A stretch of 64,000 nt of DNA from Cercozoa sp. M6MM (lineage: Eukaryota > Protista > Endomyxa: Ascetosporea): assembly GCA_040357565.1 (NCBI GenBank), contig JBDODJ010000012.1; one strand, given 5' to 3'. This document shows, piece by piece, positions 1 to 64,000 of the stretch (position 1 is its first letter; every line of letters begins with the position of its first letter). Below the pieces are notes generated by a model, which saw only the letters and a list, made by a program, of their open reading frames with translations, was not told the origin of the DNA and ran no database searches. The translations under genes and the position numbers were made by a program.

Positions 1-46
<46 letters not shown>

Positions 47-170
47 CCCACATACACACACACGCTCACGCGCAAAAGCACAGACGCAGACGCAGACACA
101 GACACAGACACAGATACAGACACAGGCACAGACACAGACACAGACACACACAAGCGTATCCTTGATGAAC

Positions 171-2840
171 TTACGGCGAGTCCATCTGCACACCGAGTCC
201 CGAGCGAAGGTCCATCATGCACGCGTGGCCGTACTTGCCTGTGGCACGCACGGCATGCGGTGCTTCAACCAAGACACAATGCGCGAAGTACCTTGACGCG
301 GGTGCAGGTCGAGGTAGAAGTAGCCCAGCGGTGTCTCCGTCTGCTTCACACCTCGAATAGACCGAATGCACAGGTATACTTGCACTCAAGAAAGAAAGAC
401 ACATACCGCATCACGCGCATCACTGACGGCGTAGTACTTGACCGAGGCCTTGCCGGCATCGTTCTCACCCAGCCACGTCACCGGTGCGTCGGCCACTGCA
501 CACACACACACACACGCACACACACACACACACATGCGAATTCAGTGAGTTTACTCAAAGAGGATGAGGGCTACCACAAGTGAAACGCAGTTGCAGCAGC
601 GACTGGTACAAGGAGAGCGTCGCGTCAATCACATGTTCCAGTGGGAAGTACTGTTTCACTTGCTCCTCATCTGTAAAACACAGAAGTCACTGGGACCGAC
701 AACAAATGTGATTTGACAGTCGTAAGGTACCCAGATTAAGTTCTTGTTCCTCCACCCGCGCGCAGTAAAAGCGCCAGTCGTGAGCGTGCACCTCAACCTC
801 CTCTGCCTGTAACGGAGGATCACGTCATCACGGCAGAGAAGAGACCCACCTACCGAAGCTGGACGCGGAGTGTTAACCCAAGCCTCCTGATCGCTGAACT
901 TGGCCTCCTACAGCAACGGAAATAAACATGAAAGGCAAAAGCGAGTGCATGACTGACCTTCAGCTTGAAGAGATCGCGCTGCAGCGGAGCATCCAGCTTG
1001 GACAGCACTTCGGCCTCAAACTCTGCCACGCGCTCCGGCGTCTGCGCCATCTCTGTCGACAGCACGACATGCGAGTGCGAGGGATAGCCTATACAAAAGT
1101 GATGCACACACGCACTCACAGCACAAGAAACCGCAGTCTGTACTGTACCCAGAAGGTCAGCAGCTTGTTTGCGCAACTGCACCACCTGGGTAAGAATCGG
1201 AAGGTTGCTCTCCTTGCAACTACAGGCAACAGACAGCACAGCACACAGCATATGTACATAGACCTGATAACACGCACAACGCGTACCGCGTTTGGAAGGC
1301 CTCCTCCACACGGCGACGCAAGTCAATGTTCCTGCACACCGCCAGAGTGAAACGCTCAGAAGAAAGATGCAAGACGATTGAGGGGATTACTTACTTGCAC
1401 TGTCGCATCAGCGGAAAGTAGACCGGGTAGTCACCCACCTTAAGAACCTTCTTGCCCTCCTTGTCTGGCAACTGTTGGACACCAAGGGAGGGGTGACACA
1501 CGTGTAACAACAAGCGAGGGAGGAGACAAGCACCGACTCCAGGAACTCGACCGGCATGCCGCGAAGCTCCGCGACGTCGCACAACAGCTGCGTTTCATCC
1601 TCGCTCAAGTTGCGCGAGAACTCAATCTCCTGCTCAGCACAGATAATAAGTCAAATTTAGCACAAACAGCAAGAAAGTAAAAACAAACAAAGTACGAGCT
1701 TGGAAATCTTCTGCAAAATCTCGCGAAGTTTCTCTCTGTTTTCGGCGCTCACGTTCTCGGCAAAACCTGTGCAAATTTGTTTGGAATCAGCAGCTTTCAC
1801 GTGAAACAAAAAGAAAGCTCGAGAAACGCACCATTGTCGCGGAACTTGTCAAACACCTTTTTCGCCGCGCGCTTTTGGGCTTCGGTGAGCGAGTCGCTGC
1901 AAAACAGTCAGACAGCAAGGGGGGGGGGTAAGTATCGATGCGCACTCATTTGAGTCGAAGTGACGCGCGCCAGCAAAAACGTCTTCACGCGTCCAGGCGG
2001 ACACTTCGTAATCGCCCCATTGTCTGTCATACAGTGACGTCGCAACACAACAGAAACCAATGTTAGAGGGTACTGCTCCATCTCCATGGCACAGTCACGC
2101 ATCGCCTTGTCCACGTGCACCTGCTCATGTGGTCATACGGCAAGAAGTAAGGTGAACACAGACAAGACGAACCATTTGAACGAAAGAGAACAAAGTAACA
2201 CGCGGTGCAACGAAGCTACACGGCTCGTCAGTTTGATCTCACATCATACGCGTCGCTCGTGTGTGTTTTTAAAGCCTAGATACCGCGCACATTCTTCGAA
2301 CTGGCCGATGGTGTCATCCCAAGTCGAACTCGCTACGGAGACACGAGCACAAGATCATCTCAACTTTGATGTAACAAAGCTCAGTACTGTTGTTGGCAAT
2401 GGAGTTGAAAAAGGCCTCGTGCGCCGCCTTCGTGTCGTTGAACAAGCCACGCAGCTCATCGACCTGAATTGAGACAGATCGAGCAAAGCAGAGACACAGA
2501 GGTGCTTGAACAAAAGTTGTTTACAGATCCAAAGTACCGACTCAGGCACACGCCAGTCAGTAGCGAAACTCGTTGCAACTGTCGAAGCTGTCGCTTCATC
2601 GACCCTAACACCACCACAAAGTCAAATCGCAACATTGCCAAGGACACAACAACGCCGAGAGTACCCGTTGTCGATAAGGACAGCCGTGTGTCGAGCAGCA
2701 CTTGCAATGCGGTCGAAATCGCCGGGCGAAAGTTTCTCCAAGTCACTTTCGCTGGCGACCGCTGGATTGATAGCAGTTGCGGCGCGCAAAAAATTAGGAA
2801 CCTTTCGCAAAGTTCTTGCGGCTTGAAGCTGGTACGACAT
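171..2840 (-). CDS. M3 family metallo-oligopeptidase (thimet oligopeptidase/neurolysin-like); multi-exon, 3' end runs off the window
   Basis: Spliced exons read EEQVKQYFPLEHVIDATLSLYQSLLQLRF, PLGYFYLDLHPRQG|KYGHAC, EIEFSRNLSED, NLPILTQVVQLRKQAADLLG|YPSHS and EMAQTPERV, which are typical M3A motifs. ATG at 2840 (MSYQLQAARTLRK...). The HExxH motif would lie beyond the left edge. Confidence 0.88.
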
Positions 2841-3112
2841 CTTTGGTGTGTTCTAACTGTGTCAAGCACACGCACACGCACTCCTGTACTACTGTTTGTG
2901 CAGTCAGATATCCGACTTATCAAGGAATTTATTTCTCGAAAAAGCTGTTTTGTGGGATTTTCGCGAGACCCGAAGCAGGCACAGATGCGTATCCGTTTTA
3001 TAGCGCGATACTTCGTCCCAAAACGCACAGGCATATCCTGTTTGAAACGAAACGATACAACGTCGCAGACACGCGCACTAGGAAGCTTGCGTCAACGAGA
3101 CTGAGAGCAGGG

Positions 3113-4819
3113 ATGGCTGACAAGAGTCGACTGTTTCAAGGGAATTTTGACTTTGCAATGTCGGAGCGCTCCACTGCGAGCACCGCCGCTCGCAGAAGCT
3201 TTTCGGTAAATACTCGCAAGGGTCATTCCTCTAATGGTCGTTTTTACCGAAAATATCCAGAAGGAAGCCAAGCGCGAAACAGAACGCTCGACTGAGGAAG
3301 TACCCGAGGACTTCGTGCCGCTTGATTTGCGAGCGAAAGGAATAACCATCAAGACTTGGCTCGTACTTTTTCTGCATACTAAAGGAGGTTGCGATGATGC
3401 TGTTTGTGCTGGCAGAGAAAAGCCGAGTTGCAGGATGATTCTTTGCTGGGATTGACTTTCTTTGGCAAGCAGTATAAACAACTCCATGGGGTATCGATAA
3501 TCGTTGGATTCGGGCAGTTTTTTGTGTTTAATTTCTGTCGCGTACCGCAGCAACCAGCTCACGGCAAACCTGGCGTTCCTGGCAAGCCTGACGTGGTCTA
3601 CCTCGATCGCGATGTTCCTCTGGAGCTGTAAACTGAACATTGCGTTCCTGTATTTACGAGACGCATTATCTCATATCGGACAAATGTAGACTCGAAGAGC
3701 TGCTTTGTGAAGAAAACAAACAACGAATGTTCATGGTGCCTCTCTCTCTCCCCCCATACCAATCTTTAAACCTCGCGCACTCTCAGCTTGGGAGAGAAAC
3801 GAAGCAACGCACTATGGAGCAACTCGAAGACACTGAAGCTCAAGATATGGCAGAGAAAGCACAAACTGAAACGGTATTGCTTCGATTGAGCGTACGCGTT
3901 TACGAAAGGTACGGACCAGGCACGTTGAGTGACCATGTCAAGTACCTGCTTGACGAGGCTCCATTCGCTAGTATTTTGCCCTCTATGTTTCAGAGATGTG
4001 TACCATGTTATTCATTTTGCTTATAGACAAGGTTCGAGTCGTTCTGCATGCAGCCTCGTTGCACTGGCAACCGGCGCTTCTCAAAGTCAACGGGTACTCC
4101 TTAAGAAACCCGGATTGGAGTCTACTTGAATGCAGCTGCTTTGATAATTGATTTCTGTAGCGCTCGGCTCCTGTCGGCGCTCGTGCGTACCGCGAGTGCT
4201 GCGATAGTACGCTGGCTGTTTACTTTTACACTGCTGGATGGTTAAACTACACGCCAGTAGGTGTCGGAATTCGCGACGCGAGAGTCCGCCGCAGACCGGA
4301 ACAGCATCTCTGTACCTTTATGCACTTCACTTCTAAGTCTTGTCGTTAAGTCTAACTGCCGTTATTGCTTTTGATGACAGGTAAATCTGGAGGGCGCTTC
4401 GGTGGAATCGCTTATCAAAGCGGTCAAGAAGGTCTCGCCGATGGTGCGACTGCACTTTAATTTATAATTACCACTTTTTATAAGACTCAATGTCGGTGTA
4501 GTGGGACACCTCGTTCGCATCGCTGGTTCAAGACGACTTGCGTGATCGGTTTGCGCTGTACGCGCGCAGTGTTTCTGGTAAGCTTCTGTATCGTACCCGG
4601 TATCTCTATTTTTAATTTGCGTATGTTTGATGCAGCCGAATGGGTCTTGCCTACATCCAGAAGTTGCCCGGTACAGTTCTCTGTTGTAACGAATGGGTTA
4701 TATCTGTACCACAGTATGTTTACTGCGTTCCAGTCGTGCGGTCGTCGGGGAAAACCAGCAGAAAGCGGAGTTTGTCAGTTGTATTATCTCCTCAGTATAC
4801 CGATACACTCAAGAACTGA
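3113..4819 (+). CDS. Hypothetical protein, multi-exon
   Basis: ATG at 3113 (MADKSRLFQGNF...), divergent from the M3 gene. A chain of GT-AG-bounded open exons can be built (KEAKRETERSTEE, QPAHGKPGVPGKPDVVYLDRD, LGRETKQRTMEQLED, VNLEGASVESLIKAVKK). No family recognised and the end is approximate. Confidence 0.45.
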
Positions 4820-4985
4820 GCGTACTAGTTGCTACAATATAGTTGCGGCGGAAGCTGGCTGACAGTTCGTACGGTGACCGCGCAGTTCTGACCGAACGTG
4901 GTTAACAGGAATTGAGTGACGGGAACCGAACTCAGGTCGGGTACGGCCACGGTACGATAGGGTAGTTCGGTTACTTAGTTAGTTC

Positions 4986-5084
4986 AGTCTACTATGAAAC
5001 CAACTATGTAGCTTCTTTGTGCGTGCGATGGCCCCGTAATCCACCGCGCCCGCATAGGGTGGGGCCATCCAACTCCCTTTCGAC
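4986..5084 (-). repeat. Dispersed structured repeat, copy A
   Basis: The minus strand reads GAGTTGGATGGCCCCACCCTATGCGGGCGCGGTGG...GGGGCCATC...CATAGTTGGTTTCATAGTAGACT, matching copies at 15194-15313 and 50177-50279. Confidence 0.75.
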
Positions 5085-5229
5085 AATGTACGATACGTAC
5101 CGTATTACATCCCGTCCGGCCGTACGGCAGTAGTACACTAGCGTAGTAATCGAATTATCGTCGCGCATCGCGTAAGACGAGAACCGAACGTCACGGCACC
5201 GTACGACTTTGGCGCGAATCCACGGCTGT

Positions 5230-8118
5230 TCACATCCCCGTGAGTTGTCGAATCTTCCGAATACTCTCACGCAGCTTGCGCTTCGCGGGTCCTTCTTCTG
5301 GCTCTGCTTCCTCTGTTCTGGTACGTGTTTCCGACACGCGCAATACTGCAAGGGCCTGTGAACAAGCAATAGACATGCACTTCAAACAGCGAGTGCATTG
5401 AAATCATACCGCTTCGCGATCGCGCTTAAAGTACAAGTCGCGTAGCTCGGAAAAGCGCAGATCGTCCTGTCACAAATCACACATAAGCCAGATAGTCACA
5501 AAAAGTGTGTCGATAAGAACAACGAACCTGACTGTTCGCTGCCATTCCCAGACGACGGATCTGCGGCAATCCAAGCATATTGATATCCACCACAAAAAAC
5601 ACACATGTACACAGGGTTCACACCAGTCGCACAAAGCGTGCATTGCACATGAGCGAGCTGCGCGACTTGCGGAGTTGCTCCACAAACGCAGTCAGTTGCA
5701 TCACCTTCACAACGTGAGCACAAATGACAGCACACAATGAAAGAAGAGCTGGCTGTACAAGCTTGCGGTCATGCGGAGCAAGCGCCGACACGAAACGGGC
5801 ATCGACAATGTGCGCACTTCATGTCCATCCATGCAAAAAGCACACAATGCATCCGTGCAATCCTGACTTACGTCCAGCGTCGTTGTGCTTGCATCTCGTC
5901 GACCAACAACGCAACCTGCCGCGGCGTGGCGCAGCTCTTCCCGAGTGCAGAAAAACGTCAATATAGGGTCATTGCACAGACACAGTTTTGAATAAACCAA
6001 GAAGCGAGCTGTCGACTGAAACGTGGCCTCAACTGCAGCAAGGGCAATGATGCACAGAACTTAATAAAAATGCAAAGTGCACCAATGGCATGTGGGCGTT
6101 GTGTGACCACGGTGGCACGTACGTCTTGTCCTTAATTTACACCAATGCAATCAGTGTAGCACCCTGAACACGTGATTCCTACGTTTTGTGCGTCCAAATG
6201 TGCGCGACAGATTCGCAGCCGTTTCCAACGCGTTCTGAGAGTGAGATCGCACACAGAATCGAAGGACACATGCCTGTGCTAGAATAACAAGGGATACCAA
6301 CAGATGCTTGTCCACCGCGTCATCACCGAGGAAGAGCAGATGTTTGGTCACGAGTGCCTGATGAATGGTAACCTCATCCGATCTCTGAGTCTTTCGCGGT
6401 CGTAAGTTGTACCTGCTGCAGTAGTACTGAGTGATCGCCACGCCGCACACCACCAAAGAACACTGCATAGAGTTCACACATATACATACGCATAAGAGCA
6501 AAAACTTGACGCAACACAATGAACTTACGAGCACGCGGATGCGCAGTGGTCCCGTTTAATTTAAACTGCACAACAATACCAGGCATACGAGGAAGACACT
6601 CAAACATCGAGGAAATAGTACGATGTGTCGCTTTCGTTGCGTCTCTTTCTCAGATGAATTCGATTCGGGCGGTGTTTCAAAGGGCGACCACACGTGCACG
6701 GGAACACCAACGCTGTGACATGCGCACTCGAAACTGTCGGCCACTCTACATGAACCTCAGGGATTACACGTATCCACAACAAAGAAAGCGCACGTGTGGT
6801 ACCGAAGGTCAAGGACATCAACGTGAGCAGGCGTGTTGCTCAGCAGGTTGTCGATCAAGGACAAACAACCGTCTCCTCGCAACCGTCGCAAAATTCGATG
6901 CATGGTTTCGTCTTTCGACTTTTGACGGAGCAGCACTAACACATGCATACGTACATATATATAGAATGATACATATGTGAAAATGGCGCGTACCAGGTGC
7001 GGTGCGTGTACTAAAGGTGTGAGTGACCACCTGGCCAGACCCGTATCTATGCTCGTGTTTCAACAGTACACGCGGTTGGTCGCTGGTCGAGCTCTCTAGG
7101 GGGAGATGAACAAACCAATGAAGAATGACACAAGCATACCGGAGCAAGGGATGAGCACCACTGTCAGTGTCGCAACGACGCTGCTGCTGCAGATCGGCGT
7201 GGATGGCAAAGTACGAGCGAAGCAGGTCCTGCCGCACCGAGCGCGGCGAGGCATCAAAGTCGCGCAATGCCGCCGCGTTGAGTCCAAGTGCCTGAGTGTG
7301 CGTGTGGAGTACCACACGTCGACACCTTTCACAGACAAGACACCGCATACCTCACGTGCAAGCGATGAAAGCGCTCGGTCCAGTTCGCCTGCAGCACAAG
7401 GGCTAGCATCGGAGAGCATATATGCACGTGCAGTCAGGTACCTCGTTCGCCCAGTGCCAGCGTCAGTTGTTCCTTCTCCATCTGACAAGAAGGGACATGT
7501 CATACAACATAACACTACAGGCAGACACATACCAGCATGGCGAGTGCCTCTGCATAGGACGAAAGATGCTGCGTCGCCGTGCCGACAGGCGGTACCTGGA
7601 AACCCAAAGTATGCATCTGGGGGTCAATCTTCAGATATACACTAGCTGTACCTGGTACTGTGAGTGTTCGTACTCTGGCGCGCCGTCATGAGTGGCCGCC
7701 TATACAAGTACACGAACCCGGTTAAAAACAGGTGCATTGCAACAGACAAAAAGTGGTACAGGTTCTCGTCTCGCCAGCTCAGCACGTGCGACCTGTGTAC
7801 AAAACATAGGGTAAATTGGCACACAAGCACACGCGCGCGCATCAGTACCTGCATGAAGGACAGTTGCTGAGGGTCGTGAGCGACCTATGGAAAACAAAGT
7901 CGGTATAAAACACAAGGTATAAAGGAATTAACGGAGTGAGATACTAGAACAACGTCGTAGCCGAACTGATGTGCTGCCTCGTGAGCCATTTTAACCAGGT
8001 GGCGGATCCTACATACGGTGGAATATCAACAACACAGAAACAACAAACCAGAGCGCATGCTACAATGTGCCACTGCTGTGTCGCAGTCCTGCCCACCCCT
8101 GGTGAACACACAAAGCAT

Positions 8119-8175
<57 letters not shown>

Positions 8176-9537
8176 AGATGTGTCAAAAACATGTACCGTG
8201 CCCAGGACAGGCAGGGCCACCAGCGGTCGCTCGCGTTGTAGCCGCCACTTCAGTCGTCTCTCCTGTCAGTGCACTCATAAGATAGATAAGATGATCGGTG
8301 CAGTCTCAGCGCACACAGAGAAAACGTACAGGACGGCGCAGGTCCAATGCGACCATGTGGAAGTACTGCCTGATTCCGTCGAGTGACTGTGTACACAAGC
8401 ACAAAACATATATACATACGTATATATACATATACGTATATGGCAGGATACAAGGAAGACAGCATCGACGTCGTTGCTGTGGCGCTCAATGCCGCGACAC
8501 GAGCGCGGGTAGGCCTCTTGATCAAGGTGCTGTACAGACACATGCATGTGTGTAACTAGAGGAGAACGACTTCTCACCTGGTGCCTGCGACGAGCCTGTG
8601 CGTCTCGTGCGTATCGAATGGTTTCCTGGTCCAGGTGCGTGTTGATCAGGTATAATGACGGCCAGTGGTCACGCCATGCGCTGCATCGGTTTCCCGTCAT
8701 CAGTCAGTTGATGCACAGCAGCCATCATTTAAAAAAACGCAGTATAGCATGGTACGGGTGCTCAAAGACACGTGCGACTCGTTTCGCGTGGTGCCAGCGC
8801 CGTTTGAAACACTGCTCAAGCACAGCGCAGCCCACAGGATCAAAAGCTTCACATCACACAAGTGGTACACAAGCGGTGGATATGAGAGCGCTACATCGTG
8901 CAGTTTGCACCAGCCACCGACGGATTCGAGAGCGTCCACGCGAGGTGCCACCTCCTGTAGAACAAGGGTAGTAACAAAGATACGAGGTATGCGAGTCGTA
9001 CATCTTGCAGGACAATGCCGCCTATGGACTCGGCCTGTGACAGTTGCATGGCATGTATGAGCACACAGAAGGTACGTGTATGGATACAGTAATTTACCAT
9101 CTCATCATGCAGCCAGTGAGTGGCGAGCAGGAACTTGACGCTCTTCCTGTCTTGCTGCAGGTGTTTCTCTGCCTGTCGGTTCGGTGTGATGGCACTGGGA
9201 TCTGTCTGTGTCTGTATCTGCGTCTGATCGGTGGCAGCGCCATCGTCGACAGCACCTGTGCCAATGTTGCGACGCTCGCGTCGTCGCTCTCGGCGCTGTT
9301 GCCGTCGCTCTCGTCGCTCTCGTCGCAACTGTCGCTTGCGTGACTCCTTGTTCAGTCCATGCCTCTTCTTGTGCTGCTTCTTGTTTGTCTTGTCCCTCTT
9401 GGTCTTCTTGTCCTTCTGGCGGCTGCGACGGCGCTGGTCTGTCTTGCCGCTCAACGAGTCACGCCTGTCGCGGAATCGTTTCTGGTGCATATATTTCGCC
9501 TTCTTGGCAGCACTCTGCATCTGCTCAGAGAGCACGT

Positions 9538-9579
<42 letters not shown>

Positions 9580-9679
9580 NNNNNNNNNNNNNNNNNNNNN
9601 NNNNNNNNNNNNNNNNNNNNNNNNNNNNNNNNNNNNNNNNNNNNNNNNNNNNNNNNNNNNNNNNNNNNNNNNNNNNNNN

Positions 9680-9722
<43 letters not shown>

Positions 9723-10946
9723 ATTGAACTGGAGTGTGCTGTACCGTGGCTTGGTGCATCACAGTCGCCGAGGCGCACCACTGCCAAGTACACCGGAAAT
9801 ACTCGGTCCACACGAGTGCAAGCAACAACACATACGGCATCGCAGTCGAGTCGACGAATGTCGCCTTGCACAATGAACACATGACCACCCGAGCCATGTC
9901 CGAAATGAGGCCACGACTCTTCTTCAACGATGTCACTCCAGCCCGAGTCGCTGCTGTGACTGCTGCTGCTGCCGCCGCTGCTGCTGCTGCTGTCACTACT
10001 GATTGACGAGTCACTGTCAGAGCCAGAGTCATCAAGCTGATTGTCTTGCTGCTGCTGCTGCTGCTGCTGCTGTTGTTGTTGCTGCTGTCGTTGTTGCTGC
10101 TGTCGTTGTTGCTGCTTCTGGTCGTTTGTGACGTCAGCCACGTTGTTGTTGTCGCCATCATCGTCGTCCTTACAACTGGCATCGTCAGTACCGGCGGCAG
10201 TGTCATTGTTTAGTGTGTTGAGCACCAGCGAACCTGTCGGTGTGCCTGAGGCAGAAGCAGCAATAGACGACTGATCACACTATTGCAAAAAAGGCTCTAC
10301 CCATGCAGTCCTTGGGCGCGGCGTGCATCGACTCCGGAACGGCTTCCGACAACACGTCGTACAAGGTCGACTAATGTCATAGAAAACCTAGAAATCACTC
10401 AGGAGAATACAAACATGGTACACTGCGCAGCTCTGCCGGCACAGAGGACAGGAAATCACCGAGTCTGCCCAACCAACAAGCAGAGGGTGTGAAACAAGAG
10501 CGAATATCTGCAGGTGACAAGAATGGACGCACCTCTCAAACAGTTCGGCGTCTTCGCGGTACAGTTCTACTTGCAGCAAGTCCTGCCAGAAAAACAAAAC
10601 AAAGCAAATGCGCAACCCGAGAAAATGCAGCAAAGAAGAGTGCACCAGGAAGCGTTCGAGCCAGTGTGCGCCATTGGCAAAATTCCACTGCTCCTCCGGC
10701 ATTGACACGATGCGTAATGCTATGCATACATACACAAGTGCATGGGCACACTTAGGTAGGGAAGTAATCACACAGAAAGTAGGGTACAGTGCTGCGAGTT
10801 GCGACTCCATTCGGCAGCTACAAACATCATATCCACACTGTACGACAGTGATACAGATACACCGCGAGGGAAAGGAACCCATGTCTTGTCCTTGTGCTTG
10901 TGTTAGTGCCAAGACTGTCGTGGTGTTCTTGGAACTGGACACACAC

Positions 10947-11000
<54 letters not shown>

Positions 11001-11010
11001 NNNNNNNNNN

Positions 11011-11061
<51 letters not shown>

Positions 11062-12983
11062 TACACACAAACCTGTCCATAATTATGTCGTGGGGGAGGA
11101 AGGATGGTGGCACCTACTCGTGCTGCTGTGCCGACGTGCAGCCGCCAGAAACTTGTGCCAGTTGTAATCTGCCGAATAAGTATAAACCAATACAAGCGTA
11201 TACCATAGACACACACAGACATGCCTACCACTGAGCGAGAAGCCGACCACGAAGACTTGTCTCGTAAGCAACAATGCCTGCCCGCGCCAGACAGACGGAG
11301 ACATAAAAAAGTGTGATACAGCGACAAAGACCAGTGTACCTGAATGGAGGCAGCAAGTGCGCGTCGCGGAGTGTAGTCGTAGTCCAGATAAGACGTGCGT
11401 GACAAGACAATGTCGGTGCCCTCTTGTTCCACAGAGCCATGTGCTTTGAGTAGCCAAGCCGGGTGTTCCTCCTTGGCTGTGTGATTAGGCAGACACAAAT
11501 TAAACTAAGGCCAATAGAGAGGCAGATGAGGGAATACTCTGCGACCGTTGCTTGCACTTGGGACGCACCAGGCGACCGTACGGCAGCACTGCCAGTGGCT
11601 CATCGCCACAGGATCGCACTGCTCGCTCGAAGAGGTCCTACCCACAAAGACTCAACTCAAGCCCATCACCCACATAAAACACAACCAAACACAGATGCAA
11701 CGTACATCGTAGTTAGTCGTGATGAACTCGCGTACAGGCAGTGCTGACAGCAGCGTGTGCTGTAGTGAGAACGTTCTGTGTCATTTACGCACACAACCCA
11801 GATAAAACACAAGCAAACGTCAAATATGCGAGGGCCTACTTCACTTCCTTCAGCAACGAGCTGACCAAGGCACGGACTTTCTTTGCTCCGTGCTCTCTAT
11901 TAAATACCAAAGTATATATGTTTATATACATTTATAACACACATAATCGCATCGGGAGGGCTAAACTACAATTCAAGCAGCTCGGCAGTGCGCAGAAAAT
12001 CCTTGCTCTGTGCAATTTGTTCCGGTGAGAGTTCCGGGTGCGTCGTCTCGGGCAACTGCTCGGCCAGACGCTGCAAAAGCTGGCCCCAAAGAGGCATGCC
12101 AGCACCGACTGTACAAAAATAAAACACGTGGCAGAGACACAAGGACTGACTGGAATCCGTATACCTGAAACACCGGCTCCGAAAAACACGGCCGCATCGC
12201 CACGTGCAATGTCGGACGCCATACGCCGGGCTTCCGCTTGCAGTACCTCCTCTATGAGTCACCAGTTGAGCAGAGACAAATCTCAAGATTTCAAATAGAG
12301 AGGCAGATACGCTGCTCAAAGTCGCAGAAAAGACGCAGTGCAGGCGCCAGCGCGGCACGTCGCGCACGCAGCAAGTTCCACAGACAGGGGTCCTGACATG
12401 GTAGCACAAATCTACTCGTGCACTCGCAGAGACAAACACATGCACACAAGAACTGTCATACAGAGGAAGTCAGGATCCAGTCAAAGTCAACAGTGACGAC
12501 ATCTTCCGAACCCGGCATGCCCTCCATTTCCTCGTCTAATTGCTCTTTCACACCGGTCTTTGACGTAATAAGTAAGAAAAGACGATACCTGCCAAAGAGG
12601 GCTGTACGCCACGACACAAAAACAACAGCAAACGGACGTCCTTGTCGGTCAAAGGTGGCTCCACAACTAACTACGAACAATGCACCGCATGCGTTTGTCC
12701 GGATGAATCAGTGAGGAATCGACACCTGGATGAGATGCAGTTTCCGGCGATTCTTCGGCGGCTCCACTTTCAATACTGCTCAGTATCAAGGTTGTAGGGA
12801 TCTAGCGCTCACACATACAGAATGTGGAAGGGTACTTTCGTTCAGGAGTGAAACTAGTTGTAGCTGTGTGGCACGGGGGTCGTCAGCATCATACAGCTCA
12901 CTCGCATACAACACATGGTCGCACGCCAGTAAACGCGGCTTCGCGCAGTAGGACGCAAAGATGTGCCCGCGCGACTGTCCCAT
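5230..12983 (-). CDS. Tandem-duplicated Macro-like/SIR2-like (SIR2_2-type) protein: pseudo-Macro, SIR2, linker, Macro, pseudo-SIR2; about 30 introns
   Basis: SIR2 copy 1: AVFFGAGVS (~12170), GMPLWGQLL, HTLLSALPVREFITTNYD (~11710), WLLKAHGS..DIVLSR (~11440), ALLLTRQVFVVGFSLS (~11240), HWLERFL|DLL. Macro-like unit: GHVFIVQGDIRRLDCDA|W (~9860), RERPLVALPVLGT|GGAG (~8210), FGYDVVL|VAHD. SIR2 copy 2: LTLALGER, VVTHTFS, IFKLNG, ALVTKHLLFLGDD. The N-terminus MGQSRGHIFASYCAKPRLLACDH starts at ATG 12983 and the stop TGA is at 5230-5232. Confidence 0.8.
8124..8168. repeat. (GA)n microsatellite, intronic
   Basis: Direct observation. It lies in the intron between ...VLGT and GGAG... of the Macro-SIR2 gene. 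Confidence 0.95.
9539..9720. repeat. (CA)n microsatellite spanning an assembly gap, intronic
   Basis: CA runs flank 100 N. Similar CA/GT tracts occur at 1-60, 10952-11066, 44230-44280, 48090-48350, 51650-51780 and 57990-58097. Confidence 0.95.
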
Positions 12984-13248
12984 TCGGAAGCCGTTTGTTT
13001 GATACGCCTTCAGCTTTCCTTCCAAGAACAGATAATTCTCGAACAATCTCTCAATAACTTACACTAAGAGCACTAAGATCACACAGCCACACAATGTTTC
13101 ACAGCATAAACAATGCTGGAAACAGAAAAGGTGGGTACAGGCATACTGTATCGACTCAGCGCCTTCGGCTCACGAAAATGAAAATTCATCATTATCGCAA
13201 GGCAAACGCGTGTTGAAAGGGTGTGAAGGTGTGAACACAGTGCTTGCG

Positions 13249-14910
<1,662 letters not shown>

Positions 14911-15193
14911 TTGGGCCGAGTATAATCGACAGCCCAAGTTGGTTTGGCCTGTGCAGTTCGCCCTATTCCGCGTCGTCCAATTGCGCGCAGTTACCGCGTC
15001 GCGTCATCAATCGTGCAGCTACATGCATGTACAGGCCTTCAGACAGGTCCAGTCACAGCCAGTAGTACCGCAGAGCCACAAACTCTTAACTCTTCTTTCT
15101 CTTTTGCTTCAATGATAGGAGACCAACTGGTCTGCCTGGCGTGGGTTCATCCCCGTGGAGACTGCATAATCTGAGTCAGTCTGTAAGTAACAG

Positions 15194-15313
15194 AGTCTTC
15201 TAGGAAACCAACTATGTAAATTTAGTTCCCCTGCACCAGTCTGGGGTGGGTCACAAGAGCATGGCCGTGTCTACCGCCCGCTTAGGGTAGGACCATACAG
15301 CTCCCCTTTTGAC
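15194..15313 (-). repeat. Dispersed structured repeat, copy B
   Basis: The minus strand reads GAGCTGTATGGTCCTACCCTAAGCGGGCGGTAGACACGGCCATGCTC...GACCCACCCCAG...CATAGTTGGTTTCCTAGAAGACT. Confidence 0.75.
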
Positions 15314-16091
15314 GTTCCCCAGACACCGAAGTCGACTTCATGGCGCAGGTAGCGGGCTAGTAGAGAGACGTCGCAGGCGGCGTCGGGTCGTCCCGTCGTC
15401 GTCCTCCCGTCTCTCCACTCGATAGCTAAACAAAACAGACAAACAGACATAGTAGACTTAGGGCCACCACTGCTATGAGTGGTGGCCTAGTCTATGTCGG
15501 GGACCTCTCGGTCCAGTGCCTGCTGGGAGGCTAGTTGTCCTTCGACAGTTGCTACCTCGTCTCAGGATATCTTGGTTCCTTAGTGCATTCTGTTGAGCGT
15601 TGCTAGGTTCTCAGGGTTGGCCAGTAACTTATGTCTTCAATTGTGCGCCATTGAGCCGCATTGGTGTTGTTTCTGATAGCTTCCGTTACCTTGCATTGGT
15701 ACGTGTCGAGAGTGTCTTCTGCATTTTCCCGGGTACCCTCGCAGTCGAGTCGGGGCACTCATTGATTTCGCGTTTTTTGTAGTCGTTGTTTGCATCCTTG
15801 CAGTTGGGCCCTGCACAGTGCACAGTCATGTTTTGTACGATTTTTCATTCAATTCGGAGTTGTCGCGGCTGAATTTGACTGCCTCAAGGCGGACTCGCGA
15901 GCTCGGATATTCAGCACGTGCGCGAAAAGCAGTCCTTTGCGTTTGCTAAGGACCACCAAACACGACAGCAGAGGGAAGTATAGAGTGGAAGCTCAAGTAA
16001 AGAGGCGTGGTAGGTGGATGTTCTTGCGTGAAAGTAACTGTCAGTTAAAAAAGTAAAATTTAATGCCATGTTGTGTTGTACAGACGCTAAA

Positions 16092-18479
<2,388 letters not shown>

Positions 18480-18730
18480 TCTGAGTCAGTCTGTAGGCAA
18501 ACCGCATCCTAAACTAGCGTAAGAGTAGAAAAGCGAATTCGGTTGACGCTCGGTTAGCAGAACCGGAAACCAAAACAAAAACAAGAATGGAACGGACGGA
18601 CGGGAACCGACTCGCGCGACTTAAGCCACAGAAGGCAGCGCGGTACTAGTTTTTCCGGCTCAACGCAAAGCACGCGACAGCAACGCAACGCAGTTGGCTT
18701 AGCCAGCTGTAAGGCACATTTACGGTTCGG

Positions 18731-19852
18731 TTAATCCTCCTGCATGGCGACGGCACCCTCGGCTTGCTCCTTGCCAGTTGGCAACTTCTGCGCCGAACTC
18801 AGCTCCTCAATCTCCTCGCTCTCCAACTCAAGGGACTGCAGCACGAGGCAATGACTCAAGGCACAATCGCTCAGAGCACAGATGGAGTACCTTAATGCCA
18901 TCTGCGGTGATGATTTTAACTTGGAATCGGACCAGATCGACCAGGAAGCGCTTCTTAATTTCGTGCACGCACTTTCGCGCAACCTAAGAGAACAAATTGA
19001 TCCAACCGTCTAACTAAACCCTTGAACTTCACATACCTCAAGACCTTCTTCTTGTGTCATGCCCTAGGAACACAACCGCTAGTGCAATACCGGTGAGTGG
19101 TTAAAAAAAAAGTACCTCTTTCCACAATCGGTCCAAGAGACCGTTTACAAAGTAAGCAATGTAGCCTTGAGCACCACGTGTAACTTTCTACTCGCTTATA
19201 GGCTGGTATAAAATATCGAAAAAACATACGGTTTTGTACCTGCATTGAAGCCAGGTAGTCCATGAAGTAGAGCGACGGGCCAGCATTCTTGTCGTAGCCA
19301 CCAATCAGCATGTTCACTTGGTAGGGCGATCGCCGCAAAGCCTATGTCACGAAAGCTATCACAGGCAAGACAAACAAGTGACAGAACACGCGCGCCTACC
19401 TGGGCAAGAGCGTGTCGTGTGAAATTCGCCGTAGCGTGAGTCGACATACGCTACGAAGATACAAGTAAGTCATAAAGTTAGAGTAAAATGCAGTACATTC
19501 AGATCTGCACCTGCCCGTGATTGCGGAACCGCTCAAGTTCCATGTTGCGCAAAATGAAGTCTGAGAAGGCCGAGCTGCGAAAACAGAAAACCCAGTTGAC
19601 CCCATGAAGTCATCCAGAGCACACAGAACCCAGAAAAAGCGGTACACATCGCCGTTGGGACCGGCGCAGGCAAGAATCTTGTGCTCGTCTAACTGGACCA
19701 ACTTGTCGAGGTTGTCTTTCAGCCTGCCAAATCATGTCTAAATGACAGAGACAAATACTACAAGGCAGTTACTTGAAGATCGAGCGAAGCTGCACTGCAT
19801 CGCCAGCGATTAAAACGAAGTCAGCGCCCGTAAAACCGAACAGCGCGTCCAT
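18731..19852 (-). CDS. PSMB2: 20S proteasome subunit beta type-2 (beta4, PRE1)
   Basis: Spliced [18 protein letters not shown]..., [32 protein letters not shown]|[38 protein letters not shown] and [12 protein letters not shown]. Confidence 0.95.
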
Positions 19853-20247
19853 CTGCCAGGCAAAAACAGGCAAAAACATGAAAATTCAATAGACACAAAA
19901 AAATGCAAAAAGTACGGTGGGTCTGGGAAGCCTTTTGAATTCAAACCACAGGGAATGATTGCTGCTAGTAACACAACCACCGGATTCAGGGATGTCTCAG
20001 AACTTGGCAAGATCACCCACAAGAGAAAAAATATGCAAAGAAGGGAACAATTTGCAAAGTAGTGCACAGAACGCGGCTTTACTGTATGAAAAACCGCAAT
20101 GGGTAACACCTACAAGCACACTGATGAGCCGGCACCTTTTGTTCTTGGAAACAGAGCCAAGCCTCGCAGCCTTAACCACATTTCTGTTGCGCTGCCAAGG
20201 CAATTGGCACTGACGACATACGTTCGTGCGGTTTACTGCAATTCAGT

Positions 20248-21601
20248 ATGTTCGGATACCTTAGAAACCCTCTTCGACGCGCCGTGCGCGGATTCTCGCA
20301 AAATGTGCCGACAGAAAGCAACCAAGGTGTGTGCGACCTCTCTGGATTGCCCGCCGCACCGAGTCGAGCAAATCTCGATCCCCTCTCCACTGTTGCTATC
20401 TAAACGTGAGAATTCGTCTGAATTTGCGAGTGCGTAGGCAACGCCGCGGTGAAAGCAGTCATCGCCGCCGTGGCCGTCGGTGTCGCTTTCGCCGGTGTGA
20501 GTGAAGTCTGGGAACGCGCCAGCGCACAAGTACACCGTGACTGATAAATATAATACACATTGTGGTCTATTTTAAAACGTAGAATGAGAAGAAAAAGCCC
20601 AGAGTCGTGAAGCTTCGCGAATCTGTTGGTATTTTTAGTCTAATCTCGCGGTCAATCATTCCTTCTGCACAATACGATTAGGAAACGTGAGCACTACGCG
20701 CAAGATCGGCGGCGAATGGTGTCTCACTGACACGAATGGTGTTTTATCCCTCAATTCAAGGTGTGGATGTTCACTCGACTTAACATTCGTGTGAAGGCAA
20801 GAAGCTGCGATACGACGATGCATCATTGCGCGGCAAGATTGTGATGCTTTATTTTGGCTTCGGCAACTGTCCTGACGTGTGTCCTGCCTCGCTCGGCAAG
20901 ATCAAGCATGTACTAAATCAACTTGACAAGAAGGGTACCTGTATTCTGCTGTTCGCGTGAGTACACATGGATATGTGTTTCCACAGGACTGAAAAAGCAA
21001 GTGCAGGTGGTGTTTGTGAGTGTCGATCCTCTGCGGGACACACCGGAGAGTCTGCGTGCCTTCCTTGACCGTATGTACCCTTCATGTTTGACTTTGTGTG
21101 TTCTCAGTATTATTGGTTCAATAGAGTTTGATTCGAGCATCATCGGCGTTACTGGCACACTTGACGAGCTCAGCAGCGTTGTACGTTGTACACGGTGTGA
21201 TTCCCTACCATATATGCGCTTTGTAGGCCAATAAGTTCGCAGCGCATTTCGACCGTAGCACTGTGGAGGAAGCTGCAGCAGCACTGGCACGTGACCAGCA
21301 ACGCGGCATCGACGACGACGATGACAAAGGTACAACAATCTACCTGGATTGGCCGATGTTCTACGCAGAAACTTCGACACAGGAGAGAGCGAGTACGATC
21401 CCGCGTACTATGTCGATCACACGCAATTTATCTACTGCATGGATGGCAAGGGCGACTTTTTTGGAATTCTTGGCTCTCAGCACACTCCTAAGCAGGTATA
21501 AGCTGAACGAACACCCGCTAATCGAGTACGTATATTTTCTCTCTGGATAGGCTGCCGATTTTGTCGTGCGCGCTGTCGAGACACATATGGCAGTTCGATA
21601 A
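20248..21601 (+). CDS. SCO1: SCO1/SenC cytochrome c oxidase copper chaperone, mitochondrial
   Basis: IGGEWCLTDTNG, LYFGFGNCPDVCP (CxxxC), VFVSVDPLRDTPE, IIGVTGT and YYVDHTQFIY (His ligand). The N-terminus MFGYLRNPLRRAVRGFS resembles a presequence. Confidence 0.93.
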
Positions 21602-21967
21602 CTACAGTTGAATAATTTACGTTCGATCTTCGTGAAAGGAGGCAGCCGACGCGCACACGAGTGTTCAGGAGTTTGTCGCTTCGCTTAGGCTACTGTAAGC
21701 GACGGACGGAAGCGAACTCATCGTGTCCCGTCCGGCTCGGTTACCGTACGTACTCGATCCACTTTAACCGACGCGAATGCACAATGCAAATTGCGTTCCG
21801 TTCGAGTTTAGTTGCGTTGTATCGTATTTAACTTATCTGAAGTTACGTTACTGAACGAACGCGATCAGACGTTGCCAGTTACGGGTTACGTGCATGCTTG
21901 ATGCACAAGGGGTTTTTGCGTTCAGTTCGCCGAGCCCGGCCGGTTCGACGCGTCAGATTATTAAATT

Positions 21968-22540
21968 CAATGAGCGGGGGTGACGAGGTTTAGTCTCCGA
22001 GCGAGCTTCTTGTCGAGAGCTGACTCCCGTGAGGGGCGAGATAGTTGGTTACGTACTAGTCTCCTTGTACTCTTGGAGGGACATGCGACGCCCTATCAGC
22101 ATGCAGGTAGTATCAGTTTCAGCAAGGGTGTCACTGCGTACACACACAGATTTGAAAGGTATTTACCATGGGCTTCAGTGACCTGAGTTGCGTCGATCTC
22201 CCATTCGGCGCACTTGTGGACATGCGGCTCAATCGCGTTGGGTGAGCGTTGCTGTGTTTTGCCTTGTTTACGGAGCTCCCGCGCCTTCTCGATTTCCCGT
22301 TTGCGACGGATTTTCTCTTCCTCCTCTTGCTTGGACTCGCGGTACATTTCTCGCTGATTATATTTCGAGGTAAAAACTTAAACACTTCAAGTCACATGTA
22401 AATCCACAGTAGGATACCTTCATTTCTAGGATCTTTTCCTTTTGCTCTTGCGTGGCGAGCGGGGAAAAGTAAATGCTACACGAAGCCCGGCATAAAACTG
22501 AAGCGCCTTGCAAAAAGCACTGAAACCTGTCAGACATTTG
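21968..22540 (-). CDS. Small hypothetical charged/coiled-coil protein
   Basis: Exon-like segments AKEKILEMK|REMYRESKQEEEEKIRRKREIEKARELRKQ and ESALDKKLARRLNLVTPAH*. Boundaries are uncertain. Confidence 0.35.
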
Positions 22541-22764
22541 ACGATAGCTACGCTAGGCTTTACTTATACTTCCAAGTGAAGCAGACGAGTTTATAAAGCA
22601 CTTCTTTGCAGTTTGTAACCTGGGGTCAGGTCGAACTCCACGCGGATGCCCGGGTCAGTTTATCCATAAACTCGTCTGCTCAGTTCGGACATGCATGAGG
22701 TTCGCACGTGGATTGATTTCCATCAGCCTGAGAATTCCAGAAACGTCTGCAGGTCGTAGCATGC

Positions 22765-23475
22765 TTGGTGCGCTTGGTATTGAATGAGATGCAATTAATT
22801 GAGGACTCAAGCGTCTGCAGCGATTTCACAGCCTCCTCAAGAAGCGCAGTCTCGTCTTCGTCGCTCTCGCAACTTGAATCATCAATCAATCGTCAACTTG
22901 GGGAAGTGAAAAGTCTCCGACACGAGCGATTTCACAAACAACGACAGCTATCAAAGTTACGACAGGAGTTCCTGCGACAACGTGAGATACTTCGCTCTGT
23001 GGAAAGCACCCTTCGTTCTGAACTCTGCACGCAATCGTCGGATTTCGAACCCCTGGAAGTTCGGCTGCAAGTACGGGTGCTTGATGTTGAGAATCTGCCA
23101 TCTAAGCTGAAGTCGTTTCGTGCATTTTCCCACAAAGGTAGGAGCAATGCGAAACTTGCAGCATCTGTCGACAGGATGCGGCTTCAACATGAAGAACTCA
23201 AGTACGAACTTCGCAAGGTTTGCGGAGACATCGTTCGTCTTCGACGACTCATGCGTCGCCAAAGTCGCACTCAGAAGAAGACCGAACAAATGAAGCAAAG
23301 CAAAAGGAGGAATTCAGCCAAATCGGGAGGTGGGCATCGAACTTCTGCTCGTGAAGGAACAACTTCCAAATCGGCAAAGAGAAGGCGCAGCGATTGCTCG
23401 CTGACGCAGAAGCACGAATCGCGAGTCACCGGCAAAGTAAAGGTAAACACATCATTTTCAGTTGTGTACATTTAA
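22765..23475 (+). CDS. Hypothetical coiled-coil protein (main exon; gene probably extends both ways)
   Basis: A 236-codon open frame with heptad-like charged helices (RQLSKLRQEFLRQREILR; RLQHEELKYELRK). Confidence 0.4.
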   Translation: MVRLVLNEMQLIEDSSVCSDFTASSRSAVSSSSLSQLESSINRQLGEVKSLRHERFHKQRQLSKLRQEFLRQREILRSVESTLRSELCTQSSDFEPLEVRLQVRVLDVENLPSKLKSFRAFSHKGRSNAKLAASVDRMRLQHEELKYELRKVCGDIVRLRRLMRRQSRTQKKTEQMKQSKRRNSAKSGGGHRTSAREGTTSKSAKRRRSDCSLTQKHESRVTGKVKVNTSFSVVYI

Positions 23476-24305
23476 ATAGCAATCTGAAGCTCATGTATTG
23501 ATCGAAAGTTGTCGCAAATCAATTTAGACGCAACCTTCTCCTCGCGTTCGCGACTTGTGGCAACAACGGGATGATCTGCACCGAGCGGACTCGCTTCACA
23601 CTGTCGATTCTACAGTTGAAGAGGTCTTGGTCGACCAGCACGAAGATTCTGACGTTGACAGGTAAGTTTAAATCATATTGAACATGTTGTCAAAGGTAAA
23701 TTACTCCACGACAGCAATTGGTCAATATCTCTGTTTTGTCAGCGCTTGTCTCGACGTGGTGCCTCCGAACACAGCTCGAACCCCAAATAACTTCCATTTT
23801 ATGGAGAACCCTCCGCTTCAAGACCGTTTGCAGATGACCTCTCTCTCCGGTAAATTGACCTCGAGCTTGTGGACTGTGTGCCGCAGCGTACATTGACAGT
23901 AAGTTTACTCGCTAGATGCAATGTTTACCTGTAAACAGGCGGAGGAAGTTCCGGATCCAATGGATCAAACCTCGTTGGATGGCTTCAGCAACTACAACTT
24001 GATGCCTCAATGCTGTTTTCATGCGCACCGTGTTGCAAGGGGCCGCTTGATGTTGACGCCAGCAGTGTTCCTTAGCTGGTTTCACCTTAGTACTGCTCTG
24101 CGTCCAGTCGGTCCCAGTGGGTCCGTTAGTTCGCGTTGTCCGTTTAAATTTGATTAGTATCTACGCTGCCAGTGCAGTGAAGCCTATTCCGTCATTTCAG
24201 TTACCTGGATTCGATTTTTAGAAGTCTTCGACGTGGCGCACAAGGGTATCCGAGAAAGCTGCAACCTGTTCGCAGAGACACGCACCGATACACAGTACTT
24301 ACAAA

Positions 24306-26668
24306 CTATTTCAGATTTGCGCCAGATACCACTGCTCCAACAGAACAAACGACGCCAATGAAAAGTGCGATGGGAGACCAGGCATGCAACAGGCGCGACA
24401 TTGTACTAAACTCACGAAGCAACGTAAAAAATCGAGCTCGGATGTGTCGTATGCACCTCTCTTTAAGGACTGTTCCAGTTGCAAGAAGCTTCTTTCGCAA
24501 GCGTCGGGCCACGAGTACTGGAAATACGTAACTGGTACAAGTGCCAAAAAGAGCTCCTCGCGTTGCAGCCACAATCGCAATATCGCTGAACACAGCAGAT
24601 GCGCATGCGACGACCACAACCCTGTCTCAGTTTAAACTCACACCTTTCTGGTCAAAGCAGTTAATAACGAAAAACTGAAGTTACACGATCGCTGCCAGAA
24701 AACGCTGTCTTTTTCTCGAAAACCACGACGCCAAGAGTCGATGTTTTCTTCCTACCACAAGCCAAGCGTTCGGCTGTAAACGTGTTTGAACAAGGTTGCC
24801 ACTGCAGCAAGCGACAGTACCGGGCACTCGACTGTAAGTATCGACGCAGTTGATGGCAAAAGTCGTCGCCGTCACTCTCCTTCACTCCATAGTGTCTCAA
24901 GCCCGGACAACGATACGTATGGCAAGTGAAAGCGTTTTACAAGCTTTTGACTCCAATTGGAAACCCAAAGACGATCGATGCAATCAAGGCGAAATCTGCT
25001 GCTACTGCTACACTGGTCCACATGGGAGTGTCTGCCATGTCATGAAGCGACTTCAAAACGTCTCTCTTCACCGATGTGCCAAACAAGAGTGCGCCCGCGA
25101 CGCCGAGAGTCGCGTAGACGAGATAAATGAAGCCGTATGACTGAATGGATGTTCAATACTGTAACACTGTGTAATTTTGTTGGCAGGACAGACATGAAAC
25201 ATCCTTACATAGACAGCCACTTTGACGGCTGTATTTGTGTTTCGTTTCTCCTTTTTCAGTTCGGCAAAAAACTGCACCGCGTCGCAGTGGCAATCGCAGG
25301 CCCCTTTGTGAAAAGTGGGTAGTTACATACTATGGGAACTATCTCGGTCGTAGATGGGCAGCTAGCCAAAACCTGCTGTACCATTGTAGATTCCGACTGC
25401 GAACAACATTGGCATCCAATGCACTTTCGTCCATGACCACGTCGGACTTGCTGCGTTGTTGCATTTATGGCTTTGATGTAAGTTTATGCCACGAAATAAG
25501 TTTAGACGTAAAAATGAGTACCGCTTTCAGTTGCAGACGCAGTGACGACGACGATTACCACAAAAAGCACGGCAAGAATGCCCAGGAAGCTTGTCTTTCA
25601 CAGGATAATTATGTACTAGAGAGTAGAGTGTTTCGATGAAATACAACAAAGTTGTACAAAGCGAAGCGATTGAATGCGATGCAACAATGATAGTGGCAGC
25701 AGTATCTGGCAAACAGCGGATCACGAAGGTAATTCACAGTGTCTCAAACGATGCCGATGATACAAACACGCAAACGCCGAATTGCAGCAGCAGCCGCAAC
25801 GTGTACTTATTCGCGTTTGACCAGATTCTACAACACCAAGGCTTGTATACGACCAATGCAAAATGGCAAAGTGAAAGTCTGTAAAACACGAAAACTACCG
25901 TCCTCCCAGCGACTCCATGGAGTCACCGATTAACACAACTAAGATAGCACGGCGCGATGGTTTCAAATATATAGGAGATACAGTTGGAGGAAATACCGAA
26001 GTTCATTGCCGTGAAAAACAACATCAGGAGAACGACTCCGTCGACAAACAGAGCCATTTTGCGGCCGAACGCCTCGTTGGTGAGTGTACTAAAATTGACG
26101 CGCTCGAAGCCACTGTCGTCACTGTCGTAGCTGGTGGTTTTCTTTTTGCGCAGTTGCAGTTGCGTGAAAGAATGTGTAGCAGCGGCCCACAGAGACCATG
26201 TCCTGCAAATTTTGTGTGTGCTGCAACAAAACAATTTCAGTTGTAAATTTAAGTATACCAGGCGGAAAGACCGGTGACAATAAAGAGAATCAAGCACGAT
26301 GGTATCACACCTCCTGTGAGCCAATCAATTCGGTCGAACTGATTGCAATGGAAATACAGGAGGATTGTTGCTACCGTAGGAGATACACCAAGGCAATGTC
26401 AAAGCGGCACTTGCAATAGTTCGTTTTATAACCCCGATACATGTCGCAGTCACTCCTGCCAGCGCGTACAGTAGCGCATCACCCGACAAACACTTTCGGA
26501 CCTGTAGCTTTCAAAGATACCAGCTCGGCCTTCTTCAGCAAGGGAGACGTCAACAAGTATCTGCTCATTGGTACTCGAGGACCCAGTGTCGTCCGTATCG
26601 ATACCGGCCAATTTGGACCCTGCCTCTTCTAGTTGGATCTGCACTTGTGGCTCTTTGGAAGCCTGCAT
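24306..26668 (-). CDS. Amino-acid transporter, Aa_trans (SLC38/AVT-like) family
   Basis: Many hydrophobic exons with family-like motifs: SAALTLPW, NFSTLTNEAFGRKMALFVD, YLVYATLGVAGALLFG, VFSDIAIVAATRGALFGTCTSYVFP, and a final TM segment FIGVVCSVGAVV. Confidence 0.8.
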
Positions 26669-26762
26669 TTGTTTTTCCTTCCGTCCGTCGCACAAAGCTT
26701 CACCAGTGAGCGCGAAGAGTGGAGGGGGATAGCCGAACACTGCGCGCACAAGCGAATCGATA

Positions 26763-27600
26763 GTATGGCACTCGGAAGCCTAGTAGGAGCGACTCACAAG
26801 CTCATATTTTATCGGACTTTTGCAAAACGAGAAAAATCAGGTGTCTCGGCTCATTCGGCATCGCGGGCAGACACGTTCCCGACCATCTGGTTTCGGTTGC
26901 ACGTCATTTTCACGGAAGCCGTCAACAAAATGCACATTGATACTGCACACTCGCTCTAGTCACACTCCCTGGTTTTTTGCGCGTCCAACGCATTGCCAGA
27001 TTGCGACATTTTCCGCGTCATAAATTACTTGCTCGATGTCTTCTCTCTCGTTGTCGTGGGACAGTGTATTCATTTCTGATTGTCTTCTTTCCCAGTTGGA
27101 CGAACTGGGTCTTTGTGGGTGCAAATTCCATGCCGTTGCGTTTTGCCCAGGTGGTGGCTGTGTCCAAGAGGCGCTTACACGCTTCCTGCATGTGTCCAAC
27201 CTTGACATGTGTTGTTTCCGCTTGCTGAGGCAGGGCGGCAGCGAGATGGGTCGGTAGGACGCTGCCTTCGTATTTTACAGTCCTTGCCAGGCTTGGGTAG
27301 CATCACAACGGTTGCATGTTTCCATGCCTTCGGGAAGTACCCATGTGTGAGACAGGCATTGTAGACTTCAGTAGCAGTTGTTTGGCCTCATCTGGTAGGT
27401 GAGGCCAGAGTTCGGTTGGTGGTGAAACCAGTGGTGGCGGTGAGGCCATGACAAAAAACAAATCCTGCGCTGCGATCGATTTTACTGTTTTTGGCCTACA
27501 GTGGCCTAGCGCCACTATAATGCCTGGCGTAATGTTTTCTACTATGTAAAATTATGCTGAGCACAACCAGTCTTAGAATCAAATTATCCCAACGCAAGTG
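26763..27600 (+). CDS. Possible small hypothetical gene
   Basis: ATG at 26763 and several GT-AG intron-like segments fill the space between the transporter and the HECT gene. I could not establish a reliable frame. Confidence 0.25.
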
Positions 27601-27627
27601 CACATTCTATTGGCAGCGTGGTAGCTA

Positions 27628-30600
27628 CTACTCTTCGAAACCTGTACCTCCGTGCTCGATGGCGACACGCAGCTGTTGTTCCAGCTGTTCTTTGGTCTCA
27701 TACGCCTATCAGCGCAGCAAAAAATACAACCCAGACATGTTGGTAGTCAAATATGCGTTACCACCAAGGTTAGCATTCGCGAGCACGTCATCGCTCGGGG
27801 CAGGTTAGAGCTAAGCGGCAGCACCACCACCGACCTAGGTTGAAATCAGTACAGATATCGAACTTCGCACACCTCACCACATGGCCAAGCCAACAAAATA
27901 CCAGGACTGTCTTTCGAGAGTGCGCGCAGGATCGAAACCATGGAGCGGAGGCAAAGGCGACCCACTCCTACCAAAAAAAACCAGTCAAGATGCCAGCAAA
28001 AACAAAGGCACAAAAATGTCCAATGTCCTACCAGAACTGAAGCAACTTCTGATGCTGAGTCCATTCGCAATCGGCGACGATTTCGAAGAACCTAGAGTAT
28101 TGACGGTACAAATACGGTAAAAAAAACAAAACAAACACAAGCGAAAAAACCACTGCCGGACACGTGAAACAGTATTCCAGTCGACAGCTCCCAAGACTTC
28201 CTCAGACCGAAGGTCTGCCGACGCCTCATTATCGAAATGATGCCCTGGCTGGCCATTCCACATGACATGTCGTCGCATCGCATTCACATCAAGGCGCTGG
28301 GCGCCTTGTAGACGCTCTTGCACTTCGACAACTCTCTTCAACAGCATCTTGCGGCCCTATATAAACCAAACGCATGCCTCTGCGATGTGTGTGTGTGCCA
28401 TAGGCAGGGCAAAGTACAGCAACAGGAACAACATCCGCGAAACCAGCCGCGACTTGAGCCACCATCGCTCGAACGCTGCAATCATTACATGACAGGTCAA
28501 AACAGTGGAACAAGCCACCTCAACGTACCTCGAAGGAACTACAACTTCGCGGGCGACAGCTTCAGCATACGTTTGTCTGTGTGTTCAAATCCAATAGATA
28601 AAACAAAGCCGAATTCCCAACAGTTGCAACCAGCCAAAATAACCTAAAGTCGACGGTATTCTTCACAGCAGGCGTGCTCGGAACGAGATCAGTGCCTTTG
28701 TACTCGAATTGCAGAGACGTCAGTCCTACAACAACCACCTCTCCCTCGTATCAAACTGAGATCATAACAGCAAAAGACAACGTACCCAGGTTTTCGAGAG
28801 AATGCTGCGTCAGTTGCTGCATACTCCGGTGCAGCGCAACAACCACAATCACAATCACAATCACAATCACAATCACAATCACAATCACAATCACAATCAC
28901 ACACAGACAAAGACACAGACACAGACACAGACACAGACACAGACACACACCGCATTTATAGACACACACCGCGGAAAATTGCAGCATATCGATCATCCAA
29001 GTGAACACGCGGCCATGCACCACCACGAAGGACACTGAGCACGATGCCTGCCGTCAGTCTCACGCCTGCTTTCGCGTAGCACACCGTCGTCGATGCACGT
29101 GTGCACAGAGCATTATATATAACGTATACATCAGCACACCTAGCGTGTTCTCGCGCAGCAATGCAATCGCTAAGAGTCTACCCAGCCACCTAGCCTCCTG
29201 CAGAGGTGCATTTTTGATACGTTGTCGAAGAAAAATCACAGGGGCATTCTCTTACTTGATCATCCAAGTCAAAATCAGGAGATGCAGTCCAATTGAAAGC
29301 GTCATTGTTGCCATTCTGCTCAAAGATGCCGATCTTTGGCAGCACCTTGCCTGCAACACGCGACACGTGAAACAAGCACACACACACCACGCGCGTGCGT
29401 ACCAAGCAGAGCAAAGAACTCGCGAACGACGCCATCGCCGGTGCCAGTTTCAACCCGGAAGTCTTTGTCGTCGTCCTACTAGGATCATAGTACGTGCACA
29501 CGCACCATGAGCGCCAAAAAAGGCACACCGAATCACTTGAGGAGTCAGAGTCATCGGTGCTGCTTGTGTCATATCCGTCACTGTCCGAGTAGTCGCTCTC
29601 ACTGCTTGAATGCTCACTGAGACCGCTGTCGAAGTCAGTATCGACACCACTGTGTTCATTGTCTGTCGCAGGACCGCCGTTCTCTCGGTCAACGTCGTCC
29701 TCCGTGCGATCCATTGCGCTGTTTTCGTCTTCTTGACGACGTTGTCTTTGGTTGTCACGGCGACGGCGCTGACGGTCGCCGCTGCTGTCGTCACGGAACA
29801 CGACGCGGAACTCGCGCAGCAGCATTCGCGGCGAGACTTCCTGGCGCTCCAGTTGGCGTACCTAGCATCATTAAAAAGTCACAGACGTACACAATCTATG
29901 TACACACATGCACATCTTCAGTACCAACGAGGCAAAGAAACTTCGAGGCGACTCGCGAGCATAGGTACGAGAGACCACAATGTCATCCGCCACCTCAAAA
30001 GACATCGCCTACACAAGGACAAATACATCGCAGCAAAACCTTAAAAGTAGTGCACAGAGGGAGCGAGTACATGCGAACTGGCAGCGAGTGTTTGGAACAC
30101 GAGTGCGCGGATACTTTCAATGCCATTATTGTTGCTTAGATCCAGACCAACGGCGGCGTTTGCACGGAAGTTGGCAGCGTCGCTATCGGAGACGTGCAAA
30201 TCCACCAAGTCGCCAAGTTGATCCAACGACACCTGATCGCCCGTTCGAGCGTCGATGACCATCAACTGTATCGCGTCTAGTTAGCATTCTCTACGACTTC
30301 GTGCCCAACAAGAGAGACCATACCTGTTCCTGATGAGCGTCATGATCTGCTTCCTGTGGAAAGTGAGCATATCACTGCGAACATATCACAAAGATACCTG
30401 AAGTCGGAACGACGCCATCAAAGGCGACAAAATTGAGCGAATTAACTCGTTGCCATCCTGGGTACAGCTTCCTCTCAGTCACAGACACGCAGACACAGAC
30501 ACAGACACGGACACGGACACAGACACAGACACACAAGTATATGGGCCCTCAGAAGACATGGACGAGCTACCTGAAACAACACTCGGATCGCAGCTGAATC

Positions 30601-33600
30601 GAATTCAACGAATGCGAGAAAATTCTCGCCGAGACGACCGAGAGTACTGCGAACTGCATACAAGCAGCTCAGCGCTTTTGGTTCCCTCGCATGCTGCATG
30701 CTGTTGGCAGAGTGAGAAACGTACTGGTGTACAAATCATCGAGACTAGAGACAAACGCTGCGTCATTCGGCAGAGTTGGATCCACTGCGTCTTCGTATCG
30801 ATTCTGTTACACATATGAAAATCAATCACACAAGCGATACACAATTCAACAGGAAAAACGGAAACCTACCACACGAGGCAATTGACTTGACTCCACTGGC
30901 TCGTGCTCAAGCAGGAATGACGTGCCACCACTGGACGAGATCGCGGGGCGAGAATCGTCGTACTTCGTGTCATCCGTGTTGTACCTGGTAGTCAGCGCAC
31001 CCAGCATGTGGTCGCGATGACTGTACAGACAGATAAGTGATCCACCACACAACACACATATAAGTGACAGTATGTGGGGCGAAACCTGTGCACGAGGGAA
31101 CGATAGACAGCTCCAGGCAAAATCGGTCGTGACTCTGGGAGGTCCTGCGCACAGCATGTGGATACACTGAACATACATTGATATCGAGGAGTGGACACGA
31201 ACCAAGGAGTGCAACGGTGCGCCATAGTCAACATTAAACAGTAACAGCAGCGAGTGCGCGAACGAAGTCACTTGCGAGACTGACAGATTAGTCTGCACAA
31301 GGCACAAATACAGATTTACATGCATATAGGTATGCGTTCACACCTCGAGATCGACAATGTCCAAATCGAGCAGATGCTCCAGACACAAGTCAAGCGACGA
31401 CAAGACCCGATGCGTGTGATTCGACACCTGTCAAACAAGGGTCGCCCACCCAAGTGCTTGAGACAAAGACAAAAAACAGAGCCAGCGATACTCTTTCGGC
31501 AACCAACTGGCACAATTCAGAACGCGCGAACTCTGGCAGACACTGTCCCATATACACAACAAACAATGTCTCGACGAAGCTCGTCGGGTAGTCAGCAGTT
31601 AAGACACACCTGTGCAGCACACACGGCGCGTCGGAACACTGGAGTCAAGCTCTCCAGGAACACGGCGCACTAAGCACATAACCAGATGCAACAATGAAGG
31701 CGCACTGCTGATAGACAAAAACTCGAGACGAACAATATCGGCATGCGGGCCTAACGAGAACAACATCGCAGTGGCACATCTGACCTGTAAAGAAGAAATA
31801 CTCAGCATGCACCAGACGCTACATTAAAAAAAGTACCAGCATCCGCACTAACAGCAACAGATGAGGCTGTGGGTCTTCTTTGTCACCCGGATTCAAGAGC
31901 CACAGCACGCCGAGACGAGAGCTGCATACACAAACGAAAAACGAGTAAGGCAGCAAGAAAAGAAAAGAGGAAAACTCACCTCAGCACAGCAGCAAGCAAT
32001 TTGATCGAGTGCACATAGTCGTGCCCGTCACCTTCGCGAACTTGCGTGTCATGCGACAGCAAGTCAAGCAGAGCCTGGGGTAGAGGTAAAGGGAGTAAAA
32101 AGCGGGGGTAAAGAGGTGAAGGGAGGTAAGGAGTAAGAAATCTAGATGTATCAAGCAAGGCAGGTACAGTGGCAGTCGTCGTCCTCAGGGGCAATCTGCC
32201 CATCTCCGGTGCCCAAGGAACATTATAATTGTTAATTTCTTCGGGACTGTTCAAGCCGTAGATCACGTTGTCGTAGTCGTCCTCCAAGCCTATGTATCAT
32301 GCACACATAAACTTGCATTTGGTCCAACAGAACACAAAGAGCGGAAGCACCTGGCACATCGGCCCGAGAACCAATGAACCGCGTCGAAAACTCTTCGAGC
32401 GACATATGCAGGTTGAAATCGAATGTGCATTTACGCAGGATGTGCACTGTGCACGTATCTTATTGTCTTAACAACACACATACGCACACTCCGAACTGCA
32501 ATTTAACAATAACTTACAGACTGCAGGAACAACAGCGCCCACAAGAAAGGCCTCTTGAGACAACTCAACCCTATGCATATTGAAGCAAACTCTGTGTCGA
32601 TGGTGACATGCAATGATACCGTTCTGTCCCAAGACTCGTGTCGATACGTGTGAAGTCATGCTGCAGATACACGGAGACGCAGACCTGTGCACCATACATA
32701 CACACATGTCGACACTCCCATACCATTTGACAAGGATACCTTAAGCAACAGGTTGGGATGGTAGGCCATGTGGAAAGAGATCGTCTTCCAGAAGCCGTCT
32801 AATCCGCTTTCCTGCCAGTCGGGATCGGTCCAAACCCGAAACGTTTCGTAGTCCCTAAGGCAGATACAATCAACACACACACACACAGACACACAGACAC
32901 ACAGAAATAGACCCAGACACAAACACACACACACACACACACACACAGACACAGACACAGACACAGACACAGACACAGACACAGACACAGACACACACAC
33001 GGAAGCAAACAGATGCGAAGCTACCGATATGACAGTCGGTATTCGTGATCGGCATCGTTAACCTTCGACATTGCCGGCACATTGACGTTCCAGATGTCTG
33101 CCTGTTGCATCACAAGATAATCGTAGCGTACAGGGAGCTAGAGTTTCATCGACATACCAACACGGGCATCACATGCGCGAACGAACGCGAAATGTGGCAC
33201 AGGTGGCTGACGCATCTCGCCAGTCGCAGAGGGTACAGGGACACTGTTCTCGCGAAGCGCCAGGTGCTGAGTCAGGCAGAGAGATACATGCAAAGAGTCA
33301 GGGAAAGGTGTCCATGAAGGAAGAGGGCACCGCACACTGCCGAAGGAAGCGGCCAACTCGGGTTGGAGTTTGCGCAGCGAGGAAAGCACCACACCCACAC
33401 TGTCGAGCACGAACGGAACCGCGTGATGTGCTTCTTCGTCTGCACATGCTCAAATAAACTCTTCCATCGCACAGACACACCGACAGACACATACACAAAC
33501 ATACTCGATGCAGTCAGATAGCGCAGGGCCTTGTAGCTGCCGTGCGTGACTGCCACCGTCAGCAGTCGCTTGAGCGATACCGCATCTGGCCGGCACTGCG

Positions 33601-34585
33601 AGAGAACAGAGTTAGGGTGTGCTCCATTCCCATCCACCTCTCCCAGCTGAGACAGCTGACAAAGAAAAGACACACCTGCAGTGACGTCAACACTGCGATC
33701 GAATCACTGGCTGCCGCAGACAGAGCAAGTCGGTGATTCTCCTCGTCCGAAAGAGTTATTTTGTCCAGAACAGAGAGAACGAGGTTTTCGCAATCCATCT
33801 CCAGTAGTGCACACAGCGCAGTTGTTTGCATTGGAGGCGCGTACAACTCTTTCGGCGTGAAGAACTCACTCTTGGTCCATTCGGCGTCAAAGTCAACATC
33901 TGGCTTGCCTGCCTGCATGTCGCGCAGATGCATCACTTGCGACTTTGTCAACGGGGACTAAACAAGGCAGCAACCAATGACCCCACACAGACACACAGAC
34001 GCACACAGACGCACACAAACACAAAAACATCGGCCATAGGTGAGACTAACCAACAAGCATGTCACGATGTCGTCACGCTGCAGCACCGCCGACGGAACAG
34101 GCAGAATCTCGGCAGGCGAAGTCAAATCAGTGGTAGTTCGCGCGGAGACTAGAAACGCCGCATCAGTCAGCAATTCCTTGACTATGGTATCAGCTACAGC
34201 GTCCGCAGACATATTTCGACGCCACTGCATCAAGAAGAGTCAACCCATCCAGACTAAAACGAACAAAATTGACAAAATAAACCTTGTCAAGTATGTCCGA
34301 TACTATCATCGTGTCACTAAAAACTAAATAAGACAAGTTGAGCACGCCGCTGCGCGTTTCAATGACTGAATACACGAGCTGATGCCGTTTTAAAATGGAA
34401 GGTTGTCCAAACCCGTCACTCTTTGGTGCCGTCAGGGGCGCTTTGCAGACTAAAGTAGATCTAACTTCTAGTGACGTGGCGTGCCTTTGATTGTGTGCAG
34501 ACACTGTGGGCACGCCTATGTGGGTACTGATACAGCACCCAAAATGCATGAGTTCTTGTTTTCTCAGTTTTATGCGTGTGACCAT
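27628..34585 (-). CDS. HECT-domain E3 ubiquitin ligase with N-terminal ankyrin-like helical region; multi-exon, start approximate
   Basis: FRVETGTGDGVVREFFALL, ARWLGRLLAIAL, VRQW|FFEIV, QKLLQFW|SGS, catalytic LPRAMTCSRML and C-terminal YETKEQLEQQLRVAIEHGGTGFEE* (stop at 27628). Ankyrin-like LTVAVTHGSYKALRYL at ~33530. Confidence 0.88.
28844..28950. repeat. (CACAAT)n followed by (CAGACA)n hexamer microsatellites, intronic
   Basis: Direct observation. CAGACA arrays also occur at ~95-145, 30490-30530 and 32945-32995. Confidence 0.9.
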
Positions 34586-34681
34586 TCATCTAGGACGATT
34601 GGTTCTACTACCAAGACCCCGTCCAAAGCTGGTACCCTCCGCAGTGACCTTTTAGACAAGTTTAAGAATTTTGCTTTCTGT

Positions 34682-37600
34682 ATGTGCCGACAGGGTTGCT
34701 GCTCGACTGGTGAAGGTACTTAGCACACTCGGGTTCGCTGATGTTTATGACGCACTTGAATAAACGTAACACTTAGAGACACGCGTCAGCGAAAGCAGCG
34801 GCCACAACTGAAAACAACAAAAAACGCGCGCCTGCGCTACTTTCCTCTCTTGTACGCTCCTGTCTTCGGCCCCTTTGACACCCCTGTTACCCCTGGCCTA
34901 CGCACACAGGCGAGAACTGCCAGATGGGACCCAAAATTTGATGGTACAATTTCTGTTTTGTATTTGTTTTTGTATTAGTGATATACGTACGCGCGGACAG
35001 GTTTGACTCCCGCGGCAGCGGCACTGCTGGCGTCTCCGAGCTCCACCGCGTCGCACTCTTGTAGGACACTTTGTTGTAGCCCTCCCTCCCCCCCCAGCAC
35101 CTGCTTTGGCCTACAGCAACAACGTCGAAGGAGGGAACCCCGGACAGTTCCAACAATGACACAGGTAACACACTTCACGGTGCTCACCTTCTCGCGACTG
35201 ACCCTCCCGCTTTTGTCTCGGTATGCAGAAGAGCCAGGCGTGGGTGCTTGCGTCGAACTGCGCACCGTGCTGGGTCAGCGAATTCTGCTCACCGGTACTT
35301 ATTGATCCCCCACTGATCCCATTGATCTCACTTAGGTTTGGCACTAATGGCATGTGCGTACAGAGGCTCAGTTCGCCGCACTGCGTCGTGCGGAACCGTC
35401 TTCGATCAATCGCGATTTGCCGAATCTGGTGGCGCTCGAAGAATTCACTGCTGGTAGTTCCTCTCCCCTTTACCCCACCCCTTTACCCCTTCACTGTCCC
35501 TCTTGACCACATTTCCTTTACTCCCCTACAGGTGCCGTGTTGCACCAGTTGCGACAGCGGTATTTGCGAGGCGACATCTACACCAACATTGGCGACATTG
35601 TGATCAGCATCAACCCGTACCTTTGTGTCCGTGCCTGACTACCCTTCCCCGACTCTCTGTATTCTTCTGTATAGGTACCGCTTGCTGCCATTATTCACGC
35701 CTCGTGTTATGGAGCGCTACCTTTCTTCGGTACCCTCTCAATGTGTTCTATCTCCTTCCCCCCTGTCTAACCTCTTCCATGCACAGCCGACGACGACATC
35801 GGCATCGCCGTTGGCACCGCACATTTTTCAGATCGCTTTGCGAGCCTATCGGTACTGCTGACTGTCCTCACTTGACCCCTCCTACCTCCTTGTCTCCAGA
35901 GCGGCAATCGCGCAACCAGACCTACAACAACAACAAGAACAAGAACAACAACGACAACAACGGCAACAGCAACAGTATGCGCATGTGCACGGTGGTCGCG
36001 ATCAGTCGATCATCATCTCGGTATCGTCTCGTGCTGTGCCACACGAAGATCAGTCGCATGTAATCGCGCGGGTTTGTCTGTGCACAGGGCGAAAGTGGTT
36101 CCGGCAAGACTGAGGCCGCCAAGCTCATTCTTAATTTCTTCTCCGAGGCCAGCACTTACGAACTGCGCCGTCGACGCTTTCGTATGGTAGGTGGGGTGCG
36201 GGGGGGGGGGGGTAAACTGCTACTCTTGCACATGCAGCAGAAAGAGGAAGAAGTCGAGGACACTGCGCCGATGGGAGGTGACTCGAATGACGGTGCCAAC
36301 GTTAGTGCCAGTATGGAAGCCTCGACTGCTCCGGCCACCCCGAGTGCCCTTCATTCTTTACCCATACCCCTCTTCCTTTGCCCTTCCCCCCTTCACCCCT
36401 TTGCCTCCTTAACCCCTTAACCCCATTAACCTTCCTGTAAACCTCGTGTGACGCAGGCACTTCGAGTCCGCAGCGTCGTCGCTCGCTGCTCATGCGGCAG
36501 CGGCTGGAACGTTTCGACCAGGTAGTTTCCCCCCTCTCCACCCCCGTTGCCCTTACCCCCTCTATGTGATACAGTTGTTGCTGCGTGCCAACATGGTCCT
36601 GGAAGCCTTCGGCAACGCCAAGACGACGCGCAATCACAATTCCTCGCGTTTTGGCAAACTGTTGGACGTTTGGCTGTGTAAGCTTGCTCTTGGGGTGGGG
36701 GGGGGGGGGAGGGTTAGACCCCATGTGTCTGTAGCTGCAGGATCGGGTCAAGTCACTGGTGGTCGCATCGTCAACTACCTCCTGCAAAAGGTGTGCACCC
36801 TTACCTACCTGCCTATCTCCCTGCCTACCTACCTACCTACCTACCTACCTACCTCCCTACCTACCTACCTACCTCCCTACCTACCTACCTAAGGATAACG
36901 TGTATCTGTGTTTCTGTACACAGGCCAGAGTGACGGCACACTCGGCAGGTGAACGCAACTTCCATGTGTTCTACCAGACCTTGCTGGGCGTCGACTCCGA
37001 CCTGCGTCGGCGTTGGCGCCTGGGACACCCGCTTGGTACCTCTCTACCATGTCCCTTAGTCCCCTACCTCTGTCACCCCACATAGACTTCCGCTACCTAA
37101 ACCCGAAACTGACGCACGCGGTACTCGACGAAATCGCGCGAACGCAGGCGACTCCGGTGCGTGAGCCAGCACTGTCGGCGCAGAAGGCAGCCAAGAAGAA
37201 TCCCTTCGACACCGACTCCGATGAGGTTTATACCCTCATTACCCCTTTTCTCCTGCATTCTCAATGCTTCTAGCAGGAGGCGAACCTCGAGTCGTTGACG
37301 TCGTTCTACTCGCTCGATGTGGCCGCCAACTCCGACACGGCTACTGCTGATGCTGGTACGTCGACTCCCGTACTTACCCCCTCCCCTTTAACCCCTACCC
37401 ATACCCCGGGTAGGTGTCAATGATGCCGACCACTTTGAGTCGACGCTGCTGTCGCTGAAAGCTCTGGGCTTCTCGCGCGATGAGGTACTCTGTTTACCCC
37501 CCCCCCCCCCCGTCCCCCTGTTATCCCAACGTTACCCTGTTGCCCTTGGGGGATAGGTGCACGGCATCCTCCGCAGTCTGGCCGGCGTACTGCACTTAGG

Positions 37601-38690
37601 TCAACTGGTGGTGACGGAACGCAGTTCGGATGAAGCCGGTGCCGGGCAGATGGAGGCATGCACACTGAGTGCGACCTCGTGGGCACGTGCGCAGCTCGAG
37701 GTGTGCGCTGAAGTGCTGGGCGCCGAGGCAGGACCGCTGGAGGCGCAGCTGACGCACCGCAAGGTCGACATTCGCGGCGAGACCTGGCAGCGACCGCTCT
37801 CGGTGGTGGAGGCACGCTCCAACATCGACGCGCTGGCCAAGGCGATCTACGCGCGTCTCTTTGACTGGGTCGTGGCACGTATAAACCGCGCACTCGCCCT
37901 GCACGACGTGACCGACGAGACCGTGTCCTCTGCTTCAGCAGGTGCTGCTACTGCTGCTGCTGCTGCTGCTGCTACCGCCGACACGAGACGGCACGTCATG
38001 TTGCTCGACATTTACGGCTTCGAGGTCTTCGAGGAGAACCGCTTCGAGCAGCTGCTCATCAACTACGCCAACGAGCACCTCCAGCAGCTCTTCGTGTGGC
38101 GCGTCTTTGAACTCGAGCTGCACGAGTACCGCCGCGAGGGCGTCAACGTCGGTGACACTGTGCCGCGGTAGCCCCTCACCCCCTCCTTACTCCCCCACAA
38201 CTCTTACCCCCTACCCCTCATATCCCTCCTATCCCTCTTATCCCTCTTTCCCCTCTTACCCTTCCCCCTCCCCACAGTGACGTGGCACGTTTCGACAATC
38301 GCGATGTGATCGCGCTGCTGGGCGGGCCGTCGGCGCTGCTGCCGCGACCGTCGCTATTGCATGCTGGCGGTGACACTGCCGCCGATCACGATCTAGGTAC
38401 CCTGCACCCTGTCCCACCCTATACTCCCTGCCCTTTCCTCTACCCTACCCTAACACCCTACCTCCCTCCCTTTACCTCTCACTCGTTTGCACCCGTACAG
38501 GAGTGGCGGGCAGCACGGTGTTGTCGCTGCTGAACGTGCAGGCCAAGACACCCGGCGGCTGCGACGACCGCTTCGTGCAGGAACTCAAGAACACGTTGTG
38601 TGGCCACCCACGTTTCTTCTCCGATCGGTACCTTTTCTGACACAAGGTGACCACCCCTGACCGATCAATCGCGTGCACGCGTGTGTGTAT

Positions 38691-38730
<40 letters not shown>

Positions 38731-41700
38731 ATTGCTGACACAGGAGACGACCCGAGGAGTGCTTTATCGTGCGACACTTTGCAGCTGACGTGACCTACAC
38801 TGCCACCGGCGCTGTGCACAAGAACAAGGACAGGTACGGGACCAAAGGATGAAGGTGGGGGTTTAAGGAGAAGGTGGGGGTTTAAGGGGCAAAAGAGAGT
38901 AAGTACAGACTCGAGTCGGCCTTGTCGCACGCGATGGCGTCGGTGAAGTCGCCGCTGCTGGCGGCGCTCTTTCGCGACGACGCGCGTCTCGGACCGGATG
39001 CGGTATCACCTTCCCCATCCCCTCACCCACCCACCCCTTACCTCTCCTGCCCCTGTAGATGGCCAAGAAGCGCACGGTGGCCGAGTGTTTCCACGAGCAG
39101 CTCAAGCAACTCACTTCCGAACTGGTATGCTCTATTGATATGGAGGGGCAATGAGGGATACAGATCTCCTCAATGTGACTAGGCCAAAACGGACCTTCAC
39201 TTCGTGCGTTGCATCAAACCGAACCGCGCCAAGAAGAAGCTCGGTAGTACTCCTCCATTGTGCCTTATCCCTTGCCCCCCTATACTCTCCCTCTTCTTTG
39301 CCCTCCTCCAGTGTTCGACTCGCCGCTGGTGCTCGAGCAGTTTCGCTACAGCGGTTTGTTCGAAGCGATCGAGCTGCGCAAGAAGGGGTTTCCCTTCCGC
39401 AAGGTACCGTCACTTGGGCACGTGGCTCTCTTGGCGTGTGGCTCACTTGGCATGTGGCTCACTTGGCATGTGCGTTGGGTATGTGCGCAGACACACGCGG
39501 CCTTTCGACAGAGGTACGCGGTGTTGGTGTCACCGGCACTGCCCGAGTCGGTGCGGGCACGTGTGCACGCACGTGTGGACGGTCTACTGTTGCGTTTCTT
39601 GACTGACGGCGACGGTGTCACTGCGACCAGTGCTGCTGATACCGCTGCGACTGACGGTGAGGTGCATGCCAAGCTGGGCCGCACCAAAGTTCTCATGTCG
39701 GCTGAGATGTTCTCGCGTCTGGAGGTGCTTTGCCCCCTCACCCCTTTTCTTCTTTTTTCTTTTATTGTGCTTTCTCACAGGCACTTCGAGCGTCCGCGCG
39801 GACGCACTTCGCATGCCGCATTCAGCGCACGCTGCGTGTCGCCATTGCCAAGTACGTTTATACCCCTTTACCCCTCTCCTTACTTTACCCTTTATCCAGG
39901 CGGAAACTGAAGCGCCGGCGTGCGCGCGTTGCGCGCATCGAGGAAGCCATAATTCACGTGCGTTTCTCTTGTGACCACTTGGCTGACTAAGTGACCACCT
40001 GGCTGACCGGCTGACTAAGTGATCGTCCATGTGCCTGCAGGTGGCGAGTGTGGACGCACCACGTGACAAGGCGCAGGCGCTGCGGCGACTCAAGCAGCTC
40101 ATTGGTACACCTTTACCCCCCTCCCTCTTTACCTCCCTCTTTACTCCCCCTTAATTTCGCTGCAGTACGCGCCGATTACGACGGTTTCGAGCACGGCAGT
40201 GTTGTGCGGGTACCTCACATTAACCCCATCCCCGTTGTGTTTCACCCCCCCCCCCACCCCTACCCTTGCCCTTACCGCTTCTGCCCCATTACCCCGTATC
40301 ACCCCCGTTTAGGTGTAAGAAGAGAATTGGACGACGCCGTAATGCGCGAGGATGCGACTGTAGTCTTTCTTTGTCTCTTTATGTCCATCGGACACGACTG
40401 TTTGTGTGTAGGCACTGCGACAGTGTTTGTCGGAGACGCGTTCGTTGCTGCAGTGCGTCGCTTTGGAGGACGGCAGCGACCTCGATACGCTTATTGGTAT
40501 GACTGGGTGAGAAGGGGTAGCGGGGGGGAGGGCAACTCATTGACATCTGCTGCCCAGGCGACGAACCGCGCGTTGACGAGGATCCCGTCGACCTGTCTTT
40601 CTGGCAGAGTACTCCACAGGTAGCCGTGCTCACATGGGGGGTGTGAGGTAAATTCTTGTCTGTGTGCGTAGTGGCAGCAACTGCAGCGCCTGTTTAGCAA
40701 GGCATGCAACTTGCTGCGCAAACTACAGCAGTTCTCGGTCGCCATCGCACAAGTATCGATTCCGCCTGTATTCCTCCTGCCTTTACATTCCTTTACCTCC
40801 CGGAAGATCCAAGGCCAGATGGAAGAACTGCAACGCACGAGAAACCGACAGCAGACGCGACTTCTCCTGCGCAATGACGAGGTACCAATGTTTGCTCGTT
40901 TAACCCCCTCCCCACCTCCGCCCTTTCACTAGACACACATGCTGCCTGCCGAGGATGCGGAGGAGAACAGCGTGGACGACGTGTTAACACTCGTGAGCGA
41001 CGTCAATCGGGCCTTGCTGCTGCGCTCCTGGACGACGCACGTGCGTCTGCTGGTGTCGCTGGCCGTGTCACTGGCCGAGAACTACTCCCCGAGGGAACAG
41101 GAGTTCGGCTTCGCCACCGATCAGCACGTGTCGATCGCGCACAAGGCGCGACAGGTCTGGCTGCGACAGGCCGTGTCTGTTTGTGAGTTCGTGCGCTCTA
41201 TCCGGTAGTGTTTCTTCGGTTCTGTCCGTGCCTATCTATTTGTACTCATGTGCGACTCTGTAGAGCACTAAGCAATGCACCGATGGCCTCACTTGAGGAC
41301 TCTGCAGCTGCCTCATTGCTCATGCGGTACTCCCCTTCCACTCTGTATAGTAGACATCAGTCACACATCCTCTGAGCAGACAACTGGGCCAACTGATGCC
41401 TTCACTGGCACCGTCGGAAGCGGCTGTTGATGTACAAGCAACAAGCACCTCAGCATTCTTGCATCTTTTCCAAACGAAGACATGTTTCTTTTTTTTCAGT
41501 CGCTGCTGTCATCTCCAAACGATTCCGAAGCCAGGCGTGTCATGCTGAGGTACATGCTCGAGTTAAAGTTGCACCCAGTATGCTCCATATCGTTGTTTTA
41601 GACGACTGGCCGAAACTAGACTGCAGTTTGAGGAGGTAACCAGAACATGCATTCAGCAAAACGCACACTTGAACAATTCAAATTCGTCTGTAGGATCTAA

Positions 41701-44229
41701 TGCGCTTGCTGCGCAAGTTCTTGCCTTCAATAGAAGTCTACTTTAGCACATTCCTGTCGGTACAGCAGTCCTTTTGTGATCACAGAAGACCAGAATTTAA
41801 CCTCTTTACCGAGCAAAAACCGACGGACGGTTGTGTTTTTAAAGGAGGCGCGTCAGAAGCAGGAAGACGAAGTGAAACTGCAAAAGTTCTATGCCGAGTT
41901 CAAGGAGGCCGTTGTGCTGGGTACGCGCGCTGTTTCACTTTATGTAGTCTCTCTCTGTCTCACCCTGTCATTGTGTTTTTTTGTTGGTTGCACAGATGAG
42001 TTGCCGCCGCCTGCGCCGAACGCGCCGCTGCCTGTGCCGCCGAACTGCAGGTGCATTGTGCAGCTTTACCCCTCTCCCGCCCCGTACTCTTGTATGCAGT
42101 ATGTCGGACGAGGAGGAGTCGTTGAGCAATGCGATTGAGTACGACGACGCCAGTGACATTGACATGGAGGAGCACTCGGCGCCCGCGCGGATGCCCGCTC
42201 GGATGACGGGCGAGCGCCGGCACCGGCGTCTGCAGAGTGCGGCTCGTCCGCGAAAGCTGCGAGAGCGGCGGCACTTGCGTCAGTCGACATCGGGTATCTT
42301 TACCACCCTTACTCCCCCCCTCCCAGGGTATACCGTGTGTGCTGCAGGAGTGCCGATGTTGGGACTGACGGACCTCGTGCCGCCTGCAGCGTCAATCGAC
42401 ATGGTAGTTACCCTACACTTTACCCCCCCCCCACACACACACACACCCCTTTCCTTACGCCTAACCACATTTACCCTCACACAGACGGAGCTGTCCGAAA
42501 AGGAAGCGTTGAGTCGAGAGACCGGACTGATCGGAGGAGTGTCGGACGGTGTCGCAGCTAATGCCACCGACACGGTTGTTGCCACCGTCGATGATGTCGC
42601 TGATACCGACCGTGCCACCGATGATACCGACGGTGACGGTGCGACTCCGCGCGATCACGCACCGCCCGGACTGGCCGAGGCCATTGCCGCTCGCGACCTC
42701 AAGGCTGTCGAACGCATCATGCGCTCCGTGCGGCGTGCGCGGCGCAGCTCGGTACTCCCTTTGAGACAGCAATATCGGTATCTTTTGTTGTGTTCCCGCG
42801 GGTATACCCCTCTCGTCGCGTAGGACGGTGTGGATCAGTACAAGAACAGCCGCCTCGTCAAAATTGGCGATGCGCTGCTGCAGCAGCTCCGCGCGGAACA
42901 CGTCGTTCTGCTGGAGCTTCGTCGCGCCGTCACCGTGCTTTACCCCCTACCTCTAGCCATTTACCCCCACCCCTTTACCCCCTCTTATCCCCTAATCCAC
43001 GCACTCCTTTACCCCCCTCGTCCACAGGAACTGGACCGTCCGGAGATAGTGCACTGGTTAGAACGAGCGGCAGAGATGGGCCTCGATGCCGATCTCAACT
43101 CGGGCAGTACCTGCGAGGCTTCTGGTAGCCCCTCCCCCGCCCTTTACCCTCCCTCTTACCCCCCCCCCCCCCCGTAGAAAGTAGCGGTAGTGGGAGCAGC
43201 AAGAGGCGCAAGAAGCGTCGGCAGAAGGGCACGTCGCCGGCACCGTCGCCCAAGGCACAGGCCTCGGACGTCAAGCTGCTGCGACTGGCACGCAAGCTGG
43301 CCTACGGCATGTCGGCCTCGGAGTTCCACGACCGGCGCATCGAGGCCGTGCTTAAGGTGCGCATGGCTGTTTTCCCCGTTCCCCTTTACCCCCTTGCCCC
43401 TATCCCCACGTCGCGTAGGACGAGGACCTTGAGTCGTTGGAACTGCTGCTGACCAAGGCGCATCTCAAGGTGCCTCTTGTACCCACCCACTGTACCTCCT
43501 TACCCCCCCCCCCCCCACATACGCACAGTCGTGGGAGTCGCCGACGGTGGAGCGCGCGCGGCAGCGACTGTACGAGAAACGCATGGCGCAGCAGCAGAGT
43601 GCTGTGCCACTGGCCGCCGTCTGTCTGTCCGAGGACCTCGGCACTGGCGGCAGTCTCGGCAGCATTGGTTTACCCCCCCCCCCCCCCCCCTTTTATTTCC
43701 CCACACCCTCTTTTACCCTCCTTTCCCCTATGTGTAGGCAACAGTCTGAGCAGTATCGACTTGGGTCCGACACGTCGATTGAGTGCGTGTTCCTCGGCCA
43801 CGTCGTCATTGGGGAGCGACACCAATGCATTCGGTACTGTGCGTTACCCCTCCCCTTCTGCTGCCTCCCCTTTACTCCCTCCCTCCCCCTCCCAGGTGGA
43901 AGCCTGAGCGTTCTGGGAACAGAGTCGGACGCCGGAAAGTCAAGTGCTGACCCAAGGTACCTACCTCACTTGCACTTATCCCCCTTACCCCTCACTCCCT
44001 ATACCCCCCCCCCCCCCCGACAGATGGCACCGCAGCAGTGCGCCGTACGTCGATGCCAGCACGATTCGTCGCTGGAACTTTTCGAGTCTGTTCGCGTCCT
44101 TCAAAGGGCGGTACACCGCCTTCACCCGGNNNNNNNNNNNNNNNNNNNNNNNNNNNNNNNNNNNNNNNNNNNNNNNNNNNNNNNNNNNNNNNNNNNNNNN
44201 NNNNNNNNNNNNNNNNNNNNNNNNNNNNN

Positions 44230-44281
<52 letters not shown>

Positions 44282-47200
44282 CAGATACCCCTTGGCACGG
44301 TGTCCGATGTTGCGTCGGCCAGGCGACTACGCTCGTCGGAGTTATGGCCATCGGTACTGTCGCTGTCCCCTACCCCTTTACTCCCCCTTCCCCCTTTATT
44401 CCTTCTTCCCTTTACTTCCCTCTTCCCCCTTTACCCCCCCCCCTCTTACTGGTGTGCGCAGCAAGGGTCTGAAACGCATGATGCACCGGTGGCAGAACGA
44501 GCCGATTCCACGCTCGCTGGTGAAGTTTCCGCGCGACACTCCCAACAAGGTGCGTGTGTTTAGCCCCTTTATCCCCCCCCCCCCCTACGCCCATGTGACT
44601 AGGTAAAGAAACTGGCGCCGCACATCTTCAAGAACATCTTGGCACTCATGGGCGATCGCGTGCACGCCTATCCGGCCACGTTGGCACACGAGGTTTCTAC
44701 CCCTTTCCACCCCATACTTCCCTTTTCTCCCCTACCCCCTTTACTCCCGTCCACCTGCCCCAGGTGGTGTCGCTGGGCATGAGCGAGCCGGCGCTGCGCA
44801 ACGAGATCTTCATGCAGCTCATCAAGCAGACGACCAACAACCCGTCGGCGCAGTCCTGTGTGCGCGGATGGAAGGTGCTCTACCTGTGTCTCGGTGCTTT
44901 CACGCCGTCGGCTCAGGTAAGCAGTCCCTTGCCCTTCCCCACCCCCGGCCCCCCGTGGCCCCGGCCCCCCCCCCCACCCCCAGGTGTTCGGTCCGTGCCT
45001 GTTGTCGCACCTGGCGGTGTTCGCGGATCCGCGGCCGCGGCAGTTGTGCTCGTTCGACACGCTCAAGGAAGCGGCGGCCAGCTGCTTCTTGCAGTGGCAG
45101 CTCACCAAGCAGATCCCTGCCGCCGACCGTCGCGTGCCCTCCATGCGTGATATCGTAGGCTTTGCCCCCAACCCTCCCCCCGTCCCACCGCTACCTTTAC
45201 CCCTGCACCCCTCCCGTGGCAGTCAAGAGTGCTCGAGATGCGGTGCATGACGAATGCGACGTCGGCGCTGAGCACGCTGATGTCGGAACTGAACGATGAC
45301 GACGGCGGCGACAGTCAGGTCTCGCGCTGGAAGCGCCGTCAGCGACCGCAGGTTTGTCTTGGGGGGGGGGGGNNNNNNNNNNNNNNNNNNNNNNNNNNNN
45401 NNNNNNNNNNNNNNNNNNNNNNNNNNNNNNNNNNNNNNNNNNNNNNNNNNNNNNNNNNNNNNNNNNNNNNNNCCCCCCCCCCCCCCCCGCGCGCGCATTT
45501 CCTTTATTCCCTTCGGTGTAGAGACTGCGTCATTCGCCGTCGAGCGAGACGCCGCTGCCGCAGTGGTACCTTTTGACTGAGGCGTCACTGAGTGAGTTGG
45601 TACCAAAGTGCACGTGTGTTTGCAGGTTCGACAGTGTGCCTGTGCGTACACTCGGCAGTGTCAACGAGTTCGACTTGAAACGCTTCTCGCGCATGAGTAC
45701 TGCTGACATGTTTTACCCACCCCTCCCCTTTAGCCCTCCCCTTTACCTCCCCCCGCAAAGGCACGGCACAAGAACAAGACGCGTTCAAGAGTCAGCAACT
45801 CAAGTAGTCTTCGTTTACTCCCACCCCACCCTTTACCCCCCGTGTGTCAGAATGCGCGACATGGAGCGGCAGCAGCAGTTGGAACAAGACCGTGCCGACC
45901 ACCGCGAGTGTAGCACTACCTGGCGGGGAGGGGGCGGTAAACTCATGTGTCTGTGTTTGTTGCTTAGTTGTGCGAGAGATGGTGGCACGCAAGTACCGCC
46001 TGTTCGTGCAGGTATGTATGTCCTAACTCCCCCCCCCCCCCGCACGTTTCCCATACCGCACGTTTACCCCCCACCCCGCACGTTTACCCCCCACCCCAGA
46101 GTGACGACAAGGACAGAGAGACCGATGCGGAGAGAGGCGACGTCGCTGAAGAACAGCAACAGCTGCTGCTGCACAGTAGGAAGAAACGCGGCCACAAACG
46201 ACACAAGAGCAACGTCGACGCCGTGGCTGCCTTGCGGTAGTTTTCCCTCCCCTTAGCCCCCCCCCCCCCATCCACCATGCTCCCCTTTACCCCCTCCCCG
46301 TCCCCCAGTGAGGAGCACTTCCGCCAGGCGCCGACGCACCAGGCGTTTTTCGCGTCGCTCGAGTCGCAGCTGCACCGCAAGGCGCGTGATCGGTACCTCT
46401 GCCACCCACTGCACCCACTGACTGCACCCACTGACTACGCATATGGGACCGCTTGGCCGGCCACGTGCGATCAATCACTTTGGGGGTGCTGTAGTTTGCG
46501 CAAGCAGCAGCCGAGTCTGCAGCGATCGCTCGGCAAGGCGCGCAGGGTACTTTTTGCTGTGACCACTGACTGAGTGACCGCTGAGTGGTCACTGAGCGAT
46601 CACTGAGTGCGCACGTGCAGGCTGCGCGCAAGAGCACCGAGACGCACCGTGAGCTCGGCAGTCGCATCGCGTTCTACCGTGAGCAGATGCGCCTCGAGGA
46701 GGAACAGCAACAACAACAACAGCAACAGCAACCACAACAACAGCAACAAGAAGAACACCAACACGGAGGCGAAAAACAACAACAACATCAATTGCGGCAA
46801 AAGCAACAGAAACAACAACAAAAGTTGCCGCGACCGGAGGAACCGCTGCACTCGCGCGGTCGCGATGCGCAGCAGGTTCCCCCCCCCCCTTCACACTCCT
46901 CTCTTCCTCCCCCTTTACTCCCCCCGGCAGGACGGCACGACAGACGAGAAGCAGGCGATGTCGATCCTGCTGAAGATGAAGCGAGACCGGGAGGAGGCAG
47001 GCGACGCTGCGGTAGGAGCATGTGTTACACACGGCTGACTGGGTTACCACGTGACTGACTGGGTGACCACGTGGGTGTGACTGACTGGATGACCATATGT
47101 GACTGATTGTATGCACGGTGTGGCTGCAGACGCCATCGCCACGTGTGCACGCGAGTGGCAGCTTCTCATTCTGGCAGCGACAGCGGCACTTGCGACCGCA

Positions 47201-48088
47201 GTCGCTACCGCACTCGCGCGCCGCCTTCGACCCGACACCGCTCTGGTCCGCGCGGCTTGACTGTGCCGGTACAGCTGAACGCACGTGTGTGCCCCGTCCA
47301 AATGGGCACAGAACTCATCCGCGTATTGTAGACCCACTACGGGACAGTGCGGTTGAGTGGTCCCGAGACAGTGCGCACGTAGCCATTGCTTCGCTTGATA
47401 CGGTAGCCCTACCTTCCCACTTCCCACACCACCCACCTTGTATTTTTGTCGATACAGATAAGTGTGCACACACGTGAGGGTCTCTCGGTGGCTGCCTTCG
47501 AACTGGGATCTTTACCTGCTGTGGTAGTCTTCTGTCTGTCTGTAGACATATTTTTAAAAAAAATATATATATATATATATATATGTATGCGTGTGTGTGT
47601 GTGTTATGTGTGTATATTTGTATGATTGAGATACAGAGAGAAACGGCAGAGTCGCGAGTGACCTTGTCCTGGCAGTGTGGCCATGTACTCTCCTTCTTTA
47701 CCTCCCCCCCCCCCCCACACTCCCCACCCAGACTAGGTATATTTGTACGTGTGTTGCTGCAGCCGACTGTGTGCGTAGCCAGATGCGGCGACAGCAGGTG
47801 CGACCCAGTTGCATATGCATGTGTATGTGTTCATGTTTGTGTGTATGTATGTACGTGTGCATGTATGTACCTGCAGTGTGGCCATCGTGGACGTCGAGCT
47901 GCGAAAACTCGAGCACGTGCTGCCGCCCCAGCCGCCGGTAGCTCTCTTTCTTGCTATGTGCTCGATATATATATATATATATATATACATGTGTGTGTGT
48001 GTGTGTGTGTGTCCACGCTGGATTGACTCTTGTCCAGTCCAAGCGGCGGCGTCATGCCTTCCGTTCCCTCCGGTATGTTTATACATAC

Positions 48089-48146
<58 letters not shown>

Positions 48147-48156
48147 NNNNNNNNNN

Positions 48157-48204
<48 letters not shown>

Positions 48205-48306
48205 CANNNNNNNNNNNNNNNNNNNNNNNNNNNNNNNNNNNNNNNNNNNNNNNNNNNNNNNNNNNNNNNNNNNNNNNNNNNNNNNNNNNNNNNNNNNNNN
48301 NNNNNN

Positions 48307-48352
<46 letters not shown>

Positions 48353-49853
48353 CGTATAGATATACGTACATAGTTATATATGTGTGTGCCTGTGTCTATG
48401 CGAGGGTAGGCACGGACGACGCGAGTGTGCAGACGGCAAAGTTCGCGCCGTCGCGTGCTCAGTTGCTGTTGACGGGTTCGCCCTTTGGCCTGGCCTCGTG
48501 GAGTCCGATCACGTATCTTATGTCTTCCCTAGTCTCTCTCCTGTATGTGTGGTTTATTCATGTGTCACTGTTGCAGGAGACGACTGCACCAGTCGGGAGT
48601 TAGGTGGAAGGTACCTTGGAAACCCGATCCTCCAGGGGACCGATAACCCTCTGTGTTAACTTTGACCTACGCAGGGCGATGTCCTGTCGGCCGTGTGGTG
48701 TCCTTCTCCCACAGCACCAGTCTCTGTATGTCAATCTCTGTTACCCCCCCCCCCCCCGCCCCACCTACCTGGGTGTGCCTCTGCAGCCGGGTGGCAACAT
48801 GTCCTCGCCGACCTCGGTGGAGGCCTGTGTGGCGCTCACCACGGCCACCAGCAACCGTCTCATTCGCATGTGCACTGCCACTGGACGGGTACTCCTTACC
48901 TTGCCTCCTCTAGCATATATGTGCGTATATTCGTATTATCTGCATGTACAATAGGTACTGGACCACGCCACGCTCTCGTCAGAGGCCGATATGATCAAGG
49001 CCAGCAGGTACTCTCTGTGTCATATGTGTACATTTGTCTATATATATATGTATATATTACATTTACGTATTTGTAGAAAGATAAATATATATGCTGCTTT
49101 GTAGTCACGGCACGCTGGCCGTGGCACATGCACACCGCAAGAGTCTCGCCCTAGTGTGAGTCTCCGCTTCCTTCTTGTGTGTCAATCTGTCTGTCCGTGC
49201 TGGACATGCTTTTTCCCTGCAGCTTCCGGTGTCAGGCCCAGCATCCACCAGTTGAGCTCGCTTTCCGACCCGGTATCATACTGCCCTGTTGTATACATCT
49301 ATATATATATATATATATAAAAATATATATGCATCCCTGGTGTGGTGACTCAGAGTACGGCGAGATCGTGTCGTTCGCGTGGCTGCGTGCCAAGCTGCTT
49401 GGACTGCTGCTCGTGGCCTTTGCGCGCGGCAGTGTCGTCGTGATCTCCACGCAACCGGACGCTCGTCTGGGTGTGTCCCCCCCCCCAACTGTATAAGTGA
49501 TATGGGGATACTTTGAGCAGGACTTGAACTGCAGTGTTACAACCTGCACGAACGCCTGTGGGAGATGACTTACAGTCCTGCCGCCAACTGTTTCTGCGCT
49601 CTTGGTAGGATTAGCTTAAACTACCTGTTCCTGTGCCTGTACCTGTACCTGTGCCATGTACTGTACCATGGGAGGGTTCTCTCTGTAGGTGACCGAGGTG
49701 TGCGCGTCGTTTGCCTTACTACCGATCGCGATGGACCTGTCAACCGGCACTTTGTCGAGGTCGACAAGAACAGCAACACACTGTGTGTAGACGATGAGGA
49801 GCATCCGTGTCATGCTAAATGGAGCAACGACGGCACCGTGCTCACCGTCATTG

Positions 49854-49920
<67 letters not shown>

Positions 49921-50072
49921 TACACGGATACACGGATACACGGATACACGGATACACGGATACACGGATACACGGATACACATGGTATGCAATACGATGA
50001 GCAGGCAACCAAGGAACGGTGCACAACTTTGCTGGCCTTAAAACCGCGTCTCCTTTGTCTCCTCGGGACTAG
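34682..50072 (+). CDS. Unconventional myosin: motor, IQ, coiled-coil, MyTH4, coiled-coil, IFT144/WDR19-like WD40 propeller; very many exons, start approximate
   Basis: Motor: [14 protein letters not shown]|[17 protein letters not shown] (~36090), [74 protein letters not shown]-like [14 protein letters not shown]. MyTH4: [45 protein letters not shown] (44600-44920). WD40 region 47330-50072. Confidence 0.85.
36802..36891. repeat. (CTAC)n tetranucleotide array, intronic
   Basis: Direct observation inside a myosin intron. Confidence 0.9.
39409..39470. repeat. 16-bp tandem repeat (TGTGGCTCACTTGGCA, about 3-4 degenerate copies), intronic
   Basis: Direct observation inside the intron after ...GFPFRK. 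Confidence 0.8.
49856..49983. repeat. (CA)n followed by (ACACGGAT)n octamer array, intronic
   Basis: Direct observation in the last intron of the myosin-WD40 gene. Confidence 0.92.
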
Positions 50073-50176
50073 CCCACTCTGCCTGCTGTGCGTGGATTCA
50101 GCTAGCTATAGAGAGCTTTTATCCGTTCGATCGGATACAATTTGTTTGTGTTTTGAATAGTCGTATCTGTTTCAGT

Positions 50177-50279
50177 GAGTTGGATGTCCCCACCCACCCT
50201 AAGCGGGCGGTGGACCGCGGCAATGACCCACCCCCAGGATTGATACAGGGAAACTGCATAGTTAGTTTCTTAGTAGACT
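50177..50279 (+). repeat. Dispersed structured repeat, copy C (opposite orientation to A and B)
   Basis: GAGTTGGATGTCCCCACCCACCCTAAGCGGGCGGTGG...GACCCACCCCCAG...CATAGTTAGTTTCTTAGTAGACT. Confidence 0.75.
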
Positions 50280-50438
50280 GCAGGACAGTCTGCAGTCAGC
50301 AGTTGGATGACTCTGTTTTACTTTTAAAAATGGTGTGCATACCTGCAGTTTAACACGATTGTGCTGTGCGCTGCAGAGTGCACACTAAGTACTTAAGCTA
50401 TAGCCGTTTGTCGAGACTCAAAAAGACCGAAGCCGTGC

Positions 50439-51646
50439 ATGCTGACCGGCAGACGAGTGGTATTGGGGTCGATTTGGCCTTTCGGTTTGATTAAATGAAC
50501 ACATAGGCCCATACGGCACGTCGCTGTTTGCGCGCTCTGTGCTACATGCGAGTTTGGCAGAGCTTTTTGCGCATGCGCGAGCGCACGTTGGCCACAATCG
50601 CATTTTGTTGCGTTATGGTGTTCGTGGCGCTTAACGCCGCTGTCTTTCAGGCCGTGCATGGCTGGTAGCTTTGACTCTGCCGTGCTCGCTGATTCAATCG
50701 TATGTCTTCCTTCTAACCTGTATTATCATGGGTCGGTAGGAGCTATTTGGACGCACTCGTCTTTGTGGTCTCCACTCTGACAACCACTGGGTAGGCACAC
50801 GATATAGCTTAAACACCTGCGGGGGGGGGGGGGGNNNNNNNNNNNNNNNNNNNNNNNNNNNNNNNNNNNNNNNNNNNNNNNNNNNNNNNNNNNNNNNNNN
50901 NNNNNNNNNNNNNNNNNNNNNNNNNNNNNNNNNNCCCCCCCCCCCCCCCCCCCCCCCGATGTGGACGCTTTCTGGGACAGGTACGGTGACGTGCACCCAA
51001 ACGACAGTGTGCTGGCGCGACTTTTGTCGATTCTGCTGGTCGTTCTGTCTCTCACACTTGCGGCTGCTGCCTTGTCTTTGCTGGTGGAACGCTTTCTCAT
51101 CTACAGTATGCGTCGGTAGTATCCGCTTTGTGTGTAGTCTTCCTTGTTTTGCTTCTACCAAGTGTGTATGTGTTGATCAATTCAGACACAAAGATCAGAA
51201 GGAGAACTACATCAATCTGGCACTCCTTGGTACCTTTTCCTCTCTGCCCGGACACCTTGTTGAAAATTGTATGTAGAAGATTTGTTTAGTCTGCGGCTTT
51301 CTCCTAGTCGGAAGCATCGTGTTCACGCTGACTGAGGGTTGGACCTTCCTGGACGCCTTGTATTTCGTATCTTCAGAACTTTGAACTCTGCGGTACGAAG
51401 CAATGTCCTTTCTCTGGTTTCCAGAGTGTCATGAGTATCGCAACCGTCGGATACGGCGATTTGGTCGTCACTTCCACCGGTCCTCTTGCTCTGAAAGATA
51501 AAACAGAGGTCTCCGGTGTCCATGTTTTAACTTCAACTATTGCAGGAGGCAAAATCTTTGTTGCCATCTGGCTACTGCTCGGCACGTTTGTAAGTTTGTT
51601 CGTTGTGCCTTTTTTGTTCTGTGGGTCGGAATAACTACACGACACA

Positions 51647-51696
<50 letters not shown>

Positions 51697-51706
51697 NNNN
51701 NNNNNN

Positions 51707-51757
<51 letters not shown>

Positions 51758-52569
51758 TACACACACATACACACACACGCACACGCACACTCAGGTGCTG
51801 GCCAAGGTCATGGCGCGAGTGGCGAACTTTGTCACAGTGCGTAGGCGAAAGACGCTGGCCTTGCTGCTGCACAGTGTACAACTTGTAGCTTTTATAGGAT
51901 GAACAGGCAGATACCCCCTCCGCGTAGGACATGGTCAAGCAAGGCAGTTGGCGCACCTTCAGGCGGCGGATGTCTACTACTTCCAAAGAGGTAACAGTTT
52001 GTGTGCAGTAAGTGAAGGGTGTACTGACGACTCGATCTGCGTGTGCCTAGGTAAGATTGAAACTGCCAGAAGAAGACAGTCTCAGTGGGATTGACGACGA
52101 TAACGATGGTCTCAGAGAGTCGGATTTCATACTCAGCATGGTATCACACGCACAAAAATAACAGTCTGTTGAGTTAGTTTCATCTATCCACTCTGACTTA
52201 CAGTTGTTACTGACCGGTGCCACCGACAACGAGGAGGTTGAGTCGTTACGCGCGCAGTTCGCCGAACTAGATGCTAATCGCGACGGTCGCGTCACGAGTC
52301 GCGAGTTTCACGACTTCCGTTTGCGTCTCGGCGCGCTCGCCCTTGAGTCAGACGTCAACGTACCTATCGGTGACACGGCGGTTCGACCACGACCCTCTGC
52401 AATTGCAAGTCCTCAGCTACCAGTGCAGGCTGACTCGAATGCTGGCAGTGATCGGGAGTTTCCGCTACTCGACTCTCCAGAATTGCGCGCTCCCGACGCG
52501 CCGGATCTGGCCGCGAACGATAACAGAAACGCGACATCGCCATTTCCGTTTGATTTAAAACAAACTTGA
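50439..52569 (+). CDS. Two-pore-domain K+ channel with C-terminal EF-hand(s) (TPK/KCO-like)
   Basis: Pore 1: W|SYLDALVFVVSTLTTTG|YGDVHP. Pore 2: EGWTFLDALYF|SVMSIATVGYGDLV. Four TM helices and an EF-hand QFAELDANRDGRVTSREF. The start is approximate. Confidence 0.9.
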
Positions 52570-52581
52570 GCTTAGCTTACT

Positions 52582-55500
52582 TCAGATAACCGAACGCGAC
52601 GAACTAGAAACTTGACGCGTGCCGTGCGATTGGCGTTGGACGGGGGTCATGCCGTCAGTGCAATTCTTGGTCGGGATGTGGTCGTTAGTCATGATGCAAC
52701 GCAACTTTGAGAAAGTTGAGGCTAGGTCACGTTTCATAGGATATGAGCGCGATTGTTTCGCCAGCGTGAGCTTCTTCGAGTTCTTGTGTCTTTCGGCGTT
52801 GTTGCACGTAGCGCACCAAAAGAACACACAGCCAAACTGCACGCACAAATATGCAATAAATCCAGCCAGCGAATTCCTTCGCAAATAAGGCGGCACACCG
52901 AAAAGAAGGACGAGCACCAGCAGCTCCATTGTCAGCAGCCACGTCCACAAGCGTAAGCGCGGCACGACAAGAGCGACTTGCGCAGGAGCAAGCCAGCCTT
53001 GCTGTCGAACGTTCAGATCCACCTCCATGGCACCTACACGAACGTAAAAATAGACGTGCACACGGTGAACGAGACACACGGTGGTACCCAAGTCATCTCG
53101 TGTCAGAGGCCGGGTCTGCAGATACATCAGGTTGGGCGATGTCGCACGTCGGCACGCACATGTCAGGTTGCTGCCGGTGCCGCCCTGGCAGTCCACTCTG
53201 CGCCAAGGCAAAGCTGTATCAAGCGCAAAACCGGAGACAACAAGAGTGTACTTATTGTGTCGACATTGACTGCTAAAGCCAGTGCCAAGGATTGGCACTT
53301 CGTCACTCCTGTGTACCAAGGTGATTCTGGGCGATGTGTCTACAACACTGTATTCGGGCTGCACAAGCGCACGCGCGCGGATGTCGCACGGTCGGTCTGC
53401 TCGACGTTTAGTCTTTTTGGTAGGGATTAGATGATGAATTCCAGCGTACCAGCAAAGGGTGCGAGGCAGTAGACCACAACGCAAGAGGGCTGCACCGATG
53501 AAACTGCCGTTACGGACACTGTTCGCAGCACACAACGCGCAGTGCGCGCCAATGCCTGTTCGTAAATGAGTGTACGGGTGTACTTGACAGTATACCGTGC
53601 ATACTCACACCTGTGTTGCAGCACCACGGTCCAATGTGAATCTGCTGAGGCAGCCTGTCTCCTGCGTAATAGATATTGTTCGTTAGCGTAGTGTTCAAAT
53701 GTGCACGAGCAAGGCTACTGGAACAAGAAGTGCGGAGGCGTTCATGCCTTCTTCCCGCGTAACACGGTCAATCTCGACCAGGTCGAGGAGACCGCTCGAA
53801 ATGCCAGTCGGCAGTCCTAGTGAACACGCGTATCCATCGGTACATTTGGACTCTTAAGCGTACCATCACTGCCAATCGTGACACTCGGCGGATTGTTACA
53901 TGCGTCACCTGTTGACAGACTAGAGTTGCAACTCAAACCACAACTCTCAAGTGGTGAGCAGAGTCGCACCTGCACCGACAGAGAGATAGAATTCGACGGG
54001 GAAGGCCGCCACCGGCGGTGCTACCACCTACACGAGCAAACGGTAACAGCATAACGTGGCCGAAGGGGATTCAAACTGCTAGCATACCTCAACTGACACC
54101 AAATGCGTACCAGCACCAAGGCCGAGGCATGGCAGTACAAGTGGGTGGCTTCGAAACACCTGGTATAGAACACAAGATGTTCACCTCACATAGGGTACGT
54201 TGGAGCGAAGAGTATTACCTGCACCGAGTCGGCACCTTGCACTTGCAACATACCCATCGATGACACTGCTGACAACGACGGTACGCGCAGTTCGCACGTC
54301 TCTCTGAACGCACCAGTCTCAAACGAATACGTCGCGTTGCCACTCTGCCAGACGAATCTGTTGAGACAGGCAAGTACGACCCAGGTATTGGCGCAGTACC
54401 GTATTCGATGGTGGTGACGCCAATGCTTTTGCCAGATCGACCTATACTTATCCATGAGAGGGTCTTTGCAACAAAAGGGCGACACCAGACTACCCTTCCA
54501 ATATCGGTTCCATTGTCGTCGAGTCGGCGAAAAGAATTTTGCGCAAACACAATGTCATACCTAGAATTTAAGGTGAACCGAAGTAAGTTGAAAAACGTGC
54601 ATGTTGCGTGAGTATGAAACACCTTAGGGAAGGCAGAAGCTGAATGTCGTCTAGTGAGCGCTGGAACACATAGCGAGTGACTAGTGTCAGCCGCGGTGTC
54701 GTCACCTGCCGCTCCCTGGGTGCAGTGAGGGCGCGTTGGATGTCATCCCACTCCGTGTAGAACTCGTTATATGGGTGCTTGAAAAGTAAGTTTGTCTCGT
54801 CTTGCAACAGTGTGGTCGTAGCCACGGCGACACGCTCTACGAAAACGACGGCATTGGAAGAGTCGACTCGAGCGCCTGCGACGACAGTTTTTGAGCTGAC
54901 AACGGTGTCGCCATCACGATCAAGTGCATCCGTCAGAGTCGACTGTGTGACCGCTATAGTGGCACCTGTATTCAGAAATGCGAACGTGTCACACATAACA
55001 GCGCACATTTCAGTGAATTCAGATTGCACACATACCGTTGGCCAAAGCAATTGGCGCATCAAACACTAGTCTCAACGGCGGCGTCGAGGTGCCTGTCAAT
55101 TGCTCTGACAGCGGGGACTGTCCTATCTCGTGTGAATAGAGCCACAGGCGGGCAGACAGGATGCTCTCGGAACAAAAAATACCAGTGTTGGGACTGGCGG
55201 CAATGACAGCGGTATTTCCACGAGCCGGTGCGTGGTTGGAAAATGTGCCTTTGCACACATTCCTTGAAAGGATCCCAAAAACAGTAGTCACGATGACAGC
55301 ACACCATTGGTGGCGAGCACGGCGACCGATTGCCGCAAGGTCGTTGCCATCGCCGTGTTCACCGCGGACCAGGTACGAATGGGTGCAGTGACCTCTGACG
55401 TCAGAAACAGCACCATCAAACGGCGTGTTTGTCCCTAAGTCAATAACAGATACAAGTTTCTCAGATGATGATGCGTTGGGCACTACCAGCGGCGGAACGC

Positions 55501-56574
55501 ATGACACAGGCAGACTCAGGGTGACACGGCTAAAGTCAGCCGGCGCCGTCGTTGTTGTGGCACTGCAAGTCGAGTTTAGCATTCCAGTGAACGTACTGAC
55601 GTCCATAGGAAAGAACTGTGGATATAGAGAAGGTATCGAACCGATCCTTTTGCAGCTGGTTACAGGGTGTGCTACCTGCCGCCACAGCACCAGGTCTGTG
55701 GCAACTACTGCCACTCCAGCAGAGTCCACTACCTCCACGGAGACCTCGATACCAGTAGTGTCGGTCTTCACCGTGGTAGATCGACCTTGCGTTCGCAGCA
55801 CTCGCACTGCCAAGTCCGTCTGTCACAAACTTACTCTCCTTCTATGGCATACAAAGAAATAGAGGTAAATACATTGACTGCTACTTCGCCCGTTCGGGTA
55901 GCTTGCGCTGGCAAGAGACACACTCGGTACTCATCGAAGTAACAGTCACTTCGGCCAGACGTCGTGGCACAAGCTGCCTGAGTAGGCATCTGCGCTGCTT
56001 CAGAAGAGAGGTCGAATGTGGCCGCAAGTCGGCCACTGTCGGCATCTAGGGTCACCTGTGCCAGCAGCGTGTTCAACCACCCTGCGAACAACACATGTAG
56101 TTTGGATAGCTTTGACTCTGTAAATGATATATTCATAAACACAGCAGTAAGTTTACGTCTCTGTATGTGCGCACGTTCGAATGTCCACCTTCTGCAGTCC
56201 TATAGCACAGCCTATAGTTTAACTTGCAGTGTGGGGCGTGAAACCTGGTCAGCAGTGGCTACTCCCGGTCGTCGATCGCGTCGAAGCAGTAGCACGTAAT
56301 CACGTGGTACAAATACCACATTTCCTGCGTGCACTCATACTATAAATATACAGCACACAGTACGTAGTAGCAAACAGGTAGTACCGGCCGTTGGAGAACT
56401 GCCTGACACGAGTTCGACGGACTGCTCGCTCGTGTACATCAGCGTCTGAGGAGTGACCTGCAGCGCAAGTCGCAAACAGCGTTAACGGCGTGTGAAAGTG
56501 GAAATGCACAGTAATACTCCAAGACATACTGAAGGCAGGATGTTCTGCGTCGCATTGGTTGTAGTTGCGTTCAT
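52582..56574 (-). CDS. Large hypothetical membrane protein (long Thr/Ser/Val/Cys-rich region, C-terminal TM segments)
   Basis: A chain of long minus-strand open frames (55831-56142, 55019-55813, 54568-55062, 52582-53535) with a hydrophobic stretch LWTWLLTMELLVLVLLFGV...FIAYLCVQFGCVFFW near the end. Exon joins were not all resolved. Confidence 0.45.
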
Positions 56575-56862
56575 TGCATCGTGGTTTTGTGCACTATTAT
56601 TGTGAGTGATTAAGTGGACTGGACGTCGAATTGACCAATGGGATTCACAGTCAAAGCCGAGTCGGGTTTCGGACTTTAGATTTCTTTCAGCTGCTCGTCG
56701 ATCGCCCGGCCGCTTTTGACAGTTTCCGTTCCATATCCGCCTGGCGTAGTTAAATTCTTTTGCTTTCAGTTCGGTAGCGCTAGTAGGTAACGTATCGAAT
56801 CAGTGCATTCGCAGTACGCGACGGTAGCGTAGCGGGAAAGCACGTAACTATAGCTCGCTAAC

Positions 56863-57988
56863 TTATTCAAACAATGAGGATTTCCGGTTGGAAGAGCCCG
56901 AGGACTCGCCCGACGAAGGGGTCAACAACGACGAGCTAGATGTCGATGCTTCGTCCACCAGACCGGCCTGAGACGGAGAAGGTAGGTGTACTACATTGAA
57001 ATAAAGTAGCCCAAATACCAGAATGGACTGCTGCTTGGCACGACTCTGCGCAGCACGGCGGCGGCGTTCCTCCTCCTCGCGCAGGCGGCGTTCTTCCTCC
57101 TCGCGCAGGCGGCGTTCTTCCTCCTCGCGCAGGCGGCGTTCTTCCTCCTCGCGTTGTTTTTTCTCCTGACAAGAGCGACAAATTGCAGGCACACACAGAC
57201 GACACAAAGGTGCCAAAGAAAAAGAAACCTCAAGTTCGCGTCGTTCGCGCTCAATGCGCTCTTGCTCGAGTCGTTCTTGTTCGAGTCGTTCTTGTTCAAG
57301 ACGCTCTTGTTCCACACGTTCTCGCTCCAGGCGCTCTACGGAAACAGCATCAGGACGGGTAACCTTTTTCGTACAGTAACGTTGAATGGATCGAGAAGCA
57401 CCCTGCTCAAGACGCTGCTGTTCCTGCCGTTTCTCTTCTTCCAGTTGCTGTTGTTGTCGGAGCTGCTGCTGCTGCAGTTCTTCGTGTTTGTTGACGTTCT
57501 TGTCTTCGTCTTCGTTGTCGGGTGAACTGACTGTTGGCTCCGACTGGGACTCCTCACTGCTCAAGGAGGGACTCAATGGTTCGGCCACCTGCTGTTGCGG
57601 CACCAAAGTTGCGGAATCCTCCTCTAATCAGGGGAGTGTGCAACTTATGCTAGGCAAGGGACAGGACAGGGCAGGACAGGACAGGACAACAGGACAGAAC
57701 AGAACAGAGGGGTACCAGCAGGAGGAGGCGTCGGTGACGCTGCCGTTACGACTGAAGCAAACACCACGAAAGCATAGTGTGGCACAAGCTGGCGGAAGGG
57801 AGGACAGGGTACCTTTCTGGATACGTAGCAGGTCCTCATCAGCAGAGACAGCTTCCATGATAGGTGCCAGACCGTTCAACTCGAACTGACGGTTGGCCGT
57901 GACACTGCTCTCGTATACGAGCCACTTGCGCAGTGCCTCGCGCATATGCACCACACGAGTTGCCTCATTTTGCTGCAGAGCGGCTGTT

Positions 57989-58038
<50 letters not shown>

Positions 58039-58048
58039 NNNNNNNNNN

Positions 58049-58098
<50 letters not shown>

Positions 58099-59425
58099 TT
58101 GACATACACGGGTACAATCACAGAGGGAAAAGATCCAGTACTCAGTGTCTCGACAACACCCTCGCGGAACACTAAGCAACGGGCATACAGAGACAGAAGC
58201 ACACGAAATTCTCATGCTACCGAGTTCCTGTCGACGCATAGCATCGCACTGTTCCGCATACCGACGTTCCTGAACACACGATACATCATTTAAAGGAAGA
58301 CGCACAAAGCATAGGGCAGTGTGACAGCAGTACATAATCCTCAGCGGTCTTCTGCGCTGACGCGAGACGAGACTCGGCCTTGATCACCTGCTGCTGTGTG
58401 ACACCAACGAGGTTCGGATCGCGGAGACGTTCCCTTGCCTCCACCTGTCGTCAACAACATCTCGAGATTGTGTATACCTCACTGCCACATGCAGGATGTT
58501 TACCTGCACACGCAGGTCGTTTCGCACGCTGCGTAGTTTGTTGGCGAGTTTCGTCGTGCGCTGCCTCTGCTGACGCAGGTCCTTCTGCACTCATGAAGAC
58601 ACGCACCAATGCAGACCAAGTTACAGGTGCGTGCGTGGTGTACCTCGAGTTTCTTGAAGGTGTTTTGGAACTGCTTGAGCACACGTGCGTACGTTGTTCT
58701 CTGATCAAGCAGACACACGTCGCACAGCGAGTCAACAAAGGCATACAGTATCAGGTACCAGCACTTGCAGCGGTTCCAAAATGTCCGTGTTCAATGACTG
58801 CGCGAACTCGGCTCGTTGCGCACTAAAACAGCAGCGCGATCGCACCGGCATACGAGGCAACGAAGAAAAGGGGCGATACCGTTCGTTGATGGAGTTGTTC
58901 TGCAACGACGCCAGTGCTACGTGCAGGGTCGATTGACCTGTGGCGTCGGAACAGATCATTGGACCGAAGCACCACATAGAAACAACACAAAATACCACAG
59001 GTTTCGCTGTCGTGCATACTGCCATCGCAGAGTGGTTTCTTCGACAACTTGTCCAGCATTTTACTGCGACAGCGAAGGTTGCGGACAAGTTATATTTACA
59101 TATTTACAGGCGAGAGAGAATCTGAGTATACCTATAAGTCTGTTCCGTGGCTACGCGAGTTTGGACAAAGGCTGCGAAGTCATCCAAGTCACGCAGCGCT
59201 GCCTGCGAATGTCGCAGCACCGAACCGACATCGTGCTACGACAGCAGATAAAATTAAAATAACTCAGGCGTCAAATTGTATAGATCACATGCATAATCGG
59301 TTAGAATGACGACATAACCGAGCAACCAATACTATCCCGTGTCTGGGTCGCACTCTGACATTCGACTTTGACAATCAACTCACCCAAAGAGTGTCAGCGA
59401 AACAAGGCGCCCGCTGCTCAGACAT
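56863..59425 (-). CDS. F-BAR (FCH) domain protein with charged repetitive C-terminal helix
   Basis: MSEQRAPCFADTLW|HDVGSVL..LDDFAAFVQTRVATEQTY|SKMLDKLSKK (FCH pattern), AEFAQSLNTDILEPL and QQNEATRVVHMREALRKW. The tail carries ERLEQ and RLREEEERR repeats. Confidence 0.85.
57058..57330 (-). repeat. Coding tandem repeats (24-bp units encoding RLREEEER; 15-bp units encoding ERLEQ)
   Basis: Direct observation in the F-BAR tail exons. Single-alpha-helix-like E/R composition. Confidence 0.85.
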
Positions 59426-59657
59426 CGGACAGTTATCGTAGCTGCACGCGCTCGTACGCACCCACGCGGGCGGAAGAGCTGCTTGTTTTTTTTAAGGGCG
59501 TGCCTGTTGATCAGAACGGCAGCTCGGTTTCAGCTTCTACTGTCCGTAGGCGACAGTATCAATAACTCAATCGTATCAATAACAAGATGTGGTGGGGTTC
59601 GTCTCAACAGCTGAGAGAAATCAAGCGACGCGTCTGTTTAACCCAGCGGGTTGTTGC

Positions 59658-60160
59658 TCAGAACCAGTCATCATCGACTTCCTCCTCAGCTCCGGTGCCC
59701 TTGGCCGCAAGAGCTTTTTTGTGAGTCTCCCAGTCAGGCTCGTGGATTACAGCAATCTTGCACTTGGCGTCGGGTGCCACGATTAGTTCATTGCGCTTCG
59801 TGCGCACACGGACAGACACCACATCCACTCCTACAAAGGCAAGACCACTCCTTGTGCATGGCGCTCTTGCTAGTCAAAATACCTTCCTCGCCGTGCAACG
59901 CAACCACAGCAGGATGTTTCAGACAGCCGTCGAGTGCTTGGCAAAAGTCACCCACAACAGCAGCGACGTGAGTTGCCTCCTCTTCGCTCATGGTCTTGCT
60001 TGCCTTCACCTGTATACGGAGGGTGCTGCATACTAGTACTGAACGATTCACATAATATCTCAAAGAAGCAACGTACAGGGATATCATCTTGCGAGAGAAC
60101 CACCCAGCCTCGGGTCCCCTTGAGGCGCTTCAGGATGCTCTCGTATGTATCTTCGTCCAT
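59658..60160 (-). CDS. Roadblock/LC7 family protein (dynein light chain roadblock-like)
   Basis: MDEDTYESILKRLKGTRGWVVLSQDDIP|VKASK...VRVRTKRNELIVAPDAKCKIAVIH matches the roadblock pattern (LKRI..KGV.G..V....GIP; LRIRSKK.EI.VAPD). Confidence 0.8.
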
Positions 60161-60758
60161 GCTGAACCTGCTTGGTCAAAGCGACTTCCAGACTTTGTGT
60201 CCCTGTGCTACACCTCCAGAGCTCTTCACCGTCGATAGAAAAACACAGGTGACGGTAAACTACAGCAGCTGGGTTTCAGTTCCGCTAGAATCCGTATTTG
60301 CCTCTCCGTGCGGACAAACTGTCTCCAAACGTAACCTGAAAAATAAAATTCGTTGGCCATTTCAACTAGCCCCCGCTCAACTCCTATTTTGCGTTCCCTC
60401 GACAACGGATCTGATAACATGGTTAGTGCAGGTGGCGGGCAAACTGGGAGCCGCTGTTGGCTGAACCGAACCGAACGAAACAGAATACGACTTTGTTAGT
60501 TAGTTTTCTATTTAACTGTCGTTCCGTTCGTCTCGTCAGGTCTTTCAGTCGTGCCGGCGGCAGTCGAGGTCGGAGAATTGCGGCGTCAGATGGTCGCGCG
60601 TGCAGTCGGCGTCGCGCAAGGCGAGTCGGCGCAGAATACGAGACTTCGACGCCCAATTCGATTGCAACGCACGGCAAGTCAACCAAAACAAGCCTGTTTG
60701 AGTCAAAGTTCCATCGCGTGGAGCCTGAGCCAGAATTAGTTCGTTACGCGGTACAGTA

Positions 60759-62371
60759 CTACTCGGTGCTCGTGCCAGTGCTGGCGCTGTCGCCACTCTC
60801 GCCCTTGAGTCGCTTGCGGTCGCGACGGGCTTGCGACGCCTTGCGCTGCGGCAAGTCGACAGCGTGCGGGTAGTGCTTCCAGAACACCTGGATGCCATCG
60901 TCCACTAAAGAAAAGGCAATTTTCGTAATTGGCACACTGATAGAAGCCTGCGTATCACGAAACTACCGTTTTGCTTGAGTGCTTCATCATCACACGTCCA
61001 CGCAAGCTTGTTCTGCGAGACGTCGTAAGCCTACACACGCAGCACGCATGAGTTGCGAATACGTACACACAGACGCAGACACACAGACAGACTGCGGTAC
61101 AGACAGTCTCGGGGACGCCGACACGACCAGCAACTCGTGCGTCTTCTGTTCACAGGCAGGACACATTACAGAAGTCACAAAGGCTGTGCCCTCGGGAAGG
61201 GTACCGGGTGGAATCGAAGCCCCGAAACGGCAACGGACACGTCCAGTGCGATCGGTTGCACTGCGTACTGGCCGCTCTTGCTGTCATGCTGAATGTGCAC
61301 GCAGAGCACCTTGCCGGTGGAAGTGAGCACTGCCACTCGACCGGTCTCCTTGTCTACGGCAGCACGCACCGGCATCACCTGCACACGCACAGGCATGTAG
61401 ACTTAACTATATGTCGGTACACACAGGGACTGGGAACATACGCGCGTGCCGTCGAGTTCGAGAGCATGGCAGTGCAGCAGCGTGCCATCGGCGACGTTCC
61501 AGAGACACAGCTGCGCATCGCCACCCACCGAGACCACAACCGAGTCCGACAGCGGCAGCAGCGCCGCAACGAATTCCTCTGTGAGGGTGTGTGTGTGTGT
61601 GTGCACCAGCAGATTGGTGCATACAGCAAAAGAGTCAGTACCATGCTGCATGAGGTATCGCGACGCCACAAAGGTGCGCGGGTATCGGGACACACGCACT
61701 TTTTCGTCACGATCGCACCTGTTATTTTACCGATAGATTGCGCTCACATACAGAGAACTGTCTGCACGGTACGTGACAAGCTTGTCGCCCACAAAGCACA
61801 CGTCTGTCACCACCGACAACTGCGGACACAAACGCAAGCAGGATATACGCGAGGAAACCAAAAAAAAACAGCAAGGCAAGGTTACGTGGCCAAACACTCG
61901 TCGCAAACGAGCAACATCCTCCAGCAGCACAGTCTGCACGTCGCCAAACTTGTCGCCAACGACCACACCACTCGAGTCGGCGAGCCACGTGACGCAAGCT
62001 GCCTTCTTATCGATGCGACGGTGGCACTTGATGGTCCACTCATTGCCTTGTCTTTCCCACACCTACTCGCAAACAACCAAGGTGGGTCATGCCTCTCGTC
62101 GCACCACACGCACACATGAATCACAAGGTACGCAGAGAAGCTTGTCGTCTCCGCTCGTGACGAGAAGTGTCCCACATGGCGAAAAAGCGATCACACGAAT
62201 CGGCGCGCTATGGCCTTGCGGGGCATCCTGGGCGGCACCCTGCTTCGTGGGCACACCAGCGACGCTGCTGAACAGCACCTCACGCGTCGCTGCATCCAGC
62301 ACTTGAAACGTAGTGTTGTGCGCTACGACCACAAGCGCACCATCGCTGCTCACGTCAAGATGCGAGTCCAT
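60759..62371 (-). CDS. WDR4: WDR4/TRM82, non-catalytic WD40 subunit of tRNA m7G46 methyltransferase
   Basis: IRVIAFSPCGTLLVTSGDDKLL, VVVGDKFGDV, FGH|LSVVTDV, CDRDEKVRVSRYP, H|EEFVAAL and SVGGDAQLCLWN are TRM82-typical motifs. Confidence 0.88.
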
Positions 62372-62543
62372 GCGAGCACACTACTGCTACTACTGTTTTG
62401 CCCGACTACAGCACTGCCTGTCCCTGGGAGATTATTCTTCCTTGTGGGTTGAATTTTTTTTCCCGCGCGGATATAATAAAATGCTGAAAATACTGTAAGG
62501 CTGAGCTTCCGTGTCTTACGTGAGTCGACGCACACTCTATGGC

Positions 62544-64000
62544 ATGTTTCCGCCGATTCAAGAAGCGCCAGTCAGGCGTAAGAAAGTCCTGGTTCGTCGC
62601 AAGCACGCAAGCCAAGAGCACGCAAGCCAGGGGGCTTTGACAGCCAACAGTGCTGTTATTGATGAGCGACTGTTTCCGTCACATACCACGCGGCGCCACA
62701 AATTGCTCGCGAGAAAACTAGAAGCTAAAGAACTCGCTGACGTCGGTTTCCAGGTTGAAGTTGGAGAGAATCTACTTCGAAGACGAATGCAGAATGTGCC
62801 ATTTGATTCAATTCCACTTGCCTCGCGGCGTGAACATGAATTGCTAGGCACTTCGCGAGAGTACGAAGAAAGCCAGCTTCTTCATCGACCCGAACTGTTG
62901 CAAAAGTCGCCGAGAGATCAGAAGCACGCTGTTGCGGCCGGTTTCATGCGAAGAAAACGACTCCAGGCATGGCGGCACGCCGTTGCGGCCACAATGGTAA
63001 GCGAAGATAGGCGAAATATCGCAACTTGAAATGCTGCGCAGATTATGAATCGAGCTGACCGCCGAAGGAGAACGCGATGGGTCGGAGTTGCGACGGAGCT
63101 TGAGAACAAGCTTGAGCAAAAATCGCTCAGTACCCTCCTCGAGTACGATAAAACCCAGTCTGTGTCGAGTGATTGAAAACAAACGCAGAAAATTTGCTTC
63201 TAACAGCGCCGACCGTCGGTATTACGACCGTGAGAGGCGCGTGTTGCATCGGCACGCTAAACGAGAACGGTCATGGCGTCGAGTCAAAGAAGACCTTGCC
63301 CGAAAGACCAATCGCAATGTTTCCGAGTTATCCATCGAAAAGGTACTGTGCTTCAGTGTGTGTTTCAAACATTACAGCAACTAAAAATGCGCAAGCAGGC
63401 AGATGCTTGGCGCCAAGAAGTGGAAGAAGCAGATTTAATCGTAAAGGCCGTGCCACATGAAGAACGATACTCAGCGTCTGTGTTTGAGCAAAGTCTCCGC
63501 AATGGCGGTGAGAGGATTGTCCCACTTGGCTCTGTTTTTAGTGGTCTTGTCGTGAAAGTCAAGCCCGAGATCAATCCTTTGCCGGAAACTGTTCGAAAAG
63601 TCGGAGGTGCGAAGCTAGAGACACTTAAGTCGAAGCACATGCAGTTTCGAAATGCTCGGTAAACTCAATGGGGTCATCTTCCTTGCTTGCATGTGATGCT
63701 TAAGTTCAGACGAAAGGAGCTTGGGGAGAGAATTACAAAATTGCGTCCGTACGATCTTGAGCATGCAGACGACTTAATTGTTGAGGGGCAGACTCTGATC
63801 TCTTTTTCTGCTCGTCGCTTACCTCGATACCAGTAAGTTTTAATATACGCTATTTAGATGGTATCATCGTGTAAATTTAAACCTGGGCATGACGAGCTCA
63901 TCACGTTTCTGTGTGTTCCTTTGCAGCTGTTGGGAGGAGATCGAACGACATCTGGCATCAAGATCATGTGAGGACATTTTCCTCAAGGAACCGAGTTCGG
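62544..64000 (+). CDS. Hypothetical basic/coiled-coil protein, 3' end runs off the window
   Basis: ATG at 62544 (MFPPIQEAPVRRKK...), a long first exon and further GT-AG-joined exons (QLKMRKQADAWRQEVEEA...). Confidence 0.5.

Follow-up and report, generated by a model that had tools for sequence, protein, structure and literature searches.

Evidence for tandem Macro-SIR2 units with reciprocal domain degeneration in a gene of Cercozoa sp. M6MM

Results

A bacterial Macro+SIR2_2 family matches one locus twice

On the minus strand of a 64-kb stretch of Cercozoa sp. M6MM DNA (the window), an ATG at 12983 opens a short-intron eukaryotic gene with many introns. In profile searches, a bacterial Macro+SIR2_2 protein family of ~530 amino acids matches this gene twice, head-to-tail and colinearly on the minus strand (211 bits in copy 1 and 72 bits in copy 2 once exons were joined). 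A preliminary description had read the sequence as two copies of one Macro+SIR2 unit, and the profile matches bear this out. The unit comprises a macrodomain and a ThsA-like SIR2 domain; the SIR2 domain is intact in copy 1 only and the macrodomain is retained in copy 2 only. The sequence evidence thus supports a locus of two tandem Macro+SIR2 units that have undergone reciprocal degeneration.

The family match is confined to this one locus in both the window and the 23.6-Mb assembly, and the top 10 of 2,430 six-frame ORF segments in the window, ranked with the family profile, all lie there. The gene stands head-to-head with the housekeeping gene KRR1. A direct resemblance between the copies, as anticipated in the preliminary description, did not emerge: BLASTP of ORF segments from one half against those from the other gave no significant similarity, and a BLOSUM profile of copy 1 scored z 0 on the copy 2 region. 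Plus-strand ORFs in the region had no Pfam match. Exon-by-exon searches with Pfam and PADLOC returned just one sub-threshold SIR2_2 match, at 11230-11504 (19.9 bits, cut-off 24.5), and one weak ThsA match, and a PDB search with one exon gave chance matches only. A six-frame search of the assembly with PF13289 found nothing despite the domain being present, so blanks from exon-wise searches of this genome mean little.

The bacterial family comprises P0002 and more than 500 relatives, with 260 loci among GTDB species representatives (P0002-P0121); a neighbouring ESM Atlas cluster carries the automatic name 'Macro/SIR2-like domain-containing protein'. Each bacterial homologue matches Pfam SIR2_2 (best E 2.7e-31). 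In the AlphaFold 2 model of bacterial P0002 (pLDDT 94), the N-terminal domain is a true macrodomain fold, a three-layer alpha/beta/alpha arrangement: residues 1-195 match 5fud with a Z score of 15.5, the domain also matches structures of PARP14, Af1521 and MACROD1/2, and the family profile detects macroH2A1.1 (E 1.8e-4). Pfam Macro (PF01661) matched neither the M6MM locus in a six-frame search nor any of 59 bacterial family members, from which we judge the macrodomain of locus and family, on sequence, to be a divergent macro lineage. The M6MM gene and the bacterial proteins share an N-terminal macrodomain, a ThsA-type SIR2 domain and C-terminal helices, together with the motifs GHVF..GD..CDA, LPLVGTG.GG, GAGVS, TTNYD, HG and GFS. 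Unlike the bacterial genes, which are intronless and present as a single copy per locus, the M6MM gene has tandem half-decayed units, more than 25 introns and low-complexity inserts.

Copy 1 carries an apparently catalytic SIR2 domain

The SIR2 domain of copy 1 (SIR2-1) spans 11131-12255 (minus strand, as for all coding features below) in eight exons: 12255-12165, 12108-11970, 11896-11840, 11775-11706 (TTNYD), 11637-11569, 11471-11340 (KAHGS), 11277-11229 (GFSLS) and 11168-11131. Aligned to the profile with splicing allowed, it scores 158 bits, compared with 14.9 ± 1.9 for control regions. The joined model reaches 211 bits over profile positions 190-398; joined models here and below were spliced from window coordinates and scored only against an HMM built locally from bacterial homologues. 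Identity to bacterial family members is 40-46%. The Rossmann GAGxS NAD-binding motif is present (FFGAGVS, followed by GAGMPLW), and ITTNYD and KAHGS align with the family-invariant N312 and H347/G348, which hold the catalytic Asn and His. All family-invariant catalytic and NAD-binding residues are present, and the signatures highlighted previously (FFGAGVS, TTNYD, KAHGS and GFSLS) lie within the 211-bit model. The joined peptide has a single Cys and hence no Zn-binding Cys tetrad. Judged by these residues, SIR2-1 is complete and apparently catalytic. A C-terminal helical region follows at 10301-10696, in exons 10696-10646, 10582-10533, 10464-10422 and 10370-10301 (z 3.3; profile positions 442-501, E 0.0018 at Z=1). 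Profile positions 397-441 were not located in the modelled exons of copy 1, and a small exon may be hidden near the assembly gap at 11001-11010.

Exon 1 (12834-12983) holds the first ATG (12983-12981), preceded by an in-frame stop at 13061-13059, and an N-terminal trace of the first macrodomain. This trace, GHIF...RLLACD, lies just past the initiator Met at profile positions 2-23, with the QGD motif replaced. Chance predicts 1.3e-4 occurrences of GH[IV]F..RL..CD in the window, and the pattern was found solely at the starts of the two copies, in one case four residues after the first ATG. Between exon 1 and SIR2-1, the stretch 12256-12833 can be crossed in frame with canonical splice sites in several ways, by one intron of 580 nt or by way of small exons near 12535-12462 and 12392-12301, and gave no homology signal, with family profile positions 1-190 scoring z -1.1 on the N-terminal region of copy 1. 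Of the degenerate Macro part previously assigned to copy 1, the N-terminal trace stands and the remainder is unsupported.

Copy 2 retains a macrodomain and a degenerate SIR2 domain

The macrodomain of copy 2 (Macro-2) begins at 9827-9886 with its N-terminal strands, GHVFIVQGD..LDCDA (profile positions 2-22, E 2e-4). Its C-terminal two-thirds occupy 7760-8954 (72-74 bits, profile positions 92-213), in a tentative exon at 8954-8895 and exons 8386-8330, 8262-8197 (ALPVLGT), 8098-8064 (GWAG loop), 8008-7945, 7884-7849 and 7792-7760. The spliced alignment scores 71.7 bits against 15.9 ± 1.5 in control regions; the joined model (~72 bits, profile positions 92-213) extends into the first SIR2 strand, where GER replaces GAG. 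At 30-40% identity to the bacterial family, Macro-2 keeps the GD motif, the glycine loop and D162/Q177/R180 (family numbering). The loop is split over an intron (ALPVLGT/GWAG), giving GTGWAG and not the GTGGAG first reported. Profile positions 20-95 were not found when the family profile was run on the middle region (z 0), and the Macro-2 sensor could lack part of the domain or have some of it concealed by an assembly gap. A long open K/R/E-rich stretch at 9098-9545 is a candidate exon that could encode a low-complexity insert within Macro-2's variable loop.

The degenerate SIR2 domain of copy 2 (SIR2-2) can be modelled at 6298-7595 as an in-frame chain of eight exons, 7595-7533, 7481-7442 (LTLALGER), 7388-7351, 7291-7140, 6745-6622, 6565-6529 (FKLNG), 6462-6413 and 6357-6298 (LFLGDD), in which exon choice beyond 7351 was made partly by eye. 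Every donor in this chain is GTA, every acceptor CAG or TAG, and the frame is open. GAG has become GER (LALGER), the NAD loop is deleted, HG has become NG and GFS has become GDD; the chain has neither the strand with the catalytic Asn nor the catalytic His. The altered motifs GER, NG and GDD thus agree with the preliminary description, and its fourth, THTFS (7024-7010), falls inside a 394-nt intron of the modelled chain. Kinship of this end of copy 2 to SIR2, which had also been proposed, is borne out by LVTKHLLFLG(DD), which scores 24 bits against 17.3 ± 1.9 (z 3.6), and by profile positions 329-380, with E 3.7e-4 in the joined chain. Both copies share a phase-0 intron at profile position 367/368. 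A remnant of the family C-terminal helices lies at 5621-5816 (profile positions 469-514, E 3.3), and the protein may end at the TGA at 5620-5618.

The two units probably form one chain

The copies are joined in frame, as previously proposed, through canonical introns of 63, 68, 51 and 55 nt. Across the gene, 25 introns were modelled, with 22 GTA and 3 GTG donors and, in 24 cases, a CAG or TAG acceptor; 22 of the 25 are 51-98 nt long. Runs with a low intron penalty (5 bits, any GT..AG) overfitted, and paths from them were not relied on. A low-complexity D/N/Q/S-rich linker (9887-10245) shares an exon with the start of Macro-2, and the stop-free 131-codon stretch upstream of Macro-2 (10279-9887) contains no ATG. 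Given the in-frame canonical introns and the lack of an ATG in these 131 codons, both units are likely to form one chain of more than 1,000 residues with the low-complexity linker between them.

Two assembly gaps interrupt the locus, each with the same (TG)n microsatellite on either flank: 11001-11010, in the predicted intron after exon 11168-11131, and 9580-9679, in a predicted intron downstream of exon 9886-9827. Frames look open across both gaps because N translates as X, and they were rejected as artefactual.

Relationship to known SIR2 and macrodomain systems

Eukaryotic Macro+SIR2 fusions have already been published as 'SIRim clade C', branching with ThsA-like bacterial SIR2, and alveolates are listed among SIRim-bearing taxa; absence of the Zn Cys tetrad separates SIRim from canonical sirtuins (bioRxiv 10.1101/2024.09.18.613514). 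The M6MM gene resembles clade C in its SIRim and Macro domains and its ThsA-like affinity. The earlier label 'undescribed eukaryotic' was therefore too strong. The clade C paper makes no mention of tandem duplication or pseudo-domains, and what looks new here is solely the tandem form with reciprocal decay, the Macro-SIR2 unit being already known in eukaryotes.

ThsA is the closest solved relative of the SIR2 domain (7uxt, Z score 23.1; 6lhx, E 1.7e-30). Thoeris ThsA (type I SIR2-SLOG; type II TM-Macro) likewise places an effector under the control of a nucleotide-sensing domain, and type II ThsA macrodomains bind His-ADPR/IAD as signal sensors in Thoeris (PMC11204291). Unlike ThsA, the M6MM gene is eukaryotic, has introns and lacks SLOG and transmembrane domains. 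No ThsB/TIR partner, nor any conserved partner gene, was found next to the bacterial relatives at 80 loci, of which six have NrtR, a Nudix/ADPR-sensing NAD regulator, as a neighbour. TIR, TIR_2 and ThsB_TIR had no match in the 23.6-Mb assembly, in an exon-wise search of low sensitivity on an incomplete assembly. Human FAM118A/FAM118B (SIRanc) are also eukaryotic SIR2_2 NAD-processing proteins (9r0p, Z score 15.0); weak alone and active together (PMC12700824), they set a precedent for asymmetric SIR2_2 pairs, but they belong to a vertebrate clade, have no macrodomain, are encoded by two separate genes and form filaments. SirTM-macrodomain systems (Fusarium Mfs1, 8rsn) similarly fuse a macrodomain to a sirtuin-fold enzyme; these are protein ADP-ribosyltransferases of another sirtuin class, whereas the sequence kinship of the M6MM protein is to SIR2_2.

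Discussion

We propose, with about as much confidence as doubt, that the locus is one nuclear gene derived from bacterial Macro+SIR2_2, intronised and tandem-duplicated, in which SIR2-1 is a NADase under Macro-2 control. A bacterial gene with a ThsA-type SIR2 would have become a eukaryotic nuclear gene, gained spliceosomal introns and, after that, undergone an internal tandem duplication. SIR2-1 would cleave NAD+, and Macro-2 would control SIR2-1 and bind a ligand of the ADP-ribose type, which could be a signal or the product ADPR. The decayed domains may persist as structural partners, yielding an intramolecular asymmetric pair comparable to FAM118A/FAM118B. By analogy, we infer a ligand-gated NADase with an immune role. 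The step from a homodimer to a covalent pseudo-dimer, as the preliminary description envisaged it, is unsupported. A bolder form of this proposal, which we put forward only tentatively, is an obligate asymmetric pseudo-dimer in a horizontally acquired immune module, in which Macro-2 reads an ADPR-type ligand and switches SIR2-1 through the pseudo-domains, the gene being at the same time a permutation intermediate. If true, the protein would mirror, within one covalent chain, the heteromeric SIR2 activation of the FAM118A/B type, and the gene would be a living intermediate of domain-order permutation via duplication.

Permutation by duplication could also be the whole story: the working protein would effectively be SIR2-linker-Macro, the reverse of the bacterial order, the outer pseudo-domains would be inert relics in the course of being lost, translated or not, and there would be no functional pseudo-dimer. 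Good conservation is indeed limited to the inner two domains, the pseudo-SIR2 has large deletions (NAD loop, Asn strand), the pseudo-Macro is undetectable past ~23 residues, and skipping the donor at 7759 would bring a stop at 7703-7701 into use. However, under free decay all eight pseudo-SIR2 exons would hardly stay in open frame with canonical splice sites, and traces of the C-terminal helices persist at 5816-5621; we regard this explanation as unlikely. We consider it very unlikely that the locus holds two adjacent genes, a pseudo-Macro + SIR2 gene ending at 10280-10278 and a Macro + pseudo-SIR2 gene with its own start, possibly acting as a heteromer like FAM118A/B. That stop would be reached if the last 55-nt intron were retained, exon 10370-10301 contains an ATG, and SIR2_2 paralogue pairs are known to co-operate (PMC12700824). 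Yet a second gene would have no promoter room, the 131 codons upstream of Macro-2 offer no ATG, and the 55-nt GTA..CAG joining intron is like the others.

Function, too, could differ from the preferred immune NADase. In an NAD/ADP-ribose housekeeping or protein-modifying module resembling SirTM-macrodomain pairs, SIR2-1 would work as a deacylase or an ADP-ribosyltransferase, and its ADPR or O-acyl-ADPR product would be removed or read by Macro-2. The macrodomain-fused SirTM (8rsn) among the structural matches, NrtR beside 6 of the 80 bacterial loci, the absence of a defence-type partner from what was found and the head-to-head arrangement with KRR1 fit such a role, but the nearest group to the SIR2 domain is that of NADases (ThsA, E 1e-30; KomC; DSR2), canonical sirtuins score far lower, and the single Cys leaves no Zn Cys tetrad, making this quite unlikely. 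Finally, the two assembly gaps and the degeneration of half the domains might suggest that the locus is dead or decaying, or has been misassembled. Against decay, SIR2-1 has all invariant residues, 40-46% identity to bacterial proteins and eight clean exons; against artefact, the copies are far too diverged for an assembly duplication and both gaps lie within microsatellites. We find this last reading scarcely credible.

SIR2_2 NADases serve both in antiphage systems of bacteria and in innate immunity of eukaryotes, and how the eukaryotic enzymes are switched on is largely open. If RNA shows two genes or a truncated product, the locus would be an ordinary diverged paralogue pair. As one intronised, duplicated chain, it would be a clear-cut case of a bacterial gene of defence type subfunctionalised in a protist. 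The tandem form separates sensor from catalyst, so that mutations can be confined to one half, and would thereby provide a natural system for asking whether ligands gate Macro-SIR2 proteins and whether these work as asymmetric pairs.

A bacterial family of macrodomain–SIR2 proteins

Scanned exon by exon, the locus returned a sub-threshold SIR2_2 match alone with Pfam (11230-11504, E 8e-4) and a weak ThsA match with PADLOC, on the exon encoding TTNYD. When we searched this exon against 1.84 billion representative proteins, the single informative match was P0002, a 544-aa metagenomic protein; the top match and sole other one, P0001 (1098 aa, with tandem repeats of ~90 aa), was discarded as a chance hit matching intron-derived query residues 47-65 alone. 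More than 500 full-length proteins of 510-550 aa are related to P0002, and 260 Macro-SIR2 loci are found in species-representative genomes of Myxococcota, Planctomycetota, Actinomycetota, Chloroflexota and other phyla, each bacterial locus with one copy. Pfam detects SIR2_2 alone in P0002 and family members. We modelled P0002 with AlphaFold from 117 relatives (pLDDT 94); in the model the Macro and SIR2 domains pack against each other. Structure searches with this model identify residues 1-195 as a macrodomain (5fud, Z 15.5 over 169 residues; further matches to PARP14, PARP9, Af1521, macroH2A and MACROD1/2) and residues 200-536 as a ThsA-type SIR2 domain (7uxt, Z 23.1; KomC, Z 21.7; FAM118B, Z 15.0). 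A family profile search of the PDB (ThsA 1.7e-30, DSR2 1e-24, macroH2A1.1 1.8e-4) and PADLOC on the family (ThsA SIR2, about 1e-29 to 1e-34) agree with these matches. The Macro-like and SIR2 unit that the preliminary description had recognized is thus a real and widespread bacterial architecture.

Two copies with reciprocal decay

The window yields 2430 six-frame ORF segments, all of which were compared with P0002 (by tblastn) and with an HMM of 117 family sequences. All significant family matches form two colinear series within minus-strand positions 12255-6300, and the profile finds no second locus in the 23.6-Mb assembly. Four canonical Pfam Macro matches elsewhere in the assembly (L001-L004; C191:4759-5034, C2:168415-168813, C411:8864-9022 and C57:46063-46443), unrelated to the locus, indicate that the genome also encodes ordinary macrodomain proteins. 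We scored each region with a spliced profile-to-genome aligner, calibrated against 12-24 control regions from the window as well as a reversed profile, and scored joined exon models against the HMM of the bacterial family.

Copy 1 opens with GHIF...RLLACD, four residues past the first ATG of the ORF (12983), resembling the family start MxGHVF...RLACDA. GH[IV]F occurs twice in 128,000 translated window positions, both times at a copy start, and a longer pattern of the GHIF...RLLACD type is expected 1.3e-4 times in the window. This motif is the sole solid trace of the putative macrodomain 1; past exon 1, a 580-nt stretch lacks any homology signal to the family profile and could be spliced in frame along several canonical paths. 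Of the short, degenerate Macro part described for copy 1, the N-terminal trace stands and the remainder gives no signal (12.6 bits versus 15.3 +/- 2.4 in controls). The adjoining SIR2 domain, SIR2-1, is well preserved: eight exons (12255-11131) cover profile positions 190-398 at 40-46% identity to bacterial members, scoring 158 bits in the aligner (controls 14.9 +/- 1.9) and 211 bits as a joined model. Every family-invariant residue is kept (GAGVS/GAGMP, TTNYD, E318, P332, W342, KxHG and GFSLSD), in line with the intact signatures noted previously. The C-terminal helices follow in minus-strand exons 10696-10301 (17.1 bits; controls 12.9 +/- 1.3).

In copy 2, the start of Macro-2 (9886-9827) is 76% identical to P0002, and exons 8386-7760 encode its C-terminal two-thirds (71.7 bits; controls 15.9 +/- 1.5), with R120, L124, P128, G131, G136, G142, D162, Q177 and R180 kept (family numbering). 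The Macro motifs of this copy are thus retained, as proposed, with one correction: the glycine loop, previously given as GTGGAG, reads GTGWAG when spliced (ALPVLGT-GWAG). Macro-2 profile positions 20-95, the least conserved part of the family, were not found at the locus; an open K/R-rich stretch (9545-9098) may have been inserted in this unmatched region. An acidic D/N/Q/S-rich stretch (9900-10245) and a basic K/R/E-rich stretch (9098-9545), both on the minus strand and typical of low-complexity inserts, flank the Macro-2 start.

The copy 2 chain runs unbroken from Macro-2 into the SIR2 fold in a 15-exon model (8954-6298, in frame, all donors GTA), whose joined product scores 72 bits over profile positions 92-213 and reaches E 3.7e-4 over 329-380; in the aligner, the SIR2 remnant (LVTKHLLFLG) scores 24.2 bits (controls 17.3 +/- 1.9). 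This pseudo-SIR2 carries GER for GAG, NG for HG (FKLNG) and GDD for GFS, and has lost the VSxGAGLP loop. The motif changes reported earlier hold for GER, NG and GDD, but THTFS (7024-7010) lies within a 394-nt modelled intron. The Asn-bearing strand is missing from the modelled chain, and exon choice across 7140-6745 is not secure. The C-terminal helices persist as remnants at 5816-5621 on the minus strand (E 3.3), with a possible stop at 5620-5618.

A probable single gene with a uniform intron style

The copies are joined by minus-strand exons 10696-10646, 10582-10533, 10464-10422, 10370-10301 and 10245-9827, which stay in frame across canonical short introns of 63, 68, 51 and 55 nt, in agreement with the in-frame join of the preliminary description. 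Exon 10245-9827 lies in a stop-free stretch in which 131 codons upstream of GHVFIVQGD are open and contain no ATG. A second, separate gene would thus require an upstream exon within gene 1, and the sequence accordingly favours translation of both copies as one chain. If the last join intron were retained, translation would stop at 10280-10278.

The region is eukaryotic nuclear DNA. The Macro-SIR2 gene, with short coding segments on the minus strand, stands head-to-head with an intron-split KRR1 gene (13446-14492, plus strand; KH_KRR1_1st and KH_KRR1_2nd domains), their ATGs ~460 bp apart. Modelled introns (window 5200-13000, minus strand) use GTA donors in 22 of 25 cases and GTG in the other 3, end in CAG or TAG in 24 of 25, and measure 51-98 nt in 22 of 25, a uniform style usable for gene modelling in this unannotated genome.

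Two N runs interrupt the gene, at 11001-11010 (in the predicted intron after exon 11168-11131) and 9580-9679 (in that after exon 9886-9827). Because both lie in modelled introns, the protein frame is independent of them; long ORFs that cross them, such as 10279-8894, are artefacts that arise because N is translated as X. Profile positions 397-441, by the first gap, and 20-95, by the second, are unlocated in the locus, and a small hidden exon is possible. On the coding strand an identical (TG)n dinucleotide repeat borders each gap on either side, which suggests only an unresolved repeat length, and since several other gaps are also embedded in (TG)n runs (for example at 44130, 48147 and 58039), this probably applies to most gaps in the window. 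Intronic (TG)n and (CT)n microsatellites occur at 9540-9722, 10952-11060 and 8110-8175.

Origin and novelty of the duplication

The copies have in common a phase-0 intron between profile positions 367 and 368 (..SIQ-ALLL.. in copy 1, ..LQQ-ALVT.. in copy 2) and a phase-1 intron just past the GAG/GER motif. These common positions and phases suggest that the copies arose by duplication after intron gain, inside the eukaryotic lineage, with few positions comparable and a chance of coincidence of a few percent.

The preliminary description had proposed a candidate undescribed eukaryotic ligand-gated NADase or immune/cell-death effector. Eukaryotic Macro-SIR2 is not new, because SIRim clade C, comprising eukaryotic SIR2_2 fused to Macro with ThsA-like bacterial ancestry in 83 species, has been published (bioRxiv 10.1101/2024.09.18.613514), and the FAM118 paper (PMC12700824) also shows a Macro label in its SIR2_2 tree. 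Our literature search found no report of internal tandem duplication with reciprocal decay in Macro-SIR2; it is this feature that appears to be new.

Predicted function

The predicted SIR2-1 most probably cleaves NAD+, since it groups with the NAD-hydrolysing ThsA, KomC and DSR2 and does not have the sirtuin Cys tetrad. No partner indicates a ligand: 80 bacterial Macro-SIR2 neighbourhoods have no gene in common and a low-sensitivity search found no TIR domain in the assembly. At 17 of these 80, mostly myxobacterial (for example L035:2048-6001, plus strand), the gene directly upstream, which overlaps the start of Macro-SIR2 by 4 nt, encodes a 1300-aa Ser/Thr kinase and AAA_16 (STAND-like) protein, a possible lineage-specific partner. 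An NrtR-type (Nudix and winged-helix) regulator of NAD metabolism adjoins the gene in 6 of 80 (for example L090:8689-9525, minus strand), a hint that in some lineages the family is connected with NAD/ADPR homeostasis and not with defence.

FAM118A and FAM118B, weak singly and active jointly (PMC12700824), provide a precedent for asymmetric SIR2_2 pairs. Because type II Thoeris macrodomains sense His-ADPR/IAD (PMC11204291), ligand control of SIR2-1 is a reasonable model, in which a ligand sensed by Macro-2, or alternatively ADPR, the product of the reaction, would control SIR2-1.
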